A stretch of 64,000 nucleotides of DNA from Candidatus Gastranaerophilales bacterium. GTDB taxonomy: Bacteria; Cyanobacteriota; Vampirovibrionia; Gastranaerophilales; Gastranaerophilaceae. The notes beneath the pieces were generated by a model. It had not been told where the DNA came from. It ran no database searches and saw nothing but the letters and a program-made list of their open reading frames with translations. The translations under genes and the position numbers were made by a program. The first letter of the stretch is position 1, and every line of letters begins with the position of its first letter. Below, in pieces: positions 1 to 64,000 of this stretch. The stretch covers positions 73,604 to 137,603 of the forward strand of contig CALVEI010000001.1 in NCBI GenBank assembly GCA_944326515.1, read 5' to 3'.

Positions 1-1
1 T

Positions 2-286
2 TATACAGTTAAATTGCTTTCAAAATTGAGACCTTCTGTGCCTGTATTGGCTATTTCTGATAGTGAAAAAGCTTGCAGAAAATTGAACCTATTCTGGGAT
101 ATGCACCCATATCAAAAAGATTGGGATGTTGTTCTTAACGATGAATTGTTGAAAAAAATCGACAAATTGTTGTTAGAAAAAACAGAATTCAAAAAAGATG
201 ACAGAGTTATCATTATCGGTTCTATTCCAAAACTTATTTCTGGTAGAACTAACTTTGTTCGTGTTCACAGAATGTGTGCATTTTAA
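2..286 (+). CDS. pyk: Pyruvate kinase, C-terminal fragment (5' end lies outside the window)
   Basis: The frame is open from the window edge. The sequence SKLRPSVPVLAISDSEKACRKLNLFWDMHPY...IIIGSIP matches the PK C-terminal regulatory domain pattern. Confidence 0.75.
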   Translation, partial: YTVKLLSKLRPSVPVLAISDSEKACRKLNLFWDMHPYQKDWDVVLNDELLKKIDKLLLEKTEFKKDDRVIIIGSIPKLISGRTNFVRVHRMCAF

Positions 287-314
287 TCTGTTTAAGAAAC
301 ATACATACAAAAAA

Positions 315-342
315 GGCTGTCACGTTTGTGACAGTCTTTTTT
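315..342. terminator. Bidirectional Rho-independent terminator between pyk and the convergent murA operon
   Basis: A 9-bp stem (GGCTGTCAC / GTGACAGTC) with a GTTT loop, flanked by an A-run upstream and a T-run downstream. Confidence 0.7.
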
Positions 343-368
343 GTATTATTAAAAAGTTATTTTAAAAA

Positions 369-704
369 TTATTCTTGCGGTTGTTTTTTGGCATTTTTAT
401 CGATGCCCATGTCTTCAAGAGATTTAATAAAGTTTTCTGCTGCAGACTTTTGTATTTCAGGTGGAACGACCCTTAACAGTTCTACAGTTTTTGATATAAC
501 AGGGTCTTTGTCATACCATCTGTTGCCGTTTATAGGTTTAACCATTTCATAAAATTTGTCTATAGTTTCTTTGGATACTTTTTCTTCTATTTTAGCAAGA
601 AAAACCTCTGCTTGAGCTCTTAATTCGTCTTGGTAATTGCGTAAAAGCTCAACTACTTCCATTAAAACCGGATCATGATCGTACCATCTTTTATATTGAG
701 GCAT
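369..704 (-). CDS. Hypothetical small protein with an internally duplicated RWYD-x-DPV motif
   Basis: 111-aa ORF whose start overlaps the murA stop by 14 nt. Two copies of RWYD(H/K)DPV(L/I)..VELLR lie about 55 aa apart. Confidence 0.55.
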   Translation of the reverse strand: MPQYKRWYDHDPVLMEVVELLRNYQDELRAQAEVFLAKIEEKVSKETIDKFYEMVKPINGNRWYDKDPVISKTVELLRVVPPEIQKSAAENFIKSLEDMGIDKNAKKQPQE

Positions 705-2028
705 TGACGTTCCCTTTATTGTTAACCTCTATGATATTTTTTGGTAAAATATCACTTTCATCATTGTATCTTACTATATCTGCCCCTAAATTGGCAAATT
801 TAGTTTCAAACAATTCATAACCTCTATCGATGTGGTGAAGTGCTTCAATCTCGCTTTCGCCTTCTGCCATAAGTGCTGCAACGATTAACGATGCACCTGC
901 TCTAAGGTCACTTGCCTTTACATTTGCTCCGTTAAGGCGTTCTACCCCTCTGATAAGTGCGTGGTTTCTTTCTTGATGAATATCAGCGCCCATTCTGCGA
1001 AGTTCAGGAACTTGCATGAATCTATTTTCGTACAAACTTTCTGTAACAATGCTCACTCCGTCTGCTGTTGTTAACATTGCCATTGCAATTGCTTGTAAGT
1101 CGGTTGGAAATCCCGGGTAAGGTTGAGTTACAATGTTTACTGAGTTAAGTCTTTGATTACAGCTTACTTCAATGACTGTAGGTTCAATCAATTTTATGTT
1201 TGCACCCATCTTAATTAACTTTGAATTATAGAAAGTTAAATGTGATGGTAAAACATTTTTGATTATACCTTTACCTTTGGTAGCAATAATAGCTGCCATG
1301 TAGGTTCCCGCTTCGATTCTATCAGGTATTGTAGTGTATTCTATAGGGTGTAAGTCTTCTTGTTTTACACCATTGATTACAATCTCTGATGTGCCTGCGC
1401 CTGAAATATCTGCGCCCATCGCGTTTAAGAAGTTTGCTAAATCAACAATTTCAGGTTCTTGAGCAGCATTTTGGATTCTTGTTGCACCTTCTGCTAATAT
1501 AGCTGCAAGCATTAAGTTTTCTGTTGCACCTACAGAAGGTATATCAAGATAAATGTCTGTTCCAACAAGTTTTTGTGCATTTGCGTGTACATAGCCGTTT
1601 TCGATTTTTATTTCTGCTCCAAGAGCTTCAAGGCCTTTGATGTGGAAATCAACACGTCTTTCGCCAATGGCACAACCGCCAGGTAATGCAACAATAGCTT
1701 CTTTACATCTAGTGACTAATGCACCGAGAATTATGAATGAAGCTCTCATTTTGCTAACAAGTTCATATTTAGCAGTGATACTTGTAATATCTGTTGCATC
1801 AATAGAAACTGTTTTAGCTATTTTGTCATATTTTGTTTTTACGCCAAGTTCTTCGATTACACGAAGCATTATATTTACATCGGTAAGCTCAGGTACATTA
1901 TGAATAATAGTTTCGCCTTTTGGCAAAATTGCTGCAGCCATAAGCTTTAATACAGCATTTTTTGCACCGCTGATTGAAACTTCTCCTTTTAATGTACTAC
2001 CGCCTTTTATTTTTAGTTTTTCAACCAA
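691..2028 (-). CDS. murA: UDP-N-acetylglucosamine 1-carboxyvinyltransferase
   Basis: 445 aa. N-terminus KIKGGSTLKGEVSISGAKNA, active-site LPGGCAIGERRVDFHIKGLEALGA, and a typical MurA C-terminus. Confidence 0.95.
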   Translation of the reverse strand: MVEKLKIKGGSTLKGEVSISGAKNAVLKLMAAAILPKGETIIHNVPELTDVNIMLRVIEELGVKTKYDKIAKTVSIDATDITSITAKYELVSKMRASFIILGALVTRCKEAIVALPGGCAIGERRVDFHIKGLEALGAEIKIENGYVHANAQKLVGTDIYLDIPSVGATENLMLAAILAEGATRIQNAAQEPEIVDLANFLNAMGADISGAGTSEIVINGVKQEDLHPIEYTTIPDRIEAGTYMAAIIATKGKGIIKNVLPSHLTFYNSKLIKMGANIKLIEPTVIEVSCNQRLNSVNIVTQPYPGFPTDLQAIAMAMLTTADGVSIVTESLYENRFMQVPELRRMGADIHQERNHALIRGVERLNGANVKASDLRAGASLIVAALMAEGESEIEALHHIDRGYELFETKFANLGADIVRYNDESDILPKNIIEVNNKGNVNASI

Positions 2029-2119
2029 GATATCCCTCCGGGATTATTCCATATATTGTCTGTTCTATTATCATAATATAACCAACATGGATTGTCGTAC
2101 ATAATTTAATTAATGTAAA

Positions 2120-3406
2120 TTACAGTTTTCCGATTTGTTGAAGATTAATATTTTTTAAATTCCAATCATATTTTGGTAATTCTTTTTTCTGGTTTTGTTT
2201 ATTTTCAGGTTTAGAATAATAAACAGATGGTTTTGTATTGTTTTGCGGTGGTTTGTCCATTATCGGAGTAAGAACTTTTGGTTCTTGTTTTTTGATTGAA
2301 GATTCGATTTGTACTGCGGGTGTAACTTTTTGTTCTTTTTCCGGTGGTAATGAATTTGAAACATCATCGATATTGTTTTTAATTGTGTCAAAAAGTTGAG
2401 TTTCTTCTTTTTGTTGTTTTACTTTATTTTTTGTTTTTGTTGGTTGAGAAATACTTTGTTCAAGCTGTTTTATTTCTTCTGTTTGACGTTTTTGTTCCAA
2501 CAGCCTAACGTTTTCAATATGTTTTTTTTGTTCTTTTTCTAATCTGCGTTTTTCTCGTTTTGTATTGTAGTTATTTTTTGCATCGTTAAAGTTTTGCTTT
2601 ACAACTTCTCCATTGACAGACGGGTAATAGAGTTTTGTTCCTTCATTGAGGAATTTGCTTTTCATTTCTATGGCTTTAGGTTCTTCTTTAGGGTGAAGCG
2701 AAGGATTAACTTTTTTATCAATTTCACGAGTTACGTATTGAGACATTGTCGCAGAGTATTTTTTGATTTTTGCAAGTTGTGGATAACTTGGTGAAAACTG
2801 AGTTATTCCCAAATCGTAATCGTCTGCTTTCAAGTCTCTTAAATACATATCTTGCCATACTATGGAGTAGGTTTTTTTGTCGATTAATGTTATTAAAGTG
2901 CTTAATTTATAGGTTGGTACAATAGGGTCACCTTCTGCGAGTCCTAGTTTGTTCCACCAAGTAGTTTTTAAAAAGTGACTTTGAATGTCCATTCCGCTTG
3001 TTACCATAAGTATGTAATCAGCGTTTATATTCTGCGTTACACGTTTGAGATTTACAAAATCAATGTTGTAATTATTTTTGTACTCTCTAAAAAATGTCAA
3101 ATAATAAAGAGGAATGTTTCTTTGTGTAATGTTTGACATTGTTTCGCCAAGTAATGGAGCTTTTATGCGACCAGTTTTGTTGATTTCGTTAATAATATCT
3201 TCTGCAATAATATCTGATGCGGCACCGCAGATTATGTATGTTGTGCCGTTTCTGTGACCGGAGTCGCTTAATACTGCTACGGTTGGAATTTTTTTGTTTT
3301 GATTGGCTGCAAAACATTTTTTATCAACGCCAAAAAATGTTGCAAATAAAGCTAATACGCACAAAATATATTTTATAGTTTTATTAAAAATCATACCTAT
3401 CCCCAT
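2120..3406 (-). CDS. Hypothetical secreted or membrane-anchored protein with a K/E/Q-rich C-terminal half
   Basis: 428-aa ORF with an N-terminal hydrophobic signal-like segment. The C-terminal half is a low-complexity charged region (KREKRRLEKEQKKHIENVRLLEQKRQTEE...). Confidence 0.55.
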   Translation of the reverse strand: MGIGMIFNKTIKYILCVLALFATFFGVDKKCFAANQNKKIPTVAVLSDSGHRNGTTYIICGAASDIIAEDIINEINKTGRIKAPLLGETMSNITQRNIPLYYLTFFREYKNNYNIDFVNLKRVTQNINADYILMVTSGMDIQSHFLKTTWWNKLGLAEGDPIVPTYKLSTLITLIDKKTYSIVWQDMYLRDLKADDYDLGITQFSPSYPQLAKIKKYSATMSQYVTREIDKKVNPSLHPKEEPKAIEMKSKFLNEGTKLYYPSVNGEVVKQNFNDAKNNYNTKREKRRLEKEQKKHIENVRLLEQKRQTEEIKQLEQSISQPTKTKNKVKQQKEETQLFDTIKNNIDDVSNSLPPEKEQKVTPAVQIESSIKKQEPKVLTPIMDKPPQNNTKPSVYYSKPENKQNQKKELPKYDWNLKNINLQQIGKL

Positions 3407-3547
3407 TATTCTTTCAACATTATCGTTGTTTTTAGACTTTTTTTTATCCCTTAAATACTGTATTTTTGGATATTTTGAGTTAAAAATTTTTATAATTGTA
3501 GTAAAATATATTTTACGGAATATAAATAATTACAGGTAAACAACGGA

Positions 3548-3940
3548 ATGTTAGATAATCAAGAACTTTTAAACTTGGCAAAACAAGCTTGTGAAAACGC
3601 ATATGTGCCGTATTCAAAATTTCACGTGGGTGCTTGTGCCCTTTATGATACAGGCAATTATTACGTTGGTTGTAATGTAGAAAATGCAAGTTACGGTTTG
3701 TCTTTGTGTGCAGAGCGCAACGCTATGTCTAATGCCATAGTTGCAGGCGAAAAAGGTAAGCTTGTTAAGATTGCAATTTTTTCAAAAGATAGAACAAACT
3801 GTATGCCTTGTGGGGCTTGCAGACAGTGGATGGCAGAGTTTAAAAAAGATAAGGATTTACAAATAATTCTTGAAAGTGAAGATGCTAAATGTGCTGTTTT
3901 CACTATTGATGAACTTTTGCCTTACGGTTTTGAGCTTTAA
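3548..3940 (+). CDS. cdd: Cytidine deaminase
   Basis: 130 aa with zinc-ligand motifs CAERNA and PCGACRQ at cdd-typical spacing. Confidence 0.9.
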   Translation: MLDNQELLNLAKQACENAYVPYSKFHVGACALYDTGNYYVGCNVENASYGLSLCAERNAMSNAIVAGEKGKLVKIAIFSKDRTNCMPCGACRQWMAEFKKDKDLQIILESEDAKCAVFTIDELLPYGFEL

Positions 3941-4170
3941 TTTTTTTTAGCAGTGTCGCCGTAATCCCACATATAAATCTGCCCACAATAACGGCAGACT
4001 GCGTGTTGGTTCATAAAATTCAAATCAGGAATAAATGTGTAACCGTCAACGGTAATAACAATATCACCGTTTTTGTTGTATTCCTGTTTATAGTTTTTTG
4101 CACCTTTGTAATTAGGTGCAAACATCAATTCAAATTTATCTACTGATTTACAATTTTTGCAGATAAACAT
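3937..4170 (-). CDS. Small zinc-ribbon protein (CxxC...CxxC)
   Basis: 77 aa with CKNC near the N-terminus and CRYC near the C-terminus. Its start overlaps the stop of the upstream membrane-protein gene by 1 nt (TAATG coupling). Confidence 0.5.
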   Translation of the reverse strand: MFICKNCKSVDKFELMFAPNYKGAKNYKQEYNKNGDIVITVDGYTFIPDLNFMNQHAVCRYCGQIYMWDYGDTAKKN

Positions 4171-5159
4171 TAATCTTCGTCATCCTCGTCTTTGATTCTT
4201 CTTTTAGAAGGTCTTGCTGCTCTTTGAGCTAGTTTTTCAGCAGCTATTTTACCTGCATAGTTTCTTTTGTTTATATCTTTATACAATTCTGTACAACAAA
4301 GGCTTCTTAACGGTAATGTGAAACCTGTTACTGCAAATGATACAACTGCAAGCACAATATGTTTTGCTATATCGTAGCTTTTTAATGTCAGTGGAATATG
4401 GTTTTGTGCCAGTATAGCGTTAAAATCATCTAAAGGTAAAAGTCTTATATATTGTTCAACAGGGTAAGAGAAAAAACCGCCTAAATCACCGACTTCAAAA
4501 CCCCAACTGATAAGACCTGGCACGAGCCAATAAGTTGTTATGCCAAGTATTATCAAAAGTGATGCGGTTTTCCAAAAATTGAATTTTACATATCCGATAG
4601 CTGTTCTTATTGCGTCAAAGGCACTTTTGTCTTCTTCAATGGCAAAAACCTGAAAACTCAATGCAAGATACACAAATACTACAGCCAAAAGTCCCCACAA
4701 AAGCGGGAATGATAAAATCAAATATATTATAGAAATAAATAACAAAAATAGTATGTAAGAACCTGCTCTGCGTCTTATCAACTCTGTATGTACGCTTGTG
4801 TCTTCTATGTTACCGCCTTCTAAAAGTGAGCTTGCCATAGAGTTTAAAGCTGCAAGCGCAACAAGATAATCCCAAAAAGCCTTACAAAAGATAAAGAACC
4901 CGGGTAATGTCAATACAATAAGCATTAAAAATACCAAAGGTATATTATCAAAAATAGGGCTTTTATTGGTTAATGTTGACACGTGTAGTGTGAAAATATA
5001 AGAAGCAAAAAATATTAACGAGATTCCGACAATTTGTCCAAATATAGGGAAGGCCATATACTTAAAAAACTTTTCAAAGTTTAAAAAGTATAGTTTTACT
5101 CCGTTTAAAAATATTTTCAAAACGCTTGCAAAAGCCGAATCTTTTTTAGTTTTTGCCAT
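4170..5159 (-). CDS. Hypothetical polytopic membrane protein with a basic/acidic C-terminal tail
   Basis: 329 aa with several long hydrophobic segments. Translationally coupled to the downstream zinc-ribbon ORF. Confidence 0.6.
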   Translation of the reverse strand: MAKTKKDSAFASVLKIFLNGVKLYFLNFEKFFKYMAFPIFGQIVGISLIFFASYIFTLHVSTLTNKSPIFDNIPLVFLMLIVLTLPGFFIFCKAFWDYLVALAALNSMASSLLEGGNIEDTSVHTELIRRRAGSYILFLLFISIIYLILSFPLLWGLLAVVFVYLALSFQVFAIEEDKSAFDAIRTAIGYVKFNFWKTASLLIILGITTYWLVPGLISWGFEVGDLGGFFSYPVEQYIRLLPLDDFNAILAQNHIPLTLKSYDIAKHIVLAVVSFAVTGFTLPLRSLCCTELYKDINKRNYAGKIAAEKLAQRAARPSKRRIKDEDDED

Positions 5160-5202
5160 ATAATTCCTCTCATAAACTTATGTTTATATTAACATGTAAA
5201 GT

Positions 5203-5859
5203 ATGGACGAGCAAAAGAAAAATATACTGGATTTTTTGAGAAGTTTAACAGAGGAAGATTTTAAGGGTCAGGTTGATTTGCATATGCACTCAAATTTTTC
5301 TGACGGCGAACTCACTCCGCAAGAACTTGTGCAAGACGCTATTAATAAAGGTTATCGAAAAATTGCAATAGCTGATCATAACACTGTAGAGGGTTATAAA
5401 AAAACAGATATTCTTGAATCAGGTATGGTTTTGACGGCAATAGAATTTGATTGTTGGTACAAAGGTGTGCTTGTTCATATACTTGGTTATGGTGTTGATA
5501 TAAATAATGCAGACTTGTTGAAGCTGTGTGCAAAAAATAAAAAAGAAACAGAAGCCGATATTGTAAGACTTTTTAATCATCGCCACCCAAAAGATGTTAT
5601 AAAAGCTATACATTCAGCCGGTGGTGCTGCTGTTTTGGCGCATCCGGCATGTTATTGGGCGATAAATCTGGATCATTTTGTTAAAACCTTGATAGATTTG
5701 GGTTTAGACGGTATAGAGTCATATTATCCTTACAGGCGCCACAGAGGAATAATTAAATTCCATACTGCAGAAGCGGTAAGACGTATTGCAAGAAAATACA
5801 ATCTCATTATGACAGGCGGGTCAGATTCGCACAGAGTGATTGAGAGTATTTTTCACTAG
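5203..5859 (+). CDS. PHP-domain metal-dependent phosphoesterase
   Basis: DLHMHSNFSDGE and IAIADHNT motifs, later AHP and GGSDSH. This is the typical PHP histidine pattern. Confidence 0.8.
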   Translation: MDEQKKNILDFLRSLTEEDFKGQVDLHMHSNFSDGELTPQELVQDAINKGYRKIAIADHNTVEGYKKTDILESGMVLTAIEFDCWYKGVLVHILGYGVDINNADLLKLCAKNKKETEADIVRLFNHRHPKDVIKAIHSAGGAAVLAHPACYWAINLDHFVKTLIDLGLDGIESYYPYRRHRGIIKFHTAEAVRRIARKYNLIMTGGSDSHRVIESIFH

Positions 5860-6074
5860 ATTTTTAGGATTTTGTGAATGTCGTTTACTTCTTTTTTTAT
5901 TATATTTAGTTGATTGTACAATATTTCTGCTATTACTTCTGAATCGTAGGGTTTACAGTTCATCTCTTCTCTTAAACAACATAACAATATTCGTGTTAAG
6001 CTTTCCGCGTTAAATCTTTTAAAAGCAATTTTTTGCATTTTGTATTTTAATTTTTTTAATTCTTTGACTTTCAT
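5856..6074 (-). CDS. Hypothetical small protein
   Basis: 72-aa ORF, divergent from the RHH gene. No recognisable motif. Confidence 0.3.
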   Translation of the reverse strand: MKVKELKKLKYKMQKIAFKRFNAESLTRILLCCLREEMNCKPYDSEVIAEILYNQLNIIKKEVNDIHKILKI

Positions 6075-6084
6075 TGTTTTAGTG

Positions 6085-6112
6085 TTGTTAAATAGTTTGT
6101 AAACTATATAAT
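6085..6112 (+). promoter_or_regulatory. Candidate sigma70-type promoter for the RHH gene
   Basis: TTGTTA, 16-nt spacer, TATAAT. The inverted-repeat half-site starts immediately downstream. Confidence 0.4.
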
Positions 6113-6187
6113 AACCCTTTGCAATTTACTTTTCAAGATAGTGCCTATAAAATTTATAATAAGTTTACAAAAGAATTGCAAAGGGTT
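6094..6187 (+). promoter_or_regulatory. Operator-like or RBS-occluding inverted repeats upstream of the RHH gene
   Basis: A perfect 14-nt inverted repeat, AACCCTTTGCAATT (6113-6126) / AATTGCAAAGGGTT (6174-6187). A second 10-nt pair, TTTGTAAACT (6096-6105) / AGTTTACAAA (6162-6171). The distal copy covers the AAGGG Shine-Dalgarno-like tract. Confidence 0.5.
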
Positions 6188-6195
6188 TGTTAACT

Positions 6196-6348
6196 TTGAC
6201 TATAAAAGAAGAAAATCAAAGGTTTGTAGTTGTTATAGAAAAAGAAATTATAGAATCATTTAAAGTGCTTGCAAAAAAGGAAAATCGTTCTGCAAGTAAT
6301 TTGGCTGCCACTTTAATAAAAAATTATGTAGAAGAACATACTAAATAA
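6196..6348 (+). CDS. Ribbon-helix-helix (CopG/Arc/MetJ-like) DNA-binding protein, TTG start (not in the supplied ORF track)
   Basis: My own translation gives a 50-aa product: LTIKEENQRFVVVIEKEIIESFKVLAKKENRSASNLAATLIKNYVEEHTK. This is the beta-strand plus two-helix pattern typical of RHH repressors or antitoxins. Confidence 0.5.
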   Translation: MTIKEENQRFVVVIEKEIIESFKVLAKKENRSASNLAATLIKNYVEEHTK

Positions 6349-6456
6349 TAGTGGTTTGTGTTTTATAATAAATAAGGTTTTGTTCTCTGTGTAAGTGTAT
6401 TTTAAGAGATTTTTTTGTGAACATGCCTATATCATGTAAGAAGGTTAATATACAAA

Positions 6457-6546
6457 ATCGTCATTCTGAGCGAAGCGAAGAATCGCATTGACTTTTGATT
6501 ATTTGTGGGCTGGTGGGATGTTTCGCCAAAGGCTCAACATGACGAT
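6457..6546. repeat. REP/MITE-like imperfect palindromic GC-rich element
   Basis: Arms ATCGTCATTCTGAGCGAAGCGAAGAATC and GATGTTTCGCCAAAGGCTCAACATGACGAT (reverse complement ATCGTCATGTTGAGCC...) around a roughly 32-nt spacer. It shares GCGAAG-type submotifs with the other repeats. Confidence 0.6.
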
Positions 6547-6641
6547 ATCTGATTTTTCTGTTATTACACTTTCTTAGGATGATTTATACAGATAATATAA
6601 TTTAAGTACATGTAAAGAATCATAAGATTTTTGTGTAGAAA

Positions 6642-6872
6642 TTAATTTCTATTTTGTTCTTCTTCAAAGTCATGTAATAACTGTGCGGGGGTTTTGTTAT
6701 AGCCTGTTGCTATTTTTTCAAGCACAGAAATTTTTATTTCCAAAAGATTATTTTCAACGCGACTAAGCGTTGAGGGTTCAATTCCATTTTTGTATGCAAA
6801 GGAGTTAAGTTTATAACCCTTTGCTTCTCTTATTTTTTTTAAATATTTAGATAATTTTTGATTGTATTGCAT
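6642..6872 (-). CDS. XRE-family helix-turn-helix transcriptional regulator
   Basis: 76 aa. LKKIREAKGYKLNSFAYKNGIEPSTLSRVENN is the classic HTH_3 pattern. It lies 30 nt downstream of infC. Confidence 0.8.
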   Translation of the reverse strand: MQYNQKLSKYLKKIREAKGYKLNSFAYKNGIEPSTLSRVENNLLEIKISVLEKIATGYNKTPAQLLHDFEEEQNRN

Positions 6873-6902
6873 ATCTGCAACTCTTTAACTTTTGGAAAAA
6901 TC

Positions 6903-7439
6903 CTAGTTAGCAGGTGCAAGGATGATGATAAGGTTTCTGCCTTCCATAGAAGGTTTTTTCTCAACGTTGATAGGTTCACCTTCTAAATCTGCAATAAATC
7001 TGTTTGCAAGGTCAAAAGCAAGTTCTGTGTGTTGCATTTCACGACCTCTTAACATGATAACGATTTTAACTTTGTCACCTGATGCAATAAATTTTTTGAT
7101 GTTTTTGATTCTTACGTTGTAATCATGAACATCTATTTTATATCTGATTTTGATTTCTTTAATTTCTACGGTATGTTGTTTTTTCTTGGCTTCTTTAGCC
7201 TTTTTTTCCATCTCGTATTTGTACTTTCCGTAGTTCATAATTTTCGCTACGGGTGGGTTTTGGTTTGGAGATACAACTACCAAATCCAGGTCTTTTTCAT
7301 CGGCCATTCTTTGGGCTTCTATTGTAGGGATAACTCCGAAGTTCTCACCTTCACTGCCTATCAATCTTACTTCTTTACATCTTATGTTTCTGTTAATTAA
7401 AGCTGCGTCCTTGTTGCCGCTTGAAAAATCTCTGCTAAT
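6903..7439 (-). CDS. infC: Translation initiation factor IF-3 with an ATT start codon
   Basis: IF-3 N and C domains (EVRLIGSEGENFGVIPT..., KEIKIRYKIDVHDYNVRIKNI...). The frame is open 25 codons upstream of the first ATG, back to an ATT preceded by GGAGAACAAACC. Confidence 0.85.
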   Translation of the reverse strand: MSRDFSSGNKDAALINRNIRCKEVRLIGSEGENFGVIPTIEAQRMADEKDLDLVVVSPNQNPPVAKIMNYGKYKYEMEKKAKEAKKKQHTVEIKEIKIRYKIDVHDYNVRIKNIKKFIASGDKVKIVIMLRGREMQHTELAFDLANRFIADLEGEPINVEKKPSMEGRNLIIILAPAN

Positions 7440-7476
7440 GGTTTGTTCTCCTTTATTACGCTATTGTATTTTAATT

Positions 7477-7506
7477 ATTGTAGTGTGCTAAATGCTTAAA
7501 TGTCAA
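7477..7506 (-). promoter_or_regulatory. Candidate sigma70 promoter for infC
   Basis: On the minus strand: TTGACA, 18-nt spacer, TACAAT, about 40 nt upstream of the ATT start. Confidence 0.5.
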
Positions 7507-7531
7507 CAAGCATACGTAGTATAGACTGTTT

Positions 7532-8065
7532 CTATATTCTTACGTTGTAAAGCTCGTTGTATGCGTTAACGAGTTTGTTTCTCATTTGTAATGCCATTTG
7601 CATTGTCAAATTGGCTTTTTGAGACGCAAGCATAACTTCGTGAACGCTTATATCTCCGCCGGAAGCAAATGTTTCTGCTGCTTCATAAGCTGCGTTTTGA
7701 GATTTGTTTACATCGTTTAAGCTGTTAGAAAAAGCGTTACCGATGTCATTTGCCATGTTTTCTACAGCAGAATTTGATCTTCTTTGGTTTTGTGAGTTCA
7801 ATGAGTTTTCTTGAACTTGTGCTACGTTGTCCAGTCTGTCGATTGGCGAAATTCCCATATTCTCCAGACCAACATTCATTTGAATACCTGTGTTTATAAT
7901 AGGTCCTTGCGGAATATTGTTCATATCCTGCATTTTTCCGTTTAATATGTTGTCAAAGTTTGTCATTCCGTTTTTGTCTGACGAAATGTTGAATGACTCC
8001 ATATTCTGGTTAAAAATTTTGTTATAGTTTTGTATTGAATTGTTTGCTATTTGATTAAATTGCAA
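7532..8065 (-). CDS. fliE: Flagellar hook-basal body protein FliE (long form with an N/Q-rich N-terminal extension)
   Basis: The C-terminus HEVMLASQKANLTMQMALQMRNKLVNAYNELYNVRI matches the conserved FliE C-terminus. It follows flgB-flgC. Confidence 0.8.
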   Translation of the reverse strand: MQFNQIANNSIQNYNKIFNQNMESFNISSDKNGMTNFDNILNGKMQDMNNIPQGPIINTGIQMNVGLENMGISPIDRLDNVAQVQENSLNSQNQRRSNSAVENMANDIGNAFSNSLNDVNKSQNAAYEAAETFASGGDISVHEVMLASQKANLTMQMALQMRNKLVNAYNELYNVRI

Positions 8066-8076
8066 TTTTTATACTC

Positions 8077-8583
8077 CTAGATTTTTAATGCGGCAGAAAT
8101 CATACCTTTTGTTGTTTCTGCTGTCGTTACGTTTGCTTCATAAGCACGAGAAGCTGATACCATGTTTACCATTTCTTCAACAACGTTGATGTTAGGCATA
8201 GTTACAAATCCGTCTGCGTCAGCTTCAGGGTTTGACGGGTCATAAACTGTTTTGTAGGGATCGTTAGCAGGTGTGATTTCCGCAACTTCTACCCCTTGAG
8301 AGATTGTTCTGTCGTCGTAAGAAATACCGCCTTTTAGCATTACGGTATTGTTTGTAGGACTAAAGAAAGCCTCGTGTTGACCGTCAGGGAAAGCCGGAGC
8401 ATGGGAGCCTAATCTGTCTGCGTAGATGGCTTTAAAGCTTACGTTTTTTTTGATATAAACCCCCGGTGTGCCGTCAGGGTTTCTTGTTGTGTTAACGTTG
8501 GCGATGTTACTTGCAATGTTATCCATCATTGTTCTTTGAGCATACATGCCGCTGCCTGATATGTCGAATGCGCTAAAACTCAT
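8077..8583 (-). CDS. flgC: Flagellar basal-body rod protein FlgC
   Basis: N-terminus FDISGSGMYAQRTMMDNIASNIANVNTTR and C-terminus SNVNVVEEMVNMVSASRAYEANV. Confidence 0.9.
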   Translation of the reverse strand: MSFSAFDISGSGMYAQRTMMDNIASNIANVNTTRNPDGTPGVYIKKNVSFKAIYADRLGSHAPAFPDGQHEAFFSPTNNTVMLKGGISYDDRTISQGVEVAEITPANDPYKTVYDPSNPEADADGFVTMPNINVVEEMVNMVSASRAYEANVTTAETTKGMISAALKI

Positions 8584-8586
8584 TTA

Positions 8587-9099
8587 TTATGAACCTCCGC
8601 TTTTAATTATGTCTTGAAGATTTGTCATAAAGCGTCCTTCTAACGTTGCTAAAACGTTGTATTGAGAACCTGCCTTAGCCATGTCCATCATTTCTTCTTC
8701 GACGTTAACATTGTTTCCGTTGCCGTAGTCAATCCATCTTGTATCTCTGATTACCTCAGGAGCGTAGTTGTTTGTATCTGCTTGTGTTTGTTGAATATAC
8801 ATAAATTGCTCTTGAGGAAGTCTTTGTGCAATATTTTGCTGCATTGGGTTTGTTGACATTGTATAGCCAGGTTTATATTCATCGTTTTTATAAGCCTGAC
8901 TGTTTTGCATTCTCAAATCTCGTCTTACATCGTCTTTTGCAATGATTTCTCTTAACTGGTCTTCAAAAGCGACCTGTTTTCTTTGATAATTGGGTGTCAT
9001 TGCGTTAGCAGTGTTTGAGGCAATTGCAGTTTGTCTTTTTACTAATCCGTCCATTGCAAGTTTTGAGACTTCAATGGCTCTTACATTAAACAAATCCAA
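8587..9099 (-). CDS. flgB: Flagellar basal-body rod protein FlgB
   Basis: RQTAIASNTANAMTPNYQRKQVAFED, with C-terminal EEEMMDMAKAGSQYN. It sits immediately upstream of flgC. Confidence 0.85.
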   Translation of the reverse strand: MDLFNVRAIEVSKLAMDGLVKRQTAIASNTANAMTPNYQRKQVAFEDQLREIIAKDDVRRDLRMQNSQAYKNDEYKPGYTMSTNPMQQNIAQRLPQEQFMYIQQTQADTNNYAPEVIRDTRWIDYGNGNNVNVEEEMMDMAKAGSQYNVLATLEGRFMTNLQDIIKSGGS

Positions 9100-9118
9100 T
9101 TTTTACCTCCTCTCTTGT

Positions 9119-10423
9119 TTATAATTTAGGTATTGTTATTTCAAAAGTAGTACCGTTTTCATCAGAGCTTATGAGTTTTAAATCTCCGTATTGCTCTTGC
9201 ATTGCTTCTTTTGAAATATACAGTCCGAGTCCGCTGCCTGTAATTTTTGATGTGTAACCTTCTTCAAAAACTTTTGAACATTTGTCTTTTTCTATACCAC
9301 AGCCGTTATCAGTGATTAAAATTTTGAGCATATTGTCTGCTGTTTCTTCGGTTTTTATTTTTATTGTTCCGTTCTCTTTTACCGCGTCTATTGCGTTATA
9401 GAAAAGATTTATCATTACGTTTAACAGTTTGTTTTCATCGGCTAAGATATTGCCGTTGTATTGGTTTGAAACTTCAAATTTTACGCCTGTTTGTTGTGCT
9501 TTTGCGTTTACAAGGTTTATGGCATTTTGCAATATTTGCGCAAAATTAAGTGTTTCAAGTTTGACACTTTGGATTGTTCTAAGCTCTGTTAAAAGAACCT
9601 CGATAGCATCTTTGGATTTTTTTATACTTGAAATTGCGTTAGTTATTGAGTCATGGAGTTCTGCATTTGGAACAATTTCAAGTCTTTTTTCCATTATTTT
9701 GGAATACAAATCGATGATAGAAAGGTGGTTTTTTATATCGTGAGAGATTACTTTTGCTTTTGTTGATATGTATTCATATTTTTTGATAATATCATCGCTT
9801 TCCCCTAACAAGCCTACTTCTGCTTGGGTCATGGAGGCTTCTTCGACAAAAGAATCTGCAAAGTTGATGAACTTGTGAACAGCTTGGTTTAAAAGTTCAT
9901 TGCTTCTTCTTTCAGGGGTGTATTCTTGAATGTATCTTGTTAAATCAATTTTAGAGTTTTCAGAGATTATTTGAATAACGTTGTTTACATCTCTTGAGTT
10001 TAAAAGGTAGTACAAACAAGATGTTTCTTTGATTGTTTCTGTAGAATAATCCCATAACATGCAGGCAGAATATCTTGGAGAAAGTAATACAAGAAATTCT
10101 GTTTGTCCCCAGATGTCATCTTTTGTGAGATTTTCGCCTTTTGTAACATCGTCAAAGGAGTAAACTTCTGCGTTTGTGAATTCTAGTCTTTTTAAAACTC
10201 CGTCAAGTTCTTTTGTATCAAAGAGTCTAATTAAAACAACTGCTTTTTGAGTTTGGGCTTCTAAAAGAGGTTCTAATGCAAAGCGAAACAAACCCTTGAT
10301 GGTTTGTTTGTTGACAGGTTTTGTCTGTCCTAAATATATCAAATCTTTTAAAAGATTTTTTTGTCTAAAGTTTGCTCCGCTCATTTTTCTCTCTTGAATT
10401 TCCTTTGCGCTCAGACCTGTCAT
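9119..10423 (-). CDS. Cytoplasmic sensor histidine kinase with an uncharacterised N-terminal sensor domain. The true start may be the second Met at 10384.
   Basis: H-box SHDIKNHLSII, N-box LINLFYNAIDA, G-boxes DNGCGI and GSGLGL. No TM segments. The first 13 codons overlap repeat-like sequence. Confidence 0.85.
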   Translation of the reverse strand: MTGLSAKEIQERKMSGANFRQKNLLKDLIYLGQTKPVNKQTIKGLFRFALEPLLEAQTQKAVVLIRLFDTKELDGVLKRLEFTNAEVYSFDDVTKGENLTKDDIWGQTEFLVLLSPRYSACMLWDYSTETIKETSCLYYLLNSRDVNNVIQIISENSKIDLTRYIQEYTPERRSNELLNQAVHKFINFADSFVEEASMTQAEVGLLGESDDIIKKYEYISTKAKVISHDIKNHLSIIDLYSKIMEKRLEIVPNAELHDSITNAISSIKKSKDAIEVLLTELRTIQSVKLETLNFAQILQNAINLVNAKAQQTGVKFEVSNQYNGNILADENKLLNVMINLFYNAIDAVKENGTIKIKTEETADNMLKILITDNGCGIEKDKCSKVFEEGYTSKITGSGLGLYISKEAMQEQYGDLKLISSDENGTTFEITIPKL

Positions 10424-10820
10424 TCACTTCGCTGTCGCTTCTGTTCATTTCGGTCTTCGCTTTCCGGATTTTATCCGTTCGGAAATTCGCTTACCATTAT
10501 TTAATCTGCTGGCGTTACGCCCGCTTGTAGTTTTTTCTTCGGACAAGTCGTTCATTCACTGTTGTCCTCATTACTTCGGCGTTCCTTCGCTTTGCTCAGT
10601 CAGCCTACACAAATCTGCTTCTTAGATTACCGGCGTTCGGAGAAAGCGTGGTTTCTCCTCACATGGGGCGTTTCGTTTCACTTCAGCCCCGCACGGAATC
10701 CGCTTCTTGGATTATTGTTCCATTCGGACAACTCGTTCATTACGCTTTCGCTGTCATTCACTATTGTCCTCATTACTTCGGCGTTCCTTCGCTTTGCTCA
10801 GTCAGCCTACACAAAATCCG
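10424..10820 (-). repeat. Mosaic of GC-rich repeat units filling the RR-HK intergenic region
   Basis: Direct repeats at 10538-10615 and 10723-10818 are near-identical, and the second carries a 17-nt internal insertion. Several short hairpins are present (GGAGAAA/TTTCTCC, TTTCCG/CGGAAA, GGGGC/GCCCC). The minus strand is purine-rich and shares GAGCAAAGCGA-type motifs with the 14339 element. Confidence 0.75.
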
Positions 10821-11531
10821 CTATATAGCGATTTTGACTTTTCTTCTGTTCAAAAATCCGTTGTTCAATGCGTACAACACAGCTTGTGTTCTATCATTAA
10901 CCTGCAATTTTTGGAAGATATTGTTTACGTGTGTTTTTACTGTTGTTTCTGAAATAAACAGTTTTTGTGCCACACCTTTGTAGGTTATGCCTTGTGTTAA
11001 CAAATCAAGAACTTCTTCTTCTCTTTGTGTAAGGTAGTTAAGAAGATTTTCTTCATCTGCTGTATTTTCTGCTTCTTCTTTGAAAGATTTTTGGAAATAT
11101 TCGAAAAATCTTGAGGACAAAGTTGCAGGTAAGTAAATTTTGCCTGCTGCAACTTCGTCTATTGCGTAGATGAGTTGAGCAGAGGCCATTGTTTTTAAGA
11201 TATAGCCTTTTGCACCAATCTTCATAGCTCTGAAAATTAAGTCAGGATCATCATAGCCTGTCAAAGCGATAATACGCACTCCCAAATCCAGTTTTTCAAT
11301 CTCTGCTATCGCAGTTAGACCGTCTTTTTCAGGCATGTTGATATCCATTAACACGATTTCGGGACGATACTTCTTAATAAGACTGATTGCAACACTTGCG
11401 CTTGTTGCTGTTGCCACAACATCGAAATCGCTCTCAATTTCAATCAATTCCTTGATACCTGACAAATGATCGTAATTGTCATCTACTAGAATGATTCTGG
11501 CTTTCTTCTTAAATTCAAGACCTCTTCTCAT
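10821..11531 (-). CDS. NarL/LuxR-family response regulator (REC + HTH)
   Basis: REC domain (ILVDDN...VLMDINMPEKDG...K at the usual position) and C-terminal LTQREEEVLDLLTQGITYKGVAQKLFISETTVKTHV. Confidence 0.9.
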   Translation of the reverse strand: MRRGLEFKKKARIILVDDNYDHLSGIKELIEIESDFDVVATATSASVAISLIKKYRPEIVLMDINMPEKDGLTAIAEIEKLDLGVRIIALTGYDDPDLIFRAMKIGAKGYILKTMASAQLIYAIDEVAAGKIYLPATLSSRFFEYFQKSFKEEAENTADEENLLNYLTQREEEVLDLLTQGITYKGVAQKLFISETTVKTHVNNIFQKLQVNDRTQAVLYALNNGFLNRRKVKIAI

Positions 11532-11817
11532 CTACTCCCCCCAAGATTTTATTTTTAAATTGTTATTAATCGTGTGATTGTATTATTTACACATGGTATA
11601 TTACCTCTAAATGTAGTAGGCTCTCATCGGCTATGGGGTCGAAATAGCTACAAAAACGCATCTTCTTAATGATTTAGACCACTTGGTCTATGGATGGGGC
11701 TTTTTGCTTACAGTGAAAAGGATTTCAGGATTATTTAAAAATAATTTATTAGTATTACTTTTCAAAGTTGAAGTAATAGATTTAAATTAGTCATAATGTA
11801 TGATAAATTATTGTCTA

Positions 11818-12169
11818 GGAGCAGTCGGATAATCGCGCAGATGAAAAACTCTGTGAGGAAAGTCCGGGCACCCAAGGGCAGACCGCCTGATAACGTCAGG
11901 TGCGGGCGACCGTGAGGATAGTGCCACAGAAATGCAGACTGCCGATGATTCCTGACTTTGTCAGTGAAAACAGGCGATGGTGCAACGGCGAGGTAAGAGC
12001 TCACCGGCAAGGCTGAGAGGTCTTGGCCAGGTAAACCCCGGTCGGGTGCAAGGTCAACTAAAAGGTTAAGGTGACCCGCCGTCTTTTGACAGACCGCTTG
12101 AGCTTGCAGGCAACTGTAAGTCGAGACAGATGATTATCTAAAAACAGAACCCGGCTTATGAGCTGCTCC
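11818..12169 (+). ncRNA. rnpB: RNase P RNA, bacterial type A
   Basis: Conserved GAGGAAAGTCCGGGC (P4 5' strand) and ACAGAACCCGGCTTA (P4 3' strand). P1 pairs GGAGCAG with CTGCTCC. The region is GC-rich relative to its flanks. Confidence 0.9.
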
Positions 12170-12269
12170 TTTTTATTTTTGTAAAAGCGGTTTCGCTTGT
12201 AGAAGTGGTTTGGACTTGTTTATTGCACAAATCCATCAGGTGTTTCGAGTTAGTTGACAATATGAAATA

Positions 12270-14150
12270 TTATTCTTGATTTGAAGATTGTTCTTCTTCT
12301 TCGGCTTTAATTTCTTGCGCATCTACAAATGCTGTTTGTTTGTACATTTTGATACGAGAAATTCTTCTGCCGTCCATTTCTAAGATAGTATATGTAATAT
12401 TTTTGTCTTCGATAACATCGTTCAGTTCAGGTTCTCTGCCTAAAAGGCCGAACACATATCCGCCGATTGTTTGGAAATCTTCGTTAGGAATATCTAAATC
12501 AAATCTTTCATTGATGTCTTCGATATCCATTTTGCAAGATACATTCAATGTGTTATCGTCTATTTTTACAACTTCAGGAGTTTCTACCTTGTCAAATTCG
12601 TCGTAAATTTCGCCTACGATTTCTTCTAAAATATCTTCGATAGTAACGATACCTGCAACACCGCCGTGTTCATCAACAACTGCTGCAATTTGATTTTTTG
12701 ATGCGGTAAAGTCACTCAACAAGTCTGAGATAAATTTGTTCTCAGGTACTATTAAAAGTTCTCTTGAAAGTAATTCTATAGAAAAATGATCGTCGATGTG
12801 ATTATTTTTTATAACCTTTAATACATCTTTTGCGTTGATTACGCCGATAATATTATCAACGTTATCTCTGTAAACAGGAATACGTGTATGGCCTGAGTTG
12901 ATTATTAAATCAGCAAGTTCATTGATATTTTGCTCAACATTAATCATGAAAATTTCTGTTCTTGGAACCATGATTTCTTTAACGACAGTATTTGCAAAAC
13001 CAAAGAAGTTAGAAAGCATTTGAGCCTCGTGGCTGTCTATAGTTTCAAGTTTTTCGCCTTCTTTGATGAGCTTGTGGAATTTTTCTTCCCAGTTATCTTC
13101 TGCGTCGTGTGCCTGCAGTTCTATTGTGATATGTGTAATGTTTCTGATTACTTTTTTGATTTTTCTTTCTAACATATCAGCAATGTCATCGGCATCTTTC
13201 ATTTGTGTTTCAGGGTCAACTTCAATAGTCATATTGATAATTAACCCAGAAGCTCCTAAATCGATAGTTTTAAGTTCAACAACATCTGTTATACCGTGGA
13301 TAGTTGAAGCGACTTGTCTGATTTTTTCTTCTACTTTAGGTTCTGCAGCTTGAACAGTCAGGCTGCTTACGTTGTTTTTAAGCAAGTATATTGCCAAGAA
13401 AAACAATATAGTACCGATTATGATAGATGCGATAGCATCAGGTATATATGCAAGTTCCATAGGCATTATAAATTTTGAAATCGTAAGAGCAATGAATGCA
13501 ACGATTACACCTGTGAAAGCCGCTGTGTCTTCGTACCATACAAATTTTGTTGTAGGGCTTTTGATTTTTCCTATGTATTTTATAGAAATGAAAAATTCTT
13601 TAAATATGTTTTTTTCTTGGATACCGACTTCGTGTAAAACAGCTTTAGATGCGCTTACAACAGCCCAAGCTTCAAAACAGATACTGCATAAAAGAGCGAT
13701 TGCGATATAAGGATAGTTTTTAAGTAATTCTGCTGCTTCTTCTGCGTGCAAAAGTTTTTCAAACCCGTGGTATAAAGCAATAAAAGTACCGCCTAGCATC
13801 AATATTGATGCAAACATTGCCCATACGTTAGCTTCCAAACCGTAGCCAAAAGGATGGACATTGTCTGCCGGTCTTGAACCTCTTTTTATACCAACAAGTA
13901 GGCATATACTGTTAAAAGAGTCTACACCTGAGTGAATGGCTTCTGCAAGCATTGCAGAACTTGATGAAAATAAAAAGCAGATAAATTTAACAAGTGCAAT
14001 TCCAAGATTAGCAATTAGTGCCTTTATTACGGCCATAAATTTTGAGTTTTCTGCTTCTTCGTGTGATATATCTTCGTCGTCTATTGAAATATTTATTTTG
14101 TTATTTTCTGTATCGTTTTCTAATTCTATATTTTTACTGTCTGATGACAT
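12270..14150 (-). CDS. Cation diffusion facilitator transporter fused to a CBS pair and a CorC/HlyC domain
   Basis: CDF motifs AMLAEAIHSGVDSFN and RPADNVHPFGYGLEANVW, plus a ZT-dimer-like region. Then CorC-type CBS (VKEIMVPRTEI...GHTRIPVY...GIVTIEDILEEIVGEI) and a CorC_HlyC-like tail. Confidence 0.85.
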   Translation of the reverse strand: MSSDSKNIELENDTENNKINISIDDEDISHEEAENSKFMAVIKALIANLGIALVKFICFLFSSSSAMLAEAIHSGVDSFNSICLLVGIKRGSRPADNVHPFGYGLEANVWAMFASILMLGGTFIALYHGFEKLLHAEEAAELLKNYPYIAIALLCSICFEAWAVVSASKAVLHEVGIQEKNIFKEFFISIKYIGKIKSPTTKFVWYEDTAAFTGVIVAFIALTISKFIMPMELAYIPDAIASIIIGTILFFLAIYLLKNNVSSLTVQAAEPKVEEKIRQVASTIHGITDVVELKTIDLGASGLIINMTIEVDPETQMKDADDIADMLERKIKKVIRNITHITIELQAHDAEDNWEEKFHKLIKEGEKLETIDSHEAQMLSNFFGFANTVVKEIMVPRTEIFMINVEQNINELADLIINSGHTRIPVYRDNVDNIIGVINAKDVLKVIKNNHIDDHFSIELLSRELLIVPENKFISDLLSDFTASKNQIAAVVDEHGGVAGIVTIEDILEEIVGEIYDEFDKVETPEVVKIDDNTLNVSCKMDIEDINERFDLDIPNEDFQTIGGYVFGLLGREPELNDVIEDKNITYTILEMDGRRISRIKMYKQTAFVDAQEIKAEEEEQSSNQE

Positions 14151-14338
14151 TTTAAATCCTTATATTTTTGACAGTATATATAATACTTGGAAATTTTAGT
14201 ATATGCAACAAATTTAACTATTTGGGAATTGTTACCTATTGTAAAAATGGAATATTTGACGTAGCAAAAAATATTTTGTTTGAACTTAATTTTGTAGGAC
14301 AATAAAATCATGGTCTTATAAATTGTCCGAAAAAAATT

Positions 14339-14443
14339 CGTGATAAGGAGCAAAGCGACGTGAACGAATTTTTTGAGTGTCACCTTGAAAAGGTGAGCAG
14401 TGGCGGCTCGAAGGTTCGAAGCGACAACTGCGACACTAGATTA
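14339..14443 (+). repeat. GC/purine-rich leader repeat element ending in CGACACTAGATT (copy A)
   Basis: GATAAGGA..GTGAACGAATTTTTTGA..AAGGTGAGC..CTGCGACACTAGATT. It ends 28 nt before the ATG at 14472. Confidence 0.65.
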
Positions 14444-14471
14444 AATTACTTACTATATTAGGGAGCTTTCT

Positions 14472-15986
14472 ATGGATATTAAATCAATCAGTACGCTAAC
14501 TTTGCCTCAAGCAGGTGTATATTCTGCTGCACCAAAACCTCAAAACACTACGCCTGTGGGTCAGCCGATGCAAGAAAGTACAAACCACAAGACTAACAAA
14601 AATTTTAAAAAGAAACTCCCTTATATTGCAGGTGCAATAGTTTTGGCTGGTTTAGGCATATATTTTACAAGAGGCAAGTCTTCTAAAAATGTTATTAATA
14701 ACGAAAACCTTGATAAATTAGGCGAAAACGTTGTTGCTAAACTCCAAAAAGAAGAAGAAAGACTTTTGGAAGCTGTAATACCAGAAAAGCCTAATAAATT
14801 AGGTGAAAAGGTAGTTGATCAAATTAAAAAAGAAGATACACTTTCTGAAGCATTAACACCAGGAAAAATTGAAGTACCTAAACAAAAAAATAAAACCAGT
14901 TTAAAAGATTTGATGAAAATTGATAAAAATGATCCTGATATAGAAGACGCTGTTGAAGTTATTGAAGATGAAATCAGTGAAAATTTGCCATCATTACCTG
15001 AAAATATTTGTATAGGTTTTGAAAATAATCAACCTGTTTTTGAAAAATATGCGCATGTTGTTGAAGAGGAAGTTCAACCTGCAATCAGCGCATTTGATGA
15101 AGCTAAAAAATCGATAAATTTTTTAAATGACGAAATTATCGCAAAAATAGTTGAAAACAAGAAAAAAGACGCGCAAGAGGTAAATCGTATTATCTCGGAA
15201 AATACAAAAGACGGTCACATAAACTTTAATATTATGCGTAAAGTTGCTCATGATTTTTCTACAGACGAAGCAAATAGAGGTGCCGACAGATTTCATCAAG
15301 CTGCTGACGTTTTAGAACAATCTTATTTAAAAGAGTTTATTAAAACTGAAAATGGTGAAACAAAAGGTATTTATAATCTTTTTGATGCTATGAAAACAGA
15401 TACCGAGTTGTTTTCAATTTATACTCAAAGGCCTATGGAAGAAGCTGCTAACAGGTTGAATTATCTTCGTCATAACGAGCTTATAAACTGCAAAGCTCCT
15501 AAAGATATGACACCTGATGAATTTTTTGAAAAAAGTTTTGAAAAACTTGTAGAAAAATTTCAGTTCAAAAAATATAATGACAAATTTAAAGTTGATGGCA
15601 ATTTTATCGATGTTATGCAAAAAAACCAAAATTTAAGAAAAGAAACAAATGCAATTTTGGATTCTGTAACAGGTGAATATGGTACGGTTGACCTTGTTAA
15701 ACTTAAATCAATAATAGCAAATGAATCAGATGCTCATAAAGCCGCTAATTTGATGGAAAAAGCTCTGCTCAAAAACTATAGCGGAATTTCTTCTGTTGAA
15801 GAGTTTCAAGATGCTTTTGTTTCTAACAAGACGCTTTTTGATATCTACAAAAAAATGCCTAAAGAACAAGCTACTCAAAGAATTAACGCATTCAGACGTT
15901 TTGAAATAACACCACTTTTCAAAGACGCTGATGAGTCAAAAACTTTGGCATTCTTTAACGAAGCTGTTAAAAAGTTAGACGCTTAA
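14472..15986 (+). CDS. Hypothetical membrane-anchored protein with two internally repeated C-terminal modules
   Basis: 504 aa with one TM segment (LPYIAGAIVLAGLGIYF). The repeated modules are ...TELFSIYTQRPMEEAANRLNYLRHNELI and ...KTLFDIYKKMPKEQATQRINAFRRFEIT. Confidence 0.6.
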   Translation: MDIKSISTLTLPQAGVYSAAPKPQNTTPVGQPMQESTNHKTNKNFKKKLPYIAGAIVLAGLGIYFTRGKSSKNVINNENLDKLGENVVAKLQKEEERLLEAVIPEKPNKLGEKVVDQIKKEDTLSEALTPGKIEVPKQKNKTSLKDLMKIDKNDPDIEDAVEVIEDEISENLPSLPENICIGFENNQPVFEKYAHVVEEEVQPAISAFDEAKKSINFLNDEIIAKIVENKKKDAQEVNRIISENTKDGHINFNIMRKVAHDFSTDEANRGADRFHQAADVLEQSYLKEFIKTENGETKGIYNLFDAMKTDTELFSIYTQRPMEEAANRLNYLRHNELINCKAPKDMTPDEFFEKSFEKLVEKFQFKKYNDKFKVDGNFIDVMQKNQNLRKETNAILDSVTGEYGTVDLVKLKSIIANESDAHKAANLMEKALLKNYSGISSVEEFQDAFVSNKTLFDIYKKMPKEQATQRINAFRRFEITPLFKDADESKTLAFFNEAVKKLDA

Positions 15987-15990
15987 GCTG

Positions 15991-16422
15991 TTATTTCCAA
16001 AGAGTGAGCTTAGTTGTTTCATCAAGTTCTCTGACTAAATCTTCGCCAAGAATTTCTTGAATAACAACTTCTGCCGCATAAATTGATGTACCTGCAACAA
16101 GGTGACCGCCAACGCATTTACCCTTTTTATCTGATGCGACAATATGCATATGACAAAAAGGCTTTCCGTCTTTGACAGAAACGTTACCTGAGCAGGAAAC
16201 TATTTCCATAGATTCGTCGTAAGCGTACGTGTTATATGTGTATTCTTTTTCGTCTTGATCAAAAAAACCGTATTTAAGGCTTGATATAGCTCCAATTACC
16301 TGTATGTAACCTGCTTTAATGTATTCGTGCTGACATATTTTATTTAATTCTTCAAGCAAATCTGCTTGATAATCTAGTTTGGCAACAAAAGTTCTGCCTC
16401 TTTCAAATTGTTTTAAAAACAT
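15991..16422 (-). CDS. PPC/DUF296-type domain protein
   Basis: 143 aa. The pattern GRTFVAKL...VIGAISSLKYGFF...EIVSCSGNVS...HMHIVASD...GGHL resembles PPC (DUF296) domain proteins. Confidence 0.55.
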   Translation of the reverse strand: MFLKQFERGRTFVAKLDYQADLLEELNKICQHEYIKAGYIQVIGAISSLKYGFFDQDEKEYTYNTYAYDESMEIVSCSGNVSVKDGKPFCHMHIVASDKKGKCVGGHLVAGTSIYAAEVVIQEILGEDLVRELDETTKLTLWK

Positions 16423-16592
16423 ATTTTTACCTGTATTATCTCAAATCTTTTTCTTTAAAAGTGCTTTAAATGCCGTATTTTAATTATTCCAAAAATAATA
16501 TATAATTAACCACGTTATAGCTTTTTTTTAAACTTTTGTAAAGTTTTTGGTTAAAGTTATAAAGTTTTGACCCCATTTGGTCGAAATAAAAA

Positions 16593-17732
16593 ATGTATTA
16601 TGGTGTATATATGGAAAATTTTACGTTATTAAAAGAAGATTCTTTTGAAGATAGCTTGAGCGAAATTCTTCAATTGAACCAAAGGAATGAAAAACATACA
16701 ATTCTGATTGTAGACGACGAGGTGAATAACCTTCAGTTGCTGCGCAGAACACTCAGACACGATTATAATATACTCACTGCTTCAAACGGAAAGGAAGCTC
16801 TTGAGATCGTTGAGGGTAAAGGTGATGAGATTGCTCTTATCGTAAGCGACCAAAAAATGCCCGAAATGGAAGGTACAGAGTTTTTAAAACGTGTTGCGGG
16901 TGAGTATCCTGATATTGTTAAAATTCTTTTAACAGGGCATCTCGATGTAGATGCGATTGTTGATTCTATTAACGATTGCCATTTGTATCAATACATTGTT
17001 AAACCTTTTGACCCTGAAGAACTTAAGATGACAATAGATTCAGGTATCAAAAAATTTGATTTGGTTAATAACAAAACTGTTATTTTAAAAGATTTAAGAG
17101 AATTATTTTATAAAACTATAAAACTTATCGCATCTGCACTGGATGCTAAAGACCCTTATACACACGGTCATTCTTTGAGAGTTACTATGTATTCTTTGAT
17201 TTTGGCAAAGAGTCTTAATCTTGATGATACAACTCTTGAAGAAATCGAAACAGCAGGATTGTTGCACGATATAGGAAAAATCGGTATTCCTCAAAAGATT
17301 CTTTGCAAGCCTGACAAGCTTACCGATGAAGAATATGAGTTGATGAAATCACATCCTGCACGTGCAGAAAAAATGTTGATGGGTATTAAAAAACTTACGG
17401 TAGTATCTAACTGGTTGAGATGTCACCACGAAAGATGGGACGGCAAAGGCTATCCTTATGGGTTAAAAGGTGAAGAAATTCCTATATCAGGTCGTATAAT
17501 TGCGTTGGCTGATACTTACGATGCAATGACTTCAACACGTTCTTATCGTAAAGCTTTAGACCATGAGGTTGCTATAGAAGAAATTAAAAGATGTGCAGGC
17601 ACTCAGTTTGACCCTGTATTGGCAGATTTGTTTGTTAAATGTTCTGACGAAATCAAAGCAGCCAAAGAAGATCCTGAAACTTATTATCCTAAGTACAGTT
17701 ATCTTCAAAAACAAATTTACGAGACAAGATAG
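16593..17732 (+). CDS. Response regulator with an HD-GYP output domain (RpfG-like c-di-GMP phosphodiesterase). The start may be Met7.
   Basis: REC (ILIVDDE...VSDQKMPEMEG...K) followed by canonical HGHSLRV, LLHDIGK and HHERWDGKGYP motifs. Confidence 0.9.
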   Translation: MYYGVYMENFTLLKEDSFEDSLSEILQLNQRNEKHTILIVDDEVNNLQLLRRTLRHDYNILTASNGKEALEIVEGKGDEIALIVSDQKMPEMEGTEFLKRVAGEYPDIVKILLTGHLDVDAIVDSINDCHLYQYIVKPFDPEELKMTIDSGIKKFDLVNNKTVILKDLRELFYKTIKLIASALDAKDPYTHGHSLRVTMYSLILAKSLNLDDTTLEEIETAGLLHDIGKIGIPQKILCKPDKLTDEEYELMKSHPARAEKMLMGIKKLTVVSNWLRCHHERWDGKGYPYGLKGEEIPISGRIIALADTYDAMTSTRSYRKALDHEVAIEEIKRCAGTQFDPVLADLFVKCSDEIKAAKEDPETYYPKYSYLQKQIYETR

Positions 17733-17733
17733 G

Positions 17734-18669
17734 TTAAAAGAAACTTATAATACAAAGAATGGCAAATATTGCAATGAATTTTTGAACATTGTTCATTGTA
17801 AGCATAAATTCTTTTTCGTCTTTAATTTCTTTATCTGTGTAGTTTTGCAGTTGTTTGATTGTTTTTAATGCAGGGAATATTGAAAGAAATATAAACCCAA
17901 ATTTTGCTGACAATAAATGAGAATGTATGCCTAAAAATAAAATTGCATAGACTAAAAACATCATAAAAATGTAAAAGTAATATGCGTTATTTTTGCTCCC
18001 AGAAAGAACGGGGATTGTTCTTTTGCCTTCTTCTTTATCGTGGTTGTAATCCAAAAAGAAATCAGTATAAAGCAATGATATTGCAACCAATGCAAAAGAC
18101 AATGATATCCACAACAATACATTTGAGATGTTGCCTGTCATTACGTAATAAACCCCCGTAAAAAGTAATGGGGAGAATACGGTACCGATAATGATTTCGC
18201 TCAATCCAAGGTAACCTGATTTTGGGTAAATCAAACACAAAATGCCTGTTATAACCATTAATTCTATTATGGGTAATTTATATAAATATATAAAAAACAA
18301 TCCGATAATAAAGGCTATTCCAAACAAAATTGCACAAGCAAGCAGTGCCTTTTTTACGGTTATAAGTCCTTCTCTAAAACATCTGCATTTGCCTTTTTTT
18401 ATATTTATGATTTTATCTTCTTCTTGTTTGCGTAAGTAGTTTTTATAATCCAATATGTCATCAAAAAGATTTGCTCCAAGGTGTACGCAAGCTATTCCTA
18501 TTAAAGCAATGATTCCGTATACAATGCTTCCTTTTGCTGCAATACCTGCTGCAAAAGCTATTGCCCAAGCCGTAATTGACATTGGAAGCGAATATGCACG
18601 TGTACAATCAAGCCAAAAAGTTAAATTTTTCATAGGCAACAGCATAACACAAAAAACTCGTCTTAACAT
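17734..18669 (-). CDS. UbiA-family aromatic prenyltransferase (MenA-like)
   Basis: Polytopic membrane protein with NLFDDILDYKN (NxxxDxxxD) and a second D-rich motif, YTDFFLDYNHDKEEG. Confidence 0.7.
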   Translation of the reverse strand: MLRRVFCVMLLPMKNLTFWLDCTRAYSLPMSITAWAIAFAAGIAAKGSIVYGIIALIGIACVHLGANLFDDILDYKNYLRKQEEDKIINIKKGKCRCFREGLITVKKALLACAILFGIAFIIGLFFIYLYKLPIIELMVITGILCLIYPKSGYLGLSEIIIGTVFSPLLFTGVYYVMTGNISNVLLWISLSFALVAISLLYTDFFLDYNHDKEEGKRTIPVLSGSKNNAYYFYIFMMFLVYAILFLGIHSHLLSAKFGFIFLSIFPALKTIKQLQNYTDKEIKDEKEFMLTMNNVQKFIAIFAILCIISFF

Positions 18670-18769
18670 TTGTTCATATTTGTTGTTTTTAATAGCAAAA
18701 AATATTTTGCCAAGATTTCATGCAAGTGTAAACTCCTCTATAAACTCCGTAATACTAATTCTATCCATC

Positions 18770-18807
18770 TCGGCTTTAATCTGTTTTAGAAAAAGCCGAT
18801 TTTTTTT
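18770..18807 (+). terminator. Orphan Rho-independent terminator-like hairpin upstream of the SpoIID-like gene
   Basis: TCGGCTTT / AAAGCCGA 8-bp stem, 14-nt loop, then 8 T. No plus-strand CDS lies upstream of it. Confidence 0.5.
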
Positions 18808-18868
18808 ATCCTTTTTTACCGTTTTTTTTACTTTTTATAATAAAATTGAAGTAAAAGAGAGAAACAAC

Positions 18869-20569
18869 ATGTTTAAAAAAATACTTATATCACTGAGTTT
18901 GTTAATTTTTGCCATAAATATTAATGCCGAAGTTCAGGCTGTACCTGCGTTAAAAGGCACTATTGTTAAAGTTGGCATAAGTAATCAAAATTTTTCAGAT
19001 TATTATTTTAACAAAACAAAGTTAACAGCAACGGATTCATTTACACTTACTGACAAATCAACAAACACTGTTATTGGTGATTTTGGTGCTGAAGAAGTTG
19101 TTGATATAGTTATTAAAAATAATCTTTTTACGGTTATGCAAGATTCAACAGAAATTGCAAATTGTATTAAGGGACCTGTTGTTATCTCTTCAGATAACGG
19201 ATATGTATCGGTTGCTGGGCTAAAAAGAGCAGGCAAACCCGCATTGTATAGAGGCACAATACAGATAACAAAAGTGCCTAAAAAAGACAATCTGTTCAAT
19301 GTAATAAATGTTTTAGATGTGGAATCTTATCTTAGAGGCGTTGTTCCAAACGAAATGCCTGTAAGATTTGGCATAGAAGCTTTGAAAGCTCAGGCTGTGC
19401 TTGCAAGAAATTATGTGTTAAAACCTAAAGAAAAAAATTATCATAACTTTGATGTTTGCGACTCTGTAGCTTGTCAGGTTTATTTTGGAGCAAACACAGA
19501 ACACGAATTATCTGATAAAGCAGTTTTTGAGACAGAAAATATTGTTGCAATGCATAATGATGAGTTGATTTTGGCATTGTACAGTTCAACAGCCGGCGGA
19601 TATACAGAAAGTTATGAAAATGCTTTTTCAACGGATATGGCTAACGGTGTAAGAATATTCCCCGGAGTACCAAAGCCGTTTTTAAAAGGAGTTCCGGATA
19701 ACAAAAAAACGCCTGTATTGAATAACGAAAAAGAAGCAAGAAAGTTTTATACTTCTACTCCCGATACTTTTGACAATGATTCACCATATTTCAGATGGAC
19801 AAGAGAATGGGAACAAAAAGAACTTGAAAATGTTTTAAAAAGCACACTTAAAGTTCAATCTTCAACAGGATTTGTTAAGCCAAAACTTGATAATCCAAAT
19901 GATTTTGGAACATTAAAAGATATAAAAATTCTAAAACGTGGTGTGTCGGGCAAGGCTATGTCTATTGATATAGTTACTGACAAAAATACTTTTAATGTTC
20001 AAAAAGAACTTGTTATAAGAAGAACATTCAAAAAAGACAATAAAGCGATGCCTTCGGCAAATGTAGTCTTTGATATCGAAAAAATTAAGCAGGATAAAAA
20101 TGACAAAAAGACAGATTCTGCAATAAAAATAACAGCTTATGGCGGAGGTTACGGTCACGGTGTTGGTATGAGCCAGTTTGGTGCAGGCAGTATGAATAAA
20201 AAAGGTTATTCATACTCGGATATTATTCAGCACTATTTTACAGATACAGCCATAACAACAATGCCTGTAACATTGTCGTGTGCGAGCGGTAAAGATACTG
20301 CAGTACAAAAATTTTATTTAACCGATAAAGATAAAAAAGCAAAGTTAGTTGTAGAAAACAAGTTTCAGTTCACTACAATGACAATGGTTCTAAACGGTCA
20401 AGAGTTCAAGCTTGAGCTTGCACCTAAATTGTTTAAACCCGAAAAATTTGACCTTTCTCCATACCTTGTAGAAGGAGAAAATACAATTACATATTTGCTG
20501 CCATACTCTGCAGCGCATAAAAAACCGGTGAGATTATACGTAGAATTAAAAGGTACAGAAAATGAATAA
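18869..20569 (+). CDS. SpoIID/LytB-domain protein with signal peptide and a C-terminal extension
   Basis: The internal start MFKKILISLSLLIFAININA is a signal peptide. SpoIID motifs YLRGVVPNEMP, ALKAQAVLARNY, CDSVACQVY and GHGVGMSQFGA are present. Confidence 0.8.
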   Translation: MFKKILISLSLLIFAININAEVQAVPALKGTIVKVGISNQNFSDYYFNKTKLTATDSFTLTDKSTNTVIGDFGAEEVVDIVIKNNLFTVMQDSTEIANCIKGPVVISSDNGYVSVAGLKRAGKPALYRGTIQITKVPKKDNLFNVINVLDVESYLRGVVPNEMPVRFGIEALKAQAVLARNYVLKPKEKNYHNFDVCDSVACQVYFGANTEHELSDKAVFETENIVAMHNDELILALYSSTAGGYTESYENAFSTDMANGVRIFPGVPKPFLKGVPDNKKTPVLNNEKEARKFYTSTPDTFDNDSPYFRWTREWEQKELENVLKSTLKVQSSTGFVKPKLDNPNDFGTLKDIKILKRGVSGKAMSIDIVTDKNTFNVQKELVIRRTFKKDNKAMPSANVVFDIEKIKQDKNDKKTDSAIKITAYGGGYGHGVGMSQFGAGSMNKKGYSYSDIIQHYFTDTAITTMPVTLSCASGKDTAVQKFYLTDKDKKAKLVVENKFQFTTMTMVLNGQEFKLELAPKLFKPEKFDLSPYLVEGENTITYLLPYSAAHKKPVRLYVELKGTENE

Positions 20570-22184
20570 CAGTGAGAGCAGTGCGCAGACAACAAATGTT
20601 TCTAAAACTCAGAGTTTGCTAAAAGCTGCGTGGATAATAGCTTTTGTAACTATAATCAGTAAGTTGATAGGCTTTTTAAGAGATGTAGTTATTGCAAATT
20701 TCTATGGTGCGGGTATGGTTTCCGACGCTTATTTTTATGCCTATCAAATACCTGCAATATCAATTATTTTGCTTGGTGGTATAGGCGGGCCATTCCACAG
20801 TGCGGTCGTTTCCGTGTTTTCAAAACTTATACCAAACCTTGATGAAAAAGCACCCGATAACGTAAACAAGCTGTTCAATACGTTTTTGACAAGTTCATTT
20901 TTAGTATTTTTGGTTTTAGGTGTACTGGTTTTTGTATTTTCTGATGTAATTATGAAAATAATTATCGCAAACGGTTCTCCTGAATTGATAAGACTTGCAA
21001 GCATTCACTTAAAAATAATGGCACCTGTTTTAACTGTTGGTGGTGTTGTTGGTATTTATTACGGGATTTTGATTGTTTATAAAGAATTTTTAATCCCTAA
21101 TATCTCACCTATTTTGATGAGTGTTGCAATTATTGCAATTATATCTCTTGTTCATAACGATAATTCAGGTGTAGTGCTTGCTGCTGCTACAACTGTTGGT
21201 GCGTTGTGTCAGTTTGTTTATCAACTGCCAAAACTTAAGCAGTTGGGCTTTAAGTTCAAACCAAATCTTGAGGTCTTTAATAACCCTCAGTACAAAAGTA
21301 TCCTTGAGCTTTTGTTCCCTGCAATTTTAAGCTCTACAGTCGGACAAGTTTATATTTATGTAGATATGTTTTTTGCTTCGCAATTGCAAGAAGGTGCTTG
21401 GTCTGCAATCGGTTATGCAAACAGGCTGTTTCAGTTCCCTGTAGGGGTTTTGGTTACAGCGTTTTTAGTTCCGTTGTTCCCTATATTTTCAAAACTTGTT
21501 GGAGAAAAAGACTACGACAATATCAGATATTATTTTAACAAGGGTGTAGGTTTGCTCAATTTTGTTGCTTTCCCAATCCTTGTATTGATTATTTTGCTTT
21601 CTACAAACGCAATTCAGTTGATTTTCCAAAGAGGTGCGTTTAACGAAGTAGCAACGATGATGGTGTCTGAAGCATTATGTTATTTGTCAATTTCTATAAT
21701 CTTTTATGTATTTAGAGATTCTATTACAAGAGTGTTCTATGCGTTTAATGATTCTAGAACACCGTTTCTTGTTGCGTTATCGTCTATAATTATAAAATTT
21801 ATTTTGAACTTTTTGTTTGTAAAACATCTTGGTATAGGCGGTATCACACTTTCAACTTCTTTTGTAACGTTGATAAACGGTTTTTGGTTAGGGCTTTTAA
21901 TCAAGAAAAAAATGAATATGGATTACGGTATTTATTTTAAAAACCTCTTTAAAATGGCAGTAATCTCAATAGCTACATACTACGTATGTTTGGGCGCATA
22001 CAAATTGTGGGATAAATACTTTGAACCTACACAGTTCTTGTTAATCGTAAAAATTATTTTGATAACACTTTTATGCGGAATTGTTTACAGTATTTTTGCT
22101 GCGATAGTAAGAATCCCATACGTGTTTGAGTTATACGGAAGACTAAAAGGTAAGTTGATGAAATTGTCCGATAAAAATTTATAA
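20562..22184 (+). CDS. murJ: Lipid II flippase MurJ (MviN)
   Basis: 540 aa, polytopic. N-terminus SKLIGFLRDVVIANFYGAGMVSDAYFYAYQIP is typical of MurJ. Confidence 0.9.
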   Translation: MNNSESSAQTTNVSKTQSLLKAAWIIAFVTIISKLIGFLRDVVIANFYGAGMVSDAYFYAYQIPAISIILLGGIGGPFHSAVVSVFSKLIPNLDEKAPDNVNKLFNTFLTSSFLVFLVLGVLVFVFSDVIMKIIIANGSPELIRLASIHLKIMAPVLTVGGVVGIYYGILIVYKEFLIPNISPILMSVAIIAIISLVHNDNSGVVLAAATTVGALCQFVYQLPKLKQLGFKFKPNLEVFNNPQYKSILELLFPAILSSTVGQVYIYVDMFFASQLQEGAWSAIGYANRLFQFPVGVLVTAFLVPLFPIFSKLVGEKDYDNIRYYFNKGVGLLNFVAFPILVLIILLSTNAIQLIFQRGAFNEVATMMVSEALCYLSISIIFYVFRDSITRVFYAFNDSRTPFLVALSSIIIKFILNFLFVKHLGIGGITLSTSFVTLINGFWLGLLIKKKMNMDYGIYFKNLFKMAVISIATYYVCLGAYKLWDKYFEPTQFLLIVKIILITLLCGIVYSIFAAIVRIPYVFELYGRLKGKLMKLSDKNL

Positions 22185-22198
22185 AAAGGGGTAAAGTT

Positions 22199-22282
22199 AC
22201 GTGAATGCATTTTTTGAGGACTTATAGAAAAGGTGAGCAGGTGACGGCTCGAAGGCTCGAGTCGGCACTGCGACACTAGATT
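22199..22282 (+). repeat. GC/purine-rich leader repeat element ending in CGACACTAGATT (copy B)
   Basis: GTGAATGCATTTTTTGA..AAGGTGAGCAGG..CTGCGACACTAGATT. About 85-90% identical by eye to copy A over the 3' ~56 nt. It ends 15 nt before the ATG at 22298. Confidence 0.65.
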
Positions 22283-22297
22283 TTAAAGGATAAATTT

Positions 22298-22894
22298 ATG
22301 GATATTTTCAGTGATTCAAGTTATGTAAAAAAATTGAATGAAAAACTCAAACAAGGCGGAGTAATATCGTTTGTTACAGATACCGTTTGGGGTGTCGGAT
22401 GCTTGCCTGATAGTGAAAAAGGCGTTGAAAATATCTATGAACTCAAAAATCGTGATCGTTCAAAACCTCTTATTTTAATGTCAGACAAAGTAGAAAATCT
22501 TTTGCCCTATGTCAAAGATATTCCGCCGCACGCACATGAGCTTATGGAAAAACATTTTCCGGGGGCTTTGACTTTGATATTTGAAAAATCAGACAAAACA
22601 CCTGATTATGTTACATCGTTCAAAAATACCGTAGGTATCCGTGTTCCTAACAATCCGTTTTTTAAAAGTCTTTGTGAGGTAATTGACGGGCATGTTTTGG
22701 CTACTACAAGTGCTAACCTCTCAGGTCAAGAAGCTGCTGCAAGCTATGAAGAAGCAGTTGCGAATGTTGGTGAACATGTAGAATATGTGTTTGAAGATTA
22801 CGGATTTAAAGCTCAGGGGCTTGCTTCTACAGTGGCGCTTGCTGTTAACGATGAGATGAAAGTGCTTCGTCAGGGCGAAGTTGTAATTGATTAA
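22298..22894 (+). CDS. L-threonylcarbamoyladenylate synthase, YrdC/TsaC family
   Basis: VTDTVWGVGC, KNRDRSKPLILM, PGALTLI, VGIRVPN and TSANLSG motifs. Confidence 0.85.
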   Translation: MDIFSDSSYVKKLNEKLKQGGVISFVTDTVWGVGCLPDSEKGVENIYELKNRDRSKPLILMSDKVENLLPYVKDIPPHAHELMEKHFPGALTLIFEKSDKTPDYVTSFKNTVGIRVPNNPFFKSLCEVIDGHVLATTSANLSGQEAAASYEEAVANVGEHVEYVFEDYGFKAQGLASTVALAVNDEMKVLRQGEVVID

Positions 22895-22921
22895 GCTATG
22901 TAACGCTCTGTATTAGTTTGT

Positions 22922-22950
22922 TTGACCCTGCTATACCTTTGATTTAACAT
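22922..22950 (+). promoter_or_regulatory. Candidate sigma70 promoter for metK
   Basis: TTGACC, 17-nt spacer, TAACAT, about 50 nt upstream of the metK ATG. Confidence 0.4.
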
Positions 22951-22999
22951 GTTCCTAATCTCGCAGAGTAATGCGAGCGAAGAAAGGGAACATAAAAAA

Positions 23000-24274
23000 A
23001 TGACATCAAAAAGATTTCTTTTTACGTCAGAATCAGTTACAGAAGGTCACCCTGACAAAGTGTGCGACCAAATTTCTGACGCAATTTTAGATGAATTTCT
23101 CACAAAAGACAAAAGCTCAAGAGTTGCTGCAGAAACTACTGTTACAACAGGTATGGCTCTTGTTTGCGGTGAGATTACATCTGACTGCTACGTGGATATC
23201 CCCGCAGTAGTAAGAAATACTATCAAAAATATCGGTTATGCCGGTGCAGAAGGCGGCGGTTTTGATTACAAAAACTGTGCCGTTTTAACATCTATTGACG
23301 AACAATCTACAGATATTGCAGGCGGTGTAAACAAAGCTCTTGAATCAAGAAGTGACAACTCTGATACTTCTGCTTCAGAAACAGAAAACGTTGGTGCAGG
23401 TGACCAAGGTATTATGTTCGGTTTTGCTTGTGACGAAACTCCTGAACTTATGCCATTGCCAATCAGCCTTGCTCACAGATTGGCTTACAGACTTGCTCAA
23501 GTTAGAAAAAACGGTTCTTTAGGCTACTTAAGACCAGACGGTAAATCTCAAGTTACTGTTGAATATGTTGATGGCAGACCTTCAAGAATCGATACAATAG
23601 TACTTTCTACACAACACGATCCTGAAATCAAAGGCGTGTCAGATAACAAAGAAGTACAAGAAATCATCAGACAAGATTTAATTGAAAAAGTTATCAATCC
23701 TGTATTTGAAAACGATGCAATTAAACCTGATGCTAACACAAAATATTTAATCAACCCTTCAGGAAGATTTGTAATCGGTGGTCCTCAAGGTGACGCTGGT
23801 CTTACAGGTAGAAAAATCATTGTAGATACTTACGGCGGATATTCTCGTCACGGTGGCGGTGCTTTCTCAGGTAAAGATCCTACAAAAGTTGATCGTTCTG
23901 CTGCTTACGCTTCCCGTTATGTTGCTAAAAACGTTGTAGCTGCTGGCTTGGCTCAAAAATGTGAGGTTGAACTTGCATATGCTATCGGTGTTGCAGAACC
24001 TGTTTCTGTAATGGTTGATACTTTTGGCACAGGCGTTATTTCTGATGATGAAATTTCAGCTTTGGTTCAAAAGAACTTTGACCTTAGACCTGCTGCAATC
24101 ATCAAGCAATTTGACTTGAGAGGTTTGCCTGCTAAAAATGGTGGTAAATTCTATCAATTGCTTGCTGCATACGGACATATGGGTCGTACAGACATCGATG
24201 TTCCTTGGGAACATACTGACAAAGCTGCTCAATTGAAAGAGCAAGCAGGTTTGAACTGTTGCGGTTGCAAATAA
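23000..24274 (+). CDS. metK: S-adenosylmethionine synthetase
   Basis: [30 protein letters not shown] and [16 protein letters not shown]. Start placed at the Met preceded by AGGGAA. Confidence 0.95.
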
Positions 24275-24294
24275 GATAAATTCTTTAGAAAAAA

Positions 24295-24328
24295 CAGACT
24301 GATTGTTAAAAAATCGGTCTGTTTTTTT
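24295..24328 (+). terminator. Rho-independent terminator after metK
   Basis: CAGACTGATT / AATCGGTCTG stem (one G-U pair), 7-nt loop, then 7 T. Confidence 0.75.
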
Positions 24329-24424
24329 AATTTTTTGATTAAAAATTTATTATTTTTAGCGTTTTTTTGGTATTTTCTGCAAAAAATGATAGAATATTAA
24401 AAAATACTACATTTGGGAGTAAAA

Positions 24425-26161
24425 ATGAGCGGTACTGAAACTCAACAAAAAACTGATAAATTAACTGGGGCGCAAATATTTCTGGAATGTTTAAGAAAAG
24501 AAGGTGTTAAAGAAATATTCGGTTATCCCGGGGGTGTAATTTTAACTATATACGAAGCTTTATATAACTGCGATTTTATAAAACACTATCTTGTAAGACA
24601 CGAGCAAGCAGCTGTTCATGCGGCTGAAGGTTATTCTCGTATTACGGGCAAACCTGGCGTAGCTTTGGTTACTTCAGGCCCTGGTGCAACAAATTGTATT
24701 ACAGGTATTGCAAATGCCTATTATGATGGCTATCCGTTAATTGTTTTTACAGGACAGGTAGGCAGTGCTCAGATAGGCAACGATGCGTTTCAGGAAGCTG
24801 ATATTATCGGTATCACCCGTTCTTGTTGCAAGCATAATTATCTTGTTAAAGATGTAAAAGATTTACCGAGAATAATAAAAGAAGCCTTTCATATTGCTAC
24901 TACAGGTAAACCCGGGCCGGTTGTTGTAGATATGCCAAAAGATATTTTGAGTGCTTCTTGCGAATTTGTATGGCCTGAAACGGTTAAATTACCCGGGTAT
25001 AATCCAAATTATAACGGACACCCCAAGCAAATTTCAAAAGCTCTTGAGTTGCTTTGTGAGGCAGAGAGACCTGTTATTATTGCGGGTGGTGGTATAGTTG
25101 CTTCTGAAGCTATGGAAGAATTAAAACAGCTTGCAGACAAGTTGCATGTTCCTGTTACAAATACGCTTATGGCAAAGGGTGTTTATCCTGAAACTGATGA
25201 AAAATCATTGGGTATGCTTGGAATGCACGGGAATTTTTGGGCAAACCATGCTGTTACAAACTGTGATGTTTTGTTTGCTGTTGGTACACGTTTTAATGAC
25301 AGAATTACTGGTTGTTTAAAACGCTTTGCAAGAGATGCACAAATCATTCACGTTGATATAGACCCTTGTTCTATAAACAAAAATGTTAAAGTCGATATCC
25401 CGATTATTGGTGATGCCAAAAATGTTTTAAGAGCTATGCTTGATGACTTTAACAACAATAATTATGAAATTCATCATGAAGTTAAACAATCTTGGCTTGA
25501 ACAAATTAACGAGTGGCGCAACAAACGCCCTAAAATTGAACATAATAGCGAAAAATTGAGTGCTATTACAGTTATTCAAAAGCTTTATGAATATACAAAA
25601 GACATGGACCCTGTGATTACAACAGAGGTAGGTCAACATCAGATGTGGGCTGCTCAGTTGTGGAAATGTGACAAACCAAGAAGATTTGTTACTTCAGGCG
25701 GTTTGGGCACAATGGGTTTTGGCTTCCCTGCTGCTATGGGTATTGCGGTTGCTGATAAAGACAGACTTGTTATCAACATCGCGGGTGATGGCAGTATTCA
25801 GATGAATATCCAAGAGCTTGCAACTTGTGTTGAATATCAAATACCTGTTATAAACGTAATTATCAATAACGGTTATTTGGGTATGGTTCGTCAATGGCAA
25901 GAAAAGCTATATCATCAGCATTATTCGGAAACTAAAATTTCTGGCCCTGATTTTGTAAAAGTGGCAGAAGCTTATGGAGCAAGAGGCTTTAGAATCACAA
26001 AAGAAGAGGATATCATTCCTGTTATTCAACAGGCTATTGAATGCAGACAACCTGTATTTATCGATGCCGTTGTTGATGAGTATGAAATGGTTTATCCTTG
26101 GGTATTGGCGGGTAATCCTATCAATAAGGTTTTACTGTCAAATAATTGTCCTATAAATTAG
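24425..26161 (+). CDS. ilvB: Acetolactate synthase large subunit
   Basis: ThDP-enzyme motifs (GYPGG, GPGATN, GGLGTMGFGFPAAMG, GDGS...NN). RBS GGGAG. The candidate extended -10 TGaTAGAAT lies at 24387-24395. Confidence 0.9.
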   Translation: MSGTETQQKTDKLTGAQIFLECLRKEGVKEIFGYPGGVILTIYEALYNCDFIKHYLVRHEQAAVHAAEGYSRITGKPGVALVTSGPGATNCITGIANAYYDGYPLIVFTGQVGSAQIGNDAFQEADIIGITRSCCKHNYLVKDVKDLPRIIKEAFHIATTGKPGPVVVDMPKDILSASCEFVWPETVKLPGYNPNYNGHPKQISKALELLCEAERPVIIAGGGIVASEAMEELKQLADKLHVPVTNTLMAKGVYPETDEKSLGMLGMHGNFWANHAVTNCDVLFAVGTRFNDRITGCLKRFARDAQIIHVDIDPCSINKNVKVDIPIIGDAKNVLRAMLDDFNNNNYEIHHEVKQSWLEQINEWRNKRPKIEHNSEKLSAITVIQKLYEYTKDMDPVITTEVGQHQMWAAQLWKCDKPRRFVTSGGLGTMGFGFPAAMGIAVADKDRLVINIAGDGSIQMNIQELATCVEYQIPVINVIINNGYLGMVRQWQEKLYHQHYSETKISGPDFVKVAEAYGARGFRITKEEDIIPVIQQAIECRQPVFIDAVVDEYEMVYPWVLAGNPINKVLLSNNCPIN

Positions 26162-26178
26162 TCATTAAAGGTTATAAG

Positions 26179-26700
26179 ATGAGCAATAATAATAGCAAAA
26201 ATCACGTAATTTCTGTTCTTGTTAAAGACGAGGCCGGTATAGTTTCTCGAGTTAGCGGCTTATTTTCAGGTAGAGGCTACAGTATAGAAAGTATTACTGC
26301 TGCCCAGACAAGTGAAAAAGGTTATGCAAGAATCACTATAGAAACATCAGGCGGTGATGAAAATGTTATCGAACAAATTACAAAACAGTTAAATAGACTT
26401 ATTCCTGTTTTAAAAGTTGTTGATTTGGGTGATGTTGAATCTATCGAGCGTGAGCTTATTTTATGCAAAGTTATTGCTAAGGACGAAGACCGTTCTGAAA
26501 TTTTAAGAATTGCTGAAATTTTTGGAGCAAAAATTATCGATGTAACTCAGAGAACTTATACGTTAGAGGCAATAGGTGATGAGCGTCAAATTCGTTCTTT
26601 GATAGAGTTGTTAAAACCAATTGGAATTAAAGAATTGGTGCGTTCAGGTAAAGTGGGAATCACTCGTTCTAACCAATTTACCAACACAAAAGCAGAGTAG
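26179..26700 (+). CDS. ilvN: Acetolactate synthase small (regulatory) subunit
   Basis: ACT-domain start HVISVLVKDEAGIVSRVSGLFSGRGYSIESI. It lies directly after ilvB. Confidence 0.85.
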   Translation: MSNNNSKNHVISVLVKDEAGIVSRVSGLFSGRGYSIESITAAQTSEKGYARITIETSGGDENVIEQITKQLNRLIPVLKVVDLGDVESIERELILCKVIAKDEDRSEILRIAEIFGAKIIDVTQRTYTLEAIGDERQIRSLIELLKPIGIKELVRSGKVGITRSNQFTNTKAE

Positions 26701-26704
26701 TATT

Positions 26705-28081
26705 ATGGTTCAAATTGCTTTTATACCAATAGATAATAGGCCTGTTTGTTATACGCTTGCTCAGCAAATTGCAGATATAGATGATGATTTGCATTTGTTT
26801 TTGCCTGACAGAAATTTGCTTGGCGATTTGACAAAAACAGCCGATGTGCAAGGTATTTTGGATTGGTTAGAAAATTTGCACGAGGTTGATAAGGTAATAG
26901 TTTCGCTTGATACTATTGCTTATGGTGGGTTGGTTCCGTCAAGAAGGTGCAATGATAAGTTTGAACAGATTGTTGAGCGATTAGAAAAATTTAAAAAAAT
27001 TCTTGAAAAAAAGAACACTCAAGTTTATGCTTTTTCGAGCATAATGCGTATTTCTAACAATAATTTTAACGAAGAAGAAAAAGAGTACTGGAACTTGTAC
27101 GGAAAAGAAATTTTTAAGTATTCTTTTGACTATCACAAAAACGGTTATGCAAAAACCAGTGTGCCCTCTGAGATTTTGGACGATTATTTAAAAACAAGAA
27201 ATAGAAATTTTGAGATAAACAAGTTGTATATAAAATGGTCTGAAGAAAACTTTTTTAATACTCTTGTTTTTTCAAAAGATGATTGCGCTGAGTACGGTTT
27301 GAATGTTGCTGAGGCAAAGGTTTTAAATATTAATATCGCTGCAAATAAACTTAATGCATTGATAAAAACAGGTGCGGATGAAATCCCACTTACTCTTTTG
27401 GCACGTGCGATTGCTGAGGAGAAAAAATTAAAGATAGCTCCGGTTTTCACTCAACCTGATTTTGTTAATAAAATTTCTAAGTATGAAGATGTTTCTGTGT
27501 ATGATTCCGTTAAGGGGCAGATTGAGCTTGCAGGGGCAGAAGTTTCTTCACAAAAAGATGCCGATATAGTTTTGCTTGTGAATAATTTTAAAGATGAGCA
27601 GGGTGAACTTGTTATGGGCGTTGATGTTGAAGCGTTCTCAGGAGACTTGCAAATTCCCCAAAAACCTTATTTTATTGCTGATATTCTTAACGCTAACGGT
27701 GCTGATAACTGTTTTGTAGAGAAATTTTTTGAAAATAAAATTGATTGGAATAATTTTTTAGGCTATGGCGCCTGGAACACTACAGGTAATACGCTTGGTA
27801 GTATTATATGTTGTGCATTTGTTAAATATTTGGCAAAAAATTCAGATATAAATGCATTCAAAAAGGTTCAAGCTGTTCGTTTTCTTGATGATTGGGCTTA
27901 TCAGGCAAATGTGAGAAAAATCCTTAAATCTCGATTAAAAAACATAAATATAGACGAGCTCGAAAAAGAAATGAAGCCTTATGAAGGATTTTTAGAAGAA
28001 AAATTTGATGTAAAATTTCCAAAGATAAAATATTCTTATCCGTGGAACAGATTTTTTGAAATAGAGGTAGATATATTATGA
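26705..28081 (+). CDS. Uncharacterised protein, DUF4127-like
   Basis: Starts MVQIAFIPIDNRPVCYT, an N-terminus I associate with the DUF4127 family. It begins 5 nt after the ilvN stop, and its stop overlaps the next start (ATGA). Confidence 0.55.
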   Translation: MVQIAFIPIDNRPVCYTLAQQIADIDDDLHLFLPDRNLLGDLTKTADVQGILDWLENLHEVDKVIVSLDTIAYGGLVPSRRCNDKFEQIVERLEKFKKILEKKNTQVYAFSSIMRISNNNFNEEEKEYWNLYGKEIFKYSFDYHKNGYAKTSVPSEILDDYLKTRNRNFEINKLYIKWSEENFFNTLVFSKDDCAEYGLNVAEAKVLNINIAANKLNALIKTGADEIPLTLLARAIAEEKKLKIAPVFTQPDFVNKISKYEDVSVYDSVKGQIELAGAEVSSQKDADIVLLVNNFKDEQGELVMGVDVEAFSGDLQIPQKPYFIADILNANGADNCFVEKFFENKIDWNNFLGYGAWNTTGNTLGSIICCAFVKYLAKNSDINAFKKVQAVRFLDDWAYQANVRKILKSRLKNINIDELEKEMKPYEGFLEEKFDVKFPKIKYSYPWNRFFEIEVDIL

Positions 28082-29337
28082 CAAAAGATATTAAAGATTT
28101 AAGAAACGAAAATGAACTAATAGATTTATTTTGTACATTAGCGCAAATTCCTTCTCCGTCAGGCGAAGAAGATAAAGTATCTGCAAAGATTGTGGAAATT
28201 TTAACACAAGCAGGTATCGATGCTAAAGAAGACCACTTTAAAAACGTAAGAGCAAAAATTTCTGCGACAAATCCTAATAAAAAACCTATTCTTTTATCAG
28301 CTCACATGGATGTTGTAGGTGATGCATCTGCTGTTAATATAAGAATTTCTGAAGACGGACAGTATATAGAAACTGACAAATCAAGACCATTAGGTTCTGA
28401 TGACAAAGTTGGTGTTGCTGCCGCTATGTATTTGGCTTTGAATTTGGTTAAAAACCCTGATATGGTTCAAGGCGGACATGGCGGTTTGGAGCTTGTTTTT
28501 ACTAAAGACGAAGAACAAAACATGACAGGTATTCATAACGTAAAATTTGATGAAATAGATTCTGAATACGTTCTTGTTCTTGATGCTGATAAGTTAGGTC
28601 AAATTCAAATTTCAGGCGCAAGCTACACAAACGGTACATTAACGGTAACGTCTTTAAAAGGCGGACATTCAGGTATTGATATAGGTGATAAAACAAGACT
28701 TAATGCAGTAAAACTTATTGCAGAACTTGTTAATGAAATTCCGCAAGGTGAATACAAACGTGATGAATACGGTACTGTTACGTCAATTAATATTGGTTGC
28801 ATTGTAGGTGGTGGTGTTGAACCAGTTGTTCAAAAAATTGCTCAAAAAGGCATAGAAGCTGACAGTTATATTGAATATGTTGCTAATAACTGTTTAACAA
28901 ACATTATTAACACAAAAGCTATGGCAAAATATTCTATCAGAAGTTCAGAAGAAGATAATGAACAACAGCTTATCAATGATATTCATAAAATCGTTGAGCA
29001 ATTTAATAAAAAATATGAAGGGCTTGCTGTTGCAGAGTTTGTTGCTCAGTCAAAAATGAAAGCGTTTGAAAAATCAGATGATGAAACTATCCAAAAAGTA
29101 TGCGTACAGGCATGTGACAATATTGGCATAAAAGGTGATGTTTCTTCTTTCCATGCTGGAGCAGAAACTCATATTTATGCACATGAAAAAAACAAACACT
29201 GTCAGATTTTAAAACCTTATTTGCTTGGTCTTGCAGATATTTATAATATGCATTCAAGCGACGAAATGGTTAATATAGATTCTTTCTTAAAAGGTTATGA
29301 ATTTTTAAAAGAATCTTTTATAATATTCAACAAATAA
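28078..29337 (+). CDS. M20-family metallopeptidase (PepT/tripeptidase-like)
   Basis: LLSAHMDVV, GSDDKVG and TKDEE metal-ligand and catalytic motifs in M20 order. Confidence 0.75.
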   Translation: MTKDIKDLRNENELIDLFCTLAQIPSPSGEEDKVSAKIVEILTQAGIDAKEDHFKNVRAKISATNPNKKPILLSAHMDVVGDASAVNIRISEDGQYIETDKSRPLGSDDKVGVAAAMYLALNLVKNPDMVQGGHGGLELVFTKDEEQNMTGIHNVKFDEIDSEYVLVLDADKLGQIQISGASYTNGTLTVTSLKGGHSGIDIGDKTRLNAVKLIAELVNEIPQGEYKRDEYGTVTSINIGCIVGGGVEPVVQKIAQKGIEADSYIEYVANNCLTNIINTKAMAKYSIRSSEEDNEQQLINDIHKIVEQFNKKYEGLAVAEFVAQSKMKAFEKSDDETIQKVCVQACDNIGIKGDVSSFHAGAETHIYAHEKNKHCQILKPYLLGLADIYNMHSSDEMVNIDSFLKGYEFLKESFIIFNK

Positions 29338-29349
29338 GGAGTTTTGTGT

Positions 29350-29760
29350 ATGAAAAAATATAGTTTAATTATAATAATAGCATTTTTGATAGTTTCTTTG
29401 CCTGTTTTTGCGGCAAGAAATATGAATAAAGATAAAATTACAGATAGTATTAGAGATTGTTCTTATTTTCAAACCACGACTTATATACCTAGAGATACCG
29501 GTAGTATAAAATTTAAGGAAAATATTAAAGGCTATGTTGACGGAAAATGTCGTTATGTAATGGAATGGTATTATCCAAATGCTAATGCAAGAGGTTTGAT
29601 ATGTGATATGAATGATGAACAGCGTAATATGCTATATAATAAAAAAATTGGTAATAGTCATGGTTTGCAGGGTAAGTATCTTCAATGCAGCAGTTACCAA
29701 CTTATTAACAATCAATGGCAAAAAGATCAAGAGAGTACAAGGTTTGATTTGTCAGAATAA
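29350..29760 (+). CDS. Small secreted Cys-containing hypothetical protein
   Basis: Signal peptide MKKYSLIIIIAFLIVSLPVFA. AAGGAG lies 8 nt upstream. Confidence 0.55.
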   Translation: MKKYSLIIIIAFLIVSLPVFAARNMNKDKITDSIRDCSYFQTTTYIPRDTGSIKFKENIKGYVDGKCRYVMEWYYPNANARGLICDMNDEQRNMLYNKKIGNSHGLQGKYLQCSSYQLINNQWQKDQESTRFDLSE

Positions 29761-29787
29761 GCTTTGATAAACATATTAAAGAAATTG

Positions 29788-29842
29788 CCCCGTATAGATA
29801 TTTTTAGTAAAATTGATTACGACTAAAATACATAACACGGGG
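29788..29842 (+). promoter_or_regulatory. Two-stem hairpin that pairs the GGGG tract just upstream of the TTG start at 29850 (terminator, attenuator or RBS-sequestering leader)
   Basis: CCCCGT (29788-29793) pairs with ACGGGG (29837-29842). An inner stem pairs 29802-29808 with 29822-29828, with a 13-nt loop. TATTTTCT follows, then TTG. Confidence 0.4.
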
Positions 29843-29849
29843 TATTTTC

Positions 29850-30938
29850 TTGAAAACATTAACACTAAAAGCTACTGCTGTCGGAAGTTTGCCGCACAAA
29901 AACTCAAAAGATGCTATAGATTTAATATTTAACGAATTTAAAGAGATTCCTTTTTGGCCTCAGTTGTCAGGTGTCAATAAGCATGAAGAAATGACGGTAC
30001 AGTATATTCAAGGTATTCCCGGGATTATATACGACGAAGAAAACTGCAAATATATTTATGATGCTCAGTCAGATGAATTTTTTGAAGCTCTTGAAGAGTT
30101 TTTTATGGACTATGAGTCTATAGTAAACGAAAAAGATTTTACCAACCTTGACAAATACGCTATTACAGAGCCGTTTTCGTCTGCAATACCTTTGTATTTA
30201 GACAAATTTAAACAAGGTAATTATGAATTTGCAAAATGTCACATAATTGGCCCTTTTACTTGGGGGACAAGTTTGTGTGACAGTTCTAATCTGTGTGCTT
30301 TTTATGACGAAACATACAGAGAAGTGCTAATAAAAGGTTTGACACTAAAAGCGATATGGCAAATAATGCAAGTTAAAAAAGCTAATCCTAACGCAACAAC
30401 AATAATGTTTATGGATGAGCCTGTGATGTCACAATTTGGCACGTCTGCGTTTATAACCGTTAAAAAAGAAGAAGTTGTTGAAGCTTTAGCAGAGATTGCC
30501 AATGTGATAAAAGATTTTGGTGCTTTGTGTGCTGTGCATTGTTGCGGAAAATCGGACTGGTCTGTGTTAACTGATGCTGGCGTAAATATTATTAATTTTG
30601 ATGCTTTTGGATATGCAAAAAGCCTTGGTGCTTATGCAAAAGATATTGAAAGCTTTTTGAAAGACGGTGGTTATATAGCTTGGGGGCTTGTGCCAACTCT
30701 TGATAAGGATGCACTTGAAAAAACAAATCTTATTGAACTTGAAAAAAAATATGAAGATGCTGTTGATGATCTTGTTAACAAATCAAAAGGCAAAATAGAC
30801 AGAGACTTGATTATACAGCAGAGCTTTTTTACTCCGTCTTGCGGGGCGGGTTCTTTAACTATGCCGCTTGCGCAAAAAGCTATGAAACTTGTTAATGAAT
30901 TGTCAGAGCATTTGAAAACAAAATATGGGGTGAATTAA
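29850..30938 (+). CDS. Stand-alone MetE catalytic-domain-like (cobalamin-independent methionine synthase C-terminal fold) protein, TTG start
   Basis: N-terminal ATAVGSLPH. Candidate Zn ligands VHCCG (HxC) and TPSCGAGS (compare PDCGLK in MetE). 362 aa, lacking the MetE N-terminal half. Confidence 0.6.
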   Translation: MKTLTLKATAVGSLPHKNSKDAIDLIFNEFKEIPFWPQLSGVNKHEEMTVQYIQGIPGIIYDEENCKYIYDAQSDEFFEALEEFFMDYESIVNEKDFTNLDKYAITEPFSSAIPLYLDKFKQGNYEFAKCHIIGPFTWGTSLCDSSNLCAFYDETYREVLIKGLTLKAIWQIMQVKKANPNATTIMFMDEPVMSQFGTSAFITVKKEEVVEALAEIANVIKDFGALCAVHCCGKSDWSVLTDAGVNIINFDAFGYAKSLGAYAKDIESFLKDGGYIAWGLVPTLDKDALEKTNLIELEKKYEDAVDDLVNKSKGKIDRDLIIQQSFFTPSCGAGSLTMPLAQKAMKLVNELSEHLKTKYGVN

Positions 30939-31687
30939 TGACATTATCAATTGCAATTACAGGAAAAAGCGGTAGCGGAAAAACAACTGTAACAAAGAAT
31001 TTTGTTAAAGTTTTAAAAGAAACTTACCCTGACAAATCGATTTTGCTTTTTGATAATGATTTATCTACAGAGCTTGCACATAGCTATGGCATGGATGTAA
31101 GAAATACCATCTATGGTATCAGAAGCGGAAAGCACGAGTATAAAACCGGTATTCCTTCTCGCATGACAAAACAGGAATATATTGAGTGGGCTATAGAAGA
31201 TATTATTGTAGAAGTTGAAGAAAATGTTGACTTGATTGTATCTTGGCTCGTTCCGTCAAAAGATTGCAGATGTCCTATAACAGGTCAAATTAGTTATGCT
31301 GTTAAAAAGTTGATAGACAGATATGATATAGTTGTTTTTGATTGCGAATTTGATTTAAAATATCTTCACCAGCTTGTTGATATTCCGATGGATGTCACTT
31401 TGATTATTGCAAAACCTGTAGAAGAATCTATTTTTCTTGCGCAAAGAATTGAAGAATTTTCAGCAAAATACGCTGCAGGCGGGCAAATGGCTTTAATCTT
31501 AAATAACGTTGATAATGAGCAACACAATAAGGTTCATGATTATTTGAGCAAATATAGCCTTGAAGTTTTAGGCCTTATTCCAAAAGATAAGGATTTGACG
31601 GAACATTCTATCGATAAAAATTCAAAAGTTGTAGAAGATGCAATAAGAGGGTTTTATTTTAGATTAAATCTTCCTCAGGTAAGGTAA
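30938..31687 (+). CDS. CooC-type MinD/ParA-superfamily ATPase with a CxC metal motif
   Basis: Deviant Walker A GKSGSGKTT and a CRC motif (SKDCRCPITG) in the position of the CooC Ni-binding CxC. Its start overlaps the upstream stop by 1 nt (TAATG). Confidence 0.65.
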   Translation: MTLSIAITGKSGSGKTTVTKNFVKVLKETYPDKSILLFDNDLSTELAHSYGMDVRNTIYGIRSGKHEYKTGIPSRMTKQEYIEWAIEDIIVEVEENVDLIVSWLVPSKDCRCPITGQISYAVKKLIDRYDIVVFDCEFDLKYLHQLVDIPMDVTLIIAKPVEESIFLAQRIEEFSAKYAAGGQMALILNNVDNEQHNKVHDYLSKYSLEVLGLIPKDKDLTEHSIDKNSKVVEDAIRGFYFRLNLPQVR

Positions 31688-31701
31688 TATTAGGAAAAAA
31701 C

Positions 31702-32547
31702 ATGGCACAAATAATAGACGGCAAATTAGTTTCAAAAAAAATATTAGAAAATCTTTCTGACGAAATTCTTTTTCTTGAGAAGAAACCGTCACTTACCGTT
31801 ATTATTGTGGGTGAAGACCCTGCCAGCAAAATTTATGTTAATTTAAAAAAGAAAAAAGCTCAGGAGCTTGGTATTCATTCAAATGTTATAGAAATGCCAG
31901 AGTCTGTTTCTCAAAAAGAGCTTTTGGACAAGATTGAAGAGCTGAATAATGATGATTCGGTTAACGCTGTTTTGGTCCAGTTACCTTTACCAAAACACAT
32001 TGATACAAAAGCTGTTATAGAAAAAATCAACCCTATAAAAGATGTTGATTGTTTTCATCCTTATAACATGGGGCAAATTGCAACAAATGGAAAGCCTTAC
32101 GTCTATCCTTGCACTCCTAAAGGGATAATAAGACTTTTGGAATATTATGATATTCCAATTGAAGGTAAAAATGCAGTTGTTATAGGCCGTTCTAATATTG
32201 TTGGACGTCCTGTTGCTCAAATGTTATTAAATCAAAATGCAACGGTGACAATATGTCATAGCAAGACAAAAAACCTTGATGCTATTGTAAAAAATGCGGA
32301 CATTATTATATCTGCAGTCGGACAAAAAAATCTTATCAAAGCCGATATGGTTAAAGATGGTGCGGTTGTTATAGATGTCGGCATGAATAGGGCTGATGAC
32401 GGCAAGCTATGTGGTGATGTTGATTTTTATAATGTAGAGAAAAAAGCCGCATTTATAACGCCTGTCCCTGGTGGCGTTGGGCCTATGACAATATGTTCGT
32501 TGATGCAAAATACTTTTGATTTGTATAAAATACAGAATGGAAGTTAA
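31702..32547 (+). CDS. folD: Bifunctional methylenetetrahydrofolate dehydrogenase/cyclohydrolase
   Basis: IIDGK..., VQLPLPKHID, GRSNIVGRPVAQMLL, TPVPGGVGPMT. Confidence 0.95.
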   Translation: MAQIIDGKLVSKKILENLSDEILFLEKKPSLTVIIVGEDPASKIYVNLKKKKAQELGIHSNVIEMPESVSQKELLDKIEELNNDDSVNAVLVQLPLPKHIDTKAVIEKINPIKDVDCFHPYNMGQIATNGKPYVYPCTPKGIIRLLEYYDIPIEGKNAVVIGRSNIVGRPVAQMLLNQNATVTICHSKTKNLDAIVKNADIIISAVGQKNLIKADMVKDGAVVIDVGMNRADDGKLCGDVDFYNVEKKAAFITPVPGGVGPMTICSLMQNTFDLYKIQNGS

Positions 32548-32559
32548 AAAGGATTTTGT

Positions 32560-33387
32560 ATGGGTAATTTTAAATATACATATAATGTAGAAGAATTTGA
32601 CAGATTTTTTAATACACGTCTTTTGCCCATGCTAAAATCTATGTCTGATAAAAGATTTTTGCCGCTCCCTTGGGTAAAAAAAACAATGGCAAAAGAAGCT
32701 TTTGATGTTGTTTGTAATATATTGGGACGTTTTACTTCTTATGAAGAAAAATATACACAAAATTTTGATAATCTTTTGAGAGATTTAAGGCTTTTTCCTG
32801 ATTTCTTTTCTGTTAAATACAATGCCTGCTTTAAAGGTAACAGCTCAGGTAGAGATTTTGATGCAAAATCTTTGGAATTGTATAAAAATGATGGCAGAAA
32901 AAACAAGCTTGTTTGGGATGGTGTTTTGATATCTGTTCCTTTTCATCAAAAAACGTATGGTAAAATATTTTTTAAAAAAAGAAATACAGCATTTGATAAT
33001 AATGATGCAATAAAAGTTATATTTAATAATAAAAATTACGAAGATATATCTGAAAAATCAGTTCTAAAAAAAGGCGAAACATATTTAGATATAGTTGCTC
33101 AAAATTATTTTATCACTTTTACGAATAAGCAAGATCAACAAAATTTTTCTAACGAAGAATTTTGTAAAAAGATATGCACAGTTATAAAAAAATATAACTG
33201 TAATATTTCGTTTACAATCTTGAACAATTATTTATTTGTTGCTATTAGTAGTATAGAGAATCATTCTTCGTATTCTGAAAACGGTTGGTTTGATTTTAAT
33301 TGTGATTTTACTGACGAAGATTTTATGAAAGATGTTTTTCAACAGTTTGAAACTGTTGTTATGACTCTTAAACTATTAAATTCATAA
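32560..33387 (+). CDS. Hypothetical protein, paralog 1 of a tandem family (no TM segments)
   Basis: Shares the N-terminal FFN..LLP motif, the mid VWDGVLISVPF block and the C-terminal NGWFDF block with the next two ORFs. Confidence 0.55.
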   Translation: MGNFKYTYNVEEFDRFFNTRLLPMLKSMSDKRFLPLPWVKKTMAKEAFDVVCNILGRFTSYEEKYTQNFDNLLRDLRLFPDFFSVKYNACFKGNSSGRDFDAKSLELYKNDGRKNKLVWDGVLISVPFHQKTYGKIFFKKRNTAFDNNDAIKVIFNNKNYEDISEKSVLKKGETYLDIVAQNYFITFTNKQDQQNFSNEEFCKKICTVIKKYNCNISFTILNNYLFVAISSIENHSSYSENGWFDFNCDFTDEDFMKDVFQQFETVVMTLKLLNS

Positions 33388-33401
33388 TTTGAGGATAAAA
33401 A

Positions 33402-34355
33402 ATGTATAATAACGAGTATTTGGAGTTTTTTAATAAATATATACAACCACATACAAAGGAGTTTGAACAAATAAGATATAACTATCTGACGTGGTATGTT
33501 TCTATTTATATGGTTGCGATAGTTTTAATTGTGGGGATATTTTGCAAACTCGATATCATTAACAATTTGTATAATATAAATAAATGGTTTACGTTTATTT
33601 ACAGTTTTTGCATAGTTATTATGCTGGCTCATCCTGCAGCTTGTATGATGATTACAAGGTATAGATCCGTAGTAAAAGAAAGATTTTTAAAAATATTATT
33701 AGAAAAACTATACGGGCTTAAATATTACAACCCCAATCCGACAATACTTAGCAACCTTTTAGCCTCTTGTGGCTCAAATGAGCCCGCACATCATATTGAT
33801 GCTGAAGAGTTACGTTCTTTGTCGGTTTTAAGACAGCATTCCTCGATTTCGTATGATGATTATATTAAAGGAAAATACAAAGATTTAGGTATAGAAATAC
33901 AGGAATTATCTTTATATAGACGTATGAAAAATTCTAATGAATGTTTATTCCACGGCTTGATTATGTCAGTTGATGTGAAAAAAGAATTTAAGAATAAAAC
34001 TGTATTTTATGCAGATAAAGAATTGAAATATGATGCTTATATAAATGGGTTGAAACCTGTTTATACCGAGGATGTAGAATTTAATAAGATGTTTAATGTC
34101 TATACTAACGACCAAATAGAGGCAAGGTATATATTTAGCCCTATTTTTATAGAAAAAATGAAATCTCTTATTGTCAAAAATCCTCAATATAAAATTAGTG
34201 GAGAATTTTATAATAAAAAATTGTATATTGTATTGTCTTCTGACAAAAATTGGTTTGAAATTCCATTTTTTAAGTCGGCTGAAAATATTTCTGTTTTTTA
34301 TCAACCTGTGAATGATATATGCAATTTACTTTTAATAGCTGATAATGTTTTGTAA
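33402..34355 (+). CDS. Hypothetical membrane protein, paralog 2 (possibly DUF3137-like)
   Basis: Two TM segments, then YDDYIKGKYKDLGIEIQEL, FHGLIMSV, YTNDQIEARYIFSPIFIEKM, NWFEIPFFKS. Confidence 0.6.
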   Translation: MYNNEYLEFFNKYIQPHTKEFEQIRYNYLTWYVSIYMVAIVLIVGIFCKLDIINNLYNINKWFTFIYSFCIVIMLAHPAACMMITRYRSVVKERFLKILLEKLYGLKYYNPNPTILSNLLASCGSNEPAHHIDAEELRSLSVLRQHSSISYDDYIKGKYKDLGIEIQELSLYRRMKNSNECLFHGLIMSVDVKKEFKNKTVFYADKELKYDAYINGLKPVYTEDVEFNKMFNVYTNDQIEARYIFSPIFIEKMKSLIVKNPQYKISGEFYNKKLYIVLSSDKNWFEIPFFKSAENISVFYQPVNDICNLLLIADNVL

Positions 34356-34400
34356 TAAAAATACTATAATTAATATAAATTATTAATTAGGAGATTTTTT

Positions 34401-35684
34401 ATGCCTCAACAACAAGTGCAACAAAATAAAAATGCAAACAATTTCATGAGTTATTTCAATTCTAAAGTATTGCCAAATACTAATATTGTAGAAAATGTTC
34501 GTTCAAAAATTAATATAGCTTTTTGGATTTGGTCTGCAATAATTCTTGCAGTTACTTTATTTATTGTTTATATTGTGCTAACCAGCAAAGCTATGTCCAA
34601 AGATAATTTGCTTTGGGCTATAACAATGGTTGTTTTGTTTTTCCTTGCTTTTGTTTTAGGACCTTTTACAACAATAAAAAAAGCATACGGTATGTTTGCT
34701 AAAGAAAAAATAATACCTTCATTGTTGGGCTTTTGGGGCGATTTTACTTATGTTCCTCCAATAAATTTGGTTTCTTCATTATATAAAGCGATTAAAGACA
34801 AAACAGGTATTAAAGGATTTTTTGCTGAATTATATAAAGACAAAAAATCAAATATTTCTGTAAATCGATCAATATTGGCTCGTATTTTAAAGTTCAATGG
34901 TATTACTTATGATGATAAAATTGTAGGCAAACATAACGATGTAGAAATTGAAATTGCTGAACTTGCTACTACATATACAACACAAAGTCGAGATAATGAA
35001 GGAAAACGAACTAAATCGACAACCACGACTTTTGAAGGTGTAGTTTTTAGTACAAAAATGAACAAAAACTTTAAGGGAATTACAATATTATCTTGTGACA
35101 ATATTAATAAAAACAGAGCTAAATATCCTATGATGGGTGTAGAAGCCATAGGTTCGATGAATTTAACAGATGCATTGTCTTTTGGACAAAATTTGGCAAA
35201 TATGGGTGGAGCTATAAAAGATTTAGCTAATACCGTAAAAGACATGAAAGGTAAATCTCCCGAAGAGATTGAAGCTGCTCTTAAAGAAAAGTATGGGGAA
35301 AACCAAGCAGATAATAATAAATACGGGAATTGTTCTGAATTTGAAGATGTCTTTCTTGAAGATCCTCTATTTACAAGCAAGTTTAAATTATGTTCTACAG
35401 ACCAAATAGAAGCCAGATATATTTTTACAACTGCTTTTATAAACAGATTTATGAAAATAGCTGAAAAATTCAATTATAAGTTACATGCAATATTTATAAA
35501 TAACAATGTTTATATACTCATTGATACAGGGCGCGGTTTTCAACTTAAACAAAAAAACTGGTTTGAAATTCCGTTCTTTAAATCTTGCAGTGATGCTCAA
35601 AACTATCAAGATTTTCTCAATGATTTTTCAAGATTGCTTGGTATAGTAGAAACTCTTAAATTAAATCAAAACATTGGTCTGTAA
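34401..35684 (+). CDS. Hypothetical membrane protein, paralog 3 with an insertion of about 100 aa
   Basis: Same motif order as paralog 2: YDDKIVGKHNDVEIEIAEL, FEGVVFST, STDQIEARYIFTTAFINRFM, NWFEIPFFKS. Confidence 0.6.
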   Translation: MPQQQVQQNKNANNFMSYFNSKVLPNTNIVENVRSKINIAFWIWSAIILAVTLFIVYIVLTSKAMSKDNLLWAITMVVLFFLAFVLGPFTTIKKAYGMFAKEKIIPSLLGFWGDFTYVPPINLVSSLYKAIKDKTGIKGFFAELYKDKKSNISVNRSILARILKFNGITYDDKIVGKHNDVEIEIAELATTYTTQSRDNEGKRTKSTTTTFEGVVFSTKMNKNFKGITILSCDNINKNRAKYPMMGVEAIGSMNLTDALSFGQNLANMGGAIKDLANTVKDMKGKSPEEIEAALKEKYGENQADNNKYGNCSEFEDVFLEDPLFTSKFKLCSTDQIEARYIFTTAFINRFMKIAEKFNYKLHAIFINNNVYILIDTGRGFQLKQKNWFEIPFFKSCSDAQNYQDFLNDFSRLLGIVETLKLNQNIGL

Positions 35685-35749
35685 TTTAGACATTGCAGAT
35701 AGATGAAAATTATACTATAATTCCGTTATACAGATTTTTAGGTGGAAAA

Positions 35750-36097
35750 ATGGCAAAACATAACGATACAATTCCTATAGAGGTGTGCATATTAACAGTA
35801 GATCATGATATTAAAGGTACTGTTCACGTTTCTAAGTATACAAATACAAACCGTGAATTGACTGACCTTTTGAATGATAAGGAAAGAAGATTTTTGGCGG
35901 TTACTAACGTTGAGATTTATCCTCGTAATTCAAACCAACCTCCAAGAAGATACAACTTCCTTGAAATCCACATGGATTATGTATTGATGGTTCATCCTTC
36001 TTCTCAAGTTGTGTTTAAAGAATCATCAAAAGCTCAGGAAGATATTGCCAGATTTAGAGAATTAAGAAACAAATTAAGCCAGACTAAACCGTTTTAA
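35750..36097 (+). CDS. Small hypothetical protein (beta-rich N-domain with an R..TDLLN...FLAVTN motif)
   Basis: Internal Met preceded by AGGTGG. 115 aa. The motif pattern is recurrent in small uncharacterised bacterial proteins. Confidence 0.5.
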   Translation: MAKHNDTIPIEVCILTVDHDIKGTVHVSKYTNTNRELTDLLNDKERRFLAVTNVEIYPRNSNQPPRRYNFLEIHMDYVLMVHPSSQVVFKESSKAQEDIARFRELRNKLSQTKPF

Positions 36098-36107
36098 GGC
36101 ATAGAGT

Positions 36108-37091
36108 ATGAAACAGCCAAAAAAAATATTAGCGCTTAATTTTGGCGGTATAGGGGACGAAATCCTCTTTTTACCGGCTTTGTCGAGTCTTAAAAAAGAG
36201 TATCCTGATGCCAAAATTACACTAGCTTTGGAGCCGAGAAGCAAATCGGTTAAAGACCTTTCAAATTTAATATATGACGTTATTTGTGTTGATATTAAAG
36301 GCAAACACAAATACTGGGAACTGTTTAAGTTCTTGTGCAAAGCCCGCATGGGTAAGTTTGATATGGTGTTTTCTTCTGGCGCAAACCAACTTATCCCTGT
36401 ATTGTTGTTTTTAACAGGTATTACATACAGATATGGCTATGAAAGTGGTGCATTGAGCAGAATTCTACTAACAAAAGCCGTTAAGCTCAAAAAGAATCAG
36501 TATGCCTCTGCAATGTATCATGAGCTTGTTACACCTGTTACTGATATAAAAACACTTTACCCTGAGATTGATGCGGGAGAAATTGAAAAAGAGCCTAACT
36601 CTGTATTAATTCACCCTGGGGTTAGCAAAATGAGTGTTATAAAAAACATGGTTAAGACTTGGACTCCTGATATTTGGGCGGAGTTGGTAAAAAAAGTTCT
36701 TGATACTGGTAAAAAAGTCTATTTAATAGGCGGCCCTGATGATAAAGAATGTATTGAAAAAATTGTTGAAATAATTGGCGAAAGACCAAATTTTGAAAAC
36801 CTTTACGGCACAACAAAGAACATAATGGATTTAGCTCGTCTGACAAAACGTGCTGAGGTGCTTATTTGTTCGGATTCTGCACCTATGCACATAGGTGTTG
36901 GCGTTGGTACAAAAACATTGGCGTTGTTCGGGCCTACTGATGAAAAGAAGTTAATACCAAACGACGAAAAGTTTATTGCCATTAAAAACAATTGTGACTG
37001 TCGTCCCTGCTTGTGGGATAAACGTCAAACCACATGTGATGAGCTAAAATGCTTAAAGATTGATTTGGATGAAGTTGTTAAAATGATATAG
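36108..37091 (+). CDS. Glycosyltransferase family 9 (LPS heptosyltransferase-like)
   Basis: ILALNFGGIGDEILFLPAL start and C-terminal GPDDKE...CSDSAPMHIGVGVGT...LFGPT, typical of GT9. Confidence 0.8.
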   Translation: MKQPKKILALNFGGIGDEILFLPALSSLKKEYPDAKITLALEPRSKSVKDLSNLIYDVICVDIKGKHKYWELFKFLCKARMGKFDMVFSSGANQLIPVLLFLTGITYRYGYESGALSRILLTKAVKLKKNQYASAMYHELVTPVTDIKTLYPEIDAGEIEKEPNSVLIHPGVSKMSVIKNMVKTWTPDIWAELVKKVLDTGKKVYLIGGPDDKECIEKIVEIIGERPNFENLYGTTKNIMDLARLTKRAEVLICSDSAPMHIGVGVGTKTLALFGPTDEKKLIPNDEKFIAIKNNCDCRPCLWDKRQTTCDELKCLKIDLDEVVKMI

Positions 37092-37095
37092 AAAT

Positions 37096-37130
37096 AAAAA
37101 AGGAACTTTAAATCTAAAGTTCCTTTTTTT
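37096..37130. terminator. Bidirectional Rho-independent terminator between the GT9 gene and rpmE
   Basis: AGGAACTTTA / TAAAGTTCCT 10-bp stem with a 4-nt loop. An A-run precedes it and a T-run follows. Confidence 0.75.
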
Positions 37131-37152
37131 AATACTTTTAAGATAAAACAAA

Positions 37153-37353
37153 CTATTTTTGTTCGTATCTTTTTTTGAATCTTTCAACTCTACCTTCAGT
37201 ATCCATGATTTTTTGGTTACCAGTGTAGAACGGATGGCATTTGTTGCAGATTTCAACAGTGATGTTTTCTTCGATAGAACCTGTTTCGATTTCGTTGCCG
37301 CAAACGCATTTGATTTTCATTTTTTTATATTCAGGATGAATATCTTTTTTCAT
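37153..37353 (-). CDS. rpmE: 50S ribosomal protein L31
   Basis: MKKDIHPEY..., CxC...CxxC, HPFYTG. Start chosen for RBS spacing (AAGGGA 9 nt upstream). Confidence 0.9.
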
Positions 37354-37580
37354 TTTGGTCATTCCCTTCTGTATGATTTGCTTAGTAGTTAAATTTTAGA
37401 CTGCTGAAAAATTATTATCAAGTTTTTTTGTGGTAATATTAAAGTGTGTGAAGGGCATTTGTTGCTTTCAAATGGTGATAAAAGCCCGCCCCCCTTCTAA
37501 ATCGCCTTTTAACGCTTTTAAACATGTGTTGCTTTTTCGTTGTCAGGCGTGACGAAGAACCATAATGAGGATTTAATACT

Positions 37581-39350
37581 ATGAAAATGTCAAAATTATT
37601 TGTACAAACATTAAGAGAATTTCCTTCTGACGCAGAGGTTATAAGCCACAAATTGCTGGTCAGAGCAGGTTATATAAGAAAACTCGCTCAAGGTGTTTAC
37701 AACTATATGCCTTTGATGTGGAGAGTTTTAAAGAAAGTTGAAAATATTGTTAGAGATGAGATGGACGCAGCAGGCGCACAAGAAATGTTGATGCCTTTTG
37801 TTCAACCTGAAGAACTCTGGCAAGAATCAGGCAGATGGAATGTTTACGGAAAAGAGTTGATGCGTCTTAAAGACCGCCATGGACGCGGAATGTGTCTTGG
37901 ACCAACACACGAAGAAGTTATTACTTCTGTTGCAAGAGAAGGTATCAAGTCTTACAAACAATTGCCTGTGAATTTATATCAAATTCAATCAAAATTCCGT
38001 GACGAAGTTCGTCCGAGATACGGTCTTTTAAGAGGTCGTGAGTTTATCATGAAAGATGCATACAGCTTTGATTCTTCTCAGGAAGGTTTGGAAAAATCTT
38101 ATGCTGATATGGCAGAAGCTTACTACAAAATTTTTGACCGTTGCGGGTTAGAAACAAAAGCTGTTCAGTCAGATTCCGGCGCAATAGGCGGTGCTGTTTC
38201 TCACGAATATATGGTTTTGATTGATGATACAGAAAACAATGCAGGCGAAAACGACGTATTTTTTTGTAAGAATAAATCTTGCGGATACGCTGCTAATGCA
38301 AACCATGCTGTTTCTGTTTTGGAAGATGCCGATATTGACGGTGCAAAATTTGGTTTCAACGAGTTTAAAAAAGTTGATACGCCAAATACAACAACTATTG
38401 AAGAACTTGCTAAATTCCTCAATATCCCGGCAACAGTTATTATGAAATCAATGATTTATGTTGCAGATAACAAGATTGTTATGGCATTAATCAGAGCAGA
38501 CAAGACTTTTGAAGAAACAAAAGTTATGAACGCTGTTGGTGCTAATGAAATCAGAAGTGCTGCTCCTGCTGAACTAGAAGCAATTTTTGGTGCAAGCAAA
38601 GGTTTTGTAGGCCCTAAAGATATTGAACAGGTAAAAATCCCTGAAGAATATGAAGGTGAAAAAATTATCGTAGTAGCCGATCTTACTGCTCAAGATATGA
38701 AAAACTTTGTAATAGGTGCTAATGAAACAGACAAACACTTTGTCGGTGTAAATTGGTCTGATTTGAATGCTCCTATTTTTGCAGACATAAGACTTGTTGA
38801 AGCTGGCGAAAAATGTCCTGATTGCGGTGAACCTTTGTATGTAACAAAAGGTATTGAGGTTGGTAATATTTTTCAACTCGGTACAAAGTATTCAAAAGCA
38901 ATGAACGCTGTTTATCTTGACGAAAACGGCAAAACGCAACCGTTTATAATGGGTTGTTACGGTATAGGTATTTCAAGAACTGCAGCTGCTGCTGTTGAAC
39001 GTCACCACGATGAGTGGGGTATTAAATGGCCTATTTCGATTGCTCCTTATCATGTTGATATTGTTCCTGTTAATATTCAGGATGAATTGCAGATGAAAGT
39101 TGCAGAAGAGCTCTATGCACAACTTCTTGATAAAAAGGTTGAAGCAGTTTTGGATGACCGTGATGAACGTGCCGGTGTAAAATTCAAAGACGCAGATTTA
39201 ATAGGTTTTCCATTCAGAATTACTGTTGGTAAAACTATCAACGAAGGTTTTGTGGAATTTAAAGTTAGAGAAACAGGCGAAGTCTTCAAAGTAAAACCTG
39301 AAGAAGCTGTTGAAAAAATTGTTGAATACGTAAAACCTTATATTAAATAA
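37581..39350 (+). CDS. proS: Prolyl-tRNA synthetase (bacterial type with editing insertion)
   Basis: MSKLFVQTLREFPSDAEVISHKLLVRAGYIRKL, class II motifs, and a C-terminal anticodon-binding domain. Confidence 0.95.
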   Translation: MKMSKLFVQTLREFPSDAEVISHKLLVRAGYIRKLAQGVYNYMPLMWRVLKKVENIVRDEMDAAGAQEMLMPFVQPEELWQESGRWNVYGKELMRLKDRHGRGMCLGPTHEEVITSVAREGIKSYKQLPVNLYQIQSKFRDEVRPRYGLLRGREFIMKDAYSFDSSQEGLEKSYADMAEAYYKIFDRCGLETKAVQSDSGAIGGAVSHEYMVLIDDTENNAGENDVFFCKNKSCGYAANANHAVSVLEDADIDGAKFGFNEFKKVDTPNTTTIEELAKFLNIPATVIMKSMIYVADNKIVMALIRADKTFEETKVMNAVGANEIRSAAPAELEAIFGASKGFVGPKDIEQVKIPEEYEGEKIIVVADLTAQDMKNFVIGANETDKHFVGVNWSDLNAPIFADIRLVEAGEKCPDCGEPLYVTKGIEVGNIFQLGTKYSKAMNAVYLDENGKTQPFIMGCYGIGISRTAAAAVERHHDEWGIKWPISIAPYHVDIVPVNIQDELQMKVAEELYAQLLDKKVEAVLDDRDERAGVKFKDADLIGFPFRITVGKTINEGFVEFKVRETGEVFKVKPEEAVEKIVEYVKPYIK

Positions 39351-39370
39351 CGTTACAAAATCTATATATA

Positions 39371-39409
39371 AGAAGGTGATTATGGCAAGTAATCACCTTC
39401 TTTGTTTTT
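39371..39409 (+). terminator. Rho-independent terminator after proS
   Basis: AGAAGGTGATTA / TAATCACCTTCT 12-bp stem, 7-nt loop, then TTGTTTTTG. Confidence 0.75.
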
Positions 39410-39425
39410 GTATGGATGGATGAAA

Positions 39426-39881
39426 TTACTCAACAATAAGTTTTTTATTGTTGTTTTCTTCTTTTTTCATTTTTGGTGCTTCTATTCTTAAAACACCGTG
39501 TTCAAGTTTTGCTTTTGTATTTTCTGTATCAATGTCTTCAGAGAAGTAAACTGTTCTTGAAAATTCACCGTATTGGAATTCTGATTTTTTATATGTTTTT
39601 GTGTTTTCTTCTTTTTCTTCTTCTTTTTTTGCATTGATTGTTATGTAAGATTTATCCATATCTATATCTAAATCTTCTTTTTTAACTCCGGGAAGTTCTG
39701 CTTTTATTTCAAAGCGGTCTTCTTTTTCTTTGATTTCTACAGGCATCATCAATTTATCTGCATCATCGGCATATCTGTAATCAGGATATAGATTGTCGAA
39801 GTTTTTGCTTAAAATTGAACTGATTTCGTCGTTAACTGATTTCAAAAAGCTGTCAGGTGTTTTCTTTATTAAAAATCTCAT
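39426..39881 (-). CDS. Small heat-shock protein, Hsp20/alpha-crystallin family
   Basis: Alpha-crystallin domain: MPVEIKEKEDRFEIKAELPGVKKEDLDIDM...GVLRIEAPK. Confidence 0.9.
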   Translation of the reverse strand: MRFLIKKTPDSFLKSVNDEISSILSKNFDNLYPDYRYADDADKLMMPVEIKEKEDRFEIKAELPGVKKEDLDIDMDKSYITINAKKEEEKEENTKTYKKSEFQYGEFSRTVYFSEDIDTENTKAKLEHGVLRIEAPKMKKEENNNKKLIVE

Positions 39882-39902
39882 AATTAACTCCTTTCAATTT
39901 TT

Positions 39903-40033
39903 AATCTAGTGTCGTCTTTTCAATGTGTCGCTCACCTACACTTAACTTCGTTAAGTTTTGGAGACAGGCTCACCAGCATCGCCACAGCTCTGCTGTTCAC
40001 TTTGTCAAAAAATTTGCTCACGTTCCTTATCGC
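39903..40033 (-). repeat. GC/purine-rich leader repeat element ending in CGACACTAGATT (copy C, long variant) in the hsp20 5' region
   Basis: Minus strand reads GCGATAAGGAACGTGAGCAAATTTTTTGA...ACTTAACGAAGTTAAGT hairpin...GTAGGTGAGCGACAC...GACGACACTAGATT. It ends about 20 nt before the hsp20 ATG. Confidence 0.65.
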
Positions 40034-40237
40034 AAATTTTTCTCGAACATTTTAATCTTCATTTCCTTCAACACCTACATTATTGCTCTGATTTTTATTT
40101 ACCTTTCGTTTTTTAACAAAAATTTAACAATTAAGATTTTTGTAAAATTCTGTTAAAGATGTACAATGTTTTGAAAAAAGTTTTAAAAATATGTTTTTAA
40201 ATAGTTAAAGCCATCAAAGAAGTGTAAAGAAGAATTC

Positions 40238-40582
40238 GTGACAAAAATTAGAACAGCAAGAATAGTGATGCCTTTAAGAGGTCTTCCCGTTTCGACAACA
40301 GCTATCAGAGCAGAAATTGCAGAAATAAGATATCAGGAACAAATTGGTCTTATTTCTAAAGAAGAAGCTGATATGAAAGTACAAATGTTAGAGGCTAAAA
40401 TTGACGAGATTGAAAATTCTCCTGTAATGGAAACTCAACCTCAGCAAGTTGAATCAACACCTGATGATTCTTTGCCTGAATTTAATGAAGACTCGCAAAA
40501 CGAGAGTGATGATGATACTTTGAGTAGTGATGATTATTTTTCACAACAAGCTCAAAATAACAGGGCTTTTCATAATATTTAG
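40238..40582 (+). CDS. Hypothetical acidic protein (GTG start, alternative Met at 40268)
   Basis: 114-aa ORF with a coiled-coil-like N-terminus and a D/E/S/Q-rich tail. No motif recognised. Confidence 0.4.
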   Translation: MTKIRTARIVMPLRGLPVSTTAIRAEIAEIRYQEQIGLISKEEADMKVQMLEAKIDEIENSPVMETQPQQVESTPDDSLPEFNEDSQNESDDDTLSSDDYFSQQAQNNRAFHNI

Positions 40583-41137
40583 TTACCAATTTTTGTATTT
40601 GTAAATTCTTTCAAATGCTATTTTAGGATCTGTTGCTGCTATTTTAACTAATTGTCTTTTGGTTGGATTGATTATGCATAAGTTTTCACTGCAATTTTGT
40701 ATAAGATAATTTTCAACACAGTCATTTGTTCCTGCTTTATTGCAGGTGACTAGAGTTGTATGCTCTTGTGGTGAAGGGTAGTATCTGTAAATGTATTTTA
40801 GTTCGGGATACTTGCTCATCATACTTTCTAAATCTGCCAAAAAAGCGTTGGATTCTGTGCAGTTTTCCAAATATGCATAGTAAATTATTTTTTGTCTTGA
40901 AGTTAAAAAGCCTGCTAAATTGTCACTGGTAAGAGTGTTTTTATAAATTCTCTCAGGGATATTGCTAACACCTTTTATTCCGATTTTCTTTTTTTGTAGA
41001 GCCTTTTTTTCTGCCTTTGTAAGTGGTCTGTCGGGTACAATGGTATTTCCGTTGCTGTTCACTGCATACAAAAATGCAACAATTATTATGAGTGCTATAA
41101 ATTTGGCAAGAGAATGATTGCCTGATTTTACGGTCAT
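40583..41137 (-). CDS. Hypothetical membrane-anchored, Cys-rich protein
   Basis: 184 aa with an N-terminal TM segment (FIALIIIVAFLYAV) and several Cys in the C-terminal domain. Confidence 0.5.
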   Translation of the reverse strand: MTVKSGNHSLAKFIALIIIVAFLYAVNSNGNTIVPDRPLTKAEKKALQKKKIGIKGVSNIPERIYKNTLTSDNLAGFLTSRQKIIYYAYLENCTESNAFLADLESMMSKYPELKYIYRYYPSPQEHTTLVTCNKAGTNDCVENYLIQNCSENLCIINPTKRQLVKIAATDPKIAFERIYKYKNW

Positions 41138-41324
41138 TAAAACTACCCTGTTATTTAATACAGTACTATTTTGCCATACATAATTTTATTTATACAAATT
41201 GTAATAATTTCTTTACCAAACTATTTTTAACAGCGATAAAAAAATACTTTTTATGGTAGAGTGGTTGTGTGTGTCTTTTTGGCATTTACACAAAAAAGCT
41301 GACAGGATAGTGAAAGGAATTAAG

Positions 41325-41966
41325 ATGAGTAAATTCAATTTGTTAGCATACATTCTGCCTCCGGAAGAAAAAGTTTTTTATTCACTTTTTGAAGAAAGTG
41401 CACAAGTTTGTCACGATGTAGCAACTTTATATAAAGATATAGTAACAAGTGCTTTGACTGATGAGCATGTTATTAATGCCAAAAGATTGAAACACAAAAG
41501 CAATGATTTATTAAAAGAAACTTTGCATCAGTTGAATGTCACTTTAATTACTCCTATTGATAGAGAAGATATTCAGTCTATTGCTTCTTTACTTAATAAA
41601 ATTACTAAAAGAATTGTTAAAGCTTCATTAAACCTTAAAGTTTACAGACTTGGTACTTTTACTGAAAATATGCAAAAACAGGCACAAACATTGTATCAAG
41701 CAACAGAAGAATTGAAAATTATTATTCATAACTTTAAAAAATCAAGTTCTATAAAAGAAATGACAGAAACTAACCTGAAGATGAAAGAAATTGAATCTTA
41801 TGGGGATGAAATCCACTATCACGCAATCGATGAGCTTTTCTCAGGCAAATATGATGCACTAACAGTTATCAAGTTGAGAGATATTCATAAAGATATCGAA
41901 AATGCTTTAGATAGCTGTTTTTCTGTATCAGATGCTGTTGTTAACGTTGTATTAAAACAAAGTTAA
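41325..41966 (+). CDS. DUF47-family (PhoU-like) phosphate-transport accessory protein
   Basis: Helical 213-aa protein, FYSLFEESAQ...DREDIQSIA...HYHAIDELF...IHKDIENALD. It lies directly upstream of a PiT transporter, the classic pairing. Confidence 0.8.
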   Translation: MSKFNLLAYILPPEEKVFYSLFEESAQVCHDVATLYKDIVTSALTDEHVINAKRLKHKSNDLLKETLHQLNVTLITPIDREDIQSIASLLNKITKRIVKASLNLKVYRLGTFTENMQKQAQTLYQATEELKIIIHNFKKSSSIKEMTETNLKMKEIESYGDEIHYHAIDELFSGKYDALTVIKLRDIHKDIENALDSCFSVSDAVVNVVLKQS

Positions 41967-42004
41967 CGGTTTTTAGTCGGATTAGTCGAGAGAAAGAGAA
42001 TTAT

Positions 42005-43018
42005 ATGACAGTTTCAATAGTATTGTTAGTTCTGGTAATAGTCGGTGCGCTGGTATTTGAATATATTAACGGATTTCATGATGCGGCGAACGCAATTGCA
42101 ACTGTAGTTTCTACTAAAGTTCTTACACCGAGACAGGCTGTTGTATATGGTGCAGTGTTGGAGTTTACAGGTGCTTTAACAGGTACTCACGTAGCCAAAA
42201 CTATCGGTGCAGGTATCATTGATCCTTCTACAATCACATTGCATGTTATATTTTGTGCTTTGTGTGCAGCTATTATTTGGAACTTGATAACTTGGTTTTT
42301 TGGTCTACCTTCAAGTTCTTCTCACGCATTGATAGGTGGCTTGATTGGTGCTGCTGTTGTTAATGCCGGTTGGGGTTGTGTAAGATTTTTGGAGCTAGCT
42401 GATAAAGTTATTGCTCCAATGTTTATGGCTCCTTTAATCGGATTTTTTACAGGTTTGATTGTTATGGCAATTCTTTTAAGAATTTTTTATAAAGCTAATC
42501 CTGATAAAATTAACAGAAGATTTAGAAGATGCCAAATATTTTCTGCAGGTTTGATGGCGTTAAGCCACGGCTCAAATGATGCTCAAAAGACAATGGGTAT
42601 TATTACTCTTGCACTTTTGGCAGGTGGAATTATAAAAGGTGGTTCTGACGGTTCGTTTGAGATACCTGTATATGTAATTCTTGCTTGTGCAACTGTTATG
42701 TGTTGCGGTGTTATGTCAGGCGGTTGGAAAATTATTAAAACCATGGGTAGCAAGATTATTAAATTAAAACCGATTAACGGTTTTGCTGCAGAATCTTCAG
42801 CTGCTTCAATTATCTTGTTAGCGTCTCATTTTGGTGTCCCACTAAGTACAACTCACGTAATCTCTACTGCTATTATGGGTGTTGGTACAACTTATAAAGC
42901 ACATGCAGTAAAATGGGGTGTTATCGGAAATATCGTATGGGCTTGGGTTTTGACAATACCTGTTTGCATAATGATTTCCGGAACAATCTTTGCGTTGTAT
43001 AAATTCTTTATTTTATAA
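42005..43018 (+). CDS. Inorganic phosphate transporter, PiT family
   Basis: NGFHDAANAIATVVST and HGSNDAQKTMGII signature repeats. Polytopic. Confidence 0.9.
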   Translation: MTVSIVLLVLVIVGALVFEYINGFHDAANAIATVVSTKVLTPRQAVVYGAVLEFTGALTGTHVAKTIGAGIIDPSTITLHVIFCALCAAIIWNLITWFFGLPSSSSHALIGGLIGAAVVNAGWGCVRFLELADKVIAPMFMAPLIGFFTGLIVMAILLRIFYKANPDKINRRFRRCQIFSAGLMALSHGSNDAQKTMGIITLALLAGGIIKGGSDGSFEIPVYVILACATVMCCGVMSGGWKIIKTMGSKIIKLKPINGFAAESSAASIILLASHFGVPLSTTHVISTAIMGVGTTYKAHAVKWGVIGNIVWAWVLTIPVCIMISGTIFALYKFFIL

Positions 43019-43020
43019 AA

Positions 43021-43248
43021 TTATTCGTCAAACCCATAAAGGGATACTCTGATATCTGCAATTTTGTGTTTAACAGTTTTTAATTTGGTTTTTAAGATGT
43101 GTGATAAAGCAAGTATATCTTGCTTTTTCACATTGTCATTGTCTAAATCAAGGTAATACAGTATGTTTGCAATACTCGAACAGTCTGAAATTTCTCCTGA
43201 AAGGACAGAGAGTTCTTTTCTTGTATTGATTTTTTGTGCTTGATGCAT
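43021..43248 (-). CDS. Hypothetical small protein
   Basis: 75-aa ORF, divergent from the small HTH gene. No motif. Confidence 0.35.
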   Translation of the reverse strand: MHQAQKINTRKELSVLSGEISDCSSIANILYYLDLDNDNVKKQDILALSHILKTKLKTVKHKIADIRVSLYGFDE

Positions 43249-43394
43249 TTTTTTACCTTTATTAAGTTATTTAAATTGTTAATAGCAGTTTTATACTATT
43301 TATAGTCGTTTTACGCTGATATTTTACGATTAATCTTAATTAATGTCAACTATCCTGCAAAAAGTTAGAATAATAGCATAAAAGGGAGAAGTAT

Positions 43395-43601
43395 ATGACT
43401 ATTAGAAATAAAATTAAAGCGTTGCTTGCCAGTGAAGATTTAACCATGAAAGCTGTCGCATATGAGCTTTCAAAAAGAAAAAACAAAAAAATTACCCTTG
43501 ATACATTATCTAAAAAACTTGTTAAAGATACTATCAAGTACAGAGAAGTTGAAGAAATATTAGATGTGTTAGGTTATAAAATTACAATAGAAAAAATTTA
43601 A
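43395..43601 (+). CDS. Small helix-turn-helix DNA-binding protein (XRE/Cro-like)
   Basis: 68 aa. IRNKIKALLASEDLTMKAVAYELSK...TLSKKL...EILDVLGY resembles short HTH regulators. RBS AAGGGAG. Confidence 0.5.
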   Translation: MTIRNKIKALLASEDLTMKAVAYELSKRKNKKITLDTLSKKLVKDTIKYREVEEILDVLGYKITIEKI

Positions 43602-43708
43602 GAATAACTCACTAGGTGGGCTTGAATATTTATTTTAAAGTGATTTAATTAGCATGCAAATGCGAATTTTCTGCATTGTTGTTTTTTATTTTAACAAGGA
43701 TATGTCTA

Positions 43709-44773
43709 ATGCCAATATTACCCGTTTCTTCATTCAAAAGCGGTGCTAAAGTTTTTGGGAAATACCTCGATCAACCTGCGTTGGTTGAAAAATTATATGA
43801 TGCTATGCCTGCAGTATTAACAGGGGCTGCAGTCGGATACGGTATGTATGACACAATGCAGGCTCCAAAAGAACAACGTAAAAAAAGAGCTGTAAAAAAT
43901 ACTTCGGTACTTGGCTTTACGGTTGCATCAGCGTTGCTTGCTACAAGAGGTTTGAAGATAAAAGGCAAACAAATTTTTGAAGGTATTATTGAACTGCCCG
44001 AAAAAGACAGTGAAGGTTTAAAAGAAGTTTTGCTAAAACCGCTAAGTCAAAAAGCCAAAGCAATGGTTGAAAGGGTAGAAGAAGATAAAGTTCTTAAATT
44101 TAAAGAAGTAAAAGAACTTATGCAAGAATTTAAAAATGATTTAAAAGATGAAAATCTTATATCAAAAGTTATTCCTGATGCAGAAAGCGAAGCACCTTTT
44201 GCAGATTTGTTAAAGCTTTCATGGCTTGGCTTAATACCTGTGTTAGGTGGTATAGCAGGAGGAGTTGTCGGGGATAAACTTGTTAAAGACGACTGGAAAA
44301 AACAGTTTCCTGACAAAGTAAAAGAAGGTACTTATCAATATCTTAATAACATCGCTCTTTGTAATGTAGGTGCAGGTCTTGGTGCTTTAACAATGAATGT
44401 ATTGAATGTTAAATCTAAAACAGCAAGATTTGCTGCAATGATGACGGGTGTTTTAGGGGTTGGTCTTGTTGCAGGCAGCGCTATAGCGAACTTTATTGGT
44501 AAGAATTACATTAATCCTTTGTTTGATAAAAATAAAAAGGTTGAACATAAATCATTTAAAGAAATGGTAAAAAATCTTAATTCCGAAAGACATCCCGAAG
44601 CTTTAGACGTAAGTTTGCATCTTGATGATGTCGCTTCTGTAGGGTTTGTATCGGGGTTGAAGTGGATTGGTCCTGTTTTGCCTATGTTGTACTCAGTTTC
44701 TGCATACAGAGCAGGCATAGGTTACAGAAACGGGCGTGTTGAACCTTCAAAAACGGAAAAAGTTAACAATTAA
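43709..44773 (+). CDS. Hypothetical membrane protein
   Basis: Start at the Met preceded by AAGGA. Gly/Ala-rich hydrophobic segments surround a charged coiled-coil-like central region. Confidence 0.55.
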   Translation: MPILPVSSFKSGAKVFGKYLDQPALVEKLYDAMPAVLTGAAVGYGMYDTMQAPKEQRKKRAVKNTSVLGFTVASALLATRGLKIKGKQIFEGIIELPEKDSEGLKEVLLKPLSQKAKAMVERVEEDKVLKFKEVKELMQEFKNDLKDENLISKVIPDAESEAPFADLLKLSWLGLIPVLGGIAGGVVGDKLVKDDWKKQFPDKVKEGTYQYLNNIALCNVGAGLGALTMNVLNVKSKTARFAAMMTGVLGVGLVAGSAIANFIGKNYINPLFDKNKKVEHKSFKEMVKNLNSERHPEALDVSLHLDDVASVGFVSGLKWIGPVLPMLYSVSAYRAGIGYRNGRVEPSKTEKVNN

Positions 44774-44904
44774 AACTCTTGTATAAGTATTTTTTATAAA
44801 AGTATTAAGTTTTTTAAACAAAAGTATAAAATTTGCTGTTTTACTATAAAGTTTTTATTCGTGCATGCCGATAATAAATGTACGGAAGTTAATAGGATAC
44901 AGCC

Positions 44905-46158
44905 ATGACAAAAGAGAATTATAATAAAGAAGAAAACGGAGTATCGGTCTTTTCAAGAAGTGCAGAGCTATTAGGTGAAGATCCGTTAGAAGAGATTTTT
45001 GCGCTTAATTTGGGCGATTTTTTAACTGAACATTTGATATCCGATGAACTTGCACAAAAGATTAAACAACACGATTCAAAAGATAAAGCTGAAAGTTTGA
45101 AAAAACAGCTCAAGGAGCTTATTTCTATTTATTCAATAAACAATACTCTCAGCGTACTAGGTTTTACAAATAAAGAAGATTACGTTATCTACAATTCTAT
45201 TGCCAAAACAATTGTGCAAATGATTGATGCAAAAGAGTGTCATATCTTTCTTGCCAATGAGTATGTAACAGGCATGGAATCTGATTCTACAGGTGTTGTT
45301 CTTGTAGGTTCTTCTATGAATACAGATGATGTTATTGATTGTGATAATCCTTCTTTAATAAAAATTATAATGCACTATGGCACAGAAAATACAGGTTTGA
45401 TAATGCTTTTGCCTCAAGAAGGTAAGGAAATTTCTGAAGAATTTATTAAATTAATAAAGGTTACTTCAAAACTTTTTGCAATATCAATGATTTTGCAAAA
45501 ACTTACTGATGAAACTTCTAAAGCAATGGAAGACGAAGGTGTAACAAGTTCTGAGCTTCAACATTATCGTGCTGAATTGACTGCGGTAATTGGTGATTTG
45601 GGTGAAGAACAACAAAACTTTGTAGAAATGCTGGCAAAAGCAGTTGATGCCAAGAGCGAATATCATAATAACCATTCTCAACGTGTTGCCGATATGGCCA
45701 AAATGATATGCGAGTACCTTGGTTTGAACGAAAAAACAAAAGATTTGATATATTATGCAGGTCTCTTGCAGAATATCGGTAAGATTACTCTGCCGGAAGA
45801 GTTGTTTAATAAGAAAGAAAAACTTTCCAAAGAAGATTGGGACGCTTTACAAAATCACCCTAATGTAGGGGTAAGTTTACTTATGAGTATTAACTTCCTT
45901 GCTGAAGTTATTCCTTATATTCACTATCACAAAGAACGATGGGATGGTCGAGGTGAGCCGGAAGGTTTGCGTGGTCACAGTATTCCGCTCGGCTCAAGAA
46001 TCATTGCACTGGCTGATGCCTATTGTGCTTTAACAGAAAACAGACCATACCGTGATGCGATGAGCAATGAAAAAGCCTTGCAGATTGTTAAAGAAGAATC
46101 TGAAAGCAAATGGGATCCTGCTCTGGTAAATGCATTGGAATGTTTGCTTTCCAGATAA
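44905..46158 (+). CDS. Degenerate HD-GYP domain protein (QN...GEP variant) with an N-terminal GAF-like sensor region
   Basis: HSQRVADMA, then LLQNIGK where LLHDIGK is expected. HYHKERWDGRGEPEGL appears where HHERWDGxGYP is expected. Otherwise collinear with the canonical copy at 16593. Confidence 0.8.
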   Translation: MTKENYNKEENGVSVFSRSAELLGEDPLEEIFALNLGDFLTEHLISDELAQKIKQHDSKDKAESLKKQLKELISIYSINNTLSVLGFTNKEDYVIYNSIAKTIVQMIDAKECHIFLANEYVTGMESDSTGVVLVGSSMNTDDVIDCDNPSLIKIIMHYGTENTGLIMLLPQEGKEISEEFIKLIKVTSKLFAISMILQKLTDETSKAMEDEGVTSSELQHYRAELTAVIGDLGEEQQNFVEMLAKAVDAKSEYHNNHSQRVADMAKMICEYLGLNEKTKDLIYYAGLLQNIGKITLPEELFNKKEKLSKEDWDALQNHPNVGVSLLMSINFLAEVIPYIHYHKERWDGRGEPEGLRGHSIPLGSRIIALADAYCALTENRPYRDAMSNEKALQIVKEESESKWDPALVNALECLLSR

Positions 46159-46185
46159 GGTATCTCTGTTAGAGATGAGCGAAAA

Positions 46186-46956
46186 ATGATAAAAAGAATT
46201 TTAGCAATAATACTTGTGCTGGTGTTGATTACGCCAATGAGTTCATTTGCTGCTGCTAAAAAAAAGAAAGTCAGCTATGTGAACTTGACATACGAGACTG
46301 ATGACAATTTTGTCATAAAATCTAAACTTTACTATCCTAATCAAAAGGCCGCAGTCTATCCTGTTGTTGTGTTTTTACATTCAATAGGGTATTCCAGCGA
46401 GTATTGGGGTAATATAACTCAAGATTTTCTTAAATCAGGAATTGCTGTTTTGGTTATTGATTTAAGAGGCCATGGGCAAAGTGTTTATGATTCTGATTTT
46501 AGAATTCGTTCTTGGAGATATTACTCTAATAAACAATTTGCAAAATATCCTAAAGATATATCAGATATTTTAAAATATCTTGCAAGCAATTATAAAGATA
46601 TTTCAACAACAAAATACGCAATAATAGGTGCTGATATCGGTGCTAATACTGCAGTACTTGTAAGTGAAAAAATGGTAAACAAGCCTAAAGCCTTGGTTCT
46701 TATGTCTCCGACAAGTAATTTTAAGGGGCTTTATATTCCTATTTCCATGACAAATTTGGGTAAAATCCCTATAATGACTATCGTTAGTAACAAAGATATT
46801 TATTCTAAAAAAGAAGCTACTACTTTGAAAAAATTTGCACAAGCAGAATACAATCTCAAAGTATATCCTGTTGGTGGAATGGGTATGTTAATGCTTAAAT
46901 CAAATCCTTCTATGAGCAAGGATATTTTAGATTGGGTCTTGCCAAAAATTAAATAG
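46186..46956 (+). CDS. Secreted alpha/beta-fold hydrolase
   Basis: Signal peptide, then VVVFLHSIGYSSEYW...VIDLRGHGQS and GADIGAN around the nucleophile-elbow position. Confidence 0.65.
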   Translation: MIKRILAIILVLVLITPMSSFAAAKKKKVSYVNLTYETDDNFVIKSKLYYPNQKAAVYPVVVFLHSIGYSSEYWGNITQDFLKSGIAVLVIDLRGHGQSVYDSDFRIRSWRYYSNKQFAKYPKDISDILKYLASNYKDISTTKYAIIGADIGANTAVLVSEKMVNKPKALVLMSPTSNFKGLYIPISMTNLGKIPIMTIVSNKDIYSKKEATTLKKFAQAEYNLKVYPVGGMGMLMLKSNPSMSKDILDWVLPKIK

Positions 46957-46990
46957 CAATTTTATTTTTTCACGCAATTTATAGTACGTG

Positions 46991-48145
46991 ATGAAAATAA
47001 GTTCTAACTGCAATTTTAATTATAAAGTTCAAAACTCCGGATTATCACACCAATCTTTTAGGGGGTATGATGCACGCCCGTTAAAGGCTGTTGTAATGAC
47101 TGTTTGTGATGACCCTAATGCTTTTGATGTTGTAAAACAAGTTTCACAAATCGGTAAAAAAGACGGTTTTGAAGTTTATTTTGCTCATTCATCAAATAAA
47201 ATTTATCGTAGTTTAAATGCGATTAAGAAATTTTTTACCGAAAAATACGGTGGTTATTGCAAATGGGTACAAGATGTTTTTTGTGTGACGCCTAATGATG
47301 CTGTGGTTTCTTCTCACTTTCCTGCAGATGAAGAATTGGCTGTTCTAACTTCTAAATTTTTGAATAAAAAATATCAAAAACTTAACGATATAGTAGAAGG
47401 CGGCAATAAATTTTTTGTTAAAAACGGTGACAAACAAGAACTTTTGCTTGGAAGCAATGAAAAATCTCTCGGTGATGTTGATTTTTTAAAAAAGATGTAC
47501 GGAGTATCAGATGTACATTTTATTCCGCAAGCTGATTATCATTTGGATTTGTTTATTCGTCCGTTAAAGAACAAGCAGGTTTTAGTTGCTGATGACAAAT
47601 TGATGATTAAAGAGTTAAAAAATGCTTTATCTAATATAGAAAAATGTAAAAAGTCTCTATCAGATACCAAAGAAATACAAAAATTGGAAGAAACCAAAAA
47701 AGAGATAGAAAAAGTTTTAAAAGATTTTAAAAATGAAGTAAAAATCTCTCAAAATCCTACTGTCGATGAAGTTTCAGAATCTTTAAAAAAAGCAGGTTAT
47801 GAGCCTGTCAGAGTTCCGGGGAGACTCTATTATGTAATTCCTAACAAAGGGGCTGATGATTTGGCTTCTCGACTAAATTATCTCAATGCTGTTGTACACG
47901 AAAAAAATGACGGCACATTAACTTTTATAACCAACAAATCAGCTCTTAATGAAAAATGTCATATTACTCCAGAGATTTCTGAAAAAATAGATTTTGATTT
48001 TGAAAAAGTTTTTGTTAAATACTTAAAACCCTATGTTAACGCTGATGATGTGCATTTTATTTCAGGAAAAGAAAACTATATTGCTGATGTTTTAGAAAAT
48101 CAAAGCGGTGGCATACATTGTATGTGTACAGAGATTCCTCGATAA
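46991..48145 (+). CDS. Guanidino-group-modifying enzyme superfamily protein (agmatine deiminase / Porphyromonas-type PAD-like) with a coiled-coil insertion
   Basis: Ordered motifs WVQDVF, EGGNKF, ADYHLDLFIRP, LNYLNAVV and terminal GGIHCMCTEIP (catalytic Cys context). A K/E-rich insert of about 60 aa lies between the HLD and NYLN motifs. Confidence 0.6.
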   Translation: MKISSNCNFNYKVQNSGLSHQSFRGYDARPLKAVVMTVCDDPNAFDVVKQVSQIGKKDGFEVYFAHSSNKIYRSLNAIKKFFTEKYGGYCKWVQDVFCVTPNDAVVSSHFPADEELAVLTSKFLNKKYQKLNDIVEGGNKFFVKNGDKQELLLGSNEKSLGDVDFLKKMYGVSDVHFIPQADYHLDLFIRPLKNKQVLVADDKLMIKELKNALSNIEKCKKSLSDTKEIQKLEETKKEIEKVLKDFKNEVKISQNPTVDEVSESLKKAGYEPVRVPGRLYYVIPNKGADDLASRLNYLNAVVHEKNDGTLTFITNKSALNEKCHITPEISEKIDFDFEKVFVKYLKPYVNADDVHFISGKENYIADVLENQSGGIHCMCTEIPR

Positions 48146-48246
48146 AATCTTCGATGCACATGACTTTTTAAAAAAAATCATTAATTTATAGGAGTAGATT
48201 TTATCCTCTAAATGTATGAAAATTAACTGAAATCGTGCATTTGGAG

Positions 48247-48275
48247 TTAACTTCTACCGTAATTGATAGTATAAT
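48247..48275 (+). promoter_or_regulatory. Candidate sigma70-type promoter for fliF
   Basis: TTAACT, 17-nt spacer, TATAAT, 27 nt upstream of the fliF ATG. Confidence 0.4.
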
Positions 48276-48301
48276 CTAAATGAGGCAGGAAAAAACTATA
48301 G

Positions 48302-49930
48302 ATGGATTTTCAAAAGATACTCGAAAACAAGCCATTACTGTATGGGATAATAGGGGGACTCGTAGTCGTTCTTGCACTGTTTATAACAGTTGGCATTGTT
48401 GTGTCTTCAAATAATTCAGGAGCCCCAAAAGCAGTTAAAGAAAAAGTTATTGACCAGCCTCTTGACCTTTTAACTACTGATAATCTTGGTAAAGCTATAG
48501 AAATACAAGCACTTCTTGCAAGAGAAGGTATTACTGTTGAAAGACGTGCTGACGGTCAAAAATCTGTTTTGTATTTGAGAAAATATACTATGACTCAAAG
48601 AGACAGAGCTTTGCTTGCTATTGTTAAAAGCGGACTTGTTGACCAAAATATCGGGTTAGAGATTTTTGATAAAGGCGACTTCACTTCTACAAAAGAAGAT
48701 AAAAGAATTCGTCTTACTCGTGCAATTAACGGTGAATTGTCTCGTTTAATCAGAAAAATTCCTCCTATAGAAAACGCCTCTGTATTTGTTTCTATTCCTG
48801 AGCAGGTAATGTTTGAACAAGACCAAAAACCGATTACAGCAACAGTTCAAATCGTTATGCCAAGCGGTGAAAAGCTTGATAATATGAAAGTTAAAGCAAT
48901 AAGAAACTTGTTGCTAGGTTCTGTAAATGGTTTGGAAGCAGAAAATATTTCTATTACAGATACAAACGGAAACGTTTATGATTCAATAGCATCTGCTGAC
49001 GATGATATGCTTGCAAAACTTGAAGAAAATGACCAGTATATGCAAGCAAAAGTTAAAACTCAGCTTGATAAATTAATCGGAAAAGGCAACTATGCGGTTA
49101 CTGTCAGCACATATTTAAGACAGTCACCAATGCAAAAAGATGCTATTGACTTTGATCCTACAAAGAAAACCTCTTTAACAGAACAAACATTCTCTGAAGG
49201 TTTGGGTGACCAGACAAGAGATACAAATAAAGGTATAAGTGCAGTTAGTGTTTACCTGCCAAACGGCTTGCCTGCCAACAATGCTGACTCTGCACAAAAC
49301 AGAAGCTACTCAAGAACAGCAAGAGAATCTCAATACGGTGTACCAAAAATACAAACAAGTGAGCTTGTTAAACCGGGTACTATAGAAGATATCTCTATTG
49401 CAGTTACTCTCGAAGAAAGTGCAATTCCTGCCAATATGACACTTGAAGAGTTAAAGGTTTTAATTGCAAAAGCAGCTTCTCCTAAAGCAAAACCTGAAAA
49501 TGTAGAAATTGCATTCTCTGATTCTGTTGACCCATTCTTAGCCGGTGACAAACCTGAATCATTACCAAAACCTGATTCTACAGGTAACCCTTGGTGGATT
49601 GCAATTGCTTTGATTTTAATAGGTCTTGGCGTTGGGCTTAAGTTCTTGTCTGATAGAGTTAAATCTGCTCAAGAAAAACAAAAAGAAGAAATTGAAATGC
49701 TCAGAGAAAAAACAAAAGACCAAGAAAAACAAATCAGAGATGTTAACCTAAAAGCTGCAGAGCTTATCGAAAGACAAACTCAACTTGCTCAAGGTATGCT
49801 TGAACAAAAACAAAGAGCTCAATCTATACCTGAGTTAAACTCTACATTGTCTGATATAGCTGCTGAGCTTGAAGGACTTGATAACGAGGATGTTGCTGAC
49901 CACGTTAAAAGCTGGATAGAACGCAATTAG
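48302..49930 (+). CDS. fliF: Flagellar M-ring protein FliF
   Basis: N-terminal TM, LLAREGITVERRADG...LYL, a second TM near the C-terminus, and the C-terminal VADHVKSWIERN FliG-binding-type tail. Confidence 0.9.
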   Translation: MDFQKILENKPLLYGIIGGLVVVLALFITVGIVVSSNNSGAPKAVKEKVIDQPLDLLTTDNLGKAIEIQALLAREGITVERRADGQKSVLYLRKYTMTQRDRALLAIVKSGLVDQNIGLEIFDKGDFTSTKEDKRIRLTRAINGELSRLIRKIPPIENASVFVSIPEQVMFEQDQKPITATVQIVMPSGEKLDNMKVKAIRNLLLGSVNGLEAENISITDTNGNVYDSIASADDDMLAKLEENDQYMQAKVKTQLDKLIGKGNYAVTVSTYLRQSPMQKDAIDFDPTKKTSLTEQTFSEGLGDQTRDTNKGISAVSVYLPNGLPANNADSAQNRSYSRTARESQYGVPKIQTSELVKPGTIEDISIAVTLEESAIPANMTLEELKVLIAKAASPKAKPENVEIAFSDSVDPFLAGDKPESLPKPDSTGNPWWIAIALILIGLGVGLKFLSDRVKSAQEKQKEEIEMLREKTKDQEKQIRDVNLKAAELIERQTQLAQGMLEQKQRAQSIPELNSTLSDIAAELEGLDNEDVADHVKSWIERN

Positions 49931-49999
49931 ATAACAAAACTAATTAAAAAAATACAAAAGTATTTAAACTATTAAAACTACAAACAGGGGGAGAATAAA

Positions 50000-51001
50000 T
50001 TGCCAATAGAAGGATTTGATTATAAAGCGTTTGCCAAAAACCTGGCTGAACAGGTTGGCCCTGCTTTGCCTCCGGATTTGATTGATGCCGACAGGCAGTA
50101 CATTATAAATATCGTTCACAATTTTTGTTACATGGCAGGTGAGGCACTTGCTAACGATACGACAATAAATTTTAATGCGGATCAGGCATGTATTGTTACT
50201 CAATTTATTGGAGAATGGGCTTTTCATAAGGCTATTGATATTATCAGAAGCCAAATTGACCCTCAGTTTAGAGATGGGATTCTTCAAAAAATTGCGTTTA
50301 CTGTATTTGAAATTGCAAAAACTGCAACCATAAAAAATATGCCGCAGGCTGATATGATTGCTGTTGTTGAGTTTCAGGTTAAAAAAGCTTATAACGAAGC
50401 TCTTGAAGAATTAAAAAGCAGAGGCGTTTTAAACGATGCCCAAGTTGCAGAAGCTTTAAGCCATTCAAATATAGATGAAATGGCTCAGCAAGCTGCACAA
50501 GAAGAGGCTCAACAACAAGAACAAGCCCAAAATGCAGGTGCTCAACAGCCTGTTGCTAACAATGATTATGCTAATCAGATTAGTGATAACAAAATACTTA
50601 AGCTTGCCACTTTTGCGATTGTATTGAAGCATCTTCCGCCTGATAAAAGACAAGGGCTTTTAGAAAGATTTAATGAAAACGATGCTGCTATTTTAAGAGA
50701 TTATGCATCGATGGAGGATTTAGAAACAAAACTTGATCCAAATATTGTGGCGAAAGGTTTAAAAGAAATCAAAAATTCTTTACCAAAATCAAAAAAAATT
50801 AATCCGGCCAGAGTTAACCAAAAATTATATAATATTGTAAAAAGTTCGGCCATTTCAAAAATTTCTAATATTATGGGAAAAGAAAGAAAAGCCTTAAGGG
50901 ATTATGTTGCTAATGTCGCTTCAGGCAATAAAAACTCACCAATAACACCGCGTATTGCCGATATAATCTGCAATCACTTGGAAGAAAAACTTACACGTTA
51001 A
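50000..51001 (+). CDS. Hypothetical two-domain protein occupying the fliG position. Only a FliG-N-like segment is recognisable.
   Basis: 333 aa with a Q/A-rich linker. Residues ~195-270 (KILKLATFAIVLKHLPPDKRQGLLERFNENDAAILRDYASMEDL) resemble the FliG N domain. No EHPQ, Gly-Gly or MFxFEDL-type FliG M/C motifs were seen. Confidence 0.55.
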   Translation: MPIEGFDYKAFAKNLAEQVGPALPPDLIDADRQYIINIVHNFCYMAGEALANDTTINFNADQACIVTQFIGEWAFHKAIDIIRSQIDPQFRDGILQKIAFTVFEIAKTATIKNMPQADMIAVVEFQVKKAYNEALEELKSRGVLNDAQVAEALSHSNIDEMAQQAAQEEAQQQEQAQNAGAQQPVANNDYANQISDNKILKLATFAIVLKHLPPDKRQGLLERFNENDAAILRDYASMEDLETKLDPNIVAKGLKEIKNSLPKSKKINPARVNQKLYNIVKSSAISKISNIMGKERKALRDYVANVASGNKNSPITPRIADIICNHLEEKLTR

Positions 51002-51026
51002 TAAAACCTGCAGGAAATGTTAACGG

Positions 51027-51806
51027 ATGATTATAAAAAAATACAACCAAAGAAAAATCACAAAACCTCAAATAAAAGAAACACCACCTGTCCAAGAAGT
51101 TGAACAGGAAGTTGTTGTGCAGCCTCAAAATGAGCCCGAACAACAACAGGTTGTGGAAGAACAACCTCAAGAGCCTGAGCCTAAAGAGGATAAGGCAGAT
51201 ATTTTTGCGGGCTTTAATTTTGATGAAATAGAGTTCAATCAAAGAGCAGAAAGACGTCGTGGTGATAGAAGAAGAGGCTATCGTCGTATTGATGACAGAA
51301 ATTTAATTTCTCGTGCGCAACAAGAGGCAATAATGATTAAAGAACAAGCCTCTAAAGAAGGTTATGAAAAAGGGCTTGTAGAAGCTCATTCTTCTGTAAA
51401 AACTCTTAAAAATGCTATTGAAGAATTTTTCTCATACAAAGATAAAGTTTATCAAAAAGTGTCGGAAGATATTTTAGATATATCGTTAAAAGTTGCGGAA
51501 AAAATTATCAAAAGAGAGGTTCAAAGCGACAGGACAGTACTTGATTCGATTGTTAACGACGCATTAAAAAGTCTTGCTAAAGATGAAAATAAAATTATAC
51601 TTAAAGTAAATCCAACCGATGTTGAATATACAAAAGATATTGTTCCAAACCTTTTGTCATCAGGTCAATTTGAAGCTAAAATTTATGTATCAGGTGACAA
51701 AGATGTTGAAGAAGGTTCTGCTGTTATTGAAACATCAAATGGTATTATCGATGCAAATATAAAAACTCAGTTGGAACTTATAAAGGAGGCATTTAAACAA
51801 ATCTGA
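51027..51806 (+). CDS. fliH: Flagellar assembly protein FliH (with a P/E/Q-rich N-terminal extension)
   Basis: Central coiled coil (AQQEAIMIKEQASKEGYEKG) and a FliH/YscL-type C-domain (IILKVNP...GSAVIETSNGIIDANIKTQL). Confidence 0.75.
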   Translation: MIIKKYNQRKITKPQIKETPPVQEVEQEVVVQPQNEPEQQQVVEEQPQEPEPKEDKADIFAGFNFDEIEFNQRAERRRGDRRRGYRRIDDRNLISRAQQEAIMIKEQASKEGYEKGLVEAHSSVKTLKNAIEEFFSYKDKVYQKVSEDILDISLKVAEKIIKREVQSDRTVLDSIVNDALKSLAKDENKIILKVNPTDVEYTKDIVPNLLSSGQFEAKIYVSGDKDVEEGSAVIETSNGIIDANIKTQLELIKEAFKQI

Positions 51807-53905
51807 TGGCAGGAGCACAAGGTTCATCAAATACAGTAAGTGAATTAGCATTAGCGATATTTGTTGTAGCGCTGATACTTATCCTGCTTATAGAAGTGCC
51901 TACTTGGATTATCAACTTTTCGATATCTTTGAATATTACGTTGGGTATTGTTCTTTTGATGATATCCTTGTATATTCAAAAGCCTTTAGAATTGGCAGCT
52001 TTTCCATCTATTATTCTTATCGGTACGATGTTTCGTTTGGTATTGGGTATTGCTTCAACAAGGTTAATTTTGGCAAAAGGCGAAGCTGGTGAGGTAATCC
52101 ACGCATTTGGTACGTTCGTAACCGGTGGTAACATGGTTGTAGGTGGTGTAATCTTTATTATCATTACGATTGTACAATTTATGGTAATTACAAAAGGTGC
52201 GGAACGTATCGCTGAGGTATCTGCAAGGTTTGCATTGGACGCTATGCCTGGTAAGCAAATGACTATCGACGCGGATTTTAACGCTGGTTTGATATCTCCC
52301 GACGAAGCTGTAAAAAGACGTGAAGACTTGCAAAGAGAATCTGCATTATTCGGTTCTATGGATGGTGCGATGAAGTTTGTAAAAGGTGATACTATGGCCG
52401 GTATCATCATTGTAATCATCAACATTATCGGTGGTTTGTGTATCGGTATGTTGCAACAAGGTATGCCTGCAGCTGATGCTGTTGCTAAATATACAATTCT
52501 TACAATCGGTGACGGTTTGTCCTCTCAGGTTCCGTCATTGTTAATGGCGATTTCAGCAGGTATCGTTATGACACGTGCTTCTGCCGCAAGTCCAAGCTTG
52601 GCTACTGATGTTGCCGGTCAAATTTTAAGTAAACCGATGAGTTTGTTTTGTGCGGTTGGTTTCTTGCTGTTGATTGCAGTAACAAGCCATTGGACAGGCT
52701 TGCCTTGGCTTCCGTTTACAATCTTTGCGATAATTATTACTATTGCTGCTTTCTCAGTTCTTGTTAACCAAGATGTTCAAGCTCAGTTGGGTCAGTTAGA
52801 AAATGTTAAGCAAAACATGCAAGACCTTGTTAACCCTAACAAAATGTATGAACGTTTGGGTGTTGACGTATTGAGTTTGCAGGTAGGTTCAGGCTTGTTA
52901 CCTATTGCTGATCCTGATCAGGAAGGTCAATTGCTTGCTAAGATTGCTGCTTTGCGTCAACGTGTAACAGATGAACTCGGTTATATCATACCAAACATAA
53001 GAATTATGGACTCATCGGCACTTGATGCTAACGAGTATTTGATTTCAATACGTGGTAACAAAGTTGCAACAGGTTTTGTTTACCCTGGTAAGCTCATGGT
53101 TATTGCCGATCAGTGGGATTCTACCGGCAAGCCAACTCCTGCTGATACTATTGTAAATATTGACCCTACATATCAGGCTCAAGCTTATTGGGTTGATCCG
53201 TCACAGATTGATGAAAATGATCATCTCACAGCGGTTGATTCTGTTGATGTAATTGTTACTCACCTTCAAGAGTGTGTAAGAAAATACGTTGATGAGGTTA
53301 TGACAAAAACTGACGTTCTTAAACTTATGGAACTTGTTAAATCTCAAGACCCGACACTTGTTAACGACCTTATTCCTACAATTATTTCAACAAGTGACTT
53401 GAGAAAAATATTTGTTAACCTTATCAGAGAAAAAGTTTCTATCAAAGATATTATCTTTATTTTTGAAAGACTTTGCGACTATGCAAGATTTTCTAAAGAA
53501 CCTGATATCCTTTCTGAACGTATCAGAGCGGCACTCGGTCGTCAGATTTGTTTGTCTAACTGTACGGAAGATAAAGTTCTTTATGCGCTTACTCTTTCAA
53601 GTGAGTGGGAAAAAACTCTTGATGACAGCTGTCAAAGAACAGAGCTTGGCACAATGTTCTTGTTAAACCCTATGCAGGTTCAAGAGCTTATTGAAACAAC
53701 CGCTTCAACCCTTATGAGAGCACACCAGACAGTGGGCAGACAGCCTGTAATCTTGTGTTCTCCAAGAATCAGATTGCCTTTGTATCAGTTGCTTGAAAGA
53801 CATATTCCAACAATCGTTGTTATCTCTTACAGTGAATTAATCACAGATATTAAGGTAGAAGCTGTTGATACAATCGGCGAAATGTATTCAACTGATTATC
53901 AATAA
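51806..53905 (+). CDS. flhA: Flagellar export gate protein FlhA
   Basis: 699 aa with the conserved FHIPEP region (RFALDAMPGKQMTIDAD...GSMDGAMKFVKGD) and a cytoplasmic C-domain. Confidence 0.95.
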   Translation: MAGAQGSSNTVSELALAIFVVALILILLIEVPTWIINFSISLNITLGIVLLMISLYIQKPLELAAFPSIILIGTMFRLVLGIASTRLILAKGEAGEVIHAFGTFVTGGNMVVGGVIFIIITIVQFMVITKGAERIAEVSARFALDAMPGKQMTIDADFNAGLISPDEAVKRREDLQRESALFGSMDGAMKFVKGDTMAGIIIVIINIIGGLCIGMLQQGMPAADAVAKYTILTIGDGLSSQVPSLLMAISAGIVMTRASAASPSLATDVAGQILSKPMSLFCAVGFLLLIAVTSHWTGLPWLPFTIFAIIITIAAFSVLVNQDVQAQLGQLENVKQNMQDLVNPNKMYERLGVDVLSLQVGSGLLPIADPDQEGQLLAKIAALRQRVTDELGYIIPNIRIMDSSALDANEYLISIRGNKVATGFVYPGKLMVIADQWDSTGKPTPADTIVNIDPTYQAQAYWVDPSQIDENDHLTAVDSVDVIVTHLQECVRKYVDEVMTKTDVLKLMELVKSQDPTLVNDLIPTIISTSDLRKIFVNLIREKVSIKDIIFIFERLCDYARFSKEPDILSERIRAALGRQICLSNCTEDKVLYALTLSSEWEKTLDDSCQRTELGTMFLLNPMQVQELIETTASTLMRAHQTVGRQPVILCSPRIRLPLYQLLERHIPTIVVISYSELITDIKVEAVDTIGEMYSTDYQ

Positions 53906-53919
53906 TAAAGAAGGATGTT

Positions 53920-64000: not shown

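Follow-up and report, generated by a model that had tools for sequence, protein, structure and literature searches.

The spacer between a response regulator (RR) gene and its histidine kinase (HK) gene in a Candidatus Gastranaerophilales genome contains an array of small repeat units, which probably belong to a low-copy family of non-coding, self-folding elements behaving as miniature mobile DNA, and whose effect on the RR:HK ratio, if any, would probably be incidental. The spacer consists of four head-to-tail units (A', B, a truncated A, and C) arranged around an older hairpin and HK leader. The window referred to below is the whole stretch of DNA analyzed (64 kb), which is AT-rich overall (~34% GC) and encodes, among others, flagellar proteins and, at 11817-12174, a class A RNase P RNA.

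Composition and parts of the RR-HK spacer

The genes flanking the array encode a Response_reg+GerE regulator and an HATPase_c kinase, both on the minus strand, and the operon order RR-HK-flgB-flgC-fliE is kept in orthologous pairs of other species. The segment between them (10385-10820) is GC-rich, with a GC content of 0.477 over positions 10401-10800, compared with ~0.33-0.35 in the flanks. Over the same positions the plus strand has a GC skew of -0.20 and an AT skew of -0.44, and the transcribed minus strand is therefore purine-rich. The spacer contains direct repeats of 62 nt (98% identity, 10552-10613 versus 10754-10815) and 19 nt (95% identity, 10538-10556 versus 10723-10741), and in the second repeat copy the 62-nt and 19-nt pieces are split by an extra 17-nt segment at 10737-10753. 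A 54-nt core is present in two copies in the window, versus none expected from shuffles, and the minus-strand RNA (447 nt) folds with a z of -3.06 relative to shuffles. The GC-rich repeat mosaic between RR and HK that had been described in a preliminary description of this DNA was thus reproduced in its repeats, GC content and fold, and the strand skews agree with its purine-rich transcribed strand. The components of the spacer, together with the flanking genes, are as follows.

10821..11531, minus strand: response regulator gene (Response_reg and GerE/LuxR-type HTH), from the ORF and Pfam on the identical protein
10823-10821, minus strand: RR stop codon TAG
10703..10820, minus strand: repeat unit A', 118 nt, CGGATTTTGTGTAGGC...AATAATCCAAGAAG (model R1, E 0.0067)
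10737..10753, minus strand: 17-nt mini-hairpin CAGCGAAAGCGTAATGA in the P3 loop of unit A' (predicted fold, hairpin GC-GAAA-GC)
10618..10702, minus strand: repeat unit B, 85 nt, three-way junction (R1 score 102 bits)
10537..10617, minus strand: second copy of repeat unit A, 81 nt, without 3' arm and tail
10536-10525, minus strand: A-rich linker
10508..10524, minus strand: older intercistronic hairpin GCGGGCGTAACGCCAGC (from orthologous spacers)
10490..10507, minus strand: conserved HK leader AGATTAAATAATGGTAAG (from seven orthologous spacers)
10389..10489, minus strand: repeat unit C, 101 nt, tail AAGAGAG (fold z = -3.77)
9119..10384, minus strand: histidine kinase gene, 421 aa, start ATG at 10384 (from orthologue lengths)

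Unit A' begins one base past the RR stop codon, while the truncated unit A abuts the older spacer sequence directly. In unit C, a closing stem (GAATTTCC/GGAAATTC) surrounds a long hairpin in which tandem G-A internal loops recur at regular intervals, and the AAGAGAG tail lies 5-11 nt upstream of the HK ATG. The extra 17 nt in A' had been regarded as an internal duplication; the additional segment is real, but it is an inserted mini-hairpin with an imperfect 7-8-nt repeat at its edges, and the second A copy has none. Of the two submotifs that the spacer was earlier suggested to have in common with leader repeats, GAGCAAAGCGA does recur, at 14348-14358 and, in a version with one mismatch, at 6468-6478. 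GTGAATGAC is confined to the spacer region and not significant (two found versus 0.42 expected, both inside the region). The GAGCAAAGCGA recurrences sit in other small GC-rich segments, at 14318-14440 (a strain-variable insert) and 6455-6540 (recognized from reading the window sequence only). Further small GC-rich inserts differing among strains exist in these genomes.

The extent of the spacer depends on the kinase start. An ATG at 10423 is spurious and lies within unit C, and the 434-aa form of the HK is found only where this ATG is present. In strain L003, the segment carrying it is missing and the HK is called at 421 aa. About 110 of the at least 120 HK orthologues listed are 421-424 aa long, and MSGANFRQK or MGGANFRQK comes after the leader in all species compared. 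Orthologue lengths and strain L003 thus bear out the start at 10384 proposed earlier, and the kinase annotation is corrected to this position. With this start, the true spacer is 436 nt (10385-10820), so that the separation of RR and HK previously reported stands, but not its length of 397 nt.

Form and fold of the units

Every unit has the form 5'-CGGATT...AATCC-AAGAAG-3' and a length of ~80-140 nt, with a 5' arm CGGATTyyG..., a complementary 3' arm ...CrrTAATCC, and then the AAGAAG tail. The P1 arms, GGATTyyGyG and CrCCrrTAATCC, pair in every unit. In the predicted fold of window unit B, P1 (GGATT/AATCT, then CCG/CGG) leads into hairpin P2, after which come a GUGA...GAAC internal loop and the P3 hairpin. 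The minimum-energy fold of the B-type units is identical in plan in the window, L014, L016, L019, L032 and L033, with a P1 composed of GGATT/AATCC, a bulged U and three more pairs, and an internal loop GU-GA...GA-AC containing tandem G-A. The A-type units follow the B-type fold plan, while each C-type unit forms one long hairpin interrupted by tandem G-A loops at regular spacing. In 12 of 12 units, the sense strand matches or exceeds the antisense strand in stability. In the alignment of the R1 model, 94.3% of cells pair, versus 75.9% in shuffles and at most 51% with slid partners, and both-side changes occur at 14 of 21 pairs in an alignment that was itself fitted to model R1. In P1, the series C-G / U-G / U-A is found at the same positions. 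Selection on structure need not explain why P2 and P3 are complementary, as this may stem from a palindromic origin. These two hairpins are exchangeable between units, as illustrated by the L019 unit, which combines P2 of L014 unit 1 with P3 of L014 unit 3.

Each unit is always bounded by (A)GCGGATT(T...), a sequence that also forms its own 5' end. The length of this flanking repeat is 14 nt at the pyrK site described below and 8 nt at the RR-HK sites. Because it is always the same sequence, it is not an ordinary target-site duplication.

No known RNA family accounts for the units: a comparison of the whole window with Rfam 15 left the spacer unmatched at the gathering score, and at E values up to 10 the spacer and the L014 and L019 arrays gave chance-level matches only. 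A hammerhead reading of unit B (CUGAAG...GAAAC) was considered and rejected, as the core order and stem II position misfit by eye, in agreement with Rfam.

Variation among strains, species and loci

Ten contigs from different samples, found by exact match to the RR protein, provide a strain set for the RR-HK locus. The RR-HK gaps among these identical-RR strains are 196, 281, 384, 397-399 and 483 nt, and the spacers resolve into whole units, with the same sequence downstream in each. The layouts of the A/B-type units are as follows.

Layout A: strains L004, L009
Layout B-A: strains L001, L007, L011
Layout A'-B-A: window, L002, L003, L005, L008
Layout B-A'-B-A: strain L006

Unit A' is missing from L001, L004, L007, L009 and L011, and the truncated A is the sole A/B-type unit in L004 and L009. 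The A unit in L004 resembles an A'/A hybrid. In strain L003, the interior of unit C is swapped for a short hairpin. The total number of units per spacer is 2-5, including 1-4 A/B-type units upstream of C, and these layouts explain RR-HK gap differences of up to 287 nt among otherwise near-identical strains.

RR-HK pairs of other species, collected via the HK protein, include pairs that lack the insert, which the preliminary description had put forward for comparison. Their spacers without a full unit are 76 nt (L025), 81 nt (L021), 106 nt (L028) and 116 nt (L035) long, and these short spacers contain a hairpin after the RR stop, then the conserved leader, and then an A-rich stretch before the ATG. 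The leader, AAATAA(T/A)GGTA(A/T)G, is kept in all seven orthologous spacers read. The post-stop hairpin is GCGGGCnnnnGCCCGC in L017, L019 and L021, while L025 and L028 contain a different hairpin at the same position. The expectation that paired RR and HK genes are normally adjacent, on which the preliminary description had relied, is therefore not borne out in this group, where the genes lie 76-116 nt apart and are separated by a hairpin even without full units. These comparisons suggest that the units were added onto an older short spacer already holding the hairpin and the HK leader. Traces of units occur in two of the short spacers, as only a mini-hairpin GGAATC-AAAA-GATTCC at the unit C position in L021, and as a degenerate unit remnant behind the RR stop in L028. 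One species is polymorphic, with spacers of 168 nt (L017, containing the hairpin, leader and a C-type unit) and 306 nt (L019), where the extra sequence is one 138-nt B-type unit inserted after GGTAAG. The traces in L021 and L028 and the L017/L019 polymorphism together indicate that the RR-HK spacer has probably been colonized repeatedly.

Copies at other loci were found by scanning the 20-nt repeat core against species-representative genomes, which gave matches to the same locus in the Candidatus Gastranaerophilales MAG CALVEH010000004.1, and to a different locus in a second Gastranaerophilales MAG (L014). In L014, three units on the gene strand fill the efp-accB spacer (6783-7110), and start straight after the stop codon (TATAG|CGGATT). 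The P2 hairpin of L014 unit 3 is identical over 26 nt to P2 of window unit B, while L014 unit 2 is C-type, with further C-type homologues in L017 and L019. A weak C-like unit is also present at L017 17342-17467, between a 471-aa gene and rpmI, and L013, a short contig with the label Clostridia, has an A-like unit upstream of a gene.

A metagenome scan with the junction pattern yielded one locus, an 84-nt unit in pyrK (L016), which is in frame and stop-free. The encoded PyrK is 273 aa with a 28-aa insert, compared with 245 aa for a form without it from the same species, with 98% identity in the aligned part. The empty allele (L031) reads ...GTGTAGCGGATTTTGTGGAAGG..., with a single AGCGGATTTTGTGG, whereas the filled allele is exactly 84 nt longer, with the unit flanked on either side by AGCGGATTTTGTGG as a 14-nt direct repeat. 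This allele pair is compatible with gain of the unit by insertion as well as with its precise loss by excision across the 14-nt repeats. Other species contain related in-frame pyrK inserts at the same Ala-Asp-Phe site, and in L032 and L033 (pyrK 277-289 aa) a full unit precedes a second that is partial or decayed.

The repeats are thus a family with related units at other loci, as the preliminary description had supposed, and its observation that they follow the operon orientation extends from the window, where all units are on the operon strand, to the wider set, where the unit strand equals the flanking-gene strand at five of five loci. The window (64 kb) contains a single such locus, and five were counted across ~394 kb of related, partly redundant DNA. 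No further copies were detected in the window or the ~394 kb with a junction profile (nhmmer), regular expressions or the covariance model R1, and the junction pattern gave no matches in viral contigs. Phage and plasmid collections contained no similarity to the units. The family therefore looks low-copy in the sampled DNA, and is so far almost confined to Candidatus Gastranaerophilales.

Relation to known elements, explanations and meaning

Several known kinds of small repeats resemble the units in part. REP, BIME and REPIN sequences of proteobacteria are short GC-rich extragenic hairpin repeats that are mobilized by RAYT (Y1/HUH) transposases, form intra-operon clusters, are co-transcribed, vary among strains, and can stabilize mRNA. 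Each unit described here resembles a REPIN in consisting of two inverted arms closing a hairpin. However, the arms are 10-12 nt long and not self-palindromic, compared with the 20-40-nt palindrome and GTAG head of REP, and GTAG occurs only in the A-type units (GTGTAGGC), and in no B or C unit. The arrays in the window, L014, L019 and L006 are all head-to-tail on one strand, whereas BIMEs alternate. The units further have a variable branched interior and a constant GCGGATT(T) flank, and occupy five loci in the ~394 kb sampled; REP sequences reach tens to hundreds of dispersed copies per whole genome. A Pfam search of the window ORFs detected housekeeping and flagellar genes but no transposase, recombinase, reverse transcriptase, integrase, RAYT or Cas protein. 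The earlier comparison with a BIME-like cluster of REP units, with neither alternating units, a GTAG-headed palindrome, high sampled copy number nor a RAYT in the window, can be kept as an analogy only.

Rickettsia palindromic elements are ~100-nt palindromic inserts that reside between genes or in frame inside protein genes, and are non-destructive. The 84-nt pyrK insert, in frame in a conserved gene, resembles them in a behavior that does not imply family membership; they differ by description in belonging to a different phylum, while the present units are arrayed in tandem and have a defined repeat at their flanks. Like the MITEs (e.g. Correia of Neisseria and Nezha of cyanobacteria), the units are small and non-coding, with terminal inverted repeats and strain-variable presence, and frequent co-transcription with neighboring genes is a further MITE feature. 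By contrast, MITE duplications have a fixed length and varying sequence, whereas the flank here is the unit's own 5' end and varies from 8 to 14 nt; MITEs also have a parent insertion sequence whose ends they share, and no such parent was found in the loci examined here. The pneumococcal BOX elements are intergenic modular repeats made up of boxA, a variable number of boxB, and boxC, and vary among strains. The module number of the present arrays likewise differs among strains, but the module architecture is another one and by description sets them apart, and BOX elements are not known to occur in frame in genes or with a constant flanking repeat. In the sister phylum, Nostoc and other cyanobacteria have small dispersed repeats (SDRs), reportedly very small mobile repeats that nest in hairpins and preserve them. 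Three features are reminiscent of these and by analogy suggest nested growth as in SDRs: the mini-hairpin of 17 nt in A', the interchangeable hairpins P2 and P3, and the P1-only mini-units in L021 and L034. SDRs are, however, 21-27 nt long and highly iterated; the present units measure 80-140 nt, have a low copy number and form arrays.

Two further readings were tried and rejected. Integron attC sites are 57-141-nt imperfect palindromes, and the units have in common with them single-strand folding, bulged bases, a variable center, strain-variable head-to-tail arrays and a short constant core, but the junction is AATCC-AAGAAGC-GGATT rather than GTTRRRY, there is no integrase nearby or elsewhere in the window, cassette ORFs are missing, and the units occupy scattered sites inside operons and genes. 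CRISPR arrays have identical repeats of 23-50 nt with unique spacers between them and cas genes nearby; in a CRISPR reading of this array (37-nt 'repeat' spanning the junction and 48-nt 'spacer'), the 'spacers' are conserved, structured and common to different species, and the window contains no cas genes. Because the units lack defining features of these systems, as far as compared here (alternating REP palindromes, variable target-site duplication, GTTRRRY core, unique spacers), the units appear, from their sequence features, to fall within the broad kind of small non-autonomous repeat elements, but within no named family. The family was not found described in the literature searched on Melainabacteria repeats and small dispersed repeats, and both the family and its insertion signature appear undescribed.

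Other explanations of the array concern its function or origin. It may, as the preliminary description had partly proposed, be a selected cis-regulatory RNA tuning the RR:HK ratio through stabilization of the upstream RR segment towards 3' exonucleases, processing, partial termination, or binding of a protein (tandem G-A, GGA). The placement of units on the transcribed strand at all five loci, the sense folds equalling or exceeding the antisense ones, the conserved structure with covariation, the retention of a hairpin here by species that lack units, and the position of the C tail just before the HK ATG are all consistent with such a role. Against it, identical-RR strains contain anything from 2 to 5 units, and other species have none or just a remnant or mini-hairpin, making a required regulatory role less likely. 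Units also occur at functionally unrelated places, including inside coding sequence, and match no Rfam family. Furthermore, no promoter is predicted inside the spacer, where promoter-like and terminator-like signals are not above the shuffled expectation, and the sole terminator-like site is weak and located at the RR-stop edge (10831-10818). A selected regulatory function is thus considered unlikely. Purely local change, in which a 202-nt A'-B segment would be duplicated or deleted as a VNTR by slippage or unequal crossing-over without transposition, appears quite improbable as the whole explanation. The 62-nt repeat common to A and A' (98%) is a good substrate for unequal recombination, the hybrid-like A unit in L004 resembles a deletion product, and the layouts do differ in whole units. 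However, Tandem Repeats Finder (score of at least 30) detected no array at the spacer, and the units differ in type and length. The same arms, in one case with an identical 26-nt P2, are present at unrelated loci of other species, B-A'-B-A is not derivable from A'-B-A via one A/A' exchange, and the pyrK pair displays clean presence or absence of a single unit with no other unit at the site.

A decayed gene remnant, or a small protein gene between RR and HK, is scarcely credible. Antisense (plus-strand) ORFs of 81-111 aa do cross the region, one of them called as a gene in L006, but the antisense ORF had no homologue among 5.8 billion proteins. On the minus strand, the spacer contains no ORF longer than 36 aa, and the strain indels, which range from 85 to 202 nt (including 85, 118, 138 and 202 nt) and are not confined to multiples of three, break every frame. 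In addition, the sequence is fully resolved into repeat units and the conserved leader. The region is thus neither coding nor the remnant of a gene, in line with the repeat-family interpretation given in the preliminary description.

In the preferred explanation as miniature mobile DNA, a unit would integrate at a GCGGATT(T)-like site resembling its own 5' arm. As each unit brings its own GCGGATT(T) site, a new copy would land beside the old one, giving head-to-tail growth of the array. Arrays may then gain and lose units as the near-identical A and A' recombine unequally, which would also account for hybrids such as the A unit in L004. The constant flanking repeat fits equally with site-specific recombination, with guidance through pairing of the 3' arm to its target, or with microhomology-driven copying. 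Closure of the unit by P1 would rejoin the flanking sequences, which may explain why units are tolerated in a leader, between cistrons, and in a protein loop. The units are presumably carried passively on the RR-HK(-flgB-flgC-fliE) transcript, where possible by-products include a barrier to 3' exonucleases that protects the RR segment, and an alteration of HK initiation by the AAGAGAG tail; an effect on the RR:HK ratio is thus probably a by-product. A more specific version of this mechanism, possible but doubtful, is a miniature element that targets itself to GCGGATT(T...) by sequence or structure, without a classical transposase or target-site duplication. In this version, the 3' arm would pair with the target on single-stranded DNA or RNA, with the aid of a host or element-encoded protein, and head-to-tail arrays, swapping of internal hairpins between copies, and tolerated in-frame residence in a protein would follow.

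These comparisons document a family of small self-folding inserts in the Gastranaerophilales, a non-photosynthetic sister lineage of the cyanobacteria that inhabits the animal gut, and is uncultured and little studied. The sequence itself is best regarded as ordinary selfish or neutral DNA, but its signature is unusual: the constant flank equals the 5' end of the unit itself, the arrays run head to tail, the internal hairpins are interchangeable, and units reside in frame in pyrK. If insertion is indeed guided by sequence, this would extend the known routes by which miniature DNA can spread. Whatever the mechanism, the arrays are usable as strain markers for metagenomic tracking, and the natural series of 2-5 units is suited to the study of how intercistronic structure relates to expression of a two-component pair.

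The RR-HK pair and its flanking genes

Immediately upstream of the response regulator (RR) gene lies a divergently oriented RNA gene, so that the promoter region of RR is confined to the intervening 285 nt.

11817-12174, + strand: class A bacterial RNase P RNA (243 bits)

In the histidine kinase (HK) encoded at 9119-10384 and in its orthologues, HATPase_c is the sole Pfam match, and Pfam assigns no family to the N-terminal part of about 200 aa. In the window and in all the orthologous loci, flgB-flgC-fliE come directly after the RR-HK pair, which suggests a flagellar regulatory role for the pair. In the closest other species (L034, HK 88% identical), no RR gene is present upstream of HK, and the 320-nt region upstream of HK (9680-10001) contains a mini-unit consisting only of the closing stem P1, AATCCAAGATAGCGGATTTTGTAATCCAAGAAA, together with further hairpins.

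One public assembly annotates a 173-aa gene antisense to the repeat array of the RR-HK spacer (strain contig L006, 6580-7101, - strand). We rejected this call as a spurious ORF, made possible by the pyrimidine-rich antisense strand of the array, which is free of stop codons.

Reach of the repeat family and a second pyrK insertion site

An A-like repeat unit is present on JAZSQZ010000111.1, a short contig of 4.5 kb from a MAG labelled Clostridia, which could reflect either a binning error or an extension of the repeat family beyond Gastranaerophilales. The pyrK proteins P0150 (313 aa) and P0151 (326 aa) reveal a second insertion hot spot, C-terminal to the LAPLGN motif, where some species carry an additional 40-70 low-complexity residues, unrelated to the repeat-unit insert.

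Other small inserts

The window contains a second GC-rich insert, not related to the RR-HK repeat units, and an inverted-repeat element.

14318-14440: GC-rich insert of about 123 nt, including GAGCAAAGCGA, in the 5' leader of a 504-aa gene (14472-15986, + strand)
6455-6540: inverted-repeat element, GTCATTCTGAGCGAAGCGAAGAATC...GATGTTTCGCC...CTCAACATGAC

By strain comparison, the window and contigs L001, L002 and L010 carry the leader insert, and L005 and L006 lack it cleanly; the same element type occurs at a different locus in another species (L017, ~16860-17075). Elements resembling the inverted repeat, of the form GTCATTCTGAAGCA...CCTCAGGATGAC, occur in L017 and L025, both loci from other species. 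Strains of related species also differ by 727 nt in the gltX-rpoB intergenic region (L025 14418-15632 versus L026 14418-14905) and by ~195 nt in the fliE-infC intergenic region (L021 12849-13337 versus L022 12849-13167), the extra DNA being GC-rich and hairpin-rich at both sites. Multiple families of small inserts seem to be active in this genome and its relatives.

Follow-up and report, generated by a model that had tools for sequence, protein, structure and literature searches.

A probable lineage-specific family of small, structured interspersed repeats in Gastranaerophilales, often placed directly upstream of start codons

Three short GC- and purine-rich elements stand just upstream of three genes in a 64,000-nt stretch of a Gastranaerophilales genome (the window), and they raise the question of whether such elements are regulatory leaders, portable promoters or mobile repeats. 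The Gastranaerophilales are uncultured, non-photosynthetic gut relatives of the cyanobacteria with small, compact genomes. The original prediction was that the three elements form an oriented repeat family with ordered blocks, and that they are either transcribed cis-acting leaders or promoter-carrying miniature elements. An exact scan of both strands of the window for the 12-mer CGACACTAGATT yielded three matches, i.e. 14431-14442(+), 22271-22282(+) and 39903-39914(-), compared with an arithmetic chance expectation of about 0.008 per 128 kb of two-strand sequence. The ordered blocks were confirmed by alignment and by a covariance model of the family (R1), showing that the three-copy repeat is real. 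The proposed starts need revision: the similarity of the three regions begins further 5′, at the box TGTCCGA. The revised spans and scores are given in Table 1. A filters-off search of the window with R1 gave no further canonical copy, and nothing else better than E=0.4. Each copy has the orientation of the ORF behind it, and 29 nt (copy 1), 15 nt (copy 2) and 21 nt (copy 3) separate the 12-mer from the ATG. The genes 3′ of the copies are unrelated, as had been predicted, and encode a 504-aa hypothetical protein, a Sua5/YciO/YrdC protein (PF01300) and HSP20 (PF00011).

Table 1. Positions of the three copies, of the parts of copy 1 and of a related composite region in the window.
Feature	Position	Strand	Remarks
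Copy 1 (defining, complete canonical)	14324..14446	+	R1 107.3 bits, E=6e-23, full length; 25 nt 5′ of ATG at 14472
5′ box TGTCCGAA (family consensus TGTCCGAG)	14324..14331	+	invariant or nearly so in 29 aligned copies
Hairpin P1, arms AAAAATTCGT and ACGAATTTTT, loop GATAAGG...GTGA	14332..14373	+	7/9 pairs changed on both sides between genomes; 95% of cells paired
GAGTG box, linker, GAAAAGGTGAGC box	14374..14398	+	GAAAAGGTGAGC invariant in 29/29 aligned copies; GTGAGC fixed by the search pattern
Hairpin P3, long, GC-rich, conserved internal G-G mismatch	14399..14429	+	compensatory changes in 7/7 variable pairs
3′ box GCGACACTAGATTAAAT (consensus GCGACACTAGATTARAT), 3′ end of the element	14430..14446	+	base conservation stops after it
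Copy 2 (older, partly degenerate)	22165..22286	+	R1 81.9 bits; between murJ-like ORF and tsaC/Sua5-like gene (ATG 22298)
Copy 3 (mosaic variant)	39899..40049	-	R1 43.6 bits; 17 nt 5′ of hsp20 ATG at 39881
Composite region of related GC/purine-rich repeat modules	10390..10830	-	5′ of a minus-strand gene; not detected by R1

The claim that all three copies share the same blocks holds in part only, because copy 2 is degenerate in the first block and copy 3 is a mosaic that lacks the canonical GGTGAGC and the second hairpin. Copy 1 is 96-97% identical to copies in the MAG BRZ_MM bin19 (loci L015 and L107), and it starts 15 nt after a match to TTGAAC-17-TAAAAT. Copy 2 has an identity of 78% to copy 1 and carries AAAAAGGGG in place of GATAAGGA, which affects the first hairpin. 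It fills an operon spacer, and its 5′ end overlaps the last seven codons of the upstream murJ-like ORF, so that the stop codon (22182-22184) lies inside the element. This arrangement is unchanged in 5-7 conspecific contigs; no strain-level polymorphism of copies 2 and 3 was found, all conspecific contigs having the same arrangement. Copy 3 consists of the 5′ box, P1, a 73-nt module X (39934-40006), GAGCGACAC and the 3′ box, with the GGTGAGC box and P3 deleted; its "AGGTGAGC" is part of the extra module X, which is also present in loci L021, L034, L045, L089, L106 and L115. Within the composite region, a stretch of 62 nt is directly repeated (10552-10613 and 10754-10815), and a mini-copy, TTGTCCGAAG...AGCAGATTAAAT, lies at about 10547-10497. 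Its modules are common to L095, L113, L069, L020 and L019.

That the element would be recovered from relatives by a pattern or a covariance model was borne out. The pattern GTGAGC-N(12-40)-CGACACTAGATT, scanned over one genome per GTDB species, gave more than 117 matches, about 100 of them in Gastranaerophilales-type genomes, with several per genome. Among the matches listed, about 34 species-level Gastranaerophilales assemblies carry the element, often with many matches each, and about eleven isolated matches lie inside genes of unrelated GC-rich bacteria. The remaining matches listed are all in AT-rich MAGs that are labelled Candidatus Gastranaerophilales or are known or likely such bins; the latter two groups comprise "Brachyspira sp. 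CAG:484", UMGS1001, RGIG6874, and mislabelled Muribaculaceae and Gammaproteobacteria bins. R1 identified 122 copies in 100 loci (731 kb), about 20 of them outside the search pattern. The density is about one copy per 20-35 kb, based on the R1 loci and on the three copies in the 64-kb window. Gastranaerophilales genomes have a size of about 2 Mb, and the number of copies per genome was thus estimated at roughly 50-100.

Rfam searches gave no match to the element, in agreement with the earlier view that it is no known RNA family. With Rfam 15 at gathering thresholds, RNase P RNA (11817-12174) was the sole match in the window; copy 1 gave chance matches alone at E≤10, and in eight loci from other genomes nothing overlapped the element at E≤1. 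We found no relevant literature on repeats or RNA motifs in Melainabacteria/Gastranaerophilales. A phage or viral origin was rejected: the pattern scan of IMG/VR yielded two chance matches within coding sequence, and blastn against GenBank phages yielded none.

The canonical unit has a length of 115-125 nt, which increases up to about 250 nt with optional modules. Four conserved boxes, from the 5′ end TGTCCGAG, GAGTG, GAAAAGGTGAGC and GCGACACTAGATTARAT, flank the two hairpins P1 and P3. In full, the order from 5′ to 3′ is a loose flank, TGTCCGAG, P1, GAGTGRCA, yTTGAAAAGGTGAGC, P3 and GCGACACTAGATTA(G/A)AT. P1 is a stem of an A-run and a T-run with a GATAAG...GTGA loop. After the 12-mer, four further positions are conserved, i.e. 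A (97%), G/A (87%), A (83%) and T (77%), and the sequence is random beyond them. The conservation of GTGAGC and of the 12-mer is partly circular, because both were fixed in the pattern with which the loci were found; in some copies found without the pattern the 3′ box is mutated.

RNAalifold predicted four helices. P0 (TGTCC with GTGRCA) encloses P1, and P2 (GGTG.GC with GC..CACT) encloses P3. In copy 1, the 5′ box is predicted to pair with GTGTCA at 14377-14382 to form P0, while GGTG and GC pair with the GC and CACT of the 3′ box to form P2. Covariation was measured on a MAFFT alignment of 29 distinct copies. The fraction of paired cells is 92.8%, compared with 36-51% when the partners are slid by 1-3 columns; for cells with a double change the values are 126 and 5-19, respectively. 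For 16 of the 28 pairs the changes are compensatory, and the observed covariation score was reached by none of 500 shuffles. The signal comes from P1, in 7 of its 9 pairs, and from P3, in all 7 of its variable pairs. The pairs of P0 are 94% paired, with one compensatory change, and P2 is uninformative because it is invariant. Single-sequence folding gave unimpressive z-scores, i.e. -0.5 for copy 1 and -1.1 for copy 3, and the evidence for the predicted structure rests on covariation, not on single-sequence folding.

The fold has a strand. For 47 unique copies, the mean fold energy is -39.5 kcal/mol for the sense strand and -27.2 kcal/mol for the antisense strand; the sense fold is lower in 46 of the 47, and it contains 165 G-U pairs versus 25. 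The selected structure is therefore that of one strand, either of an RNA or of the top-strand DNA, and not just a DNA palindrome.

Several patterns in the population of copies bear on mobility. The mean identity is 0.96 between unrelated loci of one genome versus 0.73 between genomes, and the differences between the copies of different genomes are compensatory. The 44 downstream proteins are unrelated, with the exception of one orthologous proS pair in sister genomes; the downstream genes include murA, ileS, ftsH, smc, recF, rpsT, aroC, ssb, tsf, rplO, proS, hsp20 and tsaC. At proS, the element lies directly before the Shine-Dalgarno motif in L028 and L106, as a canonical copy in one locus and with two extra modules in the other. 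The proS site of the window (ProS 95% identical, flanks alignable) is devoid of the element, and loci L128-131 are also without it before proS. In a metagenome scan with ProS, all relatives returned had identities of 70% or less, no element and a plain short leader, which makes them useful as an outgroup. At ftsH, the element is present in L066 and absent in L023. These two orthologous presence/absence comparisons do not involve a clean empty site, the window having an unrelated unique 124-nt segment instead of the element and L023 a junction difference of about 10 nt.

The copies also vary in their state. Point-mutated, AT-decayed, internally deleted and mosaic forms were found, and optional modules X and Y occur in some copies. 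In two copies the P1 loop is inverted, and another small hairpin repeat (CTCTGCCGAA...TGAGAGG) has become nested within copies, in either orientation. From these population patterns only, we infer that the element is a mobile, non-autonomous repeat.

A classical MITE was nevertheless rejected: the element is short, non-coding, multi-copy and insertion-polymorphic, yet it has neither terminal inverted repeats nor a target duplication. The 5′ TGTCCGAG and the 3′ ...CTAGATTARAT are not inverted copies, with one subterminal 6/8 match (TGTCCGAG versus TGTCGCAG), and the flanks of 82 unique copies show no excess of matches at k=4-6 over 52 offset combinations. The 5′ flank has an A at -4 in 89%, an A at -3 in 70% and TA at -5/-4 in 48% of the copies, which is looser than would be expected for the fixed 4-5-nt target directly 5′ of the left end of an IS200/IS605-derived PATE. 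Clustering of the 710 ORFs of the loci all against all, with Pfam searches of the ten largest clusters, revealed housekeeping families only and no recurrent neighbour or transposase. No autonomous long version was recovered; the one candidate, in L101, is a chance combination of boxes on either side of ferritin and an unknown ORF. A replication-strand check by GC skew of the 8-kb loci (70 of 118 positive) was uninformative.

To describe the placement of the copies, flanking genes were defined as crude ORFs of at least 80 aa, with the elements masked. Both the upstream and the downstream gene are co-oriented with the element in 42 cases and on the opposite strand in 15, while 23 contexts are divergent and 15 are convergent; in tandem contexts, the 42 sense versus 15 antisense copies correspond to p=5e-4. 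Of 107 copies, 40 have their 3′ end no more than 50 nt from a co-oriented start, most often at 11-36 nt, whereas only 6 of 106 have their 5′ end that close to a divergent start (Fisher p=1e-8). Beside gene ends the two orientations are both represented (25 versus 20), and about 37% of the copies face gene ends or lie antisense. Thus, there is a clear bias of orientation and distance relative to start codons, and the about 118 copies with their biased 3′ end are an oriented family of miniature elements and not repeat debris. The fixed position before starts that had been proposed turned out to be a strong tendency, not a rule.

At the ftsH locus L066, the 5′ end of the element follows an extended -10 motif, TGATATAAT, at a distance of 11 nt, and its 3′ end reaches the Shine-Dalgarno motif; the -10 motif is kept as TGTTATAAT in the empty L023. 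In L066 and in copies 1 and 2, the geometry puts the sense strand within the leader of the mRNA. Since leaders in these genomes are natively short, any insertion into one ends up beside the Shine-Dalgarno motif. Judging from geometry and from consensus promoter matches, the element is probably co-transcribed as a structured leader.

Is the element then a dedicated cis-regulatory RNA, e.g. a riboswitch, a thermometer or a protein-binding leader that conveys one signal to a set of genes? The strong covariation, the sense-specific fold, about 45 conserved unpaired or junction nucleotides and the location directly 5′ of the Shine-Dalgarno motif in the 40 copies mentioned above would fit such a function. 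However, the downstream genes are functionally unrelated, orthologues in relatives lack the element, and copies are near-identical within a genome while orthologous positions are not conserved. The variable hairpin loops, two of them inverted in P1, and the many copies that are antisense or face gene ends also argue against it, and we regard a dedicated regulator as highly improbable. Of the predicted transcribed cis-acting leader, therefore, the leader has support from one filled/empty pair with the element between the -10 box and the Shine-Dalgarno motif, but the dedicated cis-regulator has not.

The other proposal was a mobile cassette with a promoter, in which the 3′ TAGATT(AGAT) would be an outward -10 box or a TAnnnT hexamer at the 5′ junction would drive the element together with the gene. 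TAGATT shows the T-A---T skeleton, at a distance of 15-40 nt from start codons. A TAnnnT that ends on the first T of TGTCC was found in 42 of 87 unique junctions, compared with 3-4 at other positions, and no other promoter was predicted 5′ of copy 3. In contrast, a -35 motif at 16-18 nt is not enriched (mean 2.74/6 versus 2.4-2.8 at shifted positions), and TGn is present in 1 of 43. TAGATT itself has neither a -35 motif nor a TGn extension, its -35 position falls in the variable arm of P3, and a scanner called no promoter-like site inside the elements. In the L066/L023 pair the extended -10 motif belongs to the host and lies upstream of the element, many copies are in operon spacers or point at gene ends, and the junction hexamer is not tied to context and differs between young copies within one genome. 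For a junction promoter, moreover, helix P0 would lie upstream of the predicted transcription start. TAGATT as a -10 box thus has no support, and a promoter cassette in either form appears unlikely. We read the TAnnnT at the junction as an A/T-rich target preference (TAWWT), although it may instead be a weak junction promoter.

The same junction hexamer, the conserved strand-specific structure and terminator-like hairpins after L001, L018, L034, L080 and L104 would also suit a multicopy family of independently transcribed small-RNA genes, some of which end at downstream terminators. Most copies, however, have a Shine-Dalgarno motif and an ATG within 11-36 nt and no terminator, and the downstream terminators also serve convergent genes. 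The promoter features consist of the hexamer alone, and P0 uses the first five bases, which are upstream of a junction-driven start. Small-RNA genes are accordingly very unlikely.

The two strands of the element would have different consequences in a transcript. In the sense reading, the P2/P3 hairpin is followed by AGAUUAGAU. In the antisense reading, CACC-UUUU comes next in all copies, 4-6 of the following 8 nt being U; the tail GCUCACC-UUUU is invariant, and the antisense strand carries the anti-Shine-Dalgarno-like CACCUUUU. A simple scanner called none of the antisense readings an intrinsic terminator, and only the invariant tail speaks for one. Conceivably, antisense copies are excluded from leaders because a sequence that is terminator-like and anti-Shine-Dalgarno-like would be detrimental if placed between promoter and start codon. 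After a gene end, a terminator-like antisense copy may be harmless or even useful.

The features of the ends direct attention to single-strand DNA transposition, i.e. to a REPIN/REP-like element that is mobilised by a REP-associated tyrosine transposase (RAYT) or another HUH enzyme of the IS200/IS605 type. In line with this, the element has no terminal inverted repeats and no target duplication, its hairpins are strand-specific with G-T wobbles, the loose 5′ target TAWWT resembles the 3′ end TARAT, and conserved TGTC(C/G) boxes are located beside both hairpins in an inverted arrangement. The layout of TGTCC-GAG-P1 (sense) and TGTCG-C-P3 (antisense) resembles a REP doublet, although the boxes do not co-vary with the local GTAG/GTCG. 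A tblastn search with IS200 and IS608 TnpA sequences gave one weak match, a RAYT in L087, a contig of the element-rich MAG BRZ_BG bin84 (NCBIfam NF047646, 144.5 bits versus a cut-off of 80; Pfam Y1_Tnp). Close homologues of this RAYT are common (62-100% identity), and one of them (L224) is in RGIG6874, which carries the element; both genomes that were examined for co-presence of RAYT and element were positive.

However, the RAYT loci L208-L224 are flanked by a classical REP of 24 nt, GTAG or GTCG followed by the hairpin GTTGGGCATACCTGCCCAAC. At L222, up to six REP copies surround the RAYT gene, and an inverted REP copy lies inside the coding region. This repeat differs from the element, and the identity of the element with the RAYT-flanking REP was rejected. 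No copy of the element adjoins RAYT in 10 loci, and in most RAYT loci R1 found none over the surrounding 2-10 kb. RAYT types have different REP tetranucleotides, whereas the TGTCC and GCGACA boxes of the element are constant; P1 and P3 do not resemble each other, and the 5′ flank of the element is conserved loosely. With these TnpA queries, no TnpA/TnpB was found in 0.95 Mb; in about 1 Mb sampled, no autonomous IS (TnpA/TnpB) with the ends of the element adjoins any copy, and no long version was present. Mobilisation by RAYT or another HUH transposase is possible, though doubtful.

Comparison with known systems places the element among the small repeats that lack a transposase of their own. 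The pneumococcal repeats BOX (boxA-boxB-boxC), RUP and SPRITE (Croucher et al. 2011, PMC3049150) are likewise modular or mosaic repeats of 100-250 nt with about 100 copies per genome. BOX in particular shares the extensive predicted RNA structure, the absence of an own transposase, the location upstream of or between genes, co-transcription and the alteration of gene 3′ ends (PMC3049150). There is no sequence relation and the phylum is another one; BOX has IS-like terminal inverted repeats, which the element has not, while the element has the more pronounced strand specificity of folding and, in leaders, the more pronounced bias to the sense orientation, which is near-exclusive. Transcription of BOX has been shown experimentally, whereas we infer that of the element.

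REP/BIME and REPIN sequences are also extragenic, hairpin-forming and multi-copy, in the case of BIME mosaic, and lack a target duplication. REP and REPIN share with the element a short conserved box beside each hairpin and RAYT genes in the same genomes, but the RAYT genes here have their own REP (GTAG plus a 20-nt palindrome). Unlike REP, the element is an asymmetric unit that comprises two hairpins and long, invariant boxes without pairing partners in them, i.e. single-stranded ones, and it is concentrated before start codons and not between convergent genes. ERIC/IRU and Correia elements, too, are about 100-150 nt long, located near genes and transcribed in mRNAs, and they have orientation-dependent effects on transcripts via RNase E or RNase III sites, as well as created promoters. 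They are imperfect palindromes with terminal inverted repeats, which are absent in the element, and Correia elements make a TA duplication, which the element does not. IS200/IS605-derived PATEs and TnpB omega-RNA right ends resemble the element in having no inverted repeats and no duplication. PATEs also share subterminal hairpins on one strand, insertion 3′ of a short motif and a structured right end followed by a variable flank. In contrast to PATEs, the element has dissimilar left and right hairpins and a loose target motif; an autonomous IS that shares its ends was not found, and no Rfam model of the IS605-orfB or omega-RNA type matches the element.

Taken together, the elements probably represent a lineage-specific family of small, non-autonomous, structured interspersed repeats of the Gastranaerophilales (Melainabacteria/Vampirovibrionia). 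The family is undescribed, while its kind is already known from repeats of the BOX, BIME/REP, ERIC and Correia type. It multiplies within genomes, lands after an A/T-rich TAWWT-like sequence and decays, and its copies recombine to mosaics and take up nested insertions. Those that survive are placed with a polarity: in the sense orientation they are in transcribed spacers between a promoter or transcription start, or the previous cistron, and the Shine-Dalgarno motif, and in either orientation they are just past gene ends. The conserved boxes and the strand-specific hairpins would most likely be recognition features for a mobilising activity, which plausibly acts on single-stranded DNA. For copies 1-3, the most likely role is that of a structured 5′ leader transcribed together with the gene behind it; they appear to be tolerated there and may modulate the stability, processing or translation of the mRNA, like BOX, ERIC, REP and Correia elements.

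A different reading is that the element is mainly an RNA, i.e. a portable, self-propagating 5′-UTR module. Its core (UGUCCGAG / GAGUG / GAAAAGGUGAGC / GCGACACUAGAUUARAU) would bind a trans factor or be catalytic or active in processing, and it may spread via an RNA or a single-stranded intermediate, a mechanism that would be new for bacterial repeats. We consider this quite unlikely; if it were true, dozens of unrelated housekeeping genes per genome would share one step of post-transcriptional control or processing.

As a family of interspersed repeats, the element would be present at perhaps 50-100 leaders and spacers per genome and would thus make up a sizeable, unannotated share of the non-coding sequence. 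It breaks assemblies, shifts gene ends, as seen here for murJ, and probably shapes the mRNA structure at many housekeeping genes. The combination of covariation, a fold on one strand and polar placement offers a clean natural system for mobilisation without inverted repeats and for the filtering of insertions by transcription and translation signals. A covariance model of the element would improve the annotation of Gastranaerophilales MAGs and prevent false calls of novel riboswitches.

One copy of the ~120-nt structured element lies between the murJ-like ORF and the tsaC/Sua5-like gene, and its 5′ part (window 22165-22184) supplies the final seven codons and the stop codon of the murJ-like ORF (20562-22184), indicating that the C-terminus of a gene of essential type was reshaped by the insertion. 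Two copies from other genomes (loci L092, 6044-6170, and L042, 1103-1218) carry the P1 loop as its exact reverse complement, which implies that the loop was flipped at the DNA level between the inverted arms. The element also harbors a separate hairpin repeat of ~45 nt (CTCTGCCGAAyAAAAG...CTTTTrTGAGAGG), which is nested either within the P1 loop or between modules and occurs there in either orientation. The element-bearing genomes thus contain two small mobile repeats, of which this is the second.

The further features are compiled in the table. The composite block precedes a gene with a probable ATG near 10384, and the repeat modules of which it is made up are common to five of the loci fetched from other genomes (L095, L113, L069, L020, and L019). 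It contains a mini-copy of ~50 nt with the ends of the element family (TTGTCCGAAG...AGCAGATTAAAT), and the block was not detected by the covariance model of the element. The segment preceding proS occupies the exact position of the element in the sister genomes L028 and L106. No match to it was found among all fetched loci, there was no Rfam hit, and its folding z-score was only -0.9. The small repeat behind the CorC-like gene was also found in L066 (870-927) and at two sites in L077, and may represent a terminator-type repeat family.

Coordinates of repeats and non-coding features in the window and in loci of other genomes (L-numbers)
Feature	Position	Strand	Size or score	Location
GC/purine-rich non-coding composite block	window 10390-10830	minus	440 nt	upstream of minus-strand gene
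Direct repeat, 98% identical	window 10552-10613 and 10754-10815		62 nt	within composite block
RNase P RNA, bacterial class A	window 11817-12174	plus	243 bits	
Small repeat GGACTTGTTTATTGCACAAATCC...GTTGACAATATGAAAT	window 12195-12265			just beyond 3′ end of CorC-like gene
Unique GC-richer segment	window 37446-37569		124 nt	between rpmE-proS promoter region and proS Shine-Dalgarno
Nested hairpin repeat	L065 1251-1389; L039, L044, L077, L108; L013, L033, L050		~45 nt	
REPs around and inside RAYT genes	L212 1955/2253/2546; L215 1955/2259; L222 9512-11180; L087 63-617			

The genes for REP-associated tyrosine transposases (RAYTs) of Gastranaerophilales are flanked by classical REPs, i.e. GTAG or GTCG followed by GTTGGGCATACCTGCCCAAC, which are distinct from the ~120-nt element. 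The RAYT coding sequence itself holds an inverted copy of the flanking REP hairpin (codons ..NVGQVCPTD..), and from genome to genome its sequence changes in step with that of the upstream copy, a pattern that may reflect autoregulation or self-targeting of the RAYT genes. In L220 (4196), a small REP copy of the GTAG type precedes the start codon of recA by ~20 nt, showing that the classical REP of these genomes, too, is found immediately before a start codon.
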